Below, piece after piece: positions 1 to 64,000 of a DNA stretch of 64,000 nucleotides. The position numbers and the translations under genes were made by a program. The notes below the pieces were generated by a model. That model had not been told where the DNA came from and made no database searches. It saw nothing but the letters and a program-made list of their open reading frames with translations. Location: positions 12-64,011 of the forward strand of contig JAJRUN010000126.1 in the NCBI GenBank assembly GCA_024277755.1, written 5' to 3'. Numbering within the stretch: the stretch's first letter is position 1; each line of letters begins with the position of its first letter. The stretch is from Gammaproteobacteria bacterium. Its GTDB lineage: Bacteria > Pseudomonadota > Gammaproteobacteria > Tenderiales > Tenderiaceae.

Positions 1-93
1 CGCACCAAACAGCTCCAGGGCACGTTCAACAATGCCGATGGCACGGTCTACCCCGGCGCAAAAACCACGCGGGTTAGCAAGCAAAACTGACAT
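1..93 (-). CDS. ispH: IspH/LytB (HMBPP reductase), first 31 codons only; gene runs off the left edge
   Basis: My translation of the minus strand from ATG 93..91 gives [31 protein letters not shown], the conserved IspH N-terminus. It sits downstream of ileS-lspA as expected. Confidence 0.8.
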
Positions 94-104
94 AACAACC
101 TTCC

Positions 105-617
105 TTAATCTTGCGCCTTTTTGCGCCCTTTGAAACTGTCAATCACCAACATCACAGCTCCCAAAAAAATAGCTGAGTCGGCAATATTGAATGCTGGCCA
201 ATGACATGACACGGCACCGCTACCAAAAAATGGCAGACAGTCATCGGCCAGATAAAAGACATCAATAAAATCGACCACATCACCGAGATAAACACGATCG
301 ATTACATTACCGATGGCCCCACCCAAGATCAAAGACAAGGCAATCGCCAAACTCATTTCTGAGCGATTCAGCTTTCTCAACCAGTGAATAATGTACCCCG
401 ACACCAGCACGGCCAAAGTGATAAAAAACCAGCGCTGCCAACCACCCGAGCTGGCAAGAAAGCTAAATGCTGCGCCCGCGTTGTAAGACAGGGTAAAGTT
501 CAGGCCGCTAAAGATTTCAACCGATCGATGCAGTTGCAACACACCATTAGCCCACAACTTGCTTGCTTGATCGAGCACAACCACCAAACCAGCCAACCAT
601 AACCAACGTAACATCAC
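105..617 (-). CDS. lspA: Lipoprotein signal peptidase II
   Basis: 170-aa hydrophobic ORF with the signal peptidase II blocks NAGAAFSF and FNIADSAI. It starts 11 nt after the ileS stop (conserved ileS-lspA operon). Confidence 0.9.
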
Positions 618-627
618 TCAGCTCCGC

Positions 628-3459
628 TTAGGCAAACCGGCGCGGTTCACCATCGCCCGCAACATTGTCAACACAACGGCCACATAACTCAGAATGCTCG
701 GCATTGCCGCCAATGTCATCACTATGATGCCAGCAACGGACACATTTTCTGTGTTCTGATGCGGCAACAGCAATCCACAATTCGTCATTGGAGTCCAGTG
801 TCAGGTGTACTGCTTCTTGTGGTACGACGGTGGTGTCATGTACACGTGCCGCCGAGGTGATCAAAACAAAACGCAACTCATTTCCCAGCTTTTCCAGCTG
901 GGCCTTGATTTCGCTACCGCAATAAAGATCAATCTCGGCATCGAGAGAACCACCAATTTCACCGGCAACACGCAAGGCTTCCAACTGCTTCTTCACCACC
1001 TGACGCACCTGCAACACTTGTTGCCAGAAATCAGCACCAAATTCATCGTCACCCATTTGTGGTAATTCATACCAGCGACTCAGAAACACTGACTCACCAC
1101 GCTCACCCGGAATATTGTTCCAGATTTCTTCACTAGTGAATGACAGAATCGGTGCCAGCCAACGCGTCATCGCCTCGATGATGTGATACATGGCGGTTTG
1201 GCATGAACGCCGAGCGACACTGTTTTCCTGTGTGGTGTACTGACGATCTTTGACAATATCAAGATAGAACCCACCCAAGTCCAAGGCACAAAAGTTATGC
1301 ACCTTTTGATAAATATGGTGGAACTCATAACTGTCATAGGCCTCTTTAACCTCTTCCTGCAAGGCACGGGCACGATCAACAAGCCAGCGATCCAGCGCCA
1401 GCATTTCACCCGCTGGCAAGGCATCTGTCGCCGGATCAAAGCCATTCAGGTTGGCCAGCAAAAAGCGCGTGGTGTTACGCATGCGGCGATAGGTATCAGC
1501 AGCACGTTTGAGGATCTCATCCGAGACCGTCATCTCGGCACGGTAATCGGTCCCGGCCACCCACAGACGCAGGATGTCTGCCCCCAGAGAATTGGCTACT
1601 TTCTGCGGCGCAACCACATTGCCCTTGGACTTGGACATCTTCTGGCCCTTGGCATCCACCGTAAAACCGTGAGTCAAAACAGACGTGTATGCGGCCTCAC
1701 CACGCATGGCCACCGCTGTCAGCAGCGATGACTGGAACCAGCCACGATGTTGATCGGAACCTTCCAGATACAGATCCGCGGGCAAGCCTAAACCTTCACG
1801 ACGCTCCAATACCGCCGCGTGAGAGACCCCCGAATCAAACCAGACATCCAGAGTATCGCTTACCTTGTCGTACTGCGCCGCTTCATCACCCAGCAACTCA
1901 CTGGCATCCATTTCAAACCAGCCATCAACCCCCGTCTTCTCGATGCGCTGCGCAATTTCTTCGATTAGTTCTTGAGTACGCGGGTGCAGTTCAGCTGTTT
2001 CTTTGTGTACAAACAAGGCGATAGGCACTCCCCAGGTACGTTGACGCGAAACACACCAATCAGGACGCTTCTCAACCATACCCTCAATACGTGCCTGACC
2101 CCACTCAGGCAACCACTGCACAGCCTTGATCGCCGTCATAGCCTGATCGCGCAAATTATTCTGATCCATACTGATAAACCACTGCGGCGTGGCGCGAAAG
2201 ATGATCGGCGTTTTGTGACGCCAGCAGTGCGGATAACTGTGGCGCAAGGCCATGGCACGTACCAGCTTGCCCTTACTCTGCAACACCTCAAGCACGGAGT
2301 CGTTGGCCTTGAAAACATGCTCACCTGCAAACAGCTCGGTGTTGGGCAGAAACTTGCCATCACCACCGACCGGATTATCAATCTTCAGGCCGTAACGTGT
2401 ACCCACCACGTAATCGTCCTGGCCATGCCCGGGAGCGGTGTGCACCGCACCAGTACCGGCTTCAGTGGTGACGTGATCACCAAGCACAACCGGCACTTCC
2501 CGGTCATAAAAAGGATGCGCCAATTCCAGGCCTTCCAACGCAGAACCCTTGCAATAGGCAACCACGCGATAGTCGTTAATCTCATAACGACCCATGGTGT
2601 CTTTGACCATTGCCTCTGCCATCAACAAACGCTCAACCCCGTGTTCGCCTTCACATTGAATCAAGGCGTACTCCAGTTCAGGGTTTAAACACACCGCCTG
2701 ATTGGCAGGCAGTGTCCACGGGGTGGTGGTCCAGATCACCACCGAGACTGGCCCCTCGCCTTCATGATCTTCAACGTGGTGGCAACGCTGCATAAATGCC
2801 TCGTCATCCAGCACCGAAAAACGCACATCGATGGCAGGCGAGGTCTTATCTTCGTATTCAACCTCGGCCTCCGCCAGGGCTGAGCCACAATCAACACACC
2901 AGTGCACCGGCTTGCTGCCCTTGTGCAGGTGACCGTTTTCGACGATGCGACCAAGACTGCGAACAATGTCAGCCTCGAACTGAAAATCCATGGTCAGGTA
3001 GGGATTATCCCAATCAGCAACCACCCCCAGACGCTTGAAATCCTCGCGCTGCTGATCCACCTGTCTGGCAGCATATTCGCGACATTTTTTACGAAAGGTG
3101 GCAGCATCAACCTTGTGACCGGCCTTGCCAACTTTCTTTTCCACCTGCAATTCAATCGGCAGGCCATGACAGTCCCAACCTGGCACATAAGGGGCATCAA
3201 AACCACTCATTGTTTTTGACTTAACGATAATATCCTTCAGCACCTTATTGACCGCGTGACCAATGTGGATCTGGCCATTGGCGTAAGGCGGGCCATCATG
3301 AAGAGTGAACTTATTACGCCCTTCGCCCTGCGCTCGCAACTTGCCATACAGATCCATATCCAGCCACTGCTTGACCATATTGGGTTCACGATTGGCCAGA
3401 TTGGCCTTCATCGGAAATGCCGTCTTGGGCAGGTTCAAAGTATGTTTGTAATCAGCCAT
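628..3459 (-). CDS. ileS: Isoleucyl-tRNA synthetase
   Basis: 943 aa with class I aaRS HIGH-type ([10 protein letters not shown]) and KMSKS (KMSKSKGN) motifs and a C-terminal Cys-rich Zn finger (CVRCWHH...CGRC). Confidence 0.97.
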
Positions 3460-3492
3460 GTTTTACTCTAAATAATCGTTAAAAAATCATTG

Positions 3493-3576
3493 CCACGAAG
3501 TTCACGAAGGGATTCAAAACAACAAGCCCCATACGATCACATTACCTCTTCTTCGTAACCTTCGTGTTCTTCGTGG
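3493..3576 (-). repeat. Long imperfect inverted repeat built from CACGAAG units between ribF and ileS (candidate attenuator/terminator hairpin)
   Basis: Arm ccacgaagttcacgaagg (3493-3510) pairs with ccttcgtgttcttcgtgg (3559-3576), 16 of 18 positions. On the mRNA strand the CACGAAG unit recurs three times at 9-nt spacing, and a T6 run follows the hairpin after 6 nt. Confidence 0.45.
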
Positions 3577-3591
3577 TAAAAAATTCCACCT

Positions 3592-4521
3592 CTACCTTTG
3601 TGCGAAAAACTTACGTGCAGCTTTACCATCCAGACCAATCTGTTGCTTCAACGCATCGAATGAGGCAAAGCGCACTTCGTCTCGCAATTTGTGCAAAAAA
3701 ACCACTTCCACATAACGGCCATAGATGTCGCCGTCAAAGTCAAACAGGTGCACCTCCAGCAGACTGCGGCGGCCATCCACCGTCGGCCTCACGCCAACAT
3801 TGGCAACACCGGCCACCGGCTCGCCATCAATGCCAAACATCTCTACCGCAAACACACCCCGCACAGGTGTCGCCTGCCTGTGCAGATGAATATTGGCAGT
3901 GGGGAAACCCAACTCACGACCACGCTTATCACCATGCGCCACCCGGCCACTCATGCGATAACTTCGGCCCAGCAGCTTTTCTGCCGTGGTCACGGCCCCC
4001 TGGGCCAGCGCCTCGCGCACCCGGGTACTGCTGACACGCTCACCATCCACCTGAAAGCTGTGCATGTTCACCACTTGAAAACCATATTTTTCACCAGCCG
4101 CCTTGAGCATGGCAAAATCACCCTGGCGTTGAAAACCAAAGCGGAAATCATCACCCACCACCAGATAACGCACATCCAGCCCATCAACCAGCAGTTGGCG
4201 AATAAAATCATCAGCCGACAACCTGGCCAGACGGTTTCTGAATGTCAAACACAATACCCGGTCAATTGAATAACGCCGCAATGCCTGCAATTTCTCTCGC
4301 AAGCGCGTCAAACGTGGAGCCTCAGTCGCAGCACCAAAAAACTCTTGCGGCTGTGGTTCAAAACTCACCACCACTGTCGGCAGATTCAAGCGTCCGGCAG
4401 CCTCGGCCAACTGCCCCAAAACCGCCTGATGCCCGAGATGAACACCATCGAAATTACCAATCGTAGCAACACAACCACGATGACGTGGTCGCAGATTATG
4501 AAAACCGCGAATTAGCTCCAT
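3592..4521 (-). CDS. ribF: Bifunctional riboflavin kinase / FAD synthetase
   Basis: 309 aa. N-terminal FMN adenylyltransferase block (IGNFDGVHLGHQ) and C-terminal riboflavin kinase block (GFPTANI). Conserved position upstream of ileS. Confidence 0.93.
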   Translation of the reverse strand: MELIRGFHNLRPRHRGCVATIGNFDGVHLGHQAVLGQLAEAAGRLNLPTVVVSFEPQPQEFFGAATEAPRLTRLREKLQALRRYSIDRVLCLTFRNRLARLSADDFIRQLLVDGLDVRYLVVGDDFRFGFQRQGDFAMLKAAGEKYGFQVVNMHSFQVDGERVSSTRVREALAQGAVTTAEKLLGRSYRMSGRVAHGDKRGRELGFPTANIHLHRQATPVRGVFAVEMFGIDGEPVAGVANVGVRPTVDGRRSLLEVHLFDFDGDIYGRYVEVVFLHKLRDEVRFASFDALKQQIGLDGKAARKFFAQR

Positions 4522-4595
4522 CTTAGACTTGACTCACCAGGCGCTAACAGCGCAAAGGAACTTATTATAAAACACCTTATATAATTGTCATGGAA

Positions 4596-6140
4596 TTAAG
4601 CACCCTTTTGCTGCCAAAGCTGACGAAACTTAACCCCGCCCAGTAGTAACACAGCAAAATAGAGCACACCACCGGCTGCCACCCACAACAACAGCTGCAT
4701 ACTCCGTTGCCAACCATTCCATGCGAACCAGGTTTGCAAGTCACCCGCACCCCACCACAACAGAGCAGCCATCGCTAGATTGGCCACCAACACCTGCAAC
4801 ATCAACGTTAACCAACCTGCCACAGGGCGATAAACCCCTTCACGACGCAACACACGAAACAACAGATAGGCATTGAGAAATGCCGATAACGATGTCGCCA
4901 GTGCCAGGCCGGCGTGGGCCAATGGAAAAACCAGAATCAGGTTCATTATCATATTACTGACCATAGCAATAATACCTATCTTCACCGGCGTCTTGGTGTC
5001 CTGACGGGCATAAAAGCCTGGTGCCAACACCTTTACCAGAATAAACCCCATCAGACCGATGGAATATGCCATCAGACTGCGGGCCGCCATTTCAACATCG
5101 TGCTGACTGAATTCCCCGTACTGAAACAAGGTGGCCAACATCGGCCCCGCTAACAAAAACAAGCCCACCATGGCAGGCGTACCTACAATCAGCACCCAAC
5201 GCAACGCCCAATCCAGTGTTCGGGAAAAGGCCTCAGGGGAAGCCGCCGCATGTTGCCGAGAAAGACTGGGCAGAATCACCGTGGCCAGGGCGATGCCAAA
5301 CACGCCGAGAGGAAACTCCACCAAACGATCAGAGAAATAGAGCCAGGTCACACTGCCCGTCACTAGAAACGAAGCGATCAACGTATCCAGCAATAAATTA
5401 ATCTGCGCCACCGATGAACCAAAAATAGCAGGGATCATCAATGTTTTTATCTTCTGCACACCTTCGCTTTTTCGATTGAAATGCGGTCGTGGCAGCAATT
5501 TCAATTTGGCCAGAAAGGGGAACTGAAACAACAGTTGCGCAATACCGGCAAAAAACACCCCCCAGGCCAGGGCCATAATCGGCTCATCCATCTGCGGTGC
5601 CAGCCACAGAGCACAGCTTATCAATACCAGATTCAGCAATACTGGCGTAAAGGCTGGCACCCCAAAACGACCATAAGTATTAAGAATACCGCCAGCAAAT
5701 GCAGTCAACGAGATAAAAAAGATATAGGGGAAGGTCAACCTAAGCATCTCGGTGGCCAGATCATACTTGCCTGGCTCATCAAGAAAACCTGGTGCAAAGA
5801 TGGCAATCAGCACCGGCGCTGCCAACACACCGATAATGGTAATCAACAGTAATACGGCACCGAAGGTGCCCGCCACATCATCGGTGAGACGTTTTATTTC
5901 ATCGTGCTGACGCTGAGTCTTGTATTCCGATAAGACCGGCACAAAGGACTGGGCAAAGGCACCTTCAGCAAACAGGCGGCGCATAAAATTCGGGATCTTA
6001 AAGGCAACAAAAAAGGCATCGGTGCCCATACCCGCACCAAAGATACGTGCCACCACCATGTCGCGGATAAACCCCAGAATCCTCGACAGCAAGGTCATGC
6101 CACTCACTGTCACCGTCGATTTGACCAGCCTTTTAGTCAT
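4596..6140 (-). CDS. murJ: Lipid II flippase MurJ (MviN)
   Basis: 514-aa polytopic membrane protein with the characteristic MurJ N-terminus SGMTLLSRILGFIRDMVVARIFGAG. Divergent from rpsT, as in many gammaproteobacteria. Confidence 0.9.
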   Translation of the reverse strand: MTKRLVKSTVTVSGMTLLSRILGFIRDMVVARIFGAGMGTDAFFVAFKIPNFMRRLFAEGAFAQSFVPVLSEYKTQRQHDEIKRLTDDVAGTFGAVLLLITIIGVLAAPVLIAIFAPGFLDEPGKYDLATEMLRLTFPYIFFISLTAFAGGILNTYGRFGVPAFTPVLLNLVLISCALWLAPQMDEPIMALAWGVFFAGIAQLLFQFPFLAKLKLLPRPHFNRKSEGVQKIKTLMIPAIFGSSVAQINLLLDTLIASFLVTGSVTWLYFSDRLVEFPLGVFGIALATVILPSLSRQHAAASPEAFSRTLDWALRWVLIVGTPAMVGLFLLAGPMLATLFQYGEFSQHDVEMAARSLMAYSIGLMGFILVKVLAPGFYARQDTKTPVKIGIIAMVSNMIMNLILVFPLAHAGLALATSLSAFLNAYLLFRVLRREGVYRPVAGWLTLMLQVLVANLAMAALLWWGAGDLQTWFAWNGWQRSMQLLLWVAAGGVLYFAVLLLGGVKFRQLWQQKGA

Positions 6141-6272
6141 AAGTCCCTGTTTTTATTATTTTCTATACCTATTCCGGATTCTACCCGTTCTACCTGAAAA
6201 ACACACAGACACTGTTTTCAATAGTTATCAGCAACTCATTGCCACACTAGCGCCAAGAAATATAATTCCAGG

Positions 6273-6301
6273 TTGACAATCGGACGCCCATCAGGCATAT
6301 T
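6273..6301 (+). promoter_or_regulatory. Candidate sigma-70 promoter for rpsT
   Basis: TTGACA (6273-6278), a 17-nt spacer, then CATATT (6296-6301), about 75 nt upstream of the rpsT start. Confidence 0.5.
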
Positions 6302-6374
6302 TACGCGCCTCTGAGGCCTCACCGATGTTGTGGGGCGGATTGAATGAATATTTAGAATTTTTAGGAGCCCTACC

Positions 6375-6638
6375 TTGGCTAACACTGCACAAGCTAAAAA
6401 ACGCGCCCGTCAGGCTGAAAGAAGCCGTCAACACAACGCTGGCCTGCGTTCCAAGCTGCGTACCAACATCAAGAACACTATTAAGGCAATTGAAGCGGGT
6501 GACAAGGAAGCGGCACAAGCCGCCTACACCGCTGCTGCACCGGTTATCGACAACATGGCAGGCAAAGGCATTATCCACGCCAACAAAGCTGCCCGTCATA
6601 AAAGCCGCTTGAACAGCCACATCAAAGCGATGGCCTAA
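6375..6638 (+). CDS. rpsT: 30S ribosomal protein S20
   Basis: 87-aa basic protein ([17 protein letters not shown]...). TTG start 8 nt after an AGGAG Shine-Dalgarno sequence. E. coli rpsT also uses a UUG start. Confidence 0.95.
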
Positions 6639-6660
6639 AGCCTTGAAGCAGAAATAAAGA

Positions 6661-6684
6661 AACCGGCTTCTAGCCGGTTTTTTA
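6661..6684 (+). terminator. Rho-independent terminator after rpsT
   Basis: Perfect 8-bp stem aaccggct/agccggtt with a 3-nt loop, followed by a T run. Confidence 0.8.
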
Positions 6685-6733
6685 TTGATTCTAATTCAGG
6701 ATGATGTAAAAGCATAACTCTCAACTATCAAAA

Positions 6734-7861
6734 TCAGATCAGCACCAAATTATCTCTATGGATCAGTTCCGACTCATCCACATACCCCAGAATCGACTCA
6801 ATCCTATCGCTAGACTGCCCCATAATCCTACGCGCATCATCAGCATCATAATTTACCAGGCCACGAGCAATCTCTCTATCGTCAGGCCCGACGCAGGCAA
6901 CCACCTCACCACGACTAAAACCACCCTCAACAGCTGTTACACCAACAGACAATAAACTTCGACCAGAATCACACAAGACCTTTACCGCCCCCTCATCCAA
7001 CACCAGCTTGCCACGCAATTGCATATGCCCGGCCAACCACTGCTTGCGCGCCACCAAAGGCCGCTTTCCTGGTGTAATCAGAGTACCAACCTCTTCACCA
7101 GCAGCTATTTTTTGCAACACACCAAGCTCTCGCCCAGAGGCAATTAAAGTAGCCGCGCCAGAACGGGCAGCACGCTCAGCTGCACGCACCTTGGTCAGCA
7201 TGCCGCCTCGACCAAGCGAGCCTACACCACCGCCAGCAGCCATCTTCTCCAACTCGGAATCACCCGCCAGACGCTGACGAATCATGACAGCACCCGGATT
7301 TTGACGCGGGTCAGAATCATACATCCCCGATTGATCAGTCAACAACACCACCAGCTCCGCCTCAATCAGATTACCCACCAACGCAGCTAACGTGTCGTTA
7401 TCGCCAAAACAGATCTCGTCCACAGCAACTGTGTCGTTCTCATTCACCACTGGCACCACTCCCAGATCAAGTAGCGTACGCAGGGTACTGCGGGCATTGA
7501 GATAACGACGCCGATCAACCAAATCTTCATGTGTCAGCAACACCTGGGCGGTGTGGACGTCATATTGTTGAAAACGGGACTCATAAGCCTGCACCAAACC
7601 CATCTGACCGATGGCAGCGGCAGCCTGGAGTTTATAAATCGCATGAGGACGTTTGCTCCAACCAAGGCGCTTCATGCCTTCAGCCACAGCACCGGATGAA
7701 ACCAATACCAGCTGAATACCCTGCTGGCGCAACGTCGCGATCTGATCCACCCAGGCATCAATCAATTCATAATTCAAGCCTTGACCATCATTGGTCACCA
7801 GCGAACTACCGACCTTGACCACCCAGCGTTTTGATTGACCCAGTTGTTGGCGTAGCGTCAT
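6734..7861 (-). CDS. proB: Glutamate 5-kinase
   Basis: 375 aa. Amino-acid kinase domain ([10 protein letters not shown]..., GDNDTLAA) plus a C-terminal PUA-like domain. Located downstream of obg. Confidence 0.92.
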
Positions 7862-7906
7862 AAAATTCTATATAAAATAAGGAAAAATCAACCCTATTGT
7901 CGCGCG

Positions 7907-8935
<1,029 letters not shown>

Positions 8936-8954
8936 CTAATACCATTCGCCCTAT

Positions 8955-8982
8955 AAACAAAAAGCCCCGTCACTGACGGGGC
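8955..8982 (-). terminator. Hairpin + U-run between rpmA and obg (terminator/attenuator)
   Basis: gccccgtca/tgacggggc inverted repeat, followed on the minus strand by TTTTTGTTT. Confidence 0.6.
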
Positions 8983-9008
8983 CTTGTTAGCGCAACTCTG
9001 TAATGCGT

Positions 9009-9272
9009 TTAAGCAGTAACCGGAACTACGCGCACTGTCTTGCGGTTTTTAGGGCCTTTAACTTCAAAGACCACTTCGCCATCAACCTTGGAAAACAAAG
9101 TGTGGTCATGACCACAACCAACATTTACTCCAGGGTGGAAGCGTGTGCCGCGCTGACGCACAATGATGCTACCGGCGCTGATCACTTGACCACCATAGGC
9201 TTTTACACCAAGGCGTTTACTTTCGGAATCGCGACCGTTACGAGTACTACCACCAGCTTTCTTATGTGCCAT
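9009..9272 (-). CDS. rpmA: 50S ribosomal protein L27
   Basis: 87 aa with the [17 protein letters not shown]-terminus. Confidence 0.97.
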
Positions 9273-9300
9273 TTCTAAATACCTCTTCTAACGAACCGAC

Positions 9301-9612
9301 TTAACCAGCGATACCAGTAATTTTCAGTTCAGTATAATTCTGACGATGTCCCATTTGCTTGCGCGAATGTTTACGACGACGAAACTTGATGATTTTGATC
9401 TTATCGCCGCGACCGTGCGCAGCAACAGTAGCAGTGACCTTGCCGCCGTCAACATAAGGGGCGCCAACCTTGACGTCATCGCCGTTAGTGACCATCAAGA
9501 CCTTATCAATCTCAACCACACCACCTTCTTCTACGGGTAAACTCTCAACACGAACCACGTCGCCTTCTGCTACGCGATACTGTTTGCCACCGGTTACTAT
9601 GACAGCATACAT
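9301..9612 (-). CDS. rplU: 50S ribosomal protein L21
   Basis: 103 aa with [15 protein letters not shown]-terminus, directly upstream of rpmA. Confidence 0.97.
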
Positions 9613-9773
9613 GCCGTTTTCTCCAAACCTTGTTTAAGTCCCCGCGACAGCGCCGAGACCAGATAAATCCAAAAGAGGCCGAATTTTAACGCCTGATTAG
9701 TCCGGCGTCAAACACAGTTTAAGTAAATAAGCACTTGTAAGGGTACATTATTCACTACTAAAATGGTCGACCT

Positions 9774-10790
9774 ATGCAGAACACTCATAATAAAGCCTCT
9801 GTAGAGGCCTCCCCAAACGACTTTAACATGCAAACCATCGTCGACCTGACCAAGGGCGACATGGACGCAGTCAATGGCGTCATCCAGACTCGCTTGCATT
9901 CTGAGGTTGCCCTGATCAACCAGCTCGGCCACTACATTATAAACAGTGGCGGCAAACGCCTGCGGCCCCTGCTAGCCCTGTTAACGGCCAAGGCCTTTGA
10001 TTACAAAGGCAAACAACATGTTGAAATTGCCGCAATAATCGAATTCATTCATACCGCCACCCTGCTTCATGACGATGTTGTTGATGGTTCCGAAATGCGT
10101 CGTGGCCAAGATACAGCCAACAATATTTGGGGCAATGAAGCCAGCGTTCTGGTGGGAGATTTTCTCTACTCACGCGCCTTTGAGATGATGGTTGACATCA
10201 AAAACATGCGTGTGATGGAGATCCTTGCTCACGCCACCAACACCATTGCCGAGGGTGAGGTGCTGCAACTACTCAATTGTCACGACCCTGACACCACCGA
10301 GGAACGCTACCTGGAAGTCATTCACTCCAAGACAGCCAAATTATTTGAGGCCGCCACCCGACTAGGTGCCATCATCAGCAACAGGCCCGAAGCGGAAGAA
10401 AAGGCCATGGCTGCCTATGGCATGCACTTGGGCACTGCCTTTCAACTGGTGGACGATGTGCTCGATTACAGCTCCAGCGCAGCAGAAATAGGTAAAAACA
10501 TCGGTGACGATCTGGCTGAAGGCAAGCCCACACTACCGTTGATTCACGCCATGCGTACCGGCTCGACCAAGCAGGCGCAAGTCATTCGCAGCGCTATCGA
10601 AAATGGTGGCAGAGAGCAGATCGAGGCCGTGATCGAGGCCGTCAACGCAACGGGGGCTATCACCTATACCGCAGCGATGGCTCGCCATGAAGCTAATTTA
10701 GCCATCAAAGCCCTGGCGGACATTCATCCCAGTCGATATAAAGATGCCTTACTCGCGTTAGCAGATTTTTCAGTTAACAGGACACATTAA
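9774..10790 (+). CDS. ispB: Octaprenyl-diphosphate synthase (all-trans polyprenyl diphosphate synthase)
   Basis: Two Asp-rich motifs (LLHDDVVD, QLVDDVLD). Divergent from rplU as in E. coli. The true start may be the internal ATG at 9828 (MQTIVDL...). Confidence 0.9.
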   Translation: MQNTHNKASVEASPNDFNMQTIVDLTKGDMDAVNGVIQTRLHSEVALINQLGHYIINSGGKRLRPLLALLTAKAFDYKGKQHVEIAAIIEFIHTATLLHDDVVDGSEMRRGQDTANNIWGNEASVLVGDFLYSRAFEMMVDIKNMRVMEILAHATNTIAEGEVLQLLNCHDPDTTEERYLEVIHSKTAKLFEAATRLGAIISNRPEAEEKAMAAYGMHLGTAFQLVDDVLDYSSSAAEIGKNIGDDLAEGKPTLPLIHAMRTGSTKQAQVIRSAIENGGREQIEAVIEAVNATGAITYTAAMARHEANLAIKALADIHPSRYKDALLALADFSVNRTH

Positions 10791-10900
10791 CTTTAGCGGA
10801 GTGCAGTTCAGCCTGGCAGGGCACTGCCTTCGGGCGGCATCAGGGGTCGGAGGCTCACCCATGGGCACTACGAAAGCCCTTTCACTCCGAGCAACGACTA

Positions 10901-12727
10901 CTACGGTTTTTCATCCTCATGCATAGCCGTTTCCATTGCCGCCACAAGGGCGTCTACATCTACCGGCTTGGTGAGATAGTCAACAAAACCCAACGCCTTG
11001 CCTCGCTCCAGATCCCGACTCATCGCATTGGCACTGATCGCAATCACAGGAATCCCCCGAGTCTCTTCAAACGCCTGCAATCTGAAAAAGGCCGTAAACC
11101 CATCCATCCCTGGCAGATTGATATCCATTAAGATCAGCTCAGGACGATGCAAGCGGGCCAACTCTATTCCCAGTATAGCGTCATGGGCCGACAGTAATGC
11201 ATAGGGCGTACAAAGCTCAATCACCCGCTCCACCAGACGTAGATTTGCCGGGTTATCCTCGATGTAAAGCACGGTTGCCTGATTAGTTTTATCAACCTGT
11301 TCGACTGACTCTAGGCCTGATTGACAAGCCAAATCAGAAGCTTCCTGCTTCGGGACAGATGCGCCACGCTCAACCTCAACCCAAAAGGTACTGCCCTTAC
11401 CCGGAGCACTTTCAACACCAATGGCTCCCCCCATCGCTTCAGTCAGGCGTTTGGATATCACCAAACCAATACCGGTTCCATCCACACCACTCGTCTCTGC
11501 ACCTAGACGTTCAAAAGGGACAAACAGGCGCTGTTGCTGTTCTTCACTCAAGCCGATTCCGGTGTCGGTAACAGAAAACCGCAAACGTCCTGATGCTTGC
11601 ATTTCACAATGCAGACTTACCTTGCCACCTGGCTGATTATACTTGATGGCATTAGACAGCAGATTAACCAACACCTGTTTGAAACGGGTGAAGTCGACAT
11701 AAATCACTGCCTCTGTGCTTTTACAACATGGCTCACTCAGTTCTATCTCATGGTTCTTTGCCAGCGGGCGTACCAATGCAAGGCTTTCACTGCATATCCT
11801 GCTGCATAATACGTCTTCGAGCATCAAATCCAGCTTGCCTGACTCAACCCTGGATAAATCCAACACCTCATTGATAAGTTCAAGCAGGTGATCCCCTGCC
11901 CGCATAATCTCGGCAATATGTTCTCTGTTTTCCGGGTCATCAATTTCCAATTCAAGCAGCTGGGAAAACCCCAGAATGGCATTCATCGGCGTGCGTAATT
12001 CATGACTCATTCGCGACAAAAATTCAGACTTGGCCTGGCTGGCCTTTTCAGCCTCTTCACGCGTATCAACAAGCCCCTGGTGCACAGACTGCAAATCTCG
12101 CCGCATCGCCTCGAAGCCCCGGGTAAGATGGCCAATCTCATCATTAGAGAACTCTGGTAGCTGGACATCAAAATCCCCCTCAGCCATGTGGCTTGCGGCC
12201 TTCTCAAGCCTCAACAGTGGTCGTCGAATCTGACGTTCCTGGAACAACACCCCTGCCGCTAACAAAACCAGCAACACCAACAATAGCAACAGTTCTATAT
12301 TGTGCATCTGAGCCAAGGCATTCAAATACTCAGCTTCAAGATCCACCACCAAACTGATATCGGCAACCCTCTCCCCCCCCCATACCAAGGGGTGATTTAA
12401 CCGGACAAGAAACCCACCCTTTGGCTGCGGACGCGCAATTAAAGGATAAAGCCGTTTACCATCCGGCTTACGCAACTCAAGCCAAACCCAAACACCTTGC
12501 CGCGCTTCCATCTGACGATCCAGAATGGCGTACATTGCCGCCAAATCACCGCGTAACAAAACTCGCGCCACCCCCGACTCCATCGCCCCCAGTATCTGAT
12601 GTTCCCGCCCAACACCTACCTCCTTCTCCCCCGCCAGTATTTGCGGCACGATATAGAAATGAATCACCAGCATCAAAATGGTGAAAGCAAGCACAATTGG
12701 CCATAATAATTTAGAACGTATCCCCAT
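10901..12727 (-). CDS. Hybrid sensor histidine kinase / response regulator (TM-periplasmic-TM-HAMP-HisKA-HATPase-REC)
   Basis: 608 aa. H-box [15 protein letters not shown]2 box [12 protein letters not shown], and a C-terminal receiver (VLYIEDNP...[13 protein letters not shown]...YLTKP). Confidence 0.9.
12373..12381 (-). repeat. G9 homopolymer (coding strand) inside the hybrid kinase
   Basis: Counted directly: c x9 on the plus strand, read as TGG GGG GGG GAG (W-G-G-E) in the periplasmic domain. Confidence 0.95.
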
Positions 12728-12737
12728 CTCTCAATCG

Positions 12738-13589
12738 CTATTCAAAACGCTCCAAGCCCATTTCATCCAATCGCTGATAATCCTCGGTTTTGGCCACACC
12801 TATTTCTGTAATCGGCACCGCAGATAAAAGCTCACGCCCGACAGCATCCTGCCCCATCGCCAGCATCACATCCAAAAGCTGTTGCCGTATTTGATCAGAG
12901 ACCCGACGATGCACCACAACTGGGTGTGACGGAACCGAATCGGTTTTATAAATAACCTTTAATCGACCACGCAGTGCTTCAGACTGCTGGCTTAAGGTCT
13001 TCTGCACCCCGCCCCCGGCAACCACCTCAGCCAATGCCACATTTAGATATACTGAACTATGTGACAGCACAAAACGCGGTATCACCTCAACACCATAACG
13101 TTCATACAACTCTGCCCGTACCAGCAAAGTCGCCCCCAATGCCTTTGGCGCGGGAAAGGCAACCACTTGATTATTTAATCGTTCAACTGAATCAATCGAA
13201 CTATTGCCTGGCACCACAACAACACCATAAAGGTTTTGACTAACATCACGAACCAGCGGCTGATAACCCTGACGCATGCCAACCTTTACCACCTGGTATG
13301 GATTGATATAGGCTAAATCGTATTCACCCTGAATCAGGTCACGTTCAAACGCGGGAATAGTCGCCGCGCCGCGCAAAACAAATTTGATCCCGGTTCGTCT
13401 TTCCATTTCATCGAGGATCGGACGCCAGACAACCTGGATACGAGAGATATCAAATTGAGGCACCACCCCCACGGTTAACACCTTTAGGCCAGCCTCAGAC
13501 GCCGCAAACACAGGCACAACAAACATCGACACCAGGCATATTAATCCTGCGGCAATCAAAGAACGACGATAGGAAATTATTTTCCACAT
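12738..13589 (-). CDS. Periplasmic PhnD-like (phosphonate/phosphite-type) substrate-binding protein
   Basis: 283 aa with a signal peptide (LICLVSMFVVPVFAAS) and type 2 SBP-like sequence (LTVGVVPQFD...). It lies 10 nt upstream of the hybrid kinase, and no ABC permease or ATPase is nearby. Confidence 0.6.
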   Translation of the reverse strand: MWKIISYRRSLIAAGLICLVSMFVVPVFAASEAGLKVLTVGVVPQFDISRIQVVWRPILDEMERRTGIKFVLRGAATIPAFERDLIQGEYDLAYINPYQVVKVGMRQGYQPLVRDVSQNLYGVVVVPGNSSIDSVERLNNQVVAFPAPKALGATLLVRAELYERYGVEVIPRFVLSHSSVYLNVALAEVVAGGGVQKTLSQQSEALRGRLKVIYKTDSVPSHPVVVHRRVSDQIRQQLLDVMLAMGQDAVGRELLSAVPITEIGVAKTEDYQRLDEMGLERFE

Positions 13590-13756
13590 ACGACTTTATA
13601 CCTTACAAACCTTAGTTGAGCATTATCTTCGCATACACATCAAAAAGGGAAACACTTGATTACCTGAAAAACCCACTTGGGATATACTCAAGGCACATTC
13701 AGGGGTTTAATCTCAAAATTTAAGCCTCTCAACCAGAACTACCACACAACCTCAAA

Positions 13757-13987
13757 GTGCTCATGATATTTCGTCTACTCATCGCAATAGTTTTAATCGC
13801 CCTGGGCTTTTTCCTGATAAGACGCCTGCGCCTACACCTGCGTCAAGACAAAAAAAACAAACTCGAACAAAACAACCAGTACCAAGAAACCATCTGCTGC
13901 AAACAGTGCGGCTTACGCCTGCCCAAATCTGAGGCCATCGAAAAGAATGGCGTATTTTATTGCAGCGAAGAACACACAGAAAAATAA
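13757..13987 (+). CDS. Small membrane-anchored protein with C-terminal CxxC...CxxxH zinc-ribbon-like motif (resembles the PP0621-type small proteins found upstream of pilS-like kinases)
   Basis: 76 aa with one N-terminal TM helix, a basic linker, and CCKQCGLRLPKSEAIEKNGVFYCSEEH. The family name is from memory and was not searched. Confidence 0.55.
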   Translation: MLMIFRLLIAIVLIALGFFLIRRLRLHLRQDKKNKLEQNNQYQETICCKQCGLRLPKSEAIEKNGVFYCSEEHTEK

Positions 13988-14065
13988 ACCGCCCACAACT
14001 ACAACTCCCAACAAAACTACCGATACAAAATAGACAGCCCCACAAACTATTTTCTAACCTCGGTA

Positions 14066-15685
14066 GTGTTGATGCAAAACCCGGCAGTTGACATAAACAA
14101 TCCACCTTCGCGCCAAACCTGGCGACCACTACACCTGTTTAATCTCTATCGCCTGGTGATTGCCGGCTTATTTGCCGTCTTTGCCTTTTCTGACCTCAAC
14201 CTCAAATCATTTGGCGAATACAACCCCACACTATTTAAATGGATAGCTGCCCTCTATTTACTGGTCTGTCTGGCTAACGCCTTCACCATTCAGCTACGCA
14301 AACCCAGCTTTGCTGTCCAGATCCACACCCAGGTTATCATCGACATTATCGCCATCACCCTGTTCATGCACGCCAGTGGCGGGGTGCAAAGCGGCCTGGG
14401 CATGCTGATCATTGTCGCTGTCGCCAGCGGCAGCATCTTAATGGCCGGTCGAGCGGCCATGGTCTTTGCTGCCTTTGCCAGTCTGCTGATATTGATTGAA
14501 CATACTTTCACGCAGTTGAGCAACACATTAACCACCGCCGCCTACACCCAAACCGGCCTGCTTGGGGCTGCCTTTTTTGCCACCGCCTTGCTGGCCCATG
14601 TTCTGGCAAAACAAATCAAGGAAAGTGAAAACCTGGCGGCCAGGCGCGGCATTGACCTGGCTAACATGGAACAACTCACACGCTATATCATCCAGCAGAT
14701 GCAAACCGGCGTAGCCGTGATCGACAGCAAAGCCCGGTTATGGCAAATCAATGAATCCGCACAAAAGTTATTAAATATTTCACCCCCGGCACAAAAAACA
14801 CCGCTCACCGATATCTGCCCCGAGCTGGCATTTCAACAACGACTTTGGCAAAAAGATCCAACATCCCCCAGTCACCGCTTCAATCCCGCTAACAGCGACA
14901 CCGAAGTACTTCCCCACTTTGCCAGGCTGGGCGACGGCAATGACACCCTGATCTTTATCGAAGACACCGCCACCATGCGCCAACAGGCACAACAGCTCAA
15001 GCTCGCCTCACTCGGCCGCCTGGTCAGCAGTATTGCCCATGAAATCCGCAACCCACTCAGCGCCATCAGCCATGCCAACCAGCTTATGGCTGAATCAGAA
15101 AACCTCGGCCAACACGATATCCGTCTGACCGAAATCATCCACACCAACAGCCAGCGTATGAATGGCATCATCGAAAACATCCTGCAAATGGGACGACGTG
15201 ACCAGACCCTGATCGAAAAAATCCAACTCAAACCCTGGTTAGAAGAATTCATCGATGAATTTTGTCGCAGCCAACAGATTGCCGCTGAACTGATCGCCTT
15301 AACTGTCGAACCCGCCGATCTAAGCACCGAATTTGATAGCAGTCAGCTGCACCAGATACTCAGCAACCTGTGCCACAACGGTGTCCGCCACAGTCTGTCA
15401 CACTCAGGGGCAGCCTGCCTGACACTCAAAGCCAGCCACAAACAAGACAATCCAACCCCCTATCTCGACATCATCGACTGCGGCCCCGGCATTAGCGACG
15501 GCAATGCCGAACACCTGTTTGAGCCCTTTTTCACCACCGAAAAAACCGGCACCGGCCTCGGCCTCTATATTGCGAAAGAATTGTGTGAATGCAACCACGC
15601 TCATCTAAATTATTTTCCGGCCGACAATGGTGGCAGCTGTTTTCGCATCACCTTTGCCGACCCAAGACGACGGAGAACTAACTAG
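14066..15685 (+). CDS. pilS: PilS-type sensor histidine kinase
   Basis: 539 aa. Multi-TM N-terminal domain, PAS-like linker, H-box SIAHEIRNPLSAI, G2 box GTGLGLYIAKELCE. Its stop overlaps the pilR start. The ATG at 14072 is an alternative start. Confidence 0.8.
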   Translation: MLMQNPAVDINNPPSRQTWRPLHLFNLYRLVIAGLFAVFAFSDLNLKSFGEYNPTLFKWIAALYLLVCLANAFTIQLRKPSFAVQIHTQVIIDIIAITLFMHASGGVQSGLGMLIIVAVASGSILMAGRAAMVFAAFASLLILIEHTFTQLSNTLTTAAYTQTGLLGAAFFATALLAHVLAKQIKESENLAARRGIDLANMEQLTRYIIQQMQTGVAVIDSKARLWQINESAQKLLNISPPAQKTPLTDICPELAFQQRLWQKDPTSPSHRFNPANSDTEVLPHFARLGDGNDTLIFIEDTATMRQQAQQLKLASLGRLVSSIAHEIRNPLSAISHANQLMAESENLGQHDIRLTEIIHTNSQRMNGIIENILQMGRRDQTLIEKIQLKPWLEEFIDEFCRSQQIAAELIALTVEPADLSTEFDSSQLHQILSNLCHNGVRHSLSHSGAACLTLKASHKQDNPTPYLDIIDCGPGISDGNAEHLFEPFFTTEKTGTGLGLYIAKELCECNHAHLNYFPADNGGSCFRITFADPRRRRTN

Positions 15686-17046
15686 TGCCCGCGCCAATCA
15701 AAGCCAAAGCCATTGCCCTGGCCGTCGACGACGAAGCAGATATTCTCGAATTAATCGAGATAACCCTCGAACGCATGGACATTATTGTTCACACCGCCAC
15801 CACCATCAAAGCCGCAAAAAAACAGCTGGCCTGCCACGAATATGATCTATGCCTCACTGACATGCGTCTGCCCGATGGTGACGGCCTGATGTTGATCAAA
15901 CATATTCAACAACACCACAGCAACACCCCGGTTGCCATGATCACCGCCCATGGCAACATGGAGGCCGCCATCGCCGCCCTCAAATCCGGTGCCTATGACT
16001 TTGTCTCCAAACCCGTCGACTTGAAAGTGCTGCGCAACCTGGTGAACACCGCACTGAAACTGAAGCACAGCGCAGACAATCCGACTGAACGGCGCAGCCG
16101 CGACACCCTGCTTGGCGATTCCGAACAGATGCGCAAAATTCGCAACAAAATCGCCAAGCTCGCCCGCAGCCAGGCTCCCATCTATATAAGTGGCGCATCG
16201 GGCAGCGGCAAAGAGCTGGTGGCCCGCCTCATCCATGAAAAGGGGCCACGCGCAGATAGCCCCTTCATCCCCGTCAACTGTGGCGCCATCCCCGAGACCC
16301 TGATGGAAAGCGAATTCTTTGGTCACACAAAAGGCAGCTTCACCGGCGCCAACACAGACAAGGCCGGACTATTCCAGGCCGCCGACGGCGGTACCCTGTT
16401 TCTCGATGAGGTCGCTGACCTGCCGCTGCACATGCAGGTCAAGCTGCTGCGTTCGATCCAGGAAAAGTCCGTCCGCGCGGTGGGCGCCCAAACAGAAGCC
16501 CCCGTCGACGTGCGCATATTAAGCGCCACTCATAAAGACCTCAGCAAACTCGTGGATGAAGGCGAGTTCCGCCAGGATCTTTTCTACCGCATCAATGTCA
16601 TTGAGCTGAAAGTCCCCAGCCTGTGCCAGCGCCGTGACGATATTCCGCAACTGGCTGAATATTTTCTTACCAACATCGCCACCCAGGCCCGGCTGGACAA
16701 ACCCAAACTATCCAAACAGGCCTTGGCAGCATTGTGCAATTACAGCTTTCCCGGCAACGTTCGCGAACTGGAAAACACCCTCGAACGTGCCTTCACACTC
16801 TGTGAAGACGACATCATAGAGGAGGAAGACCTGCAGCTGCCGGCAATGATAAAAAACGATTCCACTGATGTTTCTAGCGTAACCGACACCGAACAGCCCC
16901 TCGACTCATATCTTGGCGAACAGGAAAAAGAAGCCATTCAACAGGCCCTGCAACAAAGCAAATACAACAAAACTGCTGCCGCCAAATTACTTGGCATCTC
17001 ATTTCGACAACTGCGCTATCGCCTGAAAAAGCTTGGCATTGACTAA
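15685..17046 (+). CDS. pilR: Sigma-54-dependent response regulator PilR
   Basis: 453 aa: REC domain, AAA+ domain (GASGSGKELVARLIH, ESEFFGH, KGSFTGA) and Fis-type HTH (AAAKLLGISFRQLRYRLKKLGI). It lies directly upstream of a sigma-54 promoter and pilA. Confidence 0.88.
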   Translation: MPAPIKAKAIALAVDDEADILELIEITLERMDIIVHTATTIKAAKKQLACHEYDLCLTDMRLPDGDGLMLIKHIQQHHSNTPVAMITAHGNMEAAIAALKSGAYDFVSKPVDLKVLRNLVNTALKLKHSADNPTERRSRDTLLGDSEQMRKIRNKIAKLARSQAPIYISGASGSGKELVARLIHEKGPRADSPFIPVNCGAIPETLMESEFFGHTKGSFTGANTDKAGLFQAADGGTLFLDEVADLPLHMQVKLLRSIQEKSVRAVGAQTEAPVDVRILSATHKDLSKLVDEGEFRQDLFYRINVIELKVPSLCQRRDDIPQLAEYFLTNIATQARLDKPKLSKQALAALCNYSFPGNVRELENTLERAFTLCEDDIIEEEDLQLPAMIKNDSTDVSSVTDTEQPLDSYLGEQEKEAIQQALQQSKYNKTAAAKLLGISFRQLRYRLKKLGID

Positions 17047-17060
17047 ACAGCCCTAAACAC

Positions 17061-17089
17061 GTCACAAAGTGACAAAAAGTGTCAGTCAC
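17061..17089 (+). promoter_or_regulatory. Candidate PilR enhancer (UAS): clustered GTCAC/GTGAC/GTGTC half-sites
   Basis: GTCAC-aaa-GTGAC-aaaaa-GTGTC-a-GTCAC, about 160-185 nt upstream of the -24/-12 element. The P. aeruginosa PilR site contains repeated (C/G)TGTC units. Confidence 0.45.
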
Positions 17090-17114
17090 ACACATATAAA
17101 CACCCCGTACAGCA

Positions 17115-17123
17115 CCCCCCCCC
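17115..17123 (+). repeat. C9 homopolymer between the putative enhancer and the sigma-54 promoter of pilA
   Basis: Counted directly (agca ccccccccc tcgg). Confidence 0.95.
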
Positions 17124-17245
17124 TCGGGCCAGACACAGACAATCCCCCTCTAAACCTTTTTTCAGCCCCAAAAAATGTGACATAATGCACATTCCACCAA
17201 GGAAGGACGGGCAAAAACACTTCAACACCCTCCTCTTCTGGCTTT

Positions 17246-17261
17246 TGGCACGGGACGTGCA
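17246..17261 (+). promoter_or_regulatory. Sigma-54 (-24/-12) promoter of pilA
   Basis: TGGCAC-gggac-GTGCA matches TGGCAC-N5-TTGCW with GG and GC correctly spaced. It lies 133 nt upstream of the pilA ATG and downstream of a sigma-54 activator gene. Confidence 0.8.
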
Positions 17262-17393
17262 ATACAACTACCGAGACAAAAAACTTCTCAGGACATTAAA
17301 GTCTGAAAACGACAGACCGATATGAATAGCGAAGGACATTTTGACTGGGTTCTTAACTGATAAACAAACTGCTTAGGCACGAGGAGAAACATC

Positions 17394-17849
17394 ATGAAAA
17401 AAGTACAACAAGGTTTTACACTGATTGAGCTGATGATCGTAGTAGCAATCATCGGTATTTTGGCAGCGGTAGCGATTCCTGCTTATCAGGATTATACGGT
17501 TAAGGCGAAGGTGAGCGAAGCAACCGGCATCTCTTCACCTGCCCGTACCGCCATTGGCCTGGCATGTAGTGAAGGCAATCTAAACGGCATAACTCACACT
17601 GGCTTGGGGCTTGGCACCAAAACAGACTACAGCGGCACCTATGTGACTAGCGTACTAGCTGCCGGCACCAGCGCTACAGCAGGGACTGTTACTGTCGACA
17701 TGAAAGCCATTGGTAGTTCTGTTGCTTCTGGCGATGATGTTGTCTACACAGCTGCTTGTGGTCCCGGTGGTGTTAAATGGACTATCACTGGCACAGGCAA
17801 ACTGGCTGCCTCTGGCGCTTCAAAAGGTAAATATCTGCCTAAGCAATAA
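17394..17849 (+). CDS. pilA: Type IVa major pilin
   Basis: 151 aa. Short leader MKKVQQG then [27 protein letters not shown] (prepilin peptidase site G|F, Glu5). AGGAGA Shine-Dalgarno sequence upstream. Confidence 0.93.
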
Positions 17850-17872
17850 GTTATCTAGCATAACAACAAATG

Positions 17873-17900
17873 AAGAGGAGGCCTTGGCCTCCTCTTTTCA
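17873..17900 (+). terminator. Rho-independent terminator after pilA
   Basis: Palindrome aagaggaggcc-tt-ggcctcctctt followed by a T-rich tail. Confidence 0.75.
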
Positions 17901-17940
17901 TTTCAAGACGCAATATACTACATAGCACCAAGGCACACAC

Positions 17941-19980
17941 GTGAACAGGCCCACCAAAAAACATCGCTACAGCCTACTAATCCTAATCATACTGACCTGT
18001 TTAGCCTACCTACCCGGACTTAGCAATTTTATGCTCTCCGACGATATCCCAAATATCGCCAACAACCACGCAATCCAAATAGAAACACTCGACAGTAATA
18101 GCCTATTAACAGCTGCTAGCGCCAATGACAGTGGCCCACTAAAACGCCCACTTTCAAGTCTCAGCTTTGGTTTAAACTACTACTACTCTGGCAAACAGCT
18201 AGATGCATCAGATTTCAAAATAACAAACCTGGCAATTCACATTATCAATGGGATTCTAATTTATATAATTGCCTTATATTTAATAAAAGCGCTAAACATT
18301 CCAGCAAGAATCACATTACCCGAAAAACCATTAGCCCTATTCATTGCAGCGGCATGGGCGCTTCACCCTATCCAACTAACAGCCGTGCTTTATATCGTGC
18401 AACGCATGGCCAGCATGTCAGCTCTATTTGCCCTTGCAGGCCTGCTAGTTTTTATTATTGGCAGAATACGTTTTACAGAAAAGAAACCCTACGCTGCAGC
18501 ACAAATGTATATCGGCATAGGACTAGGCACTCTCCTTGGCGCTTTATGCAAGGAAAATGCATTATTACTACCATATCTGGCACTCGTAATTGAGATAAGC
18601 ATTCTTAGCAACCTAAGCCTCACCAACCAAAAACAGAAAAAACAACTCACTATCTTCTACAGTCTAACTGCTGGCATCCCGGCAATACTGGCACTTTTAT
18701 TTCTCAGCATGAATCCTGGGATCATTTTTAATGGCTATTCATTTAGGGACTTTACGCTCAGCGAACGAGTAATGACAGAATCCCGAATACTGATGCTTTA
18801 TATTGTGCAGATATTATATCCAGCTATACAAAATTTAACGCTACATCACGACAACATAGAAATCAGCCGCAGCCTTCTACAACCTTGGACAACACTAGTA
18901 GCTTGCTTATCAATAATAGCCTCTGTGGTACTTTCACTACGATTCAGAAAAAAACAACCAATTCTCGCCTTTGCCATTTTATGGTTCTTGGCCGCACACG
19001 CAATGGAGTCAAGCATACTTCCATTAGTACTGATGTATGAACACCGAAACTACCTTGCAAGCTTTGGAATCATCTTTGCCGCTGGCTATTACATTTACAT
19101 TCTCATCAATCAGCTCAGCAACAAGCCACTCATAACAACCGGCACGCCAATCATGATAATTATATGCCTTACCGCGCTAACGCATGTACGTTCAAACATT
19201 TGGTCAAGCCCTGAGACACTGACCTACTTCGATGTGAAAAATCATCCAGATTCAGCTCAAGCCCACTCATCCAGAGCTAAACACCTCCTACAATCTCATG
19301 GAGATATACTAGAAATATACGAGCACCTCAGAGCCAGTTCGAAGCTGAACCCGTCTGACCCAACCTCTCTTATGACCATGCAGCAATTGCTCGCAGCCCT
19401 TAAATCACAGATCACAAACGGCGAATGGATCAACAATCCAACTACAAACCAACCCAGTAGCTATGATGACAAACCAATAATCAATAGCATTTATATTGAT
19501 AAGCTGGCCCAACACATCAATCAAGAAACAAATGCTCGACTAAAACATCAAAAAATATCTGCAGCTACTGCAATGGCATTAAAATCCAGCAGTGAATGCG
19601 CCGTAAAATCCCAAGCACCACAGTGTTTGGCAGTCATTAATGAAATCCAAGAATGGCTAGATAGCGCGTTACAGAACCAAAGCCTTCCAGGCAACCAAAG
19701 ACCTATTATTTACGCCGCACGCGCATGGATAAACGCGTACAAAGGGGATATTGACCTAGCCTATAATGACCTCGACGCAGCCTACCAGGAGCAACCACAA
19801 GAAGTTTACCTGCTCATTGAAAAGCTAACATTGCATATCACTCTGCAAGAACGAGAAAAAGCAGACTTATTGATCCAGAAAATAGAAAGCCACCCATCTC
19901 TATCTCTGCATCACATACGTACCCTTAAAAACATTAAGCACGCCTTAAATAAACCCCAAAAAAACATCATTGACCATTAA
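17941..19980 (+). CDS. GT-C-fold membrane glycosyltransferase with C-terminal TPR-like domain (PMT/TMTC/DUF1736-like), paralogue 1
   Basis: 679 aa. Multi-spanning N-terminal domain with an acidic first-loop motif LSDDIPNI and the blocks WALHPIQLTAVLYIVQRM and MYEHRNYLASFG. Soluble helical-repeat C-terminus. GTG start. Confidence 0.65.
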   Translation: MNRPTKKHRYSLLILIILTCLAYLPGLSNFMLSDDIPNIANNHAIQIETLDSNSLLTAASANDSGPLKRPLSSLSFGLNYYYSGKQLDASDFKITNLAIHIINGILIYIIALYLIKALNIPARITLPEKPLALFIAAAWALHPIQLTAVLYIVQRMASMSALFALAGLLVFIIGRIRFTEKKPYAAAQMYIGIGLGTLLGALCKENALLLPYLALVIEISILSNLSLTNQKQKKQLTIFYSLTAGIPAILALLFLSMNPGIIFNGYSFRDFTLSERVMTESRILMLYIVQILYPAIQNLTLHHDNIEISRSLLQPWTTLVACLSIIASVVLSLRFRKKQPILAFAILWFLAAHAMESSILPLVLMYEHRNYLASFGIIFAAGYYIYILINQLSNKPLITTGTPIMIIICLTALTHVRSNIWSSPETLTYFDVKNHPDSAQAHSSRAKHLLQSHGDILEIYEHLRASSKLNPSDPTSLMTMQQLLAALKSQITNGEWINNPTTNQPSSYDDKPIINSIYIDKLAQHINQETNARLKHQKISAATAMALKSSSECAVKSQAPQCLAVINEIQEWLDSALQNQSLPGNQRPIIYAARAWINAYKGDIDLAYNDLDAAYQEQPQEVYLLIEKLTLHITLQEREKADLLIQKIESHPSLSLHHIRTLKNIKHALNKPQKNIIDH

Positions 19981-20180
19981 TAATTTATAAAGGACTATTG
20001 TTAACAGCAGTAATAAAAAATATAGCCAGTTAAAAAAACAACATATAAATGCAGAGACAAACACCATTGGCAAAGAACAGCCAGATAACAGCATTTCAAT
20101 ATGTGACGCAGGTCAGCTCCAATATCACGCCCCCTATCTCATAAAAAAACTCACTGCCATCAAGCCCGGAACCACCGCGA

Positions 20181-29574: not shown

Positions 29575-29900
29575 GTTTTATACCTATAATTCTTAGTTGT
29601 TCACGTCATTAAAAAAACAAAAATTGACCACGACCTTTATGGATAGCTAGATACTGTCAATATCAGTATTACAATCATCCACTATGCATTAATAGGCGGT
29701 TGAAATAAAGATGCTAATAAGAATAGCCAGTTAGGGCGTCCCTATTAACTCTGAGCGTGACAGTTTGAACCCCAAACACTTTAAATCAAGGCGTAAATCG
29801 CAGGTAATAGCGGGACTATTGCCATGATTTTCAACGCAGAGGTAACGGTTAAAATGCTCGTTCATGAGTTAACAGAGGCGTCCTTTAGTATTATTTTCCA

Positions 29901-30806
29901 CTACCGCCCCACTATCCCCATGTAGCCACTTAGCTTAACAATAGAATAAACAGTCATATCTGCGACCAAAACAACCACACGAAAACCGGCTACAACTACC
30001 ATTAATGCGGTTATTGATATATCACTATCAAGCAACATACTAACCACTGTTTCAAACACACCAACTCCTTGAGGGGCAAATAAGGATACATACCCCACTC
30101 CCCATGAAAACAGATAGATGCCTGCTGTTTCGACAGCGGGTGGAACACCCAGACCATTGGACATAGCACCCACATATAAAACAAATGCTATCGTAGCAAG
30201 AAGCCAAAACAATATAACAACACACAGCATTAACAAATATTGAAAAAAAGAAACCCTTTTTCCACCTGATAGCCGTCGCAGATTAACCGCAGGAAAGCCC
30301 ACAAACAGACCGACTGAAGCCAGAACAAAAACTAACAGCACGCCGCCTTCCCATAACATCCAGCCCTTTTGCAGACAAAGAAGAAGAGAACCAAACAGAA
30401 AGGTAATGACTACAGCGAATAAATTTTCAAGAAACAGAAAAACGGCAATGCTCTTGGGATCAATCCCTATCGAACGAAATTCGGCAATACGGCCAACGGT
30501 GTGCCAAATTCCTCCAGGTATATACTTTGCTGGCAGGTAACGTACATGAATCATTAATGCCGAACAATAATCTAAATTAACCCCTCGCGGTCGAAAAACT
30601 CTTGCGTAGAATAAAGGTGACACAAAATGTCCTCCTCCCCAAATAAGCCCCGCTAAGGCCACCCCGCCCCAGTCTGCTGTGGAAAACACATCTATTAATA
30701 AATCTCTTGATTGCCAGGCGAACCAAGCAATACACATAAATGCAATCGGTGTAAAAACCAGCTTTGCCCAAGATACCAACCGTTGCTGCCATTTTGGTCT
30801 AGACAT
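29901..30806 (-). CDS. Polytopic membrane protein, UPF0104 / MprF-flippase-like (LPG_synthase_TM-type) domain
   Basis: 301 aa with about 8 hydrophobic segments. It is paired with a GT2 directly upstream, a common arrangement for this family. Assigned by recollection only. Confidence 0.5.
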   Translation of the reverse strand: MSRPKWQQRLVSWAKLVFTPIAFMCIAWFAWQSRDLLIDVFSTADWGGVALAGLIWGGGHFVSPLFYARVFRPRGVNLDYCSALMIHVRYLPAKYIPGGIWHTVGRIAEFRSIGIDPKSIAVFLFLENLFAVVITFLFGSLLLCLQKGWMLWEGGVLLVFVLASVGLFVGFPAVNLRRLSGGKRVSFFQYLLMLCVVILFWLLATIAFVLYVGAMSNGLGVPPAVETAGIYLFSWGVGYVSLFAPQGVGVFETVVSMLLDSDISITALMVVVAGFRVVVLVADMTVYSIVKLSGYMGIVGR

Positions 30807-30856
30807 ATACCTTCTTCACCCGTACAAAACTAAACCCCATAAAAAACCAAGCAGGA

Positions 30857-31729
30857 TTATTTATTTCCAGACATATAACGCGCCATAAAAGTGGGAAGCA
30901 GTGCCACTATAACAACCAACTTCTCCAATCTACTTAATTCAGACCTTATAACCACGCGCAACAACTCAAGAGGTAGCCTCAACAATGGAAACACCTTACC
31001 AACTGACGACGTTATCAAGCTAAACTCTTTGTCTTTATAGCGTTTAAGTTTTTCTTTATGGGACTCATCCCCTCTGAATTCACGCCTAGCCCACATAGCT
31101 GAAGTCGCATGAATAAAATCACCTTTTAATGACAGCTCAGAAAGCACGATTAAATCAGCACCAGCACAACTATGAATTTTTTTGATTTCACACAAATAAG
31201 AACGTCTCATCAGTCCCAGAATTGGATGCATATTTCCCCATAAGACGGTAAAGAACCGGGCAATAGGATCCATTCCCCTGGTATCAGCCCAACCAGACTC
31301 CCTGCCAAAAGTATCTCCATGAGCATCAACCCACTCAGCTGTCCCAAATGCCAACGCGGCACCAGGGTGACACTGCAAAACCCTGACTGTCTCACAAATC
31401 AAATTCTCAGCCCAAAGATCATGCCCCGCCGCCCACATAAAATATTTACCAGAAGATCGCTCTAAAACCGATAAAAAATTTTTTGAGGCTCCAACATTAT
31501 GATTAAATCGGTAGTAACTTATCCTGTCATCAAGCTGAGCATACTCGTGGCAAATATCAGCAGTTTCATCCGTTGATCCATTATCAGAAACTATAATTTC
31601 CAAATTCCGATAATTTTGTGCCAAAAGAGAGTCCAAGGACTCTCTAATAAATTCCCCTTCGTTATATACCGGCATTCCAATTGAGACCAAGGGGCCATCA
31701 TCCTCCAAAACCTTATTTATCATGCTCAT
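30857..31729 (-). CDS. GT2 family glycosyltransferase (soluble/peripheral type)
   Basis: 290 aa. VSIGMPVYNEGEFIRESLDSLLAQNYRNLEIIVSDNGSTDET. No C-terminal TM helices. Confidence 0.8.
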   Translation of the reverse strand: MSMINKVLEDDGPLVSIGMPVYNEGEFIRESLDSLLAQNYRNLEIIVSDNGSTDETADICHEYAQLDDRISYYRFNHNVGASKNFLSVLERSSGKYFMWAAGHDLWAENLICETVRVLQCHPGAALAFGTAEWVDAHGDTFGRESGWADTRGMDPIARFFTVLWGNMHPILGLMRRSYLCEIKKIHSCAGADLIVLSELSLKGDFIHATSAMWARREFRGDESHKEKLKRYKDKEFSLITSSVGKVFPLLRLPLELLRVVIRSELSRLEKLVVIVALLPTFMARYMSGNK

Positions 31730-31966
31730 ACCAAAATATTACCCGTAACCGGAAAAACATCTGCCACATTTCTACCAACTGACATTTTGGATATTTATCC
31801 ACCACTCCCACCGTCCAATATCATCCAAGCTAACGACAATATTAAAAAAAACATTAGAAAAACAAGCAGTAACACACCATTACAGCCCAAACAACGTTCA
31901 TCACATTTTCCACTTTAATCGTTAAAGATATAAGAAACAAAGCCGAATATACATACATCGCGACAC

Positions 31967-33709
31967 ATGTCACCAGCATTAAAACAGGAAATTATGGACA
32001 ACGCCGCAAACAGTTTTCAGTTAACAGGCCTTTCACGTCGACTCGTCGATGATGGGTTAATGAGTAGTGATGATGCTGAAAAAGCATTTTCTGAAGCAAC
32101 CAAAGAAAAAATCCCGCTAATTAGACATCTAGTCAATCAGAAAATCATACCTGCCATCGACATCGCCACCTCTGCCGCCAACGAATTTGGTGCTCCGGTC
32201 TTTGATCTCGACGTCATGGACATGGACCTAACATCCCCCCCCCTGATTGATGAAAAATTAATTCGCAAACACAATGCACTGCCCTTAACCAAACGCGGCA
32301 GCCGGCTCTATATTGCACTATCAGACCCCACCAATGTTGAAGCGCTGGACGAAATTAAATTTGCGACAGGGATAAATACTGAAGCTGTCATTGTTGAAGA
32401 TGACAAGCTGGCCAAACTCATCGAAAAAACCCTTGAAGCCATGGACACCACAATGGAAGGGCTTGATGATGCAGATCTGGATGATCTCGATATAACAGGC
32501 GGTGACGAAGACAGCGATGGTGATGATGTCAGTGAAAAAGAGACTGAAGAAGCACCGATTGTCCGTTTTGTGAACAAGATTTTACTCGACGCCATTAACA
32601 AAGGCGCATCTGACATCCATTTTGAGCCTTATGAAAAAGTCTACCGGGTTCGCTACCGCCAGGACGGCATGCTGCAGGAAGTAGCAGCCCCACCGATCAG
32701 TCTGGCAGTCAAAATATCCGCCCGCATCAAGGTCATGTCTCGCCTGGACATCTCCGAAAAACGGGTACCACAAGATGGTCGCATGAAAATGCGGCTATCC
32801 AAGACCCGCGCCATCGATTTTCGTGTAAGTACCTGCCCAACGCTGTTTGGTGAAAAGATCGTCATGCGTATTCTTGATCCTACCAGCGCACAAATGGGTA
32901 TTGATGCACTGGGTTATGAACCCGTCCAAAAAGATCTGTACATGGCGGCGCTACAAAAACCGACCGGCATGATCTTGGTCACTGGTCCGACCGGTAGTGG
33001 TAAAACCGTTTCTCTCTATACCGGTCTCAACATCCTTAACACCCCTGAACGTAATATTTCTACCGCAGAAGATCCAGCGGAAATCAACTTGCCCGGCGTT
33101 AATCAGGTCAATGTAAACCCCAAGGTAGGCCTGACCTTTTCGGCGGCACTGAAAGCATTCCTGCGCCAGGATCCGGACATCATTATGGTGGGGGAAATTC
33201 GCGACATAGAAACAGCAGAAATCGCTATTAAGGCTGCTCAAACCGGCCATATGGTACTTTCAACCCTGCACACCAATGACGCGCCACAAACCCTGTCGCG
33301 GTTGATGAATATGGGCGTCGCCCCGTTCAACATTGCTTCGGCGGTATCCCTGATAATCGCCCAGCGTCTTGGCCGACGCCTATGTTCACATTGCAAAGAA
33401 CCCGCTGACATACCCAAAGAGGCCTTGATTAAAGAAGGCTTTCACGAAAACGAGACCGATTCTCTTAAACTCTATAAAGCCGTTGGCTGCGATCAATGTA
33501 ACGAAGGTTACAAAGGCCGTGTTGGTATTTATCAAGTAATGCCAATCTCTGAAGAAATGGGTAGAATCATCATGTCGGACGGTAATGCAATTGATATTGC
33601 CGACCAGGCCAAAAAGGAAGGCATCCCCGATCTTCACGATTCAGCACTGGAAAAAGCGCGCCAGGGCGTTACCAGTCTGGAAGAGATCAACCGGGTAATC
33701 ACGGAGTAA
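31967..33709 (+). CDS. pilB: Type IV pilus assembly ATPase PilB
   Basis: 580 aa. Walker A GPTGSGKT, Asp box, Walker B IIMVGEIRD, His box, tetracysteine CSHC...CDQC. A likely alternative start is the ATG at 31994 (MDNAANSFQLTGL). Confidence 0.93.
   Translation: MSPALKQEIMDNAANSFQLTGLSRRLVDDGLMSSDDAEKAFSEATKEKIPLIRHLVNQKIIPAIDIATSAANEFGAPVFDLDVMDMDLTSPPLIDEKLIRKHNALPLTKRGSRLYIALSDPTNVEALDEIKFATGINTEAVIVEDDKLAKLIEKTLEAMDTTMEGLDDADLDDLDITGGDEDSDGDDVSEKETEEAPIVRFVNKILLDAINKGASDIHFEPYEKVYRVRYRQDGMLQEVAAPPISLAVKISARIKVMSRLDISEKRVPQDGRMKMRLSKTRAIDFRVSTCPTLFGEKIVMRILDPTSAQMGIDALGYEPVQKDLYMAALQKPTGMILVTGPTGSGKTVSLYTGLNILNTPERNISTAEDPAEINLPGVNQVNVNPKVGLTFSAALKAFLRQDPDIIMVGEIRDIETAEIAIKAAQTGHMVLSTLHTNDAPQTLSRLMNMGVAPFNIASAVSLIIAQRLGRRLCSHCKEPADIPKEALIKEGFHENETDSLKLYKAVGCDQCNEGYKGRVGIYQVMPISEEMGRIIMSDGNAIDIADQAKKEGIPDLHDSALEKARQGVTSLEEINRVITE
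32235..32243 (+). repeat. C9 homopolymer inside pilB coding sequence
   Basis: Counted directly: ACA TCC CCC CCC CTG (T-S-P-P-L), about codon 90 of pilB. Confidence 0.95.
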
Positions 33710-33712
33710 CAA

Positions 33713-34942
33713 ATGGCAGGCAAAACAGCAAAAAAACACGACACCTTCCTCTGGGAAGGCACGGACAAACGTGGCAACCGCACCAAAGGTGAAGTTATGG
33801 CTGCCTCACCGACCCTGGCCAAAGCTGAATTACGCCGTCAGGGCGTTAACCCACTTAAGGTCAAAAAAAAACCTAAACCATTGTTTGGCGGGGGCAAAAA
33901 AGGTAAACAAATCACCCCCAAAGACATTGCTATTTTCAGTCGGCAAATGGCCACCATGATGAGTTCAGGTGTGCCCTTGGTTCAATCATTTGAGATCGTT
34001 GGTCGCGGCCATGAAAACCCATCCATGCAGGACATGTTGCTCAAGATCAAAAACGACATCGAAGGCGGCAATTCATTTGCCGAGGCACTATCAAAATTTC
34101 CGGATCAGTTTGACGGCCTTTACTGCAACCTGGTCAATGCCGGTGAGCAGGCCGGTATTCTTGAAACCATGCTCAACAAGGTTGCCCTCTATAAAGAAAA
34201 AATTGAGGCCATTAAAGGCAAAATCAAGAAGGCCATGTTCTACCCTGTTGCCGTTGTAATCGCAGCCTTCGTTGTTACCGCCATTCTACTGATCTTTGTC
34301 GTACCCCAGTTCGCCACGATGTTTGCTGACTTTGGTGCAGACCTGCCGGCCATGACCCTCATGGTAGTTGCCATGTCAAATTTCATGGTCGAGTATTGGT
34401 ATATAGTCATAGGCATTATTTACGCAGTGCTGTTTACTTTCAAGCAAGCCAAGAGAAAGTTCCAGGCCTTTCGTGATTTTCTCGATAGAGCAGTACTCAA
34501 GGCCCCTATTTTTGGCTCATTACTGCACAAGGCAGCCATCGCCCGCTTTGCCCGTACCCTGTCCACTATGTTCGCCGCCGGTGTGCCCCTAGTTGAAGCC
34601 ATGACCACTGTCGCCGGGGCTGCCGGTAATGTCGTCTATACAAACGCCATTCTGCGCATGCGTGATGAAATTTCCACCGGCATTTCGTTGCAACAGGCCA
34701 TGCGTCAAACCCAACTGTTTCCCAATATGGTGGTGCAACTGGTGGCAATCGGTGAAGAGGCTGGCTCCATTGATGCCATGCTGGCTAAAGTAGCCGACTT
34801 TTATGAAGAAGAGGTCGACAACGCTGTTGACGCCCTCAGCAGCCTGATGGAACCCCTGATCATGGCCTTCCTCGGTGTCATTATCGGTGGTCTGGTTGTG
34901 GCGATGTACCTGCCGATATTCAAGATGGGTCAGGTTGTCTAA
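33713..34942 (+). CDS. pilC: Type IV pilus platform protein PilC
   Basis: 409 aa with two GspF-type repeats and 3 TM segments, between pilB and pilD. Confidence 0.92.
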   Translation: MAGKTAKKHDTFLWEGTDKRGNRTKGEVMAASPTLAKAELRRQGVNPLKVKKKPKPLFGGGKKGKQITPKDIAIFSRQMATMMSSGVPLVQSFEIVGRGHENPSMQDMLLKIKNDIEGGNSFAEALSKFPDQFDGLYCNLVNAGEQAGILETMLNKVALYKEKIEAIKGKIKKAMFYPVAVVIAAFVVTAILLIFVVPQFATMFADFGADLPAMTLMVVAMSNFMVEYWYIVIGIIYAVLFTFKQAKRKFQAFRDFLDRAVLKAPIFGSLLHKAAIARFARTLSTMFAAGVPLVEAMTTVAGAAGNVVYTNAILRMRDEISTGISLQQAMRQTQLFPNMVVQLVAIGEEAGSIDAMLAKVADFYEEEVDNAVDALSSLMEPLIMAFLGVIIGGLVVAMYLPIFKMGQVV

Positions 34943-34956
34943 CGCACCAGATCTAA

Positions 34957-35832
34957 ATGACTATCATCGACTATCTCAACACCAGCCCGGCATTTTTGAT
35001 CACGGCGGTCGCCCTGTTTGGTGCGACCGTGGGCAGTTTTCTCAATGTAGTCATCCATCGCCTGCCCATCATGATGGAACGGCAATGGCAGCAACAGTGC
35101 GCCGAACTCAGCAATACAACTGAAACAGCCCAGCCAACAGAAACATTCAACCTGGCCAAACCCGATTCCCGCTGCCCACATTGTGGCCACAAAATCCGCG
35201 CCTGGGAAAACATCCCCATCGTCAGCTACCTGTTTTTAAAAGGGCACTGTTCTGGATGTGGTGCCAGCATTTCCATTCGTTACCCGATCATTGAAGCCGT
35301 CACCGCCGCACTATCCGCCTTAGCCGCGTGGCAGTTCGGTCTGAGCTGGGAAACCGCCGGCGCACTATTGCTGACCTGGAGCCTGGTCTCGCTAACCATG
35401 ATTGATGTCGATCACCAGCTCCTGCCAGACAGTATTACCCTACCCTTTCTCTGGATTGGTCTAGCCCTCAACCTGTTCGGTGTTTACACCGACCTCGGCT
35501 CAGCCGTGATGGGTGCCATGGCAGGCTACCTGTCACTCTGGTCGATCTATTGGGGCTTTAAGCTGCTCACCGGTAAGGAAGGCATGGGTTATGGTGATTT
35601 CAAACTATTGGCCATGCTCGGTGCCTTTATGGGCTGGCAAGCACTGCCGGTGGTTATTCTGCTGTCATCACTGGTTGGTGCCGTGATCGGCATCGCCATG
35701 ATCGTCATTCGCGGCCGCGACCACAACATCCCCATCCCCTTTGGCCCTTACTTGGCCATTGCCGGCCTGATTGCCTTTTACTGGGGCAATGACATTACCA
35801 GCACCTATATGCGTATCAGCGGTCTCAGCTAA
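34957..35832 (+). CDS. pilD: Prepilin peptidase / N-methyltransferase PilD
   Basis: 291 aa. Cys motifs CPHCGH...CSGCG and the aspartyl protease blocks (MIDVDHQLLPD, GMGYGDFKLLA). Confidence 0.93.
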   Translation: MTIIDYLNTSPAFLITAVALFGATVGSFLNVVIHRLPIMMERQWQQQCAELSNTTETAQPTETFNLAKPDSRCPHCGHKIRAWENIPIVSYLFLKGHCSGCGASISIRYPIIEAVTAALSALAAWQFGLSWETAGALLLTWSLVSLTMIDVDHQLLPDSITLPFLWIGLALNLFGVYTDLGSAVMGAMAGYLSLWSIYWGFKLLTGKEGMGYGDFKLLAMLGAFMGWQALPVVILLSSLVGAVIGIAMIVIRGRDHNIPIPFGPYLAIAGLIAFYWGNDITSTYMRISGLS

Positions 35833-35882
35833 GCAATAAGCCCTGGCTTGATCTGCCTGCCGGTTCAAGCCACACTCTCCCC

Positions 35883-36482
35883 ATGTTAATCATCGGCCTA
35901 ACCGGCGGCATTGGCAGCGGCAAATCCGCTGTCAGCAAGATTTTTTCTGAACTCGGCGTTCCAGTCATCGACACCGATATAATCTCACGCCAGATCGTAA
36001 AACCCGGCCAGCCGGCCCTACAGCAAATCCACCAGGCATTTGGCAACAAAGTGCTCACAGCCAGTGGCGAACTGGATCGCGGCAAATTAAAAAACATCAT
36101 TTTCGCCACACCGGCCAAACGCAAGCAACTGGAGGCTATCCTCCACCCCATGATTAAAGATGAAATGCTGCACCAGGCCAGTCTGCTTGACAGCGCCTAT
36201 TGCATCTTTGCCATCCCTTTGCTAATTGAGGCCAGGCAAACCGACCTTGTCGACAGAATCCTGGTAGTTGATGCCCCCGAAGCCCTGCGCCGCCAACGCA
36301 TCAAGCAACGCGACCCATTGGATGACAATCAGATCGATGCAATATTTGCCGCCCAGCTCCCCCCTCAAACACGTCTCGACCACGCCGACGACATCATTCA
36401 CAATGATTCAGACCTGAACCGGCTACGCACTCAAGTTATTGATTTAAATCGCCGATATACAGAGATAGCCAAACAGGAATAA
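35883..36482 (+). CDS. coaE: Dephospho-CoA kinase
   Basis: 199 aa with P-loop IIGLTGGIGSGKSAV. Conserved pilD-coaE linkage. Confidence 0.92.
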   Translation: MLIIGLTGGIGSGKSAVSKIFSELGVPVIDTDIISRQIVKPGQPALQQIHQAFGNKVLTASGELDRGKLKNIIFATPAKRKQLEAILHPMIKDEMLHQASLLDSAYCIFAIPLLIEARQTDLVDRILVVDAPEALRRQRIKQRDPLDDNQIDAIFAAQLPPQTRLDHADDIIHNDSDLNRLRTQVIDLNRRYTEIAKQE

Positions 36483-36620
36483 TATTAAAGAAAACAGCTA
36501 ACCACATCACATTTGCTGCAACCAGCGGTTTACAGGCCGTAACGATCGGGTAAACTACCCCTCATTAACGTTACTCTCGTCCATCGAAAATTGTGAAGAA
36601 GTCCAACCACAGCCATAGCC

Positions 36621-37439
36621 ATGCAGCATAAATATCAAACTCAACCTGTGGAACTTTATGGGCATCATCAAACTGTGTCTAAACAGATAACCTACGAACA
36701 ACCACTGAACGAACGCATCCGCACCCTGCTGCGGCTCGAGTTCCTGTTTGCACAGGCTAACGCCCACACCTTTCGCCAGGGCAACTGGGATAATCGCGCT
36801 GCCATTAACAGCCTGTTCGACATCATCAGCACCTTCAGCCGGGCTGACCTCAAAACTGAAGTCATGAAAGAGCTGGAACGTCAGGCCGTTTTTCTGGAGA
36901 AACTGGCCAAGAACCCCCAGGTCGATACCCGACGATTGGAAACAGTGCTGGATGAAATGGATATCCTCATCGACCGTCTCCACGACCTCAAGTCTCAGGA
37001 CATGGATATCCGCAACAACGAATTCCTGTGCAGCATCAGACAGCGCAGCCATGTGGCCGGCGGCACCTGTGACTTTGACCTGCCGGCTTATCATTTCTGG
37101 TTATCGCAACCGGAAGAAAAGCGCATCATGGATATGCAGGGCTGGATGGCACCATTTGAGTCAATCAAGCAATCCGTCAACCTGATCCTGCGCCTGATCC
37201 GTGATAGCGCTCAGACCACCAATGAAACCGCCGAAGCAGGTTTTTTCCAAAAATCCTTTGATCAAAACAGTACCTGCCAGATGATTCGGGTCACACTCAC
37301 CGACGACATCCCTTGTTTTGCCGAAATCAGCGGTGGCAAACATCGATTTACCATTCGTTTCCTGCAGACTGCTTTCAGCGAACGGGCCAACCAGGTTGAT
37401 CAAAACATCCCCTTCAAACTCACCTGCTGCATGTTATGA
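36621..37439 (+). CDS. zapD: Cell division protein ZapD (YacF)
   Basis: 272 aa. [19 protein letters not shown] matches the ZapD N-terminus. Conserved coaE-zapD-yacG order. The start codon is uncertain. Confidence 0.85.
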
Positions 37440-37627
37440 AGCCAACCACCGTCAACTGCCCCACTTGCCGCAAAGATGTTATCTGGAATAATGAATCAAA
37501 ATGGCGCCCATTCTGCAGCGAGCGCTGCAAACTGATTGACCTGGGAGAATGGGCCAGCGAATCACATCGCATCCCTGGCCAACAGCTACCCAGCCCGATG
37601 GAAACTGACGACGACTACAACCACTAA
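37436..37627 (+). CDS. yacG: DNA gyrase inhibitor YacG (Zn finger)
   Basis: 63 aa. CPTCRK...[17 protein letters not shown]. Confidence 0.9.
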
Positions 37628-37654
37628 ACCACTTCTTAAACCCCGGCCCAGAAA

Positions 37655-38596
37655 TCACATCCCGGGCCACAAACTGCGAATCGCCGCAATCCCTTGACCA
37701 CCTGCGGCAAACGAATCCGCTAAATCTTCACGGCTTACCCCGCCCAGAGCATAGACGGGGATTGGCATTTCATCCACCAGACGACGCATCTCATCCCAGC
37801 CCAAAGGTTCCGTATCCGGGTGGCTCTTCGTCCACTTGATGGGTGACAGCAGAGCAAAATCCACATCTAATTTCAGCGCCTGCTGCAACTCGGCCTCAGT
37901 GTGACACGAAGCCGCCACCAACAACTCTTTGGCCAACGGGCGTTGATCTAAAGACTGCAATTTACCGCTGCTAAGTTGAACACCATCGGCACCGACCTCT
38001 GCCACCCACTCCGGTTCACCATTCAACAACAATCGGGCACCATGAGCGTGACAACGCTTCACCACCTGCTTAGCCAGGGCTTTATATTCATCCGCCGCCA
38101 TGCCCTTGGCGCGCAACTGCACCAGGCGCACCCCCTGCTGCAAGGCTGTTTCAAGATTGGCCAGAAACTCAGCTACATCAGCGGGGGATGGCGTGATCAA
38201 ATAACACTCAGGCAACTGCACCGCAGCAATAATCGGCAGATTGGCATCAGGAAACTCTCTTTCCGACAGGGCACCAACAGCACACCATTCTACCGGCTGG
38301 CCTTCACAACCATGCGCTTCACCACTAAAACCATCCACCCGCCAGACATCCAGCAACACCGCCTTATCTGGGTAACAATGCCGAACCCGGATCAGCGGTC
38401 GAGCCTGCTCAATATCAATACCAACCTCTTCGTGCAATTCACGCTTCAGCGCCGCCAGCACATCCTCATCGGCCTCCACCTTGCCCCCCGGAAACTCCCA
38501 CAAACCACCCTGGTGTTTTTCCAATGGCCGCTTGGCAATCAATACCTGGCCCCGGTCATTACAAATCACGGCCGCAGCCACATGAACATATTTCAT
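37655..38596 (-). CDS. Nudix (MutT-like) hydrolase fused to a thiamine-phosphate-synthase-like (TMP-TENI) domain
   Basis: 313 aa. Nudix box GGKVEADEDVLAALKRELHEEVGI in the N-terminal half. The C-terminal half is ThiE-like (VQLRAKG..., YALGGV). Confidence 0.8.
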   Translation of the reverse strand: MKYVHVAAAVICNDRGQVLIAKRPLEKHQGGLWEFPGGKVEADEDVLAALKRELHEEVGIDIEQARPLIRVRHCYPDKAVLLDVWRVDGFSGEAHGCEGQPVEWCAVGALSEREFPDANLPIIAAVQLPECYLITPSPADVAEFLANLETALQQGVRLVQLRAKGMAADEYKALAKQVVKRCHAHGARLLLNGEPEWVAEVGADGVQLSSGKLQSLDQRPLAKELLVAASCHTEAELQQALKLDVDFALLSPIKWTKSHPDTEPLGWDEMRRLVDEMPIPVYALGGVSREDLADSFAAGGQGIAAIRSLWPGM

Positions 38597-38635
38597 AGCG
38601 ATTTTTCAAACATTGATAAGGTCAAAAACAAGCGA

Positions 38636-39130
38636 TTAAGCGTCAGCAGCAGCGTGCAGTTTTTCCGCATTGATGGCATGACTGCTGGCAAAGCCCTCGA
38701 CGTAACGTCCAGACTCAGGGCTAAAGCGATAAAGGCAAAAATCAGAGAACTGAAACATCATCTCGGCATCCGGCAGATGAGTCAGATAGAGCGTCTTGAG
38801 TTCCTCATAACGTTCATCATCGCGAGCAATCGGTTCAACTCGGCCTTGCAGGGTCAAACGCGCCAGCTGCTGTGGGTCACCTTGGCCATCATCCATTTCA
38901 CTCAGCGCCAGTGACACCAACGGCTCTGCCTCAAGATTACGTGTATGTTTGGCCAAACGGCTCAAATGCAACACCAGGCCGGAGAAGTCCGCCTCGGCAA
39001 CAAACGCCACCCACGAGACATAAGGCTGCTGTTTACCCTGCGTTCCCAAACAAGCCCAGCGTTGACCGCGCAACAACTGCGCCAGCTGCGCTGGATCCAA
39101 GGGTTTCATTGCTGATTTTTTTATACTCAA
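38636..39130 (-). CDS. Pyridoxamine-5'-phosphate-oxidase-like FMN-binding-fold protein (HugZ/PNPOx-related)
   Basis: 164 aa. Resembles the split-barrel PNPOx family by eye only. Confidence 0.45.
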   Translation of the reverse strand: MSIKKSAMKPLDPAQLAQLLRGQRWACLGTQGKQQPYVSWVAFVAEADFSGLVLHLSRLAKHTRNLEAEPLVSLALSEMDDGQGDPQQLARLTLQGRVEPIARDDERYEELKTLYLTHLPDAEMMFQFSDFCLYRFSPESGRYVEGFASSHAINAEKLHAAADA

Positions 39131-39495
39131 GCGTATACATCCAAAAAGCCAATGCGATCAACATTGGCAGGGTGAGTCAAAAGAGCGTTGGTTTGATAAA
39201 TGGCAAGGGCACGATCAGTCTGCGAGTGATAACCCTCAGTCGAACGTGCACGCTGTGCCTGATGCTGGGCCAGAAATTCCTCTTCACTCACACCAGAAGG
39301 CTGCCGTTGAGTTTGCTTGTTAAGCAGTTCACCTTCCAGCGTCTGCTCAGCCGGTGAGCGGGGGCTAGCCGACTGAACAGCTCTGAGTTGCTGTCGCTGC
39401 TGCATCTGTATCGCAGCATTTTGTCCCTGTTGCGCAGCCTGAGGATCAGGCCTCACCACATTACTTACATAATGTGAAATAGCTGCTGCGCTCAT
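39127..39495 (-). CDS. Hypothetical Gln-rich protein
   Basis: 122-aa ORF, translationally coupled (4-nt overlap) to the downstream gene. I recognise no family. Confidence 0.4.
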   Translation of the reverse strand: MSAAAISHYVSNVVRPDPQAAQQGQNAAIQMQQRQQLRAVQSASPRSPAEQTLEGELLNKQTQRQPSGVSEEEFLAQHQAQRARSTEGYHSQTDRALAIYQTNALLTHPANVDRIGFLDVYA

Positions 39496-39534
39496 ATTAT
39501 CTAAAGCCTACTCCAACGCTCTGCTAACACAGAA

Positions 39535-40107
39535 CTAAAACGACATCCTCAAACCAAGATGCCAACCCTTGTCCAGGTCTACGTCACGATCCCTGGACAA
39601 CTTTGCCCGCACATTGCGATACCCCGCATAAATAGCGGCCTCAGGTAAAACTTCGTATTCAGCCCGGGCACTAAAATCCCAGAACTTTTCTGCATCACCA
39701 AAGGTAGTCACATCAGGGCCAAAATAGAACTGACCCACCAAGCCCAAACGATTCTGTTTGGGCGGCACAAACCAGGCCTTGGCTCCCAGGGCAACACTGC
39801 CCACATCATCACCGCTATCCAGTGAAACACCGTAACCCTTGATGCCAACACCAAAATGCATACCAGGTGCACTGCTACCCGCCTCACCCATCATTTCAAT
39901 GCCACCAAGAATCATCATATTATTTGACTCGGTATACATAAAACCAAAATCAGCATCGGTATGCCCCGTGCCGCTGTAACTGATAGGTGTGGAATAGCGC
40001 AACAAGGCGGTGTCATTGCTCAAACTCAAATCCAGCTCACGCGCTCCTGTCTCAGCAGCACACACACACAACAGCGCCGCAACACTCGCTCGCAACTTCA
40101 TAGTCAT
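39535..40107 (-). CDS. Small outer-membrane beta-barrel protein (YfaZ-like)
   Basis: 190 aa with a signal peptide (AALLCVCAAETGA), alternating amphipathic strands and a C-terminal aromatic residue (...GLRMSF). Confidence 0.5.
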   Translation of the reverse strand: MTMKLRASVAALLCVCAAETGARELDLSLSNDTALLRYSTPISYSGTGHTDADFGFMYTESNNMMILGGIEMMGEAGSSAPGMHFGVGIKGYGVSLDSGDDVGSVALGAKAWFVPPKQNRLGLVGQFYFGPDVTTFGDAEKFWDFSARAEYEVLPEAAIYAGYRNVRAKLSRDRDVDLDKGWHLGLRMSF

Positions 40108-40259
40108 ACTCCCTGATTGATTCTATCTAACCCGCCCTTGAAAACCGGACAGGATTTACAGCGGGCAATAGTATCACGACAGGCACAAAACTCAGTGATC
40201 CTAACAACCACCGAATGACTACATGACAACCAGGTTAAATTTAGACCACATCAGTCTGC

Positions 40260-41033
40260 TTATCCAGGTTTTGCAGCCCGGCCACGCAGCGCTGCACGCG
40301 CACAGACCCAGATATCAACCCGCACCACACCAGCATATTTCAATGCCTTGGCCAGCATCTCTGCTGTGCTGCCTGTCGTCATTACATCATCGACGATGGC
40401 AACATGAGACACCCCCGGATCCGACACAATTTCAAACACCCCCTTCAGGTTGCGCCGTCGAGCCCTGGCATCCAGGCCGGTCTGCGCCACGGTGGGACGC
40501 AAGCGACGACAAAGGCCTGCGCTCAACGGCAAGCCAAACTCACAAGCCAGCGGTCGAGCCAGTTCCAGCGCCTGATTAAAGCCACGTTGCCGCAGCCGGG
40601 ATGCGTGCAGAGGCACCGGCAACACCAGCTGCGGCATATCCAGTTCAGCCGCAACAACCCGTTCAGCCATCAGTTCAGCCAATAAACGGGCACTGTAGAG
40701 CTTGCCGTTGAATTTTAAGGATTGAATCAGATGATCCACAGGCGGTCGATAGTCAAACGCTGCCCAGGCCCCATCAAAGGAGTGAGGCCTTTGCTGACAG
40801 CTACCACAAATACCTGCCTGCGGCAACGGAATGGCACAACGACGGCAGGCAGCCACCAGATAAGGCAATTCGCAGGCACAGGCAGCACACAGATCCCGCC
40901 CTCGCTGCCCCGCCCGACCACACAAAATACAGCAATCAGGCAAAAGCCAGTTATGAGCGTTTTTTAACCACTGGTTAACCCAGCGGGATTTTACGGTTGA
41001 CAGCAGCCCAGCAGCCATTAACATCACCCCCAT
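40260..41033 (-). CDS. comF: ComF-family phosphoribosyltransferase-like protein (competence protein ComF/GntX)
   Basis: N-terminal double CxxC Zn finger (CILCGR...CAAC; CRRC...CGSC) and PRTase motif VAIVDDVMTTGST. Divergent from bioB, as in Pseudomonas. The start is uncertain. Confidence 0.8.
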   Translation of the reverse strand: MGVMLMAAGLLSTVKSRWVNQWLKNAHNWLLPDCCILCGRAGQRGRDLCAACACELPYLVAACRRCAIPLPQAGICGSCQQRPHSFDGAWAAFDYRPPVDHLIQSLKFNGKLYSARLLAELMAERVVAAELDMPQLVLPVPLHASRLRQRGFNQALELARPLACEFGLPLSAGLCRRLRPTVAQTGLDARARRRNLKGVFEIVSDPGVSHVAIVDDVMTTGSTAEMLAKALKYAGVVRVDIWVCARAALRGRAAKPG

Positions 41034-41075
41034 GAAGTTTTGAGCCTACAAAGGCAATATAACAAGGAAACCGAA

Positions 41076-42116
41076 ATGGACCACGCCACCTACAGCAAAA
41101 TTGATCAAATCACCCTGCGCATCCTTAACGGCGGCGAAATGAGCACCGAAGAAGGCCGTTGGATGATCAATCTCGACGATGATTACACCCCTTGGCTGAT
41201 GGCCAGTGCTGACCGCATCCGCAAAACCTTTCGCGGCAACCAGATTGAAGTCTGCGCCATCTCAAATGTCCGCTCCGGCAACTGCTCGGAAAACTGCAAT
41301 TTCTGCTCACAGTCCGGCCACCACCAGACTGACGCGCCCAGCTACGACTACATCCCCACCGAAGACCTGGTGGCCCAGGCCAAACAGGCCCGCGAATGGG
41401 GGGCCAGCGACTTTGGTGTCGTCTCCAAGGGCTGGGGCATCCGCTCCGACAAGGAAAGTGAAAAACTGGAAGAGTATTTTAATGCCATGGATGACGGTAG
41501 CGACATTGGCCGCTGCGCCAGTCTGGGTGCCCTGACCAAAGATTCGGCATCCAAGCTCAAAGACATCGGCATGGAAAACTACCACCACAACCTCGAATGT
41601 GCTGAAAGCTATTTCGACGAAGTCTGTACCAGCCACAGCTACCAGGAAAATATCGACACCATCAATAATGCCCGTGAAGCTGGTCTGCGCGTTTGCGCTG
41701 GCGGCATCCTCGGCATGGGCGAGTCGCTGGATCAACGCATCGAGATGGCCGACACCCTGCGCAAGCTCAATGTCGAATCGGTGCCGCTAAATTTCCTCAG
41801 CCCGGTGATGGGCACACCCATGGGCAAACAGACACCGATGAAACCTTATGAAATCCTGCGCGCCATTGCCACCTACCGCTTCATGCTGCCCCAGGCTGAA
41901 ATTCGCATCGCCGGTGGCCGTCAACACCTGGGCGACATGCAATCAATGATCTTCATGGCCGGTGCCTCCGGGGTCATGATTGGTGACTACCTCACCACCA
42001 AGGGTCGCAGCGTCAACGATGATATAAAGATGATCCAGGATCTGAAACTGGAAGTGCGCGGCAACACCCAGCAGCGCCGCGAACAACAAGCCGAACCGGC
42101 GACTGCCACCGCTTAG
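41076..42116 (+). CDS. bioB: Biotin synthase
   Basis: Radical-SAM motif CSENCNFCSQ. I prefer the ATG at 41076 (AAGGA Shine-Dalgarno sequence upstream) to the tracked TTG start at 41040. Confidence 0.93.
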   Translation: MDHATYSKIDQITLRILNGGEMSTEEGRWMINLDDDYTPWLMASADRIRKTFRGNQIEVCAISNVRSGNCSENCNFCSQSGHHQTDAPSYDYIPTEDLVAQAKQAREWGASDFGVVSKGWGIRSDKESEKLEEYFNAMDDGSDIGRCASLGALTKDSASKLKDIGMENYHHNLECAESYFDEVCTSHSYQENIDTINNAREAGLRVCAGGILGMGESLDQRIEMADTLRKLNVESVPLNFLSPVMGTPMGKQTPMKPYEILRAIATYRFMLPQAEIRIAGGRQHLGDMQSMIFMAGASGVMIGDYLTTKGRSVNDDIKMIQDLKLEVRGNTQQRREQQAEPATATA

Positions 42117-42149
42117 ATTATTATCCCCCCACCCGCCGGGCGGGGGAAT

Positions 42150-43319
42150 TTGGCTCAAAATCTCGTGCTCATGCCCAAGCTTCAAGCAGAACTCGTACGC
42201 CTTAAACAGGCACACCTCTACCGCAGTCGCCGCATCAGCGACAGCGCCACAGGTGTATGCGTTCACATTGACGGGCAAAAGCGGCTCTCTTTTTGCAGCA
42301 ACGACTACCTCGGACTGGCCAACCACCCTGTGGTAGTCAAGGCCATGCAGGCCGGTGCTGCACGCTGGGGCGTCGGCAGCGGCGCATCACATCTGGTCAA
42401 TGGTCACACCAGCGCCCATCACGCCCTGGAAGAAGAGCTTGCCGCCTTCACTGGCCGACCACGGGCACTATTATTTTCCACCGGCTACATGGCCAACATG
42501 GGCGTTATCGCCGCCCTGTGCGGTCGCGGTGATTATGTCTTCGAAGACCGGCTCAACCATGCCTCATTGCTGGACGGCGGCTTACTGTCGCAGGCACGCA
42601 TGCAACGCTTTGCCCATGCTGATGCAAGCGCACTGGCAGAAAAACTGACCAAACAAGACAACAGCGAAAAACTCGTCGTCACAGATGGCGTATTCAGTAT
42701 GGACGGTGACATTGCGCCACTGCCAGCGCTTGCTGCAACCAGCAAACAACACAACGCCTGGTTAATGGTAGACGATGCCCACGGCTTCGGTGTACTGGGT
42801 AAAAACGGTGGCGGATGTGTCGAACAGTTTGCTTTGGGCATTGATGACGTACCCATCTTAATTGGCACCCTGGGCAAAGCCTTTGGCACCTTTGGTGCCT
42901 TTGTCGCTGGTTCGGAAGAGCTGATTGAATACCTGATTCAAAAGGCACGCCCCTACATTTACACCACCGCCCTGCCAGCCGCAGTGGCCGAGGCCAGCCG
43001 CGCCAGCCTGACACTGTTACAAACAGAACACTGGCGGCGCGAAAAACTACAAGCGCTGATCAAACAATTCCGCCGGGGTGCAGCCGAGCTGGGGCTGGAA
43101 TTAATGGCCTCAGAAACACCGATCCAGCCGTTACTGATTGGCGATAACCACAAGGCCATGAGCATGAGGCAAAAATTGCAGCAACAAGGCATTCTCATCA
43201 GCGCCATTCGCCCACCCACCGTGCCCGATGGCACCGCCCGGCTACGCGTCACTTTCTCAGCCGAACACACTGAAGATAATGTAAACCATCTGCTCGCCGC
43301 ACTGGAGCAAAGCCTATGA
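42150..43319 (+). CDS. bioF: 8-amino-7-oxononanoate synthase
   Basis: PLP-lysine block [12 protein letters not shown]. The ATG at 42171 is an alternative start. Confidence 0.92.
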
Positions 43320-44086
43320 GCCTGCTGCACACAGAAACATTCGGACAAGGCCCGGACTTAGTACTGGCACACGGCTGGGGACTGCACAGCGGCATCTGGC
43401 AATCTATCGTCGAGGCCTTGCAGGATCACTACCGCCTGACGCTCATCGACCTGCCCGGTCACGGTCACAGTCCCGTACCTGCGGGGGGCTTTGATCTCAA
43501 CCGTCTGTCGCAACTAATGCTTGATGCAGCACCGGCAAATGCCATTTGGATCGGCTGGTCGCTGGGTGGCATGGCCGCGCTGAATGCCGCACTGCACTGG
43601 CCGCAACAGGTCAACAAAGTGGTGATGGTAGCGGCGCAACCACAGTTTGTGCAAAGCGATGACTGGCCGTATGCCACCCCAGCAGACAGTCTGGCTGCAT
43701 TCAGCGACAACCTTGTACAAAACACTGAGCAAACCCTGAAGCGTTTTCTTGGTCTGCAAGTACGCGGCACAACCGATGAAAAACAACAGCTACGCGGCAT
43801 TCGCGATCTGATTGAGCAACGGCCACTGCCGCAAACAGAAACGCTGCGACTGGGGCTGGAGATTCTCAAATCCACCAACCTGCGACCGCAATTAAATCAA
43901 CTGCAAAGCCCAATACAATTTATCCTCGGCGAACGCGACATGCTGGTGCCCGTTGCCAGCGCCAAAAATATTCAACAAATCTTACCGCAAGCCAGAATTG
44001 ACATCATAAAAGACGCTGGTCACACACCGTTTCTGTCACACAGCGAACAATTCCTGGCCCTGCTGGAAGATTTTATAAAGACATAA
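43316..44086 (+). CDS. bioH: Pimeloyl-ACP methyl ester esterase
   Basis: 256-aa alpha/beta hydrolase with nucleophile elbow GWSLGG, located between bioF and bioC. Confidence 0.88.
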
Positions 44087-44087
44087 A

Positions 44088-44975
44088 ATGCATCAAGACC
44101 CATACCAATTAGACAAACGCCTGATCCGCGAATCCTTCGACCGCGCCGCCGCCGGTTACGACGAAGTTGCCCTGCTGCAACAAGAGGTTGGCCAACGGCT
44201 GCTGGAACGGCTCGACCTGATCAAGCTGCAACCCAGGCGCATCGTCGACATCGGTGCTGGCACCGGCGAGCTTAGCAGCGCCCTGGGCAAACGCTACAAA
44301 GGTTGCGAAGTCATCAGCCTCGACCTGGCCCCCAACATGCTCAAACAGGCACGTAAACGTCAGGGCATGATGGACAAACTGTTTGGCAAACAGCGCTTCA
44401 TCTGTGGCGATGCCGAACACCTGCCGCTGGCAGACAACAGCGTCGAGATGATCTTCTCCAATTTCGTTATTCAGTGGTGTTCTGATCTGGATTTAGCCTT
44501 CAGTGAATTTCAGCGCATACTCAAACCCGGTGGCCTGCTGCTATTCACCACCTTCGGCCCCGACACCCTGAAAGAGCTGCGCCAGGCCTGGCGTGCGGTT
44601 GATAATGACATCCACGTCAACAGTTTCATCGACATGCACGACATCGGCGATGCCCTGCTGCGCACCCAACTGGCCGACCCGGTAATGGACACTGAACACC
44701 TGACCCTGACCTACAAAGACGGCATGGCCGTCATGCGCGACCTCAAAGGCATGGGCGCCCACAACATCACCGCAGGAAGAAACCACGGCCTCACCGGCAA
44801 GCAAAAACTGAAACAAATGTTAGATGCCTACGAGCAGTTTCGAACCGATGATGGCCAATTACCCGCCACCTATGAAGTCGTCTATGGCCACGCCTGGGGA
44901 AATGACGCACCGGTTAAACAACTGAAAGATGATGACGGTGCTGTGCATATTCCGCTCTCGCAACTGCGCCGATAG
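44088..44975 (+). CDS. bioC: Malonyl-ACP O-methyltransferase
   Basis: 295 aa. SAM motif IVDIGAGTGELS and the BioC-type N-terminus (KRLIRESFDRAAAGYDEVALLQ). Confidence 0.9.
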   Translation: MHQDPYQLDKRLIRESFDRAAAGYDEVALLQQEVGQRLLERLDLIKLQPRRIVDIGAGTGELSSALGKRYKGCEVISLDLAPNMLKQARKRQGMMDKLFGKQRFICGDAEHLPLADNSVEMIFSNFVIQWCSDLDLAFSEFQRILKPGGLLLFTTFGPDTLKELRQAWRAVDNDIHVNSFIDMHDIGDALLRTQLADPVMDTEHLTLTYKDGMAVMRDLKGMGAHNITAGRNHGLTGKQKLKQMLDAYEQFRTDDGQLPATYEVVYGHAWGNDAPVKQLKDDDGAVHIPLSQLRR

Positions 44976-44998
44976 TTTGATACAAACAGATTAGTGGA

Positions 44999-46741
44999 TT
45001 ACTTCAGCACCGGGTGATCAACCAGCAAGGCGACAATGATAGCCACCAGGATTAACGCAGTGCACTTCCAAAACAACACCGGGTCACGTTCCATTAATGG
45101 TGGTCGCGTCTTATTCAAAAAGGCCTTATTCGGCTGGCGTAAATCAAAAATAAACTCCGACAATTCCTCATAGCGTTTGAGAGGATCAGCCTGCACCGCC
45201 TTGCTGATTGCAACATCAACCCAGGCAGGGATCTCACGCTCATCATCGAGTACAGATTTATAACTTAGCCTTCTTTGTGCAGCCTTAGTGGTGCATTTTG
45301 CCACCTGTGCGCCATAGGGCAATCTGCCAGACAACATTTGATAGGCCATAACCCCCAAGGAAAACATGTCGGATCGAGCTGTTCCAGCTTCGCCAATAAA
45401 ATACTCCGGTGCAGTGTAAGGTGCCGTGCCCAGCAGCTCCTGTCGTTCGATGGCGGATGAAATTTCCATCACTCCGGCGACCCGCGTTGCACCAAAATCG
45501 ATGATCTTCACCGTACCTGAACGGTCAATCATAATGTTATTGGGTCTGAGATCCTGATGCAGCATCTCCTGCTTATGAAAGGCACGTAATCCCTTGGCGA
45601 TCTGTTCAATAATGTCACGCACGGTTTCAAGATCAGGTTTGGGATTATCAATCATCCATTGAGCCAGGGTCTGGCCATCAATAAACTCGGTCACAACATA
45701 TAAATAATTTCGTTTGCGGGTCTGTAAACAAGGCTTGAGCACATGGGCATTATTTATCCGTTTAGCGACCCACTCCTCCATCAGGAATCGCTCGAGATAT
45801 GCCGTATCACCACGCAGATCCACAGAAGGTGTTTTAATAATCACCTGGGTATTTGTTTCCATATCCTTTGCTAGAAACACATGGCTGCGGCTACTGGCAT
45901 GCACCTCGCGAATGATTTCGTAACCATCAAACTCCATCCGCGCATCCAAATCGGGGGGAAAAGGCAGTGCGGTTAAGTGCTGATAAATTTCATCTGCATT
46001 CTGGTTAGGAAGCTCATCAAGCCTGACAATCTGAATTGTTAAATTATCTGTACTGCCTTGTTCCAGAGCATTATTGATAATCAGTGCCGCCGCTTGATCC
46101 AGGTCATCGCTGTGGCTCTTAATCATGTCGATGATAAGTTTATCATCCGTAAATTCATACACACCATCGGTGGCCAAAACAAAAACATCACCCGCTTCCA
46201 GAGAGAAAGAGCAATAATCCAGCTCAAGCTGATCCTTCATCCCCAAGGCGCGTCTAAGGTAACTTTTATCCTGCGACACCCATAGCCGGTGATCTTCGGT
46301 TAATTGTTAGAGTGTGGTGTCATGTAAACGGTAAACCCGCGTATCGCCCACATGAAAAATATGTGCGGTATTGGATTTGATAACCAGGGTAGTAAAAGTA
46401 CAGACATAGCCTTTGTCTGGTGAAAACCGATAGGGACTATTACGCGTTTGCAGATAAAGCCAGGAATTAGTCGCCTTTAGAACCCGTTGTACCGATGTCT
46501 TTACCGTCCACGATTCCGGAGTGCAATAATAATCTTCCAGAAACCCTTTAACAGCGACTTCGCTGGCATGCTGGCTGACTTCGCTGCTGCTTATCCCATC
46601 GGCCAGACCAACAGCAATACCCTTTGATGTAAGCAACGGTTCTTTCGGTATGCAGGCACCATGGAAATCCTGATTGATTTCTTTAACACCTTTATCAGAC
46701 CCTTGGCCGATGGATATTCTTAATTGGTTTGACATAAACAC
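44999..46741 (-). pseudogene. Bifunctional PP2C phosphatase / Ser-Thr protein kinase (C-terminal TM anchor) interrupted by one in-frame TAA
   Basis: The tracked ORFs 46307..46741 (N-terminal half of PP2C) and 44999..46279 (rest of PP2C plus kinase with VIIKTP, HQDLRPNN, DFG, APE) are in the same frame. Read-through gives ...YRLHDTTL*QLTEDHRLWVSQDKSY..., which restores the PP2C LTxDH block. Confidence 0.8.
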
Positions 46742-46843
46742 CCGAATTCATAGCCTGCTGAGTTTTAAAATCAGAGGCACCCTAAAATGAACCCGGCCCC
46801 AATCTATTCAGACCAGGGCCGGGCACGCCTACATTCAGTCAGT

Positions 46844-47659
46844 TTATTTACTAATCTTACGAGCAGGACTGGTTTTTACATGCGTGTAATACAAAGGCAA
46901 GCCAACAAATACCAGACCACCGACCAGATTTCCTAAGACAGTTGGAATCTCATTCCAGATGAGGTAATCAGTCACCGTAAAACCACCGCCCATGATCATA
47001 GAAAACGGAAACAAAAACATATTGACGATTGAGTGTTCAAAGCCCATAAAGAAAAACAGCATAATTGGCATCCACATCGCCATTATCTTGCCTGTAGCCG
47101 ATGTAGAGATCATTGCACCAACAACCCCCATGGACACCATCCAGTTACACAACATGCCGCGAATAAATATGGTCATCCAACCTGCAAAACCATGTTCCTG
47201 ATAGCCCAGCGTTCTGGATTCACCAATGTGGCCAACCTTTTCAGCAACCGCACCACCATCAATGTTAAACCCATAGGTCAAAATAAAGGCCATGATAAAA
47301 GCCACCGTCAATGCTCCCCCCAGGTTACCAACAAATACCCAGCCCCAGTTACGCAGAATCCCGCCAATTGTCACCCCGGGTCTTTTATCAAGCCAGGCAA
47401 GTGGGACGAGAGTAAAAACCCCTGTTAGCAAATCAAACTTCATCAGGTACAACATGATAAAGCCAACAGGAAAGAGGACAGCCCCCAAAAGAGGAGAGCC
47501 TGTTTTGAGCGCAACCGTAATCGCAAACATGGCCGCCAGCGCAAGCACAGCACCGGCCATAAATGCACGAATGACCGTATCCTTCGTTGACATGTAAACT
47601 TTGGACTCACCCGCGTCCACCATCTTTGTAACGAACTCTGAAGGTTCTAAATAAGACAT
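46844..47659 (-). CDS. Formate/nitrite transporter (FNT) family channel
   Basis: 271 aa with 6 TM segments and FocA/NirC-like blocks (GGLVFVG, MGFEHSIVNMF). Confidence 0.88.
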   Translation of the reverse strand: MSYLEPSEFVTKMVDAGESKVYMSTKDTVIRAFMAGAVLALAAMFAITVALKTGSPLLGAVLFPVGFIMLYLMKFDLLTGVFTLVPLAWLDKRPGVTIGGILRNWGWVFVGNLGGALTVAFIMAFILTYGFNIDGGAVAEKVGHIGESRTLGYQEHGFAGWMTIFIRGMLCNWMVSMGVVGAMISTSATGKIMAMWMPIMLFFFMGFEHSIVNMFLFPFSMIMGGGFTVTDYLIWNEIPTVLGNLVGGLVFVGLPLYYTHVKTSPARKISK

Positions 47660-47911
47660 CTTCTTCCTCTCTTGCGAAATATAAACTGCTAATTAGCCAA
47701 AAATCATTTGCCACATAAATACATCTACAGTGCAGTACTGCATATACCAGGCCAAACAACCAAAAAAACCATATCTACATGTTTTTTAAAGACTATTAAG
47801 AAAGAAAAGAAATTATAAAAAACTAAACCGCAACGCTACGCACTGAAACCGGGCTTGTAATAAGGCTTTGTGTTTCATCTGGGTGCACATCCATATTCCA
47901 GCGCATACAAA

Positions 47912-47946
47912 CAAGAAAATGAGCAATAAGCCTACCCATTTTCTTG
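47912..47946 (-). terminator. Hairpin terminator downstream of the rubredoxin reductase gene
   Basis: 10-bp stem caagaaaatg/cattttcttg with a 15-nt loop. Both flanks are T-rich. Confidence 0.5.
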
Positions 47947-47988
47947 CCTGTTTTTTTCAAAAAATGGAGTTACACCCTCCTCATAAAA

Positions 47989-49137
47989 TTACGAGCAAGT
48001 TAATTCATCAGCCATAGATTTGGCCAGTACAGCCGTTTGATTCACTACTGTGCCACTTAAAGCAAAGCCTCGCGGTTGATCATTGCTATCGACATAAAGC
48101 GCCTTGACGGCATTCTCTGTTTTTTCAATCCGCCACTCACCCGCAACACCGGGGGCAGGCGGCAAAACAGAAACAGGGTAGGCTGGTGTTTTCAAGGTCA
48201 CTGGCATGGCTGGATATTCAACCACCGTTGGTTGACCTGCCAATGTCCTGGCCAAGGCACGAGCACCAATCATCAGCGGCATCACAAAGGGCAACACCGC
48301 CCCCTTCACTTCGGCACAGTCACCCAGGGCGTAGATACCCCGTGCCGATGTTTGCAGATAGGCATCAACCACGATGCCTCGATTAACGCTCAAGCCGGCC
48401 TCACCTGCCAACTGAGTGCGTGAACGCAATCCAATTGCCGACAACACCACATCGGTGCTGATTTTAAACCCACTCTGTAATAGCAGTTCAAAACCATCAT
48501 CCTGGCGGCTCACCCGCACCACCTCATCCTGGCTATGCCACTCAACCCCCCAGCGTTGCAGGGCCATGTTTAATTCACGCCCGATCTCTTCAGGTATCAA
48601 ATGGCTTAGTGGCTGCGGGTTGCGATCAATCACACTGATCTGATATCCGGCGTTACTGAGATCATTGGCAAACTCGCAACCGATCAAACCACCACCGATA
48701 ATGGCAATCCGTTCTTTGCCGTCGATCTGCTGACGAAAATGATCATAATCAGCCAGATCATTCACCGACAGAATCGAGCTATCGTCAGCCTCAATATTAG
48801 GGCGCAACGGGTCCGCCCCCACGGCCAACACCAGTTTGCTGTAACCCAACACCTCATCGTTGACGGTCAGTGTGTGGGCCTCGCTGTCGATAACAGTGAC
48901 CCGGGCAAAGGTTAAGATCTCAGCATCCAGTTGCAAGGCCATCTTCTCCGCATCAGCAGTCACCAAGTCCTGTGCAGTCTTACCTTTGGTCAAGGCGTTA
49001 GACAGCATCGGCTTGGCGTAGGCGCTGCCATCGTCATGACTGATGATGAGCAATGGCGTTTGCTTGTCCAGCTTACGCAGCTCGCGCGCCAGGGAATACC
49101 CCGCCAAACCACTACCCACAATGACGATAGGCAACAT
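47989..49137 (-). CDS. NAD(P)H:rubredoxin oxidoreductase (FAD pyridine nucleotide-disulfide oxidoreductase)
   Basis: 382 aa with two dinucleotide folds (IVIVGSGLAGY; IAIIGGGLIGCE), 3 nt downstream of a rubredoxin gene. Confidence 0.85.
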   Translation of the reverse strand: MLPIVIVGSGLAGYSLARELRKLDKQTPLLIISHDDGSAYAKPMLSNALTKGKTAQDLVTADAEKMALQLDAEILTFARVTVIDSEAHTLTVNDEVLGYSKLVLAVGADPLRPNIEADDSSILSVNDLADYDHFRQQIDGKERIAIIGGGLIGCEFANDLSNAGYQISVIDRNPQPLSHLIPEEIGRELNMALQRWGVEWHSQDEVVRVSRQDDGFELLLQSGFKISTDVVLSAIGLRSRTQLAGEAGLSVNRGIVVDAYLQTSARGIYALGDCAEVKGAVLPFVMPLMIGARALARTLAGQPTVVEYPAMPVTLKTPAYPVSVLPPAPGVAGEWRIEKTENAVKALYVDSNDQPRGFALSGTVVNQTAVLAKSMADELTCS

Positions 49138-49140
49138 GAC

Positions 49141-49305
49141 CTAGACCTCCACCATTTCAAAGTCTTCCTTGGCCACACCGCAATCAGGGCAGGCCCAATC
49201 TTCCGGAATATCTTGCCAACGCGTTCCAGCAGCGATACCTTCGGCTGGCAAACCCTCAGCTTCGTCATAGACAAACCCACAGACAACACATATCCACTTT
49301 TTCAT
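49141..49305 (-). CDS. Rubredoxin (54 aa; below the ORF-track length cutoff)
   Basis: My translation: [54 protein letters not shown]. It has both CxxCG knuckles and a GGAGA Shine-Dalgarno sequence upstream. Confidence 0.93.
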
Positions 49306-49333
49306 GTTCTTCTCCTTCAATAGTTAAAACGAA

Positions 49334-49813
49334 TTAAGCCTTAAAATTATTCAACGTATCCTGATAATGGTTGGCATGGCGCTCTTCCACCTTGGCCAGC
49401 GCAGCAAAACGTTTGGCTGCTTTTTCCAATACAGCGGTAAACATCTCGGCATGTTCTTTTGACTCAGCAATTTGCTCATCCATCTCTGCCACTGCCGCGT
49501 GATTCTTCTCTTCCAGCGCCGTGTGACGAAAGGCCGGGTACATTTCGCTGTACTCATGGGTTTCACCTTCAATGGCCAGTTCCAGCATCCGTTCAACCGT
49601 CAGGCTGTCTTTGGGATAAAGCAGATCAAGATGACCAAAGGCGTGGGCAGTTTCCTGCTCGGCAGTATTTTCAAACACTTCGGCCACATCAACCGCACCC
49701 AGCTCACGGGCACGACGGGCGAAAAAAAGGTATTTGCGGTTTGCCATAGACTCACCAGCAAACGCTGCTTCAAGGTTTTGAATTGTTGCTGATCCGTTTT
49801 CAGTTGCTGACAT
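49334..49813 (-). CDS. Rubrerythrin-family diiron (ferritin-like) protein lacking a fused rubredoxin domain
   Basis: 159 aa. NLEAAFAGESMANRKY, EQETAHA and EGETHEY (ExxH diiron ligands). No C-terminal CxxC pairs. Confidence 0.8.
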   Translation of the reverse strand: MSATENGSATIQNLEAAFAGESMANRKYLFFARRARELGAVDVAEVFENTAEQETAHAFGHLDLLYPKDSLTVERMLELAIEGETHEYSEMYPAFRHTALEEKNHAAVAEMDEQIAESKEHAEMFTAVLEKAAKRFAALAKVEERHANHYQDTLNNFKA

Positions 49814-49924
49814 AATGTTTCTCCTGTTGGTTGGTTTGTTGTCTCACTGTGGAAACAGAATAGCCTTCGTGATAAATTCAATCCAATTGATAATATTTTA
49901 AATATTAATCGTAAAAATCGATTT

Positions 49925-50839
49925 ATGTATCTACCATCCATACGCCAACTGCAATACCTCATCGCCGTGGTGGAACTGCGCCATTTTGGCCAGGCGGCCG
50001 AACGCTGCTTTGTCACCCAGTCCACCCTTAGCAGCGCCATTCAAGAACTGGAAACCCTGCTCGGCGCACAACTGCTGGAGCGCACCAAACGCAAGGTCAT
50101 GCCCACAGATCTGGGCCTGGAGATGGCCGAAAGGGCACGCCAGGTACTGCAACTGTCCGCCGAAATGGTAGAACTGGCACAACAGGAAAAGGCACCGCTA
50201 AGCGGCAAACTCAAGCTCGGCGTCATTCCCACCATCGGCCCCTTCCTGCTGCCACAGGTGCTGCCCAGCATTCGCAAGTCATATCCCAGGCTTGAGCTAT
50301 ACTTGATCGAAGACCAGACCGCCCGCCTGATCGAACGACTCAACAGCGGTGAAATCGACGCCGCCATTCTCGCCCTGCCCTTTGAACTGGGACAGCTGCA
50401 ATCAGCTACATTCTGGAAAGAATCATTCTGGGTTGCCTTGCCCAAAGGCCACCCCTTGAGTGAAGGTGGCGCGATCGGCTCGGTAAAGCTGCCCAGCGAT
50501 GAACTACTGATGCTCGAAGAAGGCCACTGCATGCGCGACCACGCCCTCTCCGCCTGTCACCTGTCTAACCTGCAACACAGCGCCACCTTTCAGGGCACCA
50601 GTCTTTACACCCTGATCGAGATGGTCGCTGGCGGCCAGGGCATCACCTTCCTGCCAGCAATGGCCGTCGATTCCGGCATGGCCAAACGCCGCAACATCAG
50701 CCTGCGACCACTGGCAGAAAAAGGCCCGCACCGCGAGATCGGCCTGGCCTGGCGCGCCACCTATCACCGCAAACATGATCTACAATTGTTAATGGAATAC
50801 ATGACCGAGGTACTGGAAAAAAAGGCCAGCAAAAAATGA
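49925..50839 (+). CDS. oxyR: LysR-family peroxide sensor OxyR
   Basis: 304 aa with an N-terminal HTH. LLMLEEGHCMRDHALSAC aligns with the E. coli OxyR Cys199/Cys208 redox switch (LLMLEDGHCLRDQAMGFC). Confidence 0.88.
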   Translation: MYLPSIRQLQYLIAVVELRHFGQAAERCFVTQSTLSSAIQELETLLGAQLLERTKRKVMPTDLGLEMAERARQVLQLSAEMVELAQQEKAPLSGKLKLGVIPTIGPFLLPQVLPSIRKSYPRLELYLIEDQTARLIERLNSGEIDAAILALPFELGQLQSATFWKESFWVALPKGHPLSEGGAIGSVKLPSDELLMLEEGHCMRDHALSACHLSNLQHSATFQGTSLYTLIEMVAGGQGITFLPAMAVDSGMAKRRNISLRPLAEKGPHREIGLAWRATYHRKHDLQLLMEYMTEVLEKKASKK

Positions 50840-50885
50840 GTGTTTGTTACTCTATCCAATCCACCAAACAAAGGCGCAACAACCC

Positions 50886-51590
50886 ATGAATCAAGGTTAC
50901 TTCATCACCGGCACCGACACCGACGTCGGCAAAACCTGGATCAGCCTCGGCATTGTCGAAGCCTTAAAACAACAAGGCAAAAAGGTCGGCGTGATGAAGC
51001 CCATCTCCGCCGGTTGTGAAAAAACAGCCAACGGCCTGCACAATGAAGATGCAATACTGCTACAAAAACACAGCAACATTGAACAGGATTATGACCAGAT
51101 CAACCCCTACGCCTTCGAACCCGCCATCGCTCCGCATATTGCCGCCGCCGATGCCGGCGTTCGCATCGACATCGAAACCCTGCACCAGCAACTGCACACA
51201 ATAAAACAACACAGCGACAGCGTGGTGGTGGAAGGCGCCGGTGGCTGGCTGGTACCGCTGAACGATTTTCAAACCATGGCCGACATGGCCAAACGATTTG
51301 AGTTACCGGTAATTCTGGTGGTCGGCATGCGCCTGGGTTGTTTGAGCCACGCCCTCCTCAGTGTTGAAGCAATACGCGCCAGCGGCCTGCCACTGGTCGG
51401 CTGGATTGCCAATCAGGTGTCAACTGAAATGAACTGCCTGGATGAAAACATTAAAACACTGCAACAAATGATTGACGCACCCATGCTCGGACAGATCCCC
51501 CACCTTGAATGGCTGGACGCCATCACCATCGCCGCCAAGATCAAGCTGCCAGCCGAACGCAACAGCCTCAGACCTGACTGGGCGGTTTAA
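50886..51590 (+). CDS. bioD: Dethiobiotin synthetase
   Basis: MNQGYFITGTDTDVGKT P-loop. I prefer the ATG at 50886 to the tracked TTG at 50844. Confidence 0.9.
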   Translation: MNQGYFITGTDTDVGKTWISLGIVEALKQQGKKVGVMKPISAGCEKTANGLHNEDAILLQKHSNIEQDYDQINPYAFEPAIAPHIAAADAGVRIDIETLHQQLHTIKQHSDSVVVEGAGGWLVPLNDFQTMADMAKRFELPVILVVGMRLGCLSHALLSVEAIRASGLPLVGWIANQVSTEMNCLDENIKTLQQMIDAPMLGQIPHLEWLDAITIAAKIKLPAERNSLRPDWAV

Positions 51591-51728
51591 GCCACTCTCT
51601 AAAGATTATCAGTCCCTTCCAGAAGAAAAAACATAAACACCTCCCTGCCTTCACCCGCATCAAATAAGTCACACCTTATTCGTGGTAATATTCGCGCCGT
51701 AGGCAATAACAATCTCTGGGGCAGTATC

Positions 51729-52828
51729 GTGGTTACAACTGTCAGACTCATCTTCATTTCACTCGTCTCAATATTTTTGCTATCCGGCTGTGGTGGCAAC
51801 AGCAATGCAAACTTTGAAGACCCCAACCTGGAAGCCTGTGTTAATAAAGCGGTTAGTAATAGCGAGGTTGCTGAGGCGCAAGAGTTAACTGAACTCAATT
51901 GTTGGGGCAAACAAATCACCTCTATAAAGGGGCTGGAAAAACTGACCAACCTAACCAATCTCCAACTAGGCAATAACAACATCAGTGACATCAGTGCATT
52001 ATCAGGACTAAGTGACCTAACACACTTATACCTAAGTTGGAATAACATCAATGACATCAGAGCACTATCAAAACTATCTGGCTTAACAAACCTCCAACTA
52101 AACGGCAACAAGCTCACCGACCTCAGTGCGCTGGCAGGACTGACAAACCTGTCGTCGCTCACTCTGTACGGCAACAATCTCACTGACATCAGCACACTGG
52201 CAGAACTGACCAACCTGTCGTCGCTTGACCTGGGCTACAACAATCTCACTGACATCAGCACACTGGCAGGACTGAACAACCTGTCCTCGCTCAACCTGAG
52301 CAACAACAAGCTCTCTGACATCAGCACACTAACAGAACTGACCAACCTGTCGTGGCTCAACTTGCGTAACAACGATCTCACTGACATCACAGCCTTGGCA
52401 GAGCAGGAAATTTAAGACATATCGACCTAAGCAACAACAAGCTCACTGATATCGTTTTTTTAGCCGAGCTAGGGGATTTAGGCTCTCTCTATCTAGACAA
52501 CAATAACCTCAGCGATATCACTGCTCTGGTCGGGCTGACGAATCTGAGAGGACTCTATTTAAGCAATAACAATCTAACTGACATAAGCGCATTAGCGGGG
52601 CTTACTAACCTGACTGGACTCAATCTTGATAGCAACGGTCTCACCGATATCAGCACTCTAACAGGGCTAACCAACCTGTGGTGGCTCAGTTTGACCAACA
52701 ACGATCTCTCTGACATCAGTGCACTGGCTGAGCTAGTCAACTTGGAATATCTCTATATAGATTACAACAACATAACTGACTTTAGCCCTCTTGATGATCT
52801 AACCAGCCTGAAAGTAATCGAAAAATAA
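51729..52828 (+). pseudogene. Internalin-like leucine-rich-repeat lipoprotein, split by a -1 frameshift near 52404-52406
   Basis: Lipobox LLSGC, then eight 22-aa LRR units in the tracked ORF (ends 52415). My translation from 52406 in the neighbouring frame gives GNLRHIDLSNNKLTDIVFLAELGDL...LTSLKVIEK*, six more perfect units ending at TAA 52826-52828. Confidence 0.75.
51885..52825 (+). repeat. Tandem 66-nt (22-codon) LRR coding repeats, 14 units
   Basis: Units of the form LxxLxxLxLxxNxLxDIxxLxx. Units 5-8 (52140-52403) share long identical nucleotide stretches. Confidence 0.9.
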
Positions 52829-52848
52829 CAACACAATCTCAAATTTGG

Positions 52849-52875
52849 CAGGGCGATTTAATCGCCCTGGTTTCA
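52849..52875 (+). terminator. Hairpin terminator after the LRR gene
   Basis: 9-bp stem cagggcgat/atcgccctg with a 3-nt loop, then gtttcat (weak U-run). Confidence 0.5.
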
Positions 52876-53067
52876 TCCCTAATCAACCATAGACCACCCA
52901 CAATTTCCGCCAATCAGCAGCGCTAATAACCAATTAAACCCACGGGTAAATAATTTCTTTTCCGAGCCGATACTTAGGTATAGTTTTGTCGCTGCAGTTA
53001 CGACAGGGATGTTGGCGACACATGGATGACCAACGATCGTTCATGATCATTTTTAGGGATTAATTTC

Positions 53068-56000
53068 TTGGGAGATACAACGTTGGAATTTTGCAGCAAA
53101 AAACTCGTGTTAGCCACCTTTGTCGGCCTCGCCCTGACAGGGTGTTTTGAAGATAAGGTTGAGCTGATCGGCCCGGCGGCAAGCCAGGCCAGCAGTTCGT
53201 CCTCCAGCTCTAGCACCAGCAATAACAAACCCGGCGCCAATGCCGGGGCTGATCAAACCGTTGATGAATTCAACACTGTCACCCTTGATGGCTCTGAAAG
53301 CACGGACAGCGATGGCAGCATTGCCTCTTACCGCTGGAATCAGGTGAGCAATGGCGCACCGGCCGTTACGCTGGCGAATGCAGAGACGGTTCAGGCTTCT
53401 TTCACTGCGCCGGATGTGTCTGTGGATACAAAGTTTGAATTCAGTCTGATCATTATTGACGATGACAACAGTTCCGGGATAGACAATGTAATCATTAATG
53501 TCACCGCCACTCCCGTTGCCGTGACCAATTTACCCCCTGTCTTTGATGGTGTTCCCGAAGTCGGCAAACAGCTGACATTAACCCTGAATGCACAAGACCC
53601 TATTGGTGATGCCAGCTGGTCAATCATCAGCCAACCCGGTGGGTCAGACATTACGCTGAGCACGTCGAGCGATCAGAAAACCCTGACCTTTACGCCAACA
53701 GTGGCGGGAGATTACCAATTGCTGGTGGAGTCCAGCACTACGTCCTCCAGCCAGGCCATTAACTTTGCGGTTGCCGCCGCAACTCCAAGCTTTAACAGCG
53801 ATCAAATCAATGCCTTAAGTGGCAGTTCAACCACCGCGCTGGGCACAATTCAAAATCAGGTTTGGGTCAGTTCGACCAGTCTGACTGAGGCGCAAATAAC
53901 CGCCTTGGTGTCTGATATGACCGGTTTTACCATCATAGATTTTGACGAAAGTGCAGGCCTATTAATTGAATTTGACGCAACCAATACCAGCATTCCAGAG
54001 CTGCTGGCGCAACTGGAAATGACAGCGGGAATCGATAGTGTGGAACCCCGTATTTTTGAAGGACTGGGAACGGGTAAAGATGAGGCCATTACACCCAATG
54101 ACGGCAGTGCATTTGATGATTTGGGTGATAACTGGCATTTGGAACAACTTAAACTCACTGATGCCTGGGAATTCACCACGGGTAACAGTGCTGTGTTGGT
54201 GGGGGTTTCTGATGGCGGTTTTGATAGCCGCCACGATGAGTTGGGCGGCCGGGTGTTGTTGCAATATACCGACGACCTGTCTGCTCACGGCAACGCCATT
54301 GCTGCTACCATCGGTGGCAACACGAATAATGGTGTGGGCATCAGCGCCATCAACTGGGTGTCACCCCTGGTGCTGGCTGACAATCAGCTCAGCAGTGTCG
54401 CCGCGCTGTTGAATGTGAACAACCTGAAGGTCGTCAATGGCGGCTGGGCCATCCCCGGCTATATTGATGAGTCGTTTTCTATTTTCAGTGCCAGTTCGGT
54501 GATGGCGCGTTACGAACAGACCCTAACCCTGACCCGCCCTTATCGCCAGTTGGCCAAAACCCATCCACAGCAGTTATTGGTCTGGTCGGCAGGCAATGGC
54601 GTCAACAACGGCAGCAGCAATGTCACTGGTGTCTACGGTGTGGATGGCCGCCTGCACAGCCCGGCGCTGCATTATGACGACAACGGTTTTTTCAATCCCA
54701 TGGACAACGTCATTTTTGTTGGCGCAATGACCAGTGATAGTCGCTTGAAGCATTACAGCAACTATGGCAAGGCGGTGGATATTGTCGCGCCGAGTGGCTA
54801 CAAGGCCGCCGCGCTGGAAGGTGGCTATTTCAGCGCCAACAGCTACGGCAGCAATGAGGCCAGCGGCACCGGCTTTGATGGCACATCGTCTGCGGCGGCC
54901 GCAGTATCAGGCGTTGCCTCTTTGATCTATTCTCTCTATCCCTCATTCACCGGTCAGGAGGTAAAAGAGATCCTGATCAACAGTGCCAGTGAAACCGTCA
55001 GCGAACGTTATATTGGCCCGGGCGATGCAGGCACCGACAACGCCAATATCAAAGCCCTGCCACGCGCCATTCCGGTTCTGGATGCAGCCGCTGCCTTGAC
55101 CATGGCCAAGAGCATTGTCGACAGCAAGGTTGCTGTGGCTGATTACACCCTCCCCAATCCATTGACGGCTCAGGCACGCATCCAGTTCAAATCACTCGAT
55201 GCCGATAGCACCGTGACTGCGATCAACTGGTCTTTGCAGTCATCAGCCAACGGGGTGAATGGTTGGACAACGGTTACTGCCATGAATGTCAACGGTGATC
55301 TGGCCGAACCAACACTGGATACCAGCAGACCGTATCACCGGCTGACGGCCACTGTCACCCTGACAAACACGGCGGATTCGTCCACCAGTCAGGCCAGCAA
55401 AACCTATGACTTTTCCTATTCCACCATCAAGGCCACTCTTAAAGATACGGTCACCCTAGCGGCCCTAAGCGGTGTGACAATCACCCCCGAAGGTCTGAAT
55501 GGGCAAACATTTACCAGCACCGCAACCTCGAACGCTAATGGCGAGATTACTCTCTACGTCAACCAGGGTGCTTATAAGCTGTTAAGCACACTGACAGACT
55601 ATCAGGACGGGGCCATCAGTTTCACGGCTGATGGCGAAACCGATCAAAGCTTTGATTTCTACATGGCCAGTGCTGATCTGGTTCCGACGGATGGTGTGGG
55701 CGGCGTCAGCTCGTTGAGCGGTTATATCTTTGATCTGAATGGTGACCCGGTGGCAGAGGCCGTGGTTCGAATCTCTGGCGGTGCCAGCACCAACGGCTTT
55801 TTCGCCTCGGTGATTACCGGCAGTGACGGCCGTTTTGGCTTCTCCAACATATCGCGCAAGGATGCCAGCGGCAACGCCATTCAATCGTTTACCGTTCAGG
55901 CAACTGCTGAGAACTTTTTCAGTTCAACCAAAGAGGGCTTTGTTTTATTGTCGGGCAAAGATCACACCGAGGTCATCCCGCTGGTGGATCAAAGTCAGTT

Positions 56001-56874
56001 CGGTGAGACGCTGTTTGCAGATGACTTTGAGTCTGGCATCAACGATTGGCTGGCCGATGGCTTCTGGCATCAGGAGACACTCGACGGCAGCATCGCCAAC
56101 ACACTGGTAGATGGTGGCTTCACTTCGCTGGCACCCGATGAAGCCGGCCCGCAAGCACTGCTGCCGTTTGCCACCAGTGGTGACATGGCCTGGTGGTATG
56201 GTCAGGCCGACACCGGTTCCTTCATCGGCACGCAAAGCGCTAATGATTCGCAGCAAAGCGGTGGACGTTCCGAAGAAGATAATAGCGGCCAGCTATCCAC
56301 CCCGAGCATTGATCTGACCAATGCCATATCGCCAGTGCTGTTGTTCAATACTTGGTGGGAGGTAGAGTCGGTCAACCCCAATGCATCGGGTTTCGATATT
56401 CTTGAAATATTGATCAGTACCAACGATGGCAGCACCTATACCTCGATCAAACGCTTGAATCCGTTTGTCGATCCTAACGACTCGGATCGTAATCACAAGC
56501 CCTTCTCATCCGGCGGTTTTTTCCGCAAGCCAGTCTGGGTTATCGAAGAAATGGATCTCAGTGATTACGTTGGCAAGACCATTAGGATTCAATTCAAGTT
56601 TGATACCCGGGATGCTCTGTACAACGGTTTTCGCGGCTGGATCATCGATGATTTACGTGTGATTGATGTGACTTCAATCACCACAGGGTCAGGGGCAAGC
56701 TCAGGATCTGGCCTGGGTTCAGACTCAGGGGCAGCCTTGAACATAGGCATAAAAACTTCGGCACCGCTGGAACAAACAGTGCCGCAAGGTTACTTCAGTG
56801 GTTTGAGTGAGTCATTTCTGGACGCACACAAACGCCCTAAAGAATCTAAGGAGCTACCGCCAGCCAGCCGTTAA
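53068..56874 (+). CDS. Large secreted/lipoprotein subtilisin-family (S8) serine peptidase with PKD-like and beta-sandwich accessory domains
   Basis: 1268 aa. Lipobox LALTGC and a Ser-rich linker. PKD-like module (ANAGADQTV...TLDGSESTDSDGSIASYRW). S8 triad blocks VGVSDGGFD, HGNAIAATIGG, GTSSAAAAVSGVASL. TTG start. Confidence 0.8.
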   Translation: MGDTTLEFCSKKLVLATFVGLALTGCFEDKVELIGPAASQASSSSSSSSTSNNKPGANAGADQTVDEFNTVTLDGSESTDSDGSIASYRWNQVSNGAPAVTLANAETVQASFTAPDVSVDTKFEFSLIIIDDDNSSGIDNVIINVTATPVAVTNLPPVFDGVPEVGKQLTLTLNAQDPIGDASWSIISQPGGSDITLSTSSDQKTLTFTPTVAGDYQLLVESSTTSSSQAINFAVAAATPSFNSDQINALSGSSTTALGTIQNQVWVSSTSLTEAQITALVSDMTGFTIIDFDESAGLLIEFDATNTSIPELLAQLEMTAGIDSVEPRIFEGLGTGKDEAITPNDGSAFDDLGDNWHLEQLKLTDAWEFTTGNSAVLVGVSDGGFDSRHDELGGRVLLQYTDDLSAHGNAIAATIGGNTNNGVGISAINWVSPLVLADNQLSSVAALLNVNNLKVVNGGWAIPGYIDESFSIFSASSVMARYEQTLTLTRPYRQLAKTHPQQLLVWSAGNGVNNGSSNVTGVYGVDGRLHSPALHYDDNGFFNPMDNVIFVGAMTSDSRLKHYSNYGKAVDIVAPSGYKAAALEGGYFSANSYGSNEASGTGFDGTSSAAAAVSGVASLIYSLYPSFTGQEVKEILINSASETVSERYIGPGDAGTDNANIKALPRAIPVLDAAAALTMAKSIVDSKVAVADYTLPNPLTAQARIQFKSLDADSTVTAINWSLQSSANGVNGWTTVTAMNVNGDLAEPTLDTSRPYHRLTATVTLTNTADSSTSQASKTYDFSYSTIKATLKDTVTLAALSGVTITPEGLNGQTFTSTATSNANGEITLYVNQGAYKLLSTLTDYQDGAISFTADGETDQSFDFYMASADLVPTDGVGGVSSLSGYIFDLNGDPVAEAVVRISGGASTNGFFASVITGSDGRFGFSNISRKDASGNAIQSFTVQATAENFFSSTKEGFVLLSGKDHTEVIPLVDQSQFGETLFADDFESGINDWLADGFWHQETLDGSIANTLVDGGFTSLAPDEAGPQALLPFATSGDMAWWYGQADTGSFIGTQSANDSQQSGGRSEEDNSGQLSTPSIDLTNAISPVLLFNTWWEVESVNPNASGFDILEILISTNDGSTYTSIKRLNPFVDPNDSDRNHKPFSSGGFFRKPVWVIEEMDLSDYVGKTIRIQFKFDTRDALYNGFRGWIIDDLRVIDVTSITTGSGASSGSGLGSDSGAALNIGIKTSAPLEQTVPQGYFSGLSESFLDAHKRPKESKELPPASR

Positions 56875-56901
56875 AAAGCTGCATTTCAAGCAAAAAAACA
56901 G

Positions 56902-56931
56902 AGGCCTCTGATAATTCAGGGGCCTTTTTTT
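56902..56931 (+). terminator. Rho-independent terminator (bidirectional context)
   Basis: 10-bp stem AGGCCTCTGA/TCAGGGGCCT (one G-U pair), 4-nt loop and T7 tail. An A-run upstream could serve the convergent DMT gene. Confidence 0.8.
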
Positions 56932-56951
56932 ATAAGCAAAAAAGGACTGAC

Positions 56952-57869
56952 TCAAGCCCTCCTTGTTTCCATGTGCATCAACCACAGGCCACTGGCGATA
57001 ATCACCACCGCCCCTACGGCTGTCCACAGATCTACTATATCGCTAAAGATAAAATAACCCAGCAATACCCCCCACAACATCTGCACATAATGAATCGAAG
57101 CGGCGGTTGCAGTGCGGGCATAGGCAAAGGCACGCGCCAGACTAATGGCACCAAAGGCCGACACCCCACCCATAAAGATAAGATAAACCAAGTCTTGCAG
57201 GCGCGGCGCTTGCAAGTCTGCGAAAAAAAACAACAACAAAATCGAGATAATGACCAGGTGTGGATAAAAAGCCCACGACAATAGAGTGTGCTGACTGTCA
57301 CGCATGTAGCGGGCAGTGATATTGACCAGCGAAAAAAACAGCGCCGAAATCAACGCCGCCAATGAGGCAAGCTCAAAAGGAATCAAACCCGGCCGCAGAA
57401 TAATCAACACCCCGGCAAAACCGATCAAGATGCATAACACATGCTTCAAGCTGAGTTTGTCTTTCAACAGCGGAATCGCCAGTAAGGCAGAAAACATCGG
57501 CGCAACAAACACAATCGCATAGGCCTTGGCCAAGGGCAAATGACTAAAGGCGTAAACGATCAACGATAGCTGCACAAATACCAGCACACCACGCAAAAGA
57601 TGCAGTTTGATGCGTTTATCTTTCAGGGTATTTTTAATGCCACCCAGCCAGGGCGACAACAGCAACAACAGCAACAAACCAAACACTGAGTTATATAACA
57701 CCAGCGAATAGGTCGAATAGTAACTACTCAGGTACTTGATAGTGGCATCGCCAAAGGAGAGCAGGCTAAAACCTAGCAGCGCCAGCAAGATACCTTTGGC
57801 CGCACCGTCTTTGATTGAATCCATGTAGAGAAAGCGCCCATGACTATTGTTATAGGCGCATTCTCTCAC
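56952..57869 (-). CDS. DMT-superfamily (EamA-type) transporter
   Basis: About 10 TM segments in two EamA-like halves. The likely true start is ATG 57824 (MDSIKDGAAKG). Confidence 0.75.
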   Translation of the reverse strand: MRECAYNNSHGRFLYMDSIKDGAAKGILLALLGFSLLSFGDATIKYLSSYYSTYSLVLYNSVFGLLLLLLLSPWLGGIKNTLKDKRIKLHLLRGVLVFVQLSLIVYAFSHLPLAKAYAIVFVAPMFSALLAIPLLKDKLSLKHVLCILIGFAGVLIILRPGLIPFELASLAALISALFFSLVNITARYMRDSQHTLLSWAFYPHLVIISILLLFFFADLQAPRLQDLVYLIFMGGVSAFGAISLARAFAYARTATAASIHYVQMLWGVLLGYFIFSDIVDLWTAVGAVVIIASGLWLMHMETRRA

Positions 57870-57900
57870 ACAACAACGAAGCAGCCGAAGCTGGACTTAA

Positions 57901-58170
57901 TCAAGCATGGTGAAACATGTTGTCATGCAACAAAATCTCTTTGACATGCCGGCTGCACAACACCGGCAAAAATGATTTGATCCGGCTGCCTGTTTTAAGC
58001 TTGCTTAGCTCGCCTTCATAAATAACACGCACCTGCTGTTCATCCACATGATATTGCACGGCGATTGACTCAATAACACTGCCATGAATATCCGCTTCCT
58101 TGCCTGCCACTTGTTCAGTTCTCATGGTTTTCACCCTCTTGATCTGCCCAACAGTCAAAGCAATGCGCAC
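57901..58170 (-). CDS. Small hypothetical protein (possibly DUF3562-like)
   Basis: 89-aa ORF; the internal start at 58125 (MRTEQVAG) is plausible. Family resemblance is from memory only. Confidence 0.35.
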   Translation of the reverse strand: MRIALTVGQIKRVKTMRTEQVAGKEADIHGSVIESIAVQYHVDEQQVRVIYEGELSKLKTGSRIKSFLPVLCSRHVKEILLHDNMFHHA

Positions 58171-58409
58171 CCTCCAATAACACTGCTACCTCTTTCGTAT
58201 ACAGAAGCTACCACTCATACATGACAGGGTTATTTCAGTTTTATTACATATAACCCAGTCTATTAATAGGTTATTACTGGAAAACAGACGTTTGAAGCAA
58301 ACCGGTTTGAAACACAAGACTTGATTGCTGGACAGTCTTTTACTCTGCAAAAATACCAAGGCAAGGAATTCCGGCCTACCCAGCCGCAGCTAAATTCGTT
58401 CATCACACG

Positions 58410-59009
58410 CTACTCGGCCAACAACTGCCTCACCCCCCCGACCAGATCCTGCGCGGAGGCATTAATCCTGAAAAACGTTCTGATACGTCCCTGCTGGTCA
58501 ATCAGATAAATAATGGCGTTGTGGGCAATGCTGTAATTACCCTCGTCATCGAATTCTTCTTTTTTAAATTTTGTGCCGTATTTTTTAGCCACCTTGGTGA
58601 TTTCATCAACACTCCCCGTCAGGGCAATAAAGCCTGGGTTGAAATATTCGACATAGGTACGCAGGCGGTCGGCATGGTCACGTTCCGGATCAAGGGTAAT
58701 AAACAGCACCTGTAGTTTATCTGCGTCATTCCCCAGTTTTTTGACCACACGCTTCATGTTAAACATGGTGGAGGGACAGATATCAGGGCAATGGGTATAA
58801 CCAAAGTTAAGCAGCACCACCTTGCCAGCAAAGTCTGACAAATTCAGGGGGAAGCCGTTGTGGTCGCTAAGAGAAAAATCGCCTCCCCAATCGTCATAAA
58901 TCTTGAGTGGTTTCTGTTGCTGCACGGGTTCGGCCATGCTGCTTGCAAAGCTAAACAGACAAAGCACGAGCATCACCAGAGCAGGCAGATTCTTATAGCG
59001 TTTATTCAC
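58410..59009 (-). CDS. SCO1/SenC-family thioredoxin-fold copper chaperone
   Basis: 199 aa with a signal/anchor sequence and a CPDICP (CxxxC) motif plus a downstream His. Confidence 0.85.
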   Translation of the reverse strand: MNKRYKNLPALVMLVLCLFSFASSMAEPVQQQKPLKIYDDWGGDFSLSDHNGFPLNLSDFAGKVVLLNFGYTHCPDICPSTMFNMKRVVKKLGNDADKLQVLFITLDPERDHADRLRTYVEYFNPGFIALTGSVDEITKVAKKYGTKFKKEEFDDEGNYSIAHNAIIYLIDQQGRIRTFFRINASAQDLVGGVRQLLAE

Positions 59010-59186
59010 TTTATTATCACTTTCCCAACGATGGTTTTATTCTAATATTTCAAACTAAAATAACTCTTGGATTCAACCAATAAGTGCATAGTCTGGATAG
59101 ATAGAGAAAGCGATACCGGAAAGAATCAAAGTGTTTGCTGACAGCCTGAAGCAGTCCTGCCAATAAACCAGGACGGCGCTGGCTAG

Positions 59187-60032
59187 CTACTGGCGATCGT
59201 CCTTTTTTTCTGTCATCTGTAACAACATGCCTTCCATTCTCTCCAAGCGCTTCTCCATCTCGGCGGTGTGTTCTTTGATCCAATGCACTTCACCGGCTTC
59301 ACCCTTACCTTCTTCGCGATTATATTTTTCATGCTCCTGCTGCATCACATCCAGCACCACACCAATCATCATATTCAAAAAAACAAACGCGGTCAGAAAG
59401 ATAAAGGTGAGATAAAAAGCCCAACTATACGGATAGACCTCCATGGTCTCATACATGACGTCGGTCCAATCCTCAAAGGTGGCAACGCGAAACAGGGTCA
59501 ACATGGAGATGGTGATATCCCCCCACAACACCGGATTGATCTTTTCAAACCAAAAACTACCGACAGCGCCGTAGATGTAAAAGATGATAAACATCAATAC
59601 CACCACATAACCGATACGCGGAATGGCCTTGACCAAGGCGTCCATCAGGATGCGCAATTCAGGCACCATGGAAACCAGACGCAAGACCCTGAATATGCGC
59701 AACAACCGCGCCAGCAGGACCATTTCACTTTCTTCGATCGGAATCAGACTGGCGGTGACAATGAGAAAGTCGAAAATATTCCAGCCCTTCTTGAAAAAAT
59801 CCCTGAATTTTTCTTCCGCGGCCATGCGGATCAGCAATTCAACCAGAAAAAACACCGTGACAGCAACATCAAAAAATGTCAGCACATTAATCCAGGCGGG
59901 ACTAATGTCGTAGGTGGTCGCGCCAATCATCATCGCCGAAAAAATAATGATGGCCATGACAGTCATTTCAAAAATTTTATTACTGCGGATAGCGAGAAAG
60001 CGTGCCTTCAGGTCCATCGTTTCCACACTCAT
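59187..60032 (-). CDS. Single-domain voltage-gated cation channel of the BacNav (NaChBac) family
   Basis: 281 aa with 6 TM segments. S4 has Arg every third residue (RLLRIFRVLRLV). Pore TLFRVATFEDWTDVMY. C-terminal coiled coil (EKRLERMEGMLLQM). Confidence 0.85.
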   Translation of the reverse strand: MSVETMDLKARFLAIRSNKIFEMTVMAIIIFSAMMIGATTYDISPAWINVLTFFDVAVTVFFLVELLIRMAAEEKFRDFFKKGWNIFDFLIVTASLIPIEESEMVLLARLLRIFRVLRLVSMVPELRILMDALVKAIPRIGYVVVLMFIIFYIYGAVGSFWFEKINPVLWGDITISMLTLFRVATFEDWTDVMYETMEVYPYSWAFYLTFIFLTAFVFLNMMIGVVLDVMQQEHEKYNREEGKGEAGEVHWIKEHTAEMEKRLERMEGMLLQMTEKKDDRQ

Positions 60033-60057
60033 GTATTTAAACTCCGTTATGGTGACT

Positions 60058-60249
60058 GTAAACTATTCAGCACCCTTAAAAAACCTCTGTGACTGTTCAG
60101 ATTGCTCCTGAGATTCGCCAGTTCACCAACAGCAGGTGCTTGAGGCGAGGCGAAAAATGTGAGGTTACAAGTGTAAATGATCATTTTTCTAGTACCCCTT
60201 GAGGGTAAACGCAGCAATGGCGAATTTCAGGGGTAAGCTGAATAGTTAC
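60058..60249. other. ~190-nt nested inverted-repeat element (candidate structured RNA or MITE remnant) between rpoH and the channel gene
   Basis: 60219-60249 pairs continuously with 60102-60119 (18 bp, 3 of them G-U on the plus strand) and with 60058-60071 (13 bp, one bulge). Internal hairpins occur at 60152-60189 and 60193-60207. Confidence 0.45.
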
Positions 60250-60261
60250 CTGTGACTCAAC

Positions 60262-60286
60262 AAAAAACCGGACGCAGGGCCCGGTT
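60262..60286 (-). terminator. Rho-independent terminator after rpoH
   Basis: The minus strand reads AACCGG-gccctgcgt-CCGGTT followed by TTTTTG. Confidence 0.6.
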
Positions 60287-60315
60287 CGTTTGCGAAAAGC
60301 TTAACCTTATTTAGT

Positions 60316-61167
60316 TTAGCTGGCCATCGCCTTTTTCAGTTTCTTGATGGCATTGGCTTCCAGCTGCCGAATACGCTCGGCTGAAACGCCGTATTGATCC
60401 GCCAACTCGTGCAGGGTTGCCTTTTTATCCACCAACCAGCGGCTGTGCAGAATATCGAGACTACGGGCATCCAGCTGCGATAAAGCATCACGTAGCTGTT
60501 GCTGATTCTGTGCCTGCCACTGGCTATCTTCCAGCTCTTTGGCAGGATCTGGACGATGATCACTCAAATAAGCCGCCGGTGTAACAGCTGCCTCATCATC
60601 ACTATCATTGGTGTATGGATCAAATGCAGCATCGCGGGAATTGAGACGGGTTTCCATCTCGCGCACATTGTCTGTGGTAACCCCCAGGTCATTGGCGATG
60701 CTGGAAATCTCGTCCTCATTCATCAAGCCAAGACGGGCGCGGGCCTTACGCAGATTAAAAAACAGTTTGCGCTGTGCCTTGGTAGTGGCAACTTTGACAA
60801 TGCGCCAGTTACGCAACACATATTCATGAATCTCGGCCTTGATCCAGTGCACGGCAAAAGAGACCAGACGCACATTCATGTCAGGATTAAAACGCTTAAC
60901 AGCCTTCATCAAACCGATACTGCCTTCCTGGATCAGGTCGGCCTCGGGCAAACCATAGCCACGGTAGCCACGGGCAATATAGGCAACAAAACGCAGGTTG
61001 GACAACACCAGGCGACGTGCAGCCTCCAAGTCATTTTCATCACGTAAACGAATGGCCAGTTCTCGCTCTTCCTCGGCACTCAGTACATGAATGCGCGCAG
61101 CAGCGCCCAGATAGGCCTCAATGCTGTGGGTTGGAAGGGCCAGAGCCAAATCCAAGCTTTTACTCAT
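60316..61167 (-). CDS. rpoH: RNA polymerase sigma-32 (heat-shock sigma factor)
   Basis: 283 aa with the RpoH box [11 protein letters not shown] and sigma-70 regions 2 and 4. Conserved ftsYEX-rpoH order. Confidence 0.95.
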
Positions 61168-61344
61168 ATCTGCATTTACCTCTTTGTCAGTTTCCAGCGT
61201 TTATGTGTAGACCTTGTGGCGGGCTTGTTTTAACCCCGGCCTGTCAGTCGCACTTCAAATTCCTGCTAAATATTCTAGCAGTCATACCCTGTGAGTGCCA
61301 ATCCGAACAAAAGTTCCCACAACAAATAAAATAAAATCAATAAG

Positions 61345-62352
61345 TTAAGAAGGTTCTATAGCACGCAGATGCCGCCCCGTGGCCAGCCAGGCACCCAATA
61401 AACCAAACAATGGTCCCAAGACCAATAATAATAGAGTGGTCTTGGTGTCAACCAGACCAAGGGAAAAATCACTGCCATAAAGTTCGGCCAATTGCCGCAC
61501 CGGCTGATCCAGATTCACCAACAGCACATTCACCAGCAACCAGGCCAGCAGGCCACCGAACAGACCAAACCACATACCATTATATAAGAATGGCCTGCGA
61601 ACAAAGGCATCACTACCGCCAATAAGCTTAATCACCTCAATCTCGTCATGACGACTCTGAATCGCCAGGCGAATGGTATTGCCAATAACAAACAACACTG
61701 CCAGGGCCAACAAGCCACCCAACAACAGCACAGCCCGTTCAGCCAGACGGATTAAGCCATGCAGGCGCTGCAACCATTCCAGATCCAGCTGAGCCAGATC
61801 CACTTCAGGTAGCTGAGACAGACGCTGCCGCAATGTCTCCACAGCAGCAGGCGTCTGAAACGCCAGCGCCGGGCTGACCAGCATCACCCCGGGCAACGGA
61901 TTCTGATCCAGAAACGCCAAGGCATCCCCCAGGCCTGATGTTTGTTTAAATTCCTCCAGCGCTTGCTCCGGACTGATATATTCGAGGCTGCCGATCTCGG
62001 GCCAGCTATTTAATTCTGTCGTCAAGCCACCCAGCGCCTGAGCTGGCAGTTTGACCTTCAAAAACAGCGACACTTGAGCTGACTCCTGCCAACTCGCACC
62101 CAAATTATCAACCTTATTGAGAAAGACATGCAGAGTTGCAGGCAAGGCCAGCGCAATACCAATCACCATAGTGGTCATCAGATTACCGCTTAATGAACGT
62201 CCCAGCTGCGCCAGGGTGGTGGTGAGCACATGAAAGTGCAAGGCAAAATAATTCCGAAGACGCTGCTTCAGCCCCGTACGACTGCGCTGTGCAGCAGGTC
62301 TTGACGGGGGTTGAACCTGTTTAAGTGCCACCGAGTCCCCCTTGGTCAGCAA
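61345..62352 (-). CDS. ftsX: Cell division ABC transporter permease-like protein FtsX
   Basis: 335 aa with 4 TM segments and a large first periplasmic loop. It overlaps the ftsE stop; the start is uncertain (tracked TTG at 62352 or GTG at 62331). Confidence 0.88.
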   Translation of the reverse strand: MLTKGDSVALKQVQPPSRPAAQRSRTGLKQRLRNYFALHFHVLTTTLAQLGRSLSGNLMTTMVIGIALALPATLHVFLNKVDNLGASWQESAQVSLFLKVKLPAQALGGLTTELNSWPEIGSLEYISPEQALEEFKQTSGLGDALAFLDQNPLPGVMLVSPALAFQTPAAVETLRQRLSQLPEVDLAQLDLEWLQRLHGLIRLAERAVLLLGGLLALAVLFVIGNTIRLAIQSRHDEIEVIKLIGGSDAFVRRPFLYNGMWFGLFGGLLAWLLVNVLLVNLDQPVRQLAELYGSDFSLGLVDTKTTLLLLVLGPLFGLLGAWLATGRHLRAIEPS

Positions 62353-63001
62353 GCAGACGCCCCTTGCTCAATACCATGATGCGTTTATCCATCGCACCAA
62401 TCAGCTCCAGATCATGCGAAGCAATCAGCACCGTCACCCCCACCTGATTAAACTGTTCAAACAGCAGCATGATCTCGCGCGACAAAGCAGGATCAAGGTT
62501 ACCGGTGGGTTCATCAGCAATCAGCACCTTGGGACGATTCACCACCGCCCGGGCAATGCCAACCCTTTGCCGCTCGCCACCAGACAGATAAACCGGAAAG
62601 TCATTTTCCCGTTGCAGCAACCCCACCTTGTCCAGCGCCGCCCTGACTCGTCGCCCGGCTTCGCGTGGATGATGCAGCCCTGAAACCAGCAGAGGCAAGG
62701 CAACGTTATCAAAAACAGTACGATCATTGAGCAGTTTGCTATCTTGAAAAATGACACCTATGTCACGCCGCAAAGCCGGAATCTTGCGCCGTTTCACCTG
62801 TGCCAGCGGCCTTTCATCAATAGTAACGCTACCGGCACTGGGACGTTCGATCAGGGGGATCATCTTCAACAAGGTGCTTTTACCGGCGCCGGAGTGGCCG
62901 GTGAGAAAGGCCATCTCAGCCTTTGCAATATGCAAGCTAACATCCTTCAAGGCTTCAAAGCCGTTGGAATAACGTTTGCTGACATTACTGAACTGGATCA
63001 T
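62321..63001 (-). CDS. ftsE: Cell division ATP-binding protein FtsE
   Basis: 226 aa. Walker A GHSGAGKST, ABC signature LSGGERQR, Walker B VLIADEPTG. Confidence 0.95.
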   Translation of the reverse strand: MIQFSNVSKRYSNGFEALKDVSLHIAKAEMAFLTGHSGAGKSTLLKMIPLIERPSAGSVTIDERPLAQVKRRKIPALRRDIGVIFQDSKLLNDRTVFDNVALPLLVSGLHHPREAGRRVRAALDKVGLLQRENDFPVYLSGGERQRVGIARAVVNRPKVLIADEPTGNLDPALSREIMLLFEQFNQVGVTVLIASHDLELIGAMDKRIMVLSKGRLLADQGGLGGT

Positions 63002-63258
63002 GCCTGTTTGATTAACCTAGAATTCCCAGTTGGGTGGAGTCAAATATGGCTCACCCAAAAGGTGAAGCAGTGAGTCGACATCAATTGCTTTTATTTCAGT
63101 CACCTAGTATCAGAATGAAGCAATCAACTGAGGAACCCAAGTTTAAATCTCGCACACCATTATCAAATATAAATGAGAGCCTGAATGCAACGCAGTGCCA
63201 AAAGGGGGGGCCAAATAACACTACATTCCATTCAGACTACACAACCTTGAGGGGCTTA

Positions 63259-64000
63259 TTACCCCTCGACACTCTCTGGCTTAACCAGCAGCGCATCAAT
63301 AAACTCTTCGGCATTGAAATCACGCAGATCATCGATGCCTTCACCAATGCCAATCAGGCGAATCGGCAGTCCAAGCTTTTTGGCAATGGCAAACACCACG
63401 CCGCCCTTGGCTGTACCATCAAGTTTGGTCAGCACAAGCCCGGACACATTCACCGCCTTGTGGAACTGCTCGGCCTGAATAACCGCATTCTGACCAATAC
63501 CACCATCAAGCACCAGCATTACCTCGTGCGGTGTATTTTCATCCAGCTTGCCCATCACCCGTTTAACCTTCTTCAGCTCTTCCATCAGGTTGGCCTGAGT
63601 ATGCAGACGCCCGGCAGTATCAACAATCAGAATATCGACTTTACGCGCCTTGGCCGCCTGCACGGCATCGTAAGCCACTGAAGCGGGATCAGAGCTGCGT
63701 TGCTGCGCGACAACCGGGATGTTATTACGCTCACCCCAAATTTGTAACTGCTCTACCGCAGCAGCACGAAAGGTATCTCCCGCCGCCAGCATCACCGATT
63801 TTCCCTGGCGCTGAAAACGTTTGGCCAGTTTACCGATGGTAGTGGTCTTGCCTGCACCATTGATGCCAACCATCAGAATCACATACGGTTCAGACTGATT
63901 TTCGATCACCAGCGGCTGGCTCACAGGGGTCAGAATTTCGAGCATATTTTCGCGCAGAGCGGCAAACAAGGCATCAACATCACCCAGCTGTTTGCGTTTC
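63259..64000 (-). CDS. ftsY: Signal recognition particle receptor FtsY, C-terminal NG domain (5' end beyond right edge)
   Basis: The frame stays open to the window edge. GINGAGKTTTIGKLA, DTAGRL, TKLDGTAKGG. Confidence 0.93.
   Translation of the reverse strand, partial: KRKQLGDVDALFAALRENMLEILTPVSQPLVIENQSEPYVILMVGINGAGKTTTIGKLAKRFQRQGKSVMLAAGDTFRAAAVEQLQIWGERNNIPVVAQQRSSDPASVAYDAVQAAKARKVDILIVDTAGRLHTQANLMEELKKVKRVMGKLDENTPHEVMLVLDGGIGQNAVIQAEQFHKAVNVSGLVLTKLDGTAKGGVVFAIAKKLGLPIRLIGIGEGIDDLRDFNAEEFIDALLVKPESVEG

What the first reader, a model, noticed from the sequence alone, without database searches (positions are those of the whole stretch)
32235..32243. C9 homopolymer inside pilB; 9-nt G/C tracts are over-represented and concentrated in pilus and glycosylation genes
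SEEN: I counted exactly nine consecutive C (or G on the coding strand) at 12373-12381 (hybrid kinase), 17115-17123 (pilA upstream region), 24302-24310 (sugar methyltransferase) and 32235-32243 (pilB, TCC CCC CCC CTG near codon 90). There is also an 8-mer at 23980-23987 (CmcI-like methyltransferase) and an A9 run in pilC (33863-33871). Assuming equal base frequencies, about 0.4 G/C runs of 9 or more are expected in 64 kb (64000 x 0.75 x 0.25^9 x 2). ESTABLISHED: poly-G/C tracts of about 8 or more are the classical slipped-strand switches of contingency loci. Examples are Neisseria pilC and pgl genes and the Campylobacter flagellin-glycosylation and capsule methyltransferases. INFERENCE: a +/-1 slip in pilB would switch piliation off. 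All tracts are in the ON frame in this assembly.
Basis: partly seen in the sequence, partly recalled or inferred. Interest (0 to 1): 0.65.

Follow-up and report, generated by a model that had tools for sequence, protein, structure and literature searches.

The report
Slippage-prone C9 tracts around pilus genes
Four runs of exactly nine C/G really are in this 64-kb contig from an uncultivated Tenderia-like marine bacterium, one of them inside the pilus-assembly gene pilB. That is about ten times more than expected, so they are credible on/off slippage switches, but no data available here show that their length actually varies.

Summary
C9 runs sit at 12373-81 (hybrid kinase), 17115-23 (pilA upstream), 24302-10 (sugar methyltransferase) and 32235-43 (pilB). 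There is a C8 in a CmcI-like methyltransferase and an A9 in pilC. All genes are in frame.

The excess is real but moderate. Expected numbers are 0.34-0.6, giving P about 0.001-0.02. G/C run counts match 135 kb of related genomes for lengths 3-8 and exceed them only at 9 (4 against 0.5 per 64 kb).

Three tracts are specific to this lineage. Relatives carry interrupted versions at the same sites:
- pilB: TCC ACC TCG
- methyltransferase: TGG GGT GGT
- pilA upstream: CCAACAAC

The kinase G9 is shared with some relatives and comes and goes by one synonymous change.

A slip of one base in pilB gives a stop within 3-5 codons.

Against an evolved switch: the clustering in pilus and sugar genes is not significant, since half of the codon-permitted sites lie there. 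The pilA-upstream tract sits in a spacer whose length already varies among species. Relatives' pilus loci lack such tracts.

No sequence from the same species exists in any collection searched, so length variation could not be tested.

Verdict: plausible but unproven phase-variation loci, about 45%. Incidental tracts are nearly as likely, about 38%. If real, this is a new member of a known kind, of modest interest.

The parts
32235..32243 (+). C9 tract inside pilB (TCC CCC CCC CTG, Ser-Pro-Pro-Leu). The residues lie in a variable loop of the N-terminal region.
   Evidence: Relatives have TCC ACC TCG CTG, TCA ACT TCC CTG or GCC GCC TCA CTA at this site. The loop is variable across 80 homologues and reads A-S-T-S in relatives of 85-92% identity. 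A -1 or +1 slip gives a stop 3 or 5 codons on.
31994..33709 (+). pilB, the type IV pilus extension ATPase. The called start is 31994; the longest ORF starts at 31967.
   Evidence: Pfam T2SSE E = 6e-153 and MshEN. It is 571 aa in the database, as P0001. pilC starts 4 nt after the pilB stop.
24302..24310 (-). G9 tract (coding strand) in a 361-aa SAM-dependent sugar methyltransferase: TGG GGG GGG GCA, Trp-Gly-Gly-Ala, codons 276-279.
   Evidence: W276 and G277 are invariant, and G278 and A279 at least 90% conserved, in 20 homologues. All 11 relative loci (3 lineages) read TGG GGT GGT GCA with identical flanks.
24051..25136 (-). Methyltransf_23/Methyltransf_14 methyltransferase gene carrying the G9 tract.
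23980..23987 (-). G8 tract in a CmcI/rhamnosyl O-methyltransferase-like gene (GCG GGG GGG GAT, Ala-Gly-Gly-Asp), near the 5' end.
   Evidence: Relatives read GCA GGG AGA GAT, GCG GGT GAT AAT or GCA GGT GCT AAT. Pfam RMNT_CmcI E = 2e-99.
12373..12381 (-). G9 tract in the sensor domain of a hybrid histidine kinase: TGG GGG GGG GAG, Trp-Gly-Gly-Glu, codons 116-119 of 608.
   Evidence: The same G9 is present in L096/L100 and L097/L101, and a G8 in L104. Four other relatives read TGG GGA GGG.
17115..17123 (+). Intergenic C9 tract between pilR and pilA, inside a non-conserved C/A-rich spacer.
   Evidence: Relatives read CCCACAGCAG (L081) or CCAACAACT (L104). It lies 36 bp upstream of the nearest -35-like hexamer and 123 bp upstream of the sigma-54 -24 element.
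17061..17261 (+). pilA control region. It holds a conserved inverted repeat GTCACAAAGTGAC (about 17061-17075, candidate PilR site), the conserved box TGTGACATAAT (17176-17186, extended -10-like) and the sigma-54 promoter TGGCACGGGACGTGC (17246-17260).
   Evidence: Alignment of relatives and promoter scan. Repeat-to-box spacing is 110/113/124/112/112 bp in window/L081/L084/L096/L104. Box-to-sigma-54 spacing is 70/70/72/70/70 bp.
17394..17849 (+). pilA, the major type IV pilin.
   Evidence: Pfam N_methyl and Pilin.
17941..31729 (.). Variable island between pilA and pilB. It holds two paralogous polytopic membrane/TPR proteins, GT2 glycosyltransferases and a dTDP-sugar pathway with C- and O-methyltransferases. 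It has lower G+C (42-46%). It is presumed to be a pilin-glycosylation island.
   Evidence: The island is absent in L081 and different in L084, L096 and L104. Much of it is shared with L083 and L085.
33863..33871 (+). A9 run in pilC (AAA AAA AAA, Lys-Lys-Lys). It is ordinary.
   Evidence: Relatives read AAA AAG or AGA AAG. The A-run spectrum decays geometrically.

Best explanation
The tracts are real features of this lineage. Each is an uninterrupted run of nine G:C pairs. Each arose when point substitutions removed the one to four interruptions still present at the same sites in related species.

A run of this length is an intrinsic hotspot for slipped-strand mispairing during replication. In pilB, the methyltransferase, the CmcI-like gene and the kinase, gain or loss of one base shifts the frame and ends translation within 3-42 codons. 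The next slip restores the frame. The population would therefore always contain a small, reversible fraction of four kinds of cells:
- cells without pili (pilB off, probably with reduced pilC/pilD through lost translational coupling);
- cells with unmethylated glycan, from the 361-aa methyltransferase;
- cells with unmethylated glycan, from the CmcI-like enzyme;
- cells lacking this kinase.

The most likely benefit is bet-hedging against pilus-specific phages or surface-attachment trade-offs.

Shown: the tracts, their frames, the stops after a slip, their excess and their lineage-specific origin. Inferred: that slippage occurs at useful rates in this organism and that selection maintains the tracts. 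The pilA-upstream tract is probably not a switch.
For: (1) The excess is specific to length 9. There are 4 runs against 0.34-0.59 expected under five null models, P = 0.001-0.02. Lengths 3-8 match relatives. C. jejuni shows the same shape, with G5/G6/G7/G8 at 303/18/0/4 loci and a mode at 9 (PMC3401435).

(2) Tract formation needed clustered changes to the run base.
- pilB: 3 substitutions, 2 of them non-synonymous (Thr to Pro, Ser to Pro), in a loop that reads A-S-T-S in most relatives of 85-92% identity.
- Methyltransferase: both GGT codons became GGG, while all flanking synonymous sites are identical in three other lineages.
- CmcI-like gene: AGA became GGG.
- Intergenic: four A to C changes within 6 nt.
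- A to C on this strand is otherwise rare. It accounts for 16 of 425 window-specific changes in the pilB-bioF block. Its coding-strand equivalent, T to G, accounts for 6 of 233 in the island.

(3) The positions suit inactivation. pilB is hit at 14-16% of its length, the kinase at 19% and the CmcI-like gene at 13%. Stops follow 3-42 codons after a slip.

(4) The pilB tract sits where the amino-acid sequence is unconstrained.

(5) Measured rates for G8-G11 tracts in C. jejuni are 1e-4 to 4e-3 per division (PMC3401435). Homopolymer tracts act as reversible inactivation devices in many prokaryotes (PMC2831843).

(6) Known phase-variable gene classes match. These include pilin and flagellin glycan methyltransferases and sensor kinases, for example the Bordetella bvgS C-tract. 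This point rests on my own knowledge.
Against: - No tract-length polymorphism was observed, because no conspecific sequence is available.
- Relatives' pilus loci and islands, about 170 kb in all, have no G/C run of 9 or more except at the kinase site. A poly-G strategy is therefore not a trait of the clade.
- Clustering in surface genes is not significant.
- The methyltransferase tract lies late in the gene, on an invariant motif that can always come within two synonymous changes of G9.
- The kinase tract appears and disappears by single synonymous transitions across eight lineages, and all are in frame.
- The statistics are post hoc, on four events from a window chosen because it looked unusual.
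- Whether the organism has mismatch repair is unknown.
- I know of no precedent for a homopolymer switch in pilB or in a free-living chemolithoautotroph. The one literature search that combined homopolymeric tracts, phase variation and pilB gave no such case.
Confidence: 0.45

Rival explanations
1. The tracts are incidental. This genome has extreme strand asymmetry. Codon usage on the G-rich strand favours GGG, and on the C-rich strand it favours CCC. A few peptide contexts (Trp-Gly-Gly followed by a G-initial codon, or Ser-Pro-Pro-Leu) can reach exactly 9 by synonymous or near-neutral changes. The tracts would still slip occasionally, but they are neither maintained by selection nor used as switches. 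Frameshifted cells are simply purged.
For: - GC skew is -0.05 to -0.28 across the whole window. GGG makes up 20.6% of Gly codons on the - strand against 7.9% on the + strand. CCC makes up 36% of Pro codons on the + strand against 17.5% on the - strand.
- All five tracts are C on the C-rich strand.
- The three coding 9-mers share one codon architecture, xGG GGG GGG Gxx. This explains why they are exactly 9.
- Only about 8 genes hold nearly all of the expected 9-runs, and half of that expectation lies in the pilus/sugar cluster.
- The kinase site toggles GGA/GGG among relatives.
- In the island, the window lineage shows a general excess of changes to G next to GG: 10 of 48 against 6 of 105 excluding the tract itself, P = 0.008.
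- The pilA-upstream spacer tolerates length change.
- The P values (0.001-0.02) are not extreme for a window picked because it looked odd.
Against: - The codon-aware null already includes the strand-specific usage and still gives P = 0.004.
- The run spectrum shows no excess at 6-8.
- The pilB tract needed two non-synonymous changes, and its probability given the protein is only 0.013.
- The intergenic tract needed four identical transversions within 6 nt.
Confidence: 0.38
2. The tracts are a sequencing or assembly artefact. Interrupted runs such as GGTGGT or CCAACAAC were mis-called as homopolymers, for example by the known Illumina GGT to GGG systematic error or by consensus errors at low coverage. 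On this view the tracts do not exist in the organism.
For: - In the island, 5 of the 6 window-specific T to G changes are GGT to GGG, against 1 of 14 in three control lineages. P = 0.002, or P = 0.019 without the two tract-forming changes.
- The tract-forming changes are all towards the run base.
- The contig comes from an uncultivated-organism assembly of unknown coverage.
Against: - The same G9 occurs naturally at the kinase site in two independently assembled relatives.
- GGT to GGG accounts for 0 of 7 T to G changes in the 11.4-kb pilB-bioF block. In the left 17 kb it accounts for 19 of 88, against 12 of 79 in controls.
- The overall substitution spectrum of the window lineage matches its relatives.
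- All 56 ORFs are intact at 88% coding density, and every coding tract is in frame.
- The pilB and intergenic tracts sit in genuinely diverged neighbourhoods, with other substitutions and a 1-nt length difference nearby.
- Errors of this kind should fall on both strands, yet all five runs are on one strand.
Confidence: 0.1
3. The tracts act at the RNA or translation level rather than through DNA slippage. Transcriptional slippage or ribosomal frameshifting on the run would produce an alternative protein product or tune expression.
For: Runs of 9 identical bases can provoke RNA-polymerase slippage (my own knowledge). All tracts are in frame in the DNA.
Against: There is no extended alternative reading frame. 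Stops follow 3-5 codons after a slip in pilB, 15-19 in the kinase, 13-26 in the methyltransferase and 9-42 in the CmcI-like gene. No distinct second product is therefore possible. No Rfam element is present in the window. Relatives manage without the tracts.
Confidence: 0.05

Closest known systems
Campylobacter jejuni poly-G/C phase-variable genes (the 'phasome'), including capsule and flagellin-glycan methyltransferases
   Same: - Mononucleotide G/C tracts lie inside reading frames, mostly as G on the coding strand.
- The modal length is nine, with few 7- and 8-mers.
- Sugar-modifying methyltransferases are among the targets.
- Conservation of a tract at any one locus among relatives is weak (PMC3401435).
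   Different: - C. jejuni is a 31% G+C host-associated bacterium without MutS/MutL mismatch repair (my own knowledge), and switching has been measured there.
- Here the genome is 49.5% G+C with strong strand skew, and the organism is an uncultivated Tenderiales-like marine chemolithoautotroph.
- Its repair status is unknown and no switching has been seen.
- Relatives of the window do not carry such tracts in their pilus loci.
Neisseria type IV pilus phase variation (the pilC poly-G tract; pgl/pgtA pilin-glycosylation genes)
   Same: Homopolymer tracts lie in genes of the pilus system and of pilin glycosylation. A frameshift turns piliation or a glycan decoration off, reversibly. pgtA is documented in PMC2193922, listed. 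The rest is my own knowledge.
   Different: - Neisseria PilC is the tip adhesin, not the platform protein called PilC here.
- The assembly ATPase (PilF in Neisseria, PilB here) is not a known phase-variable target.
- In Neisseria the tract lengths vary among strains. Here no strain comparison is possible.
Bordetella bvgS C-tract frameshift and the fim2/fim3 promoter poly-C tracts
   Same: A C-run in a sensor-kinase gene, and a C-run upstream of a fimbrial subunit gene that is controlled by a two-component activator (my own knowledge).
   Different: - The Bordetella fim tract lies between the activator site and the -10 element, so its length sets promoter geometry.
- Here the C9 lies in a spacer that tolerates length change, 36 bp upstream of any -35-like hexamer and 123 bp upstream of the sigma-54 -24 element.
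- The promoter-spacing mechanism is therefore not met.
Homopolymeric tracts as general gene-inactivation devices in prokaryotes (Orsi et al. 2010, L. monocytogenes inlA)
   Same: A tract in the 5' part of a surface-related gene gives a truncated product after a slip. Its mutation frequency is about 1000 times the point-mutation frequency (PMC2831843).
   Different: That study found poly(A)/poly(T) tracts of up to 7 bases over-represented. Here the A/T runs are ordinary, and the excess is confined to G/C 9-mers.

Membership tests
Simple-sequence contingency locus (slipped-strand phase variation) | An uninterrupted mononucleotide repeat long enough to be hypermutable (G/C of about 8 or more) | tested here: met
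   Four C9 runs and one C8. For comparison, G8-G9 tracts switch at 2e-4 to 1.2e-3 per division in C. jejuni (PMC3401435).
Simple-sequence contingency locus (slipped-strand phase variation) | The repeat is placed so that a +/-1 change abolishes expression, either in frame within the ORF or between promoter elements | tested here: met
   Met for the four genic tracts: stops follow 3-42 codons after a slip. Not met for the intergenic tract, which lies outside the promoter elements in a spacer of variable length.
Simple-sequence contingency locus (slipped-strand phase variation) | Repeat length differs within populations or among strains, with both ON and OFF alleles | not testable with these tools
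   - The window's own record is hidden.
- The best non-self PilB is 92% identical.
- A metagenome DNA scan allowing any tract length gave 0 hits.
- Every member of the cluster holding each tract-bearing relative is full length.
- At the kinase site, eight lineages show G9, G8 or interrupted versions, all in frame.
Simple-sequence contingency locus (slipped-strand phase variation) | Tracts are more frequent than base or codon composition predicts | tested here: met
   4 observed against 0.34-0.59 expected, P = 0.001-0.02 under five null models. The sample is small and the test post hoc.
Simple-sequence contingency locus (slipped-strand phase variation) | Tracts are enriched in genes for surface structures or their modification | tested here: inconclusive
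   Two of the three coding 9-mers and the 8-mer lie in the pilus/sugar cluster. That cluster also holds 50% of the expected runs of 9 or more under codon resampling.
Simple-sequence contingency locus (slipped-strand phase variation) | Reversible switching of a phenotype | not testable with these tools
   The organism is uncultivated and no phenotype data exist.
Promoter-spacing homopolymer switch (Bordetella fim type) | The tract lies between the activator site and the core promoter, or between -35 and -10, so that its length sets promoter geometry | tested here: not met
   The C9 at 17115-17123 lies between the upstream inverted repeat and the conserved TGTGACATAAT box. That spacing is 110, 112, 112, 113 and 124 bp in five species, while box-to-sigma-54 spacing is fixed at 70-72 bp.
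Programmed recoding at a slippery run (transcriptional slippage or ribosomal frameshift giving a second product) | A substantial alternative-frame ORF continues beyond the run | tested here: not met
   The alternative frames end after 3-42 codons.
Type IV pilus extension ATPase PilB | A T2SSE ATPase domain plus an N-terminal MshEN-type domain, encoded next to pilC and pilD | tested here: met
   Pfam T2SSE E = 6e-153 and MshEN E = 1e-16, with pilC and pilD downstream. It is 85% identical to the protein annotated PilB in Ca. Tenderia electrophaga.

The most novel reading that the evidence does not exclude
An uncultivated, free-living marine electroautotroph lineage (Tenderiales) has recently evolved a Campylobacter-style set of poly-G9 switches. 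These would stochastically and reversibly toggle pilus assembly itself (pilB, not previously known as a phase-variable target), two methyl decorations of a pilin glycan, and a hybrid sensor kinase. The likely use is bet-hedging against pilus-specific phages. This would extend contingency loci from host-associated pathogens to environmental chemolithoautotrophs.
Probability: 0.25. Interest if true: 0.55.

Novelty: new member of a known kind. Interest (0 to 1): 0.3.

Why it matters
Homopolymer phase variation is textbook biology for a handful of host-adapted pathogens. It is scarcely documented in free-living environmental bacteria. If these tracts switch, they would show three things.
- A marine electrode- and mineral-associated autotroph hedges its bets on piliation and pilin-glycan chemistry. 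Those are the surface features that pilus-specific phages recognise and that attachment to solid electron donors may need.
- A pilus motor gene can be the switch point.
- Such switches can arise quickly, by two or three substitutions that remove the interruptions in a near-tract.

In practice, the tracts also mark sites where assemblies and gene calls of this lineage may disagree.

If the tracts are incidental, the finding is a useful caution. Strong strand skew together with Trp-Gly-Gly or Ser-Pro-Pro contexts can generate exact 9-mers that mimic contingency loci.

Tried and rejected
- Finding the same species elsewhere failed. I tried exact-protein look-ups of the window's PilB as the 580-aa and the 571-aa form. 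I also scanned JGI metagenomes with CTAACATCC-N{0,14}-CTGATTGATGAAAAATTAAT, which would have caught any tract length. Cluster look-ups for truncated members showed full-length proteins only.
It returned only distant relatives (74% identity or less) and missed Ca. Tenderia electrophaga. I used it only as a 1.36-Mb background for run counts and for loop conservation.
- A lineage-wide mutator or run-extension bias is rejected as the general cause. The window-specific substitution spectrum over 11.4 kb equals that of relatives, and run counts for lengths 3-8 are the same. A local excess of GGN to GGG in the sugar island remains unexplained.
- A shared sequence motif around the tracts is rejected. 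The flanks have nothing in common beyond the codon phase.
- A promoter-spacing switch upstream of pilA is rejected.
- Recoding to an alternative product is rejected.
- Other repeat types typical of contingency loci, such as tetra- or pentanucleotide arrays, are absent.
- There are no Rfam hits in the window.
- A first Markov-simulation script timed out. I replaced it with analytic estimates.
- NCBIfam gave no name for the two large genes next to pilA.
- The literature search found no precedent for a homopolymer switch in pilB.
Full report
**What is there**

The window is 49.5% G+C with a very strong strand asymmetry (C 18,185, G 13,471). GC skew runs from -0.05 to -0.28 in every 2-kb bin, whichever strand the genes are on.

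- The C9 runs are at 12373-12381, 17115-17123, 24302-24310 and 32235-32243.
- The C8 is at 23980-23987 and the A9 at 33863-33871.
- There is nothing longer, and no G run of 8 or more on the + strand.

Pfam confirms the genes.
- A hybrid HAMP-HisKA-HATPase-receiver kinase lies at 10901..12727 (-).
- Then come pilS, pilR and pilA (17394..17849).
- A 14-kb island of lower G+C follows. It holds two large membrane/TPR proteins, GT2 glycosyltransferases, a dTDP-sugar pathway, a CmcI-like O-methyltransferase (23288..24085 -) and a 361-aa Methyltransf_23/14 enzyme (24051..25136 -).
- pilB, pilC and pilD come next.

All tract-bearing ORFs are full length compared with homologues. The three coding 9-mers share one architecture, xGG GGG GGG Gxx. 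This reads Trp-Gly-Gly-Glu in the kinase, Trp-Gly-Gly-Ala in the methyltransferase and Ser-Pro-Pro-Leu (as C) in pilB. That shared architecture explains why they are exactly nine.

**Whose DNA it is**

The closest named PilB is that of Candidatus Tenderia electrophaga, at 85% identity. Unnamed metagenomic relatives reach 91-92%. The window is essentially a whole 64,065-bp contig from an NCBI record.

The locus order ileS...HK-pilS-pilR-pilA-(island)-pilB-pilC-pilD-coaE-zapD is shared with the relatives I fetched. Their nucleotide identity to the window is 73-84%. They are therefore different species of the same clade.

**Is it more than chance?**

Five null models give 0.34-0.59 expected runs of 9 or more, against 4 observed.
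- Independent bases with the real composition: 0.59. First- to fourth-order context estimates for C runs alone: 0.10-0.53.
- Dinucleotide shuffles: 0.56, with 2 of 100 shuffles reaching 4.
- Resampling synonymous codons with strand-specific usage: 0.34 in coding sequence against 3 observed, P = 0.004. For runs of 8 or more: 1.04 against 4, P = 0.018.
- The rate in 135.6 kb of Tenderiales relatives: 0.47 per 64 kb, P = 0.0014. As a conditional test of 4 against 1, P = 0.04.
- The rate in 1.36 Mb of more distant pilB loci: 0.24 per 64 kb.

The most informative comparison is the run spectrum per 64 kb for lengths 3 to 9. The window shows 900/211/56/12/3/1/4. The relatives show 961/222/59.5/13.2/3.3/0.9/0.5. 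The two are identical up to 8, and the excess is only at 9.

Bayliss et al. describe the same shape for C. jejuni: few G7 and G8 tracts and a mode at G9 (PMC3401435).

- Concentration in pilus and sugar genes. Under codon resampling, half of the expected 9-runs fall in that cluster anyway, because only about eight genes hold nearly all of that expectation.
- The A9 in pilC. It fits a plain geometric decay of A runs.

**How the tracts arose**

At each orthologous site the relatives carry an interrupted version.
- *pilB.* The window reads TCC CCC CCC CTG. L081 reads TCC ACC TCG CTG, L083 reads TCA ACT TCC CTG and Tenderia reads GCC GCC TCA CTA. The window's Ser-Pro-Pro replaces the Ser-Thr-Ser/Ala of most close relatives. 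It lies in a loop that varies freely across 80 homologues.
- *Methyltransferase.* The window reads TGG GGG GGG GCA. All eleven relative loci, from three lineages of 77-86% protein identity, read TGG GGT GGT GCA with identical flanking codons. The encoded W-G-G-A is invariant or nearly so in the family.
- *CmcI-like gene.* GCG GGG GGG GAT against GCA GGG AGA GAT.
- *pilA upstream.* CACCCCCCCCCTC against CACCAACAACTCC in L104 and CCCACAGCAG in L081.
- *Kinase.* G9 is also present in two relatives and G8 in a third. Four others read GGA GGG. The pattern is not monophyletic, so this site toggles by single synonymous transitions.

So three of the four 9-mers are new in this lineage. They were made by clusters of two to five substitutions, all towards the run base. 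Several of these are A to C on the + strand. That class is otherwise rare among window-specific changes. It accounts for 16 of 425 in the pilB-bioF block. Its coding-strand equivalent, T to G, accounts for 6 of 233 in the island.

**Is it a mutator effect or an artefact?**

The window-specific substitution spectrum over the 11.4-kb pilB-bioF block is the same as in two control lineages. Changes that join an existing run are not enriched there.

In the sugar island there is a local excess of changes to G next to GG.
- The count is 12 of 50 against 6 of 105, P = 0.002.
- Without the tract itself it is 10 of 48, P = 0.008.
- Five of the six T to G changes are GGT to GGG.

That is the signature of a known Illumina systematic error (my own knowledge). 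It is also the signature of a shift in Gly codon preference. Elsewhere the pattern is absent or not different: 0 of 7 in the pilB-bioF block, and 19 of 88 against 12 of 79 in the left 17 kb.

Several observations make an artefact unlikely, at about 10%.
- The kinase G9 occurs in two independently assembled relatives.
- All 56 ORFs are intact.
- All five runs are on one strand.
- The DNA around the pilB and intergenic tracts is genuinely diverged.

**What a slip would do**

In pilB, a -1 slip gives a stop 3 codons after the tract and a +1 slip gives one 5 codons after. Both fall upstream of the MshEN and ATPase domains. pilC starts 4 nt after the pilB stop, so translational coupling would probably be lost. 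That step is inference.

The kinase ends after 15-19 codons, the methyltransferase after 13-26 and the CmcI-like gene after 9-42. No alternative frame is long enough for a second product, which rules out programmed recoding.

**The pilA-upstream tract**

The control region contains three conserved elements.
- An inverted repeat GTCACAAAGTGAC with adjacent GTGTC/GTCAC motifs, a candidate PilR site.
- A conserved TGTGACATAAT box that reads as an extended -10.
- A sigma-54 promoter, TGGCACGGGACGTGC.

The C9 lies in the unconserved spacer between the first two. The length of that spacer is 110, 112, 112, 113 and 124 bp in five species. The box-to-sigma-54 distance is fixed at 70-72 bp. A one-base change there is therefore unlikely to switch pilA. 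The Bordetella fim type of mechanism is not met.

**What could not be tested**

Length variation is the defining property of a contingency locus, and it could not be tested. The evidence:
- The window's own record is withheld.
- No protein more than 92% identical to its PilB exists among about 15 billion proteins.
- A pattern scan of JGI metagenomes that allowed any tract length found nothing.
- A second scan for the kinase sensor domain found six relatives, all in frame.
- Cluster members of the tract-bearing relatives are all full length.

**Verdict**

The phase-variation reading is mechanistically sound for pilB, the two methyltransferases and the kinase. Four lines of evidence support it: the spectrum shape, the lineage-specific clustered origin of the tracts, the non-synonymous creation of the pilB tract in an unconstrained loop, and measured rates for such tracts elsewhere (PMC3401435; PMC2831843).

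Five points weaken it.
- Such tracts are absent from relatives' pilus loci.
- The kinase site behaves neutrally.
- The methyltransferase tract lies late in the gene, on an invariant motif.
- The clustering in surface genes is not significant.
- The test is post hoc.

My estimates are about 45% for tracts that act as switches and are maintained as such, about 38% for incidental tracts produced by strand-biased codon usage, about 10% for an artefact, and the rest for other causes. Even if true, this is a new member of a well-known kind of mechanism. The modest novelty lies in the target (the pilus assembly ATPase) and the host (a free-living Tenderiales autotroph).

Noticed in passing
window 17941-19980 and 20181-22238: Two paralogous genes (52% identity) sit directly downstream of pilA. 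They have no Pfam or NCBIfam family apart from a weak C-terminal TPR match. Each has about 10-11 predicted membrane segments, a conserved L(S/A)DD(I/R)PNI motif after the first segment, and a soluble C-terminal part of about 260 aa. One copy follows pilA in Ca. Tenderia electrophaga (L084 1671-3665) and in L085 and L096. They look like an unannotated GT-C-like pilin glycosyltransferase family, but that is inference only.
   Followed up: partly
window 17176-17393: The pilA leader is unusually conserved. A TGTGACATAAT box (extended -10-like) lies exactly 70 bp upstream of the sigma-54 promoter. The leader of about 130 nt between that promoter and the ATG is almost invariant across five species that are only 73-84% identical overall. 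There is no Rfam match. This may mean two promoters and a regulatory leader RNA.
   Followed up: partly
window 17941-31729 compared with L081, L083, L084, L085, L096, L104: The segment between pilA and pilB is a replaceable island. It is absent in one relative, where pilA abuts pilB. It carries different glycosyltransferase sets in three relatives. Much of the same dTDP-sugar and methyltransferase gene set is present in two. In the window it has lower G+C (42-46%) than its surroundings.
   Followed up: partly
whole window: Strand asymmetry is very strong and does not depend on gene orientation. GC skew reaches -0.28. GGG makes up 20.6% of Gly codons in - strand genes against 7.9% in + strand genes. 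CCC makes up 36% of Pro codons in + strand genes against 17.5% in - strand genes. Relatives show a similar sign and a slightly weaker magnitude.
   Followed up: partly
window 23288-27180 (sugar island, - strand): Window-lineage substitutions to G fall next to an existing GG far more often than in three control lineages. The count is 10 of 48 against 6 of 105 excluding the G9 itself, and GGT to GGG accounts for 5 of 6 T to G changes. This is not seen in the pilB-bioF block. The cause is unresolved: a shift in codon preference, a local mutational bias, or base-calling error.
   Followed up: partly
L084 10668-10675 (Ca. Tenderia electrophaga pilB): The complete Tenderia genome has a C8 run inside its own pilB, about 222 codons into the gene. 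From its position it appears to overlap the conserved Ala-Ala-Pro-Pro motif, but I did not read the sequence there. It is a different site from the window's tract.
   Followed up: no
window 51729-52415 and 53068-56874: A small leucine-rich-repeat protein is built on a 66-bp tandem repeat (52106-52389, 4.3 copies). Next to it lies a 1268-aa subtilase with PKD, CarboxypepD_reg and MAM-like domains.
   Followed up: no
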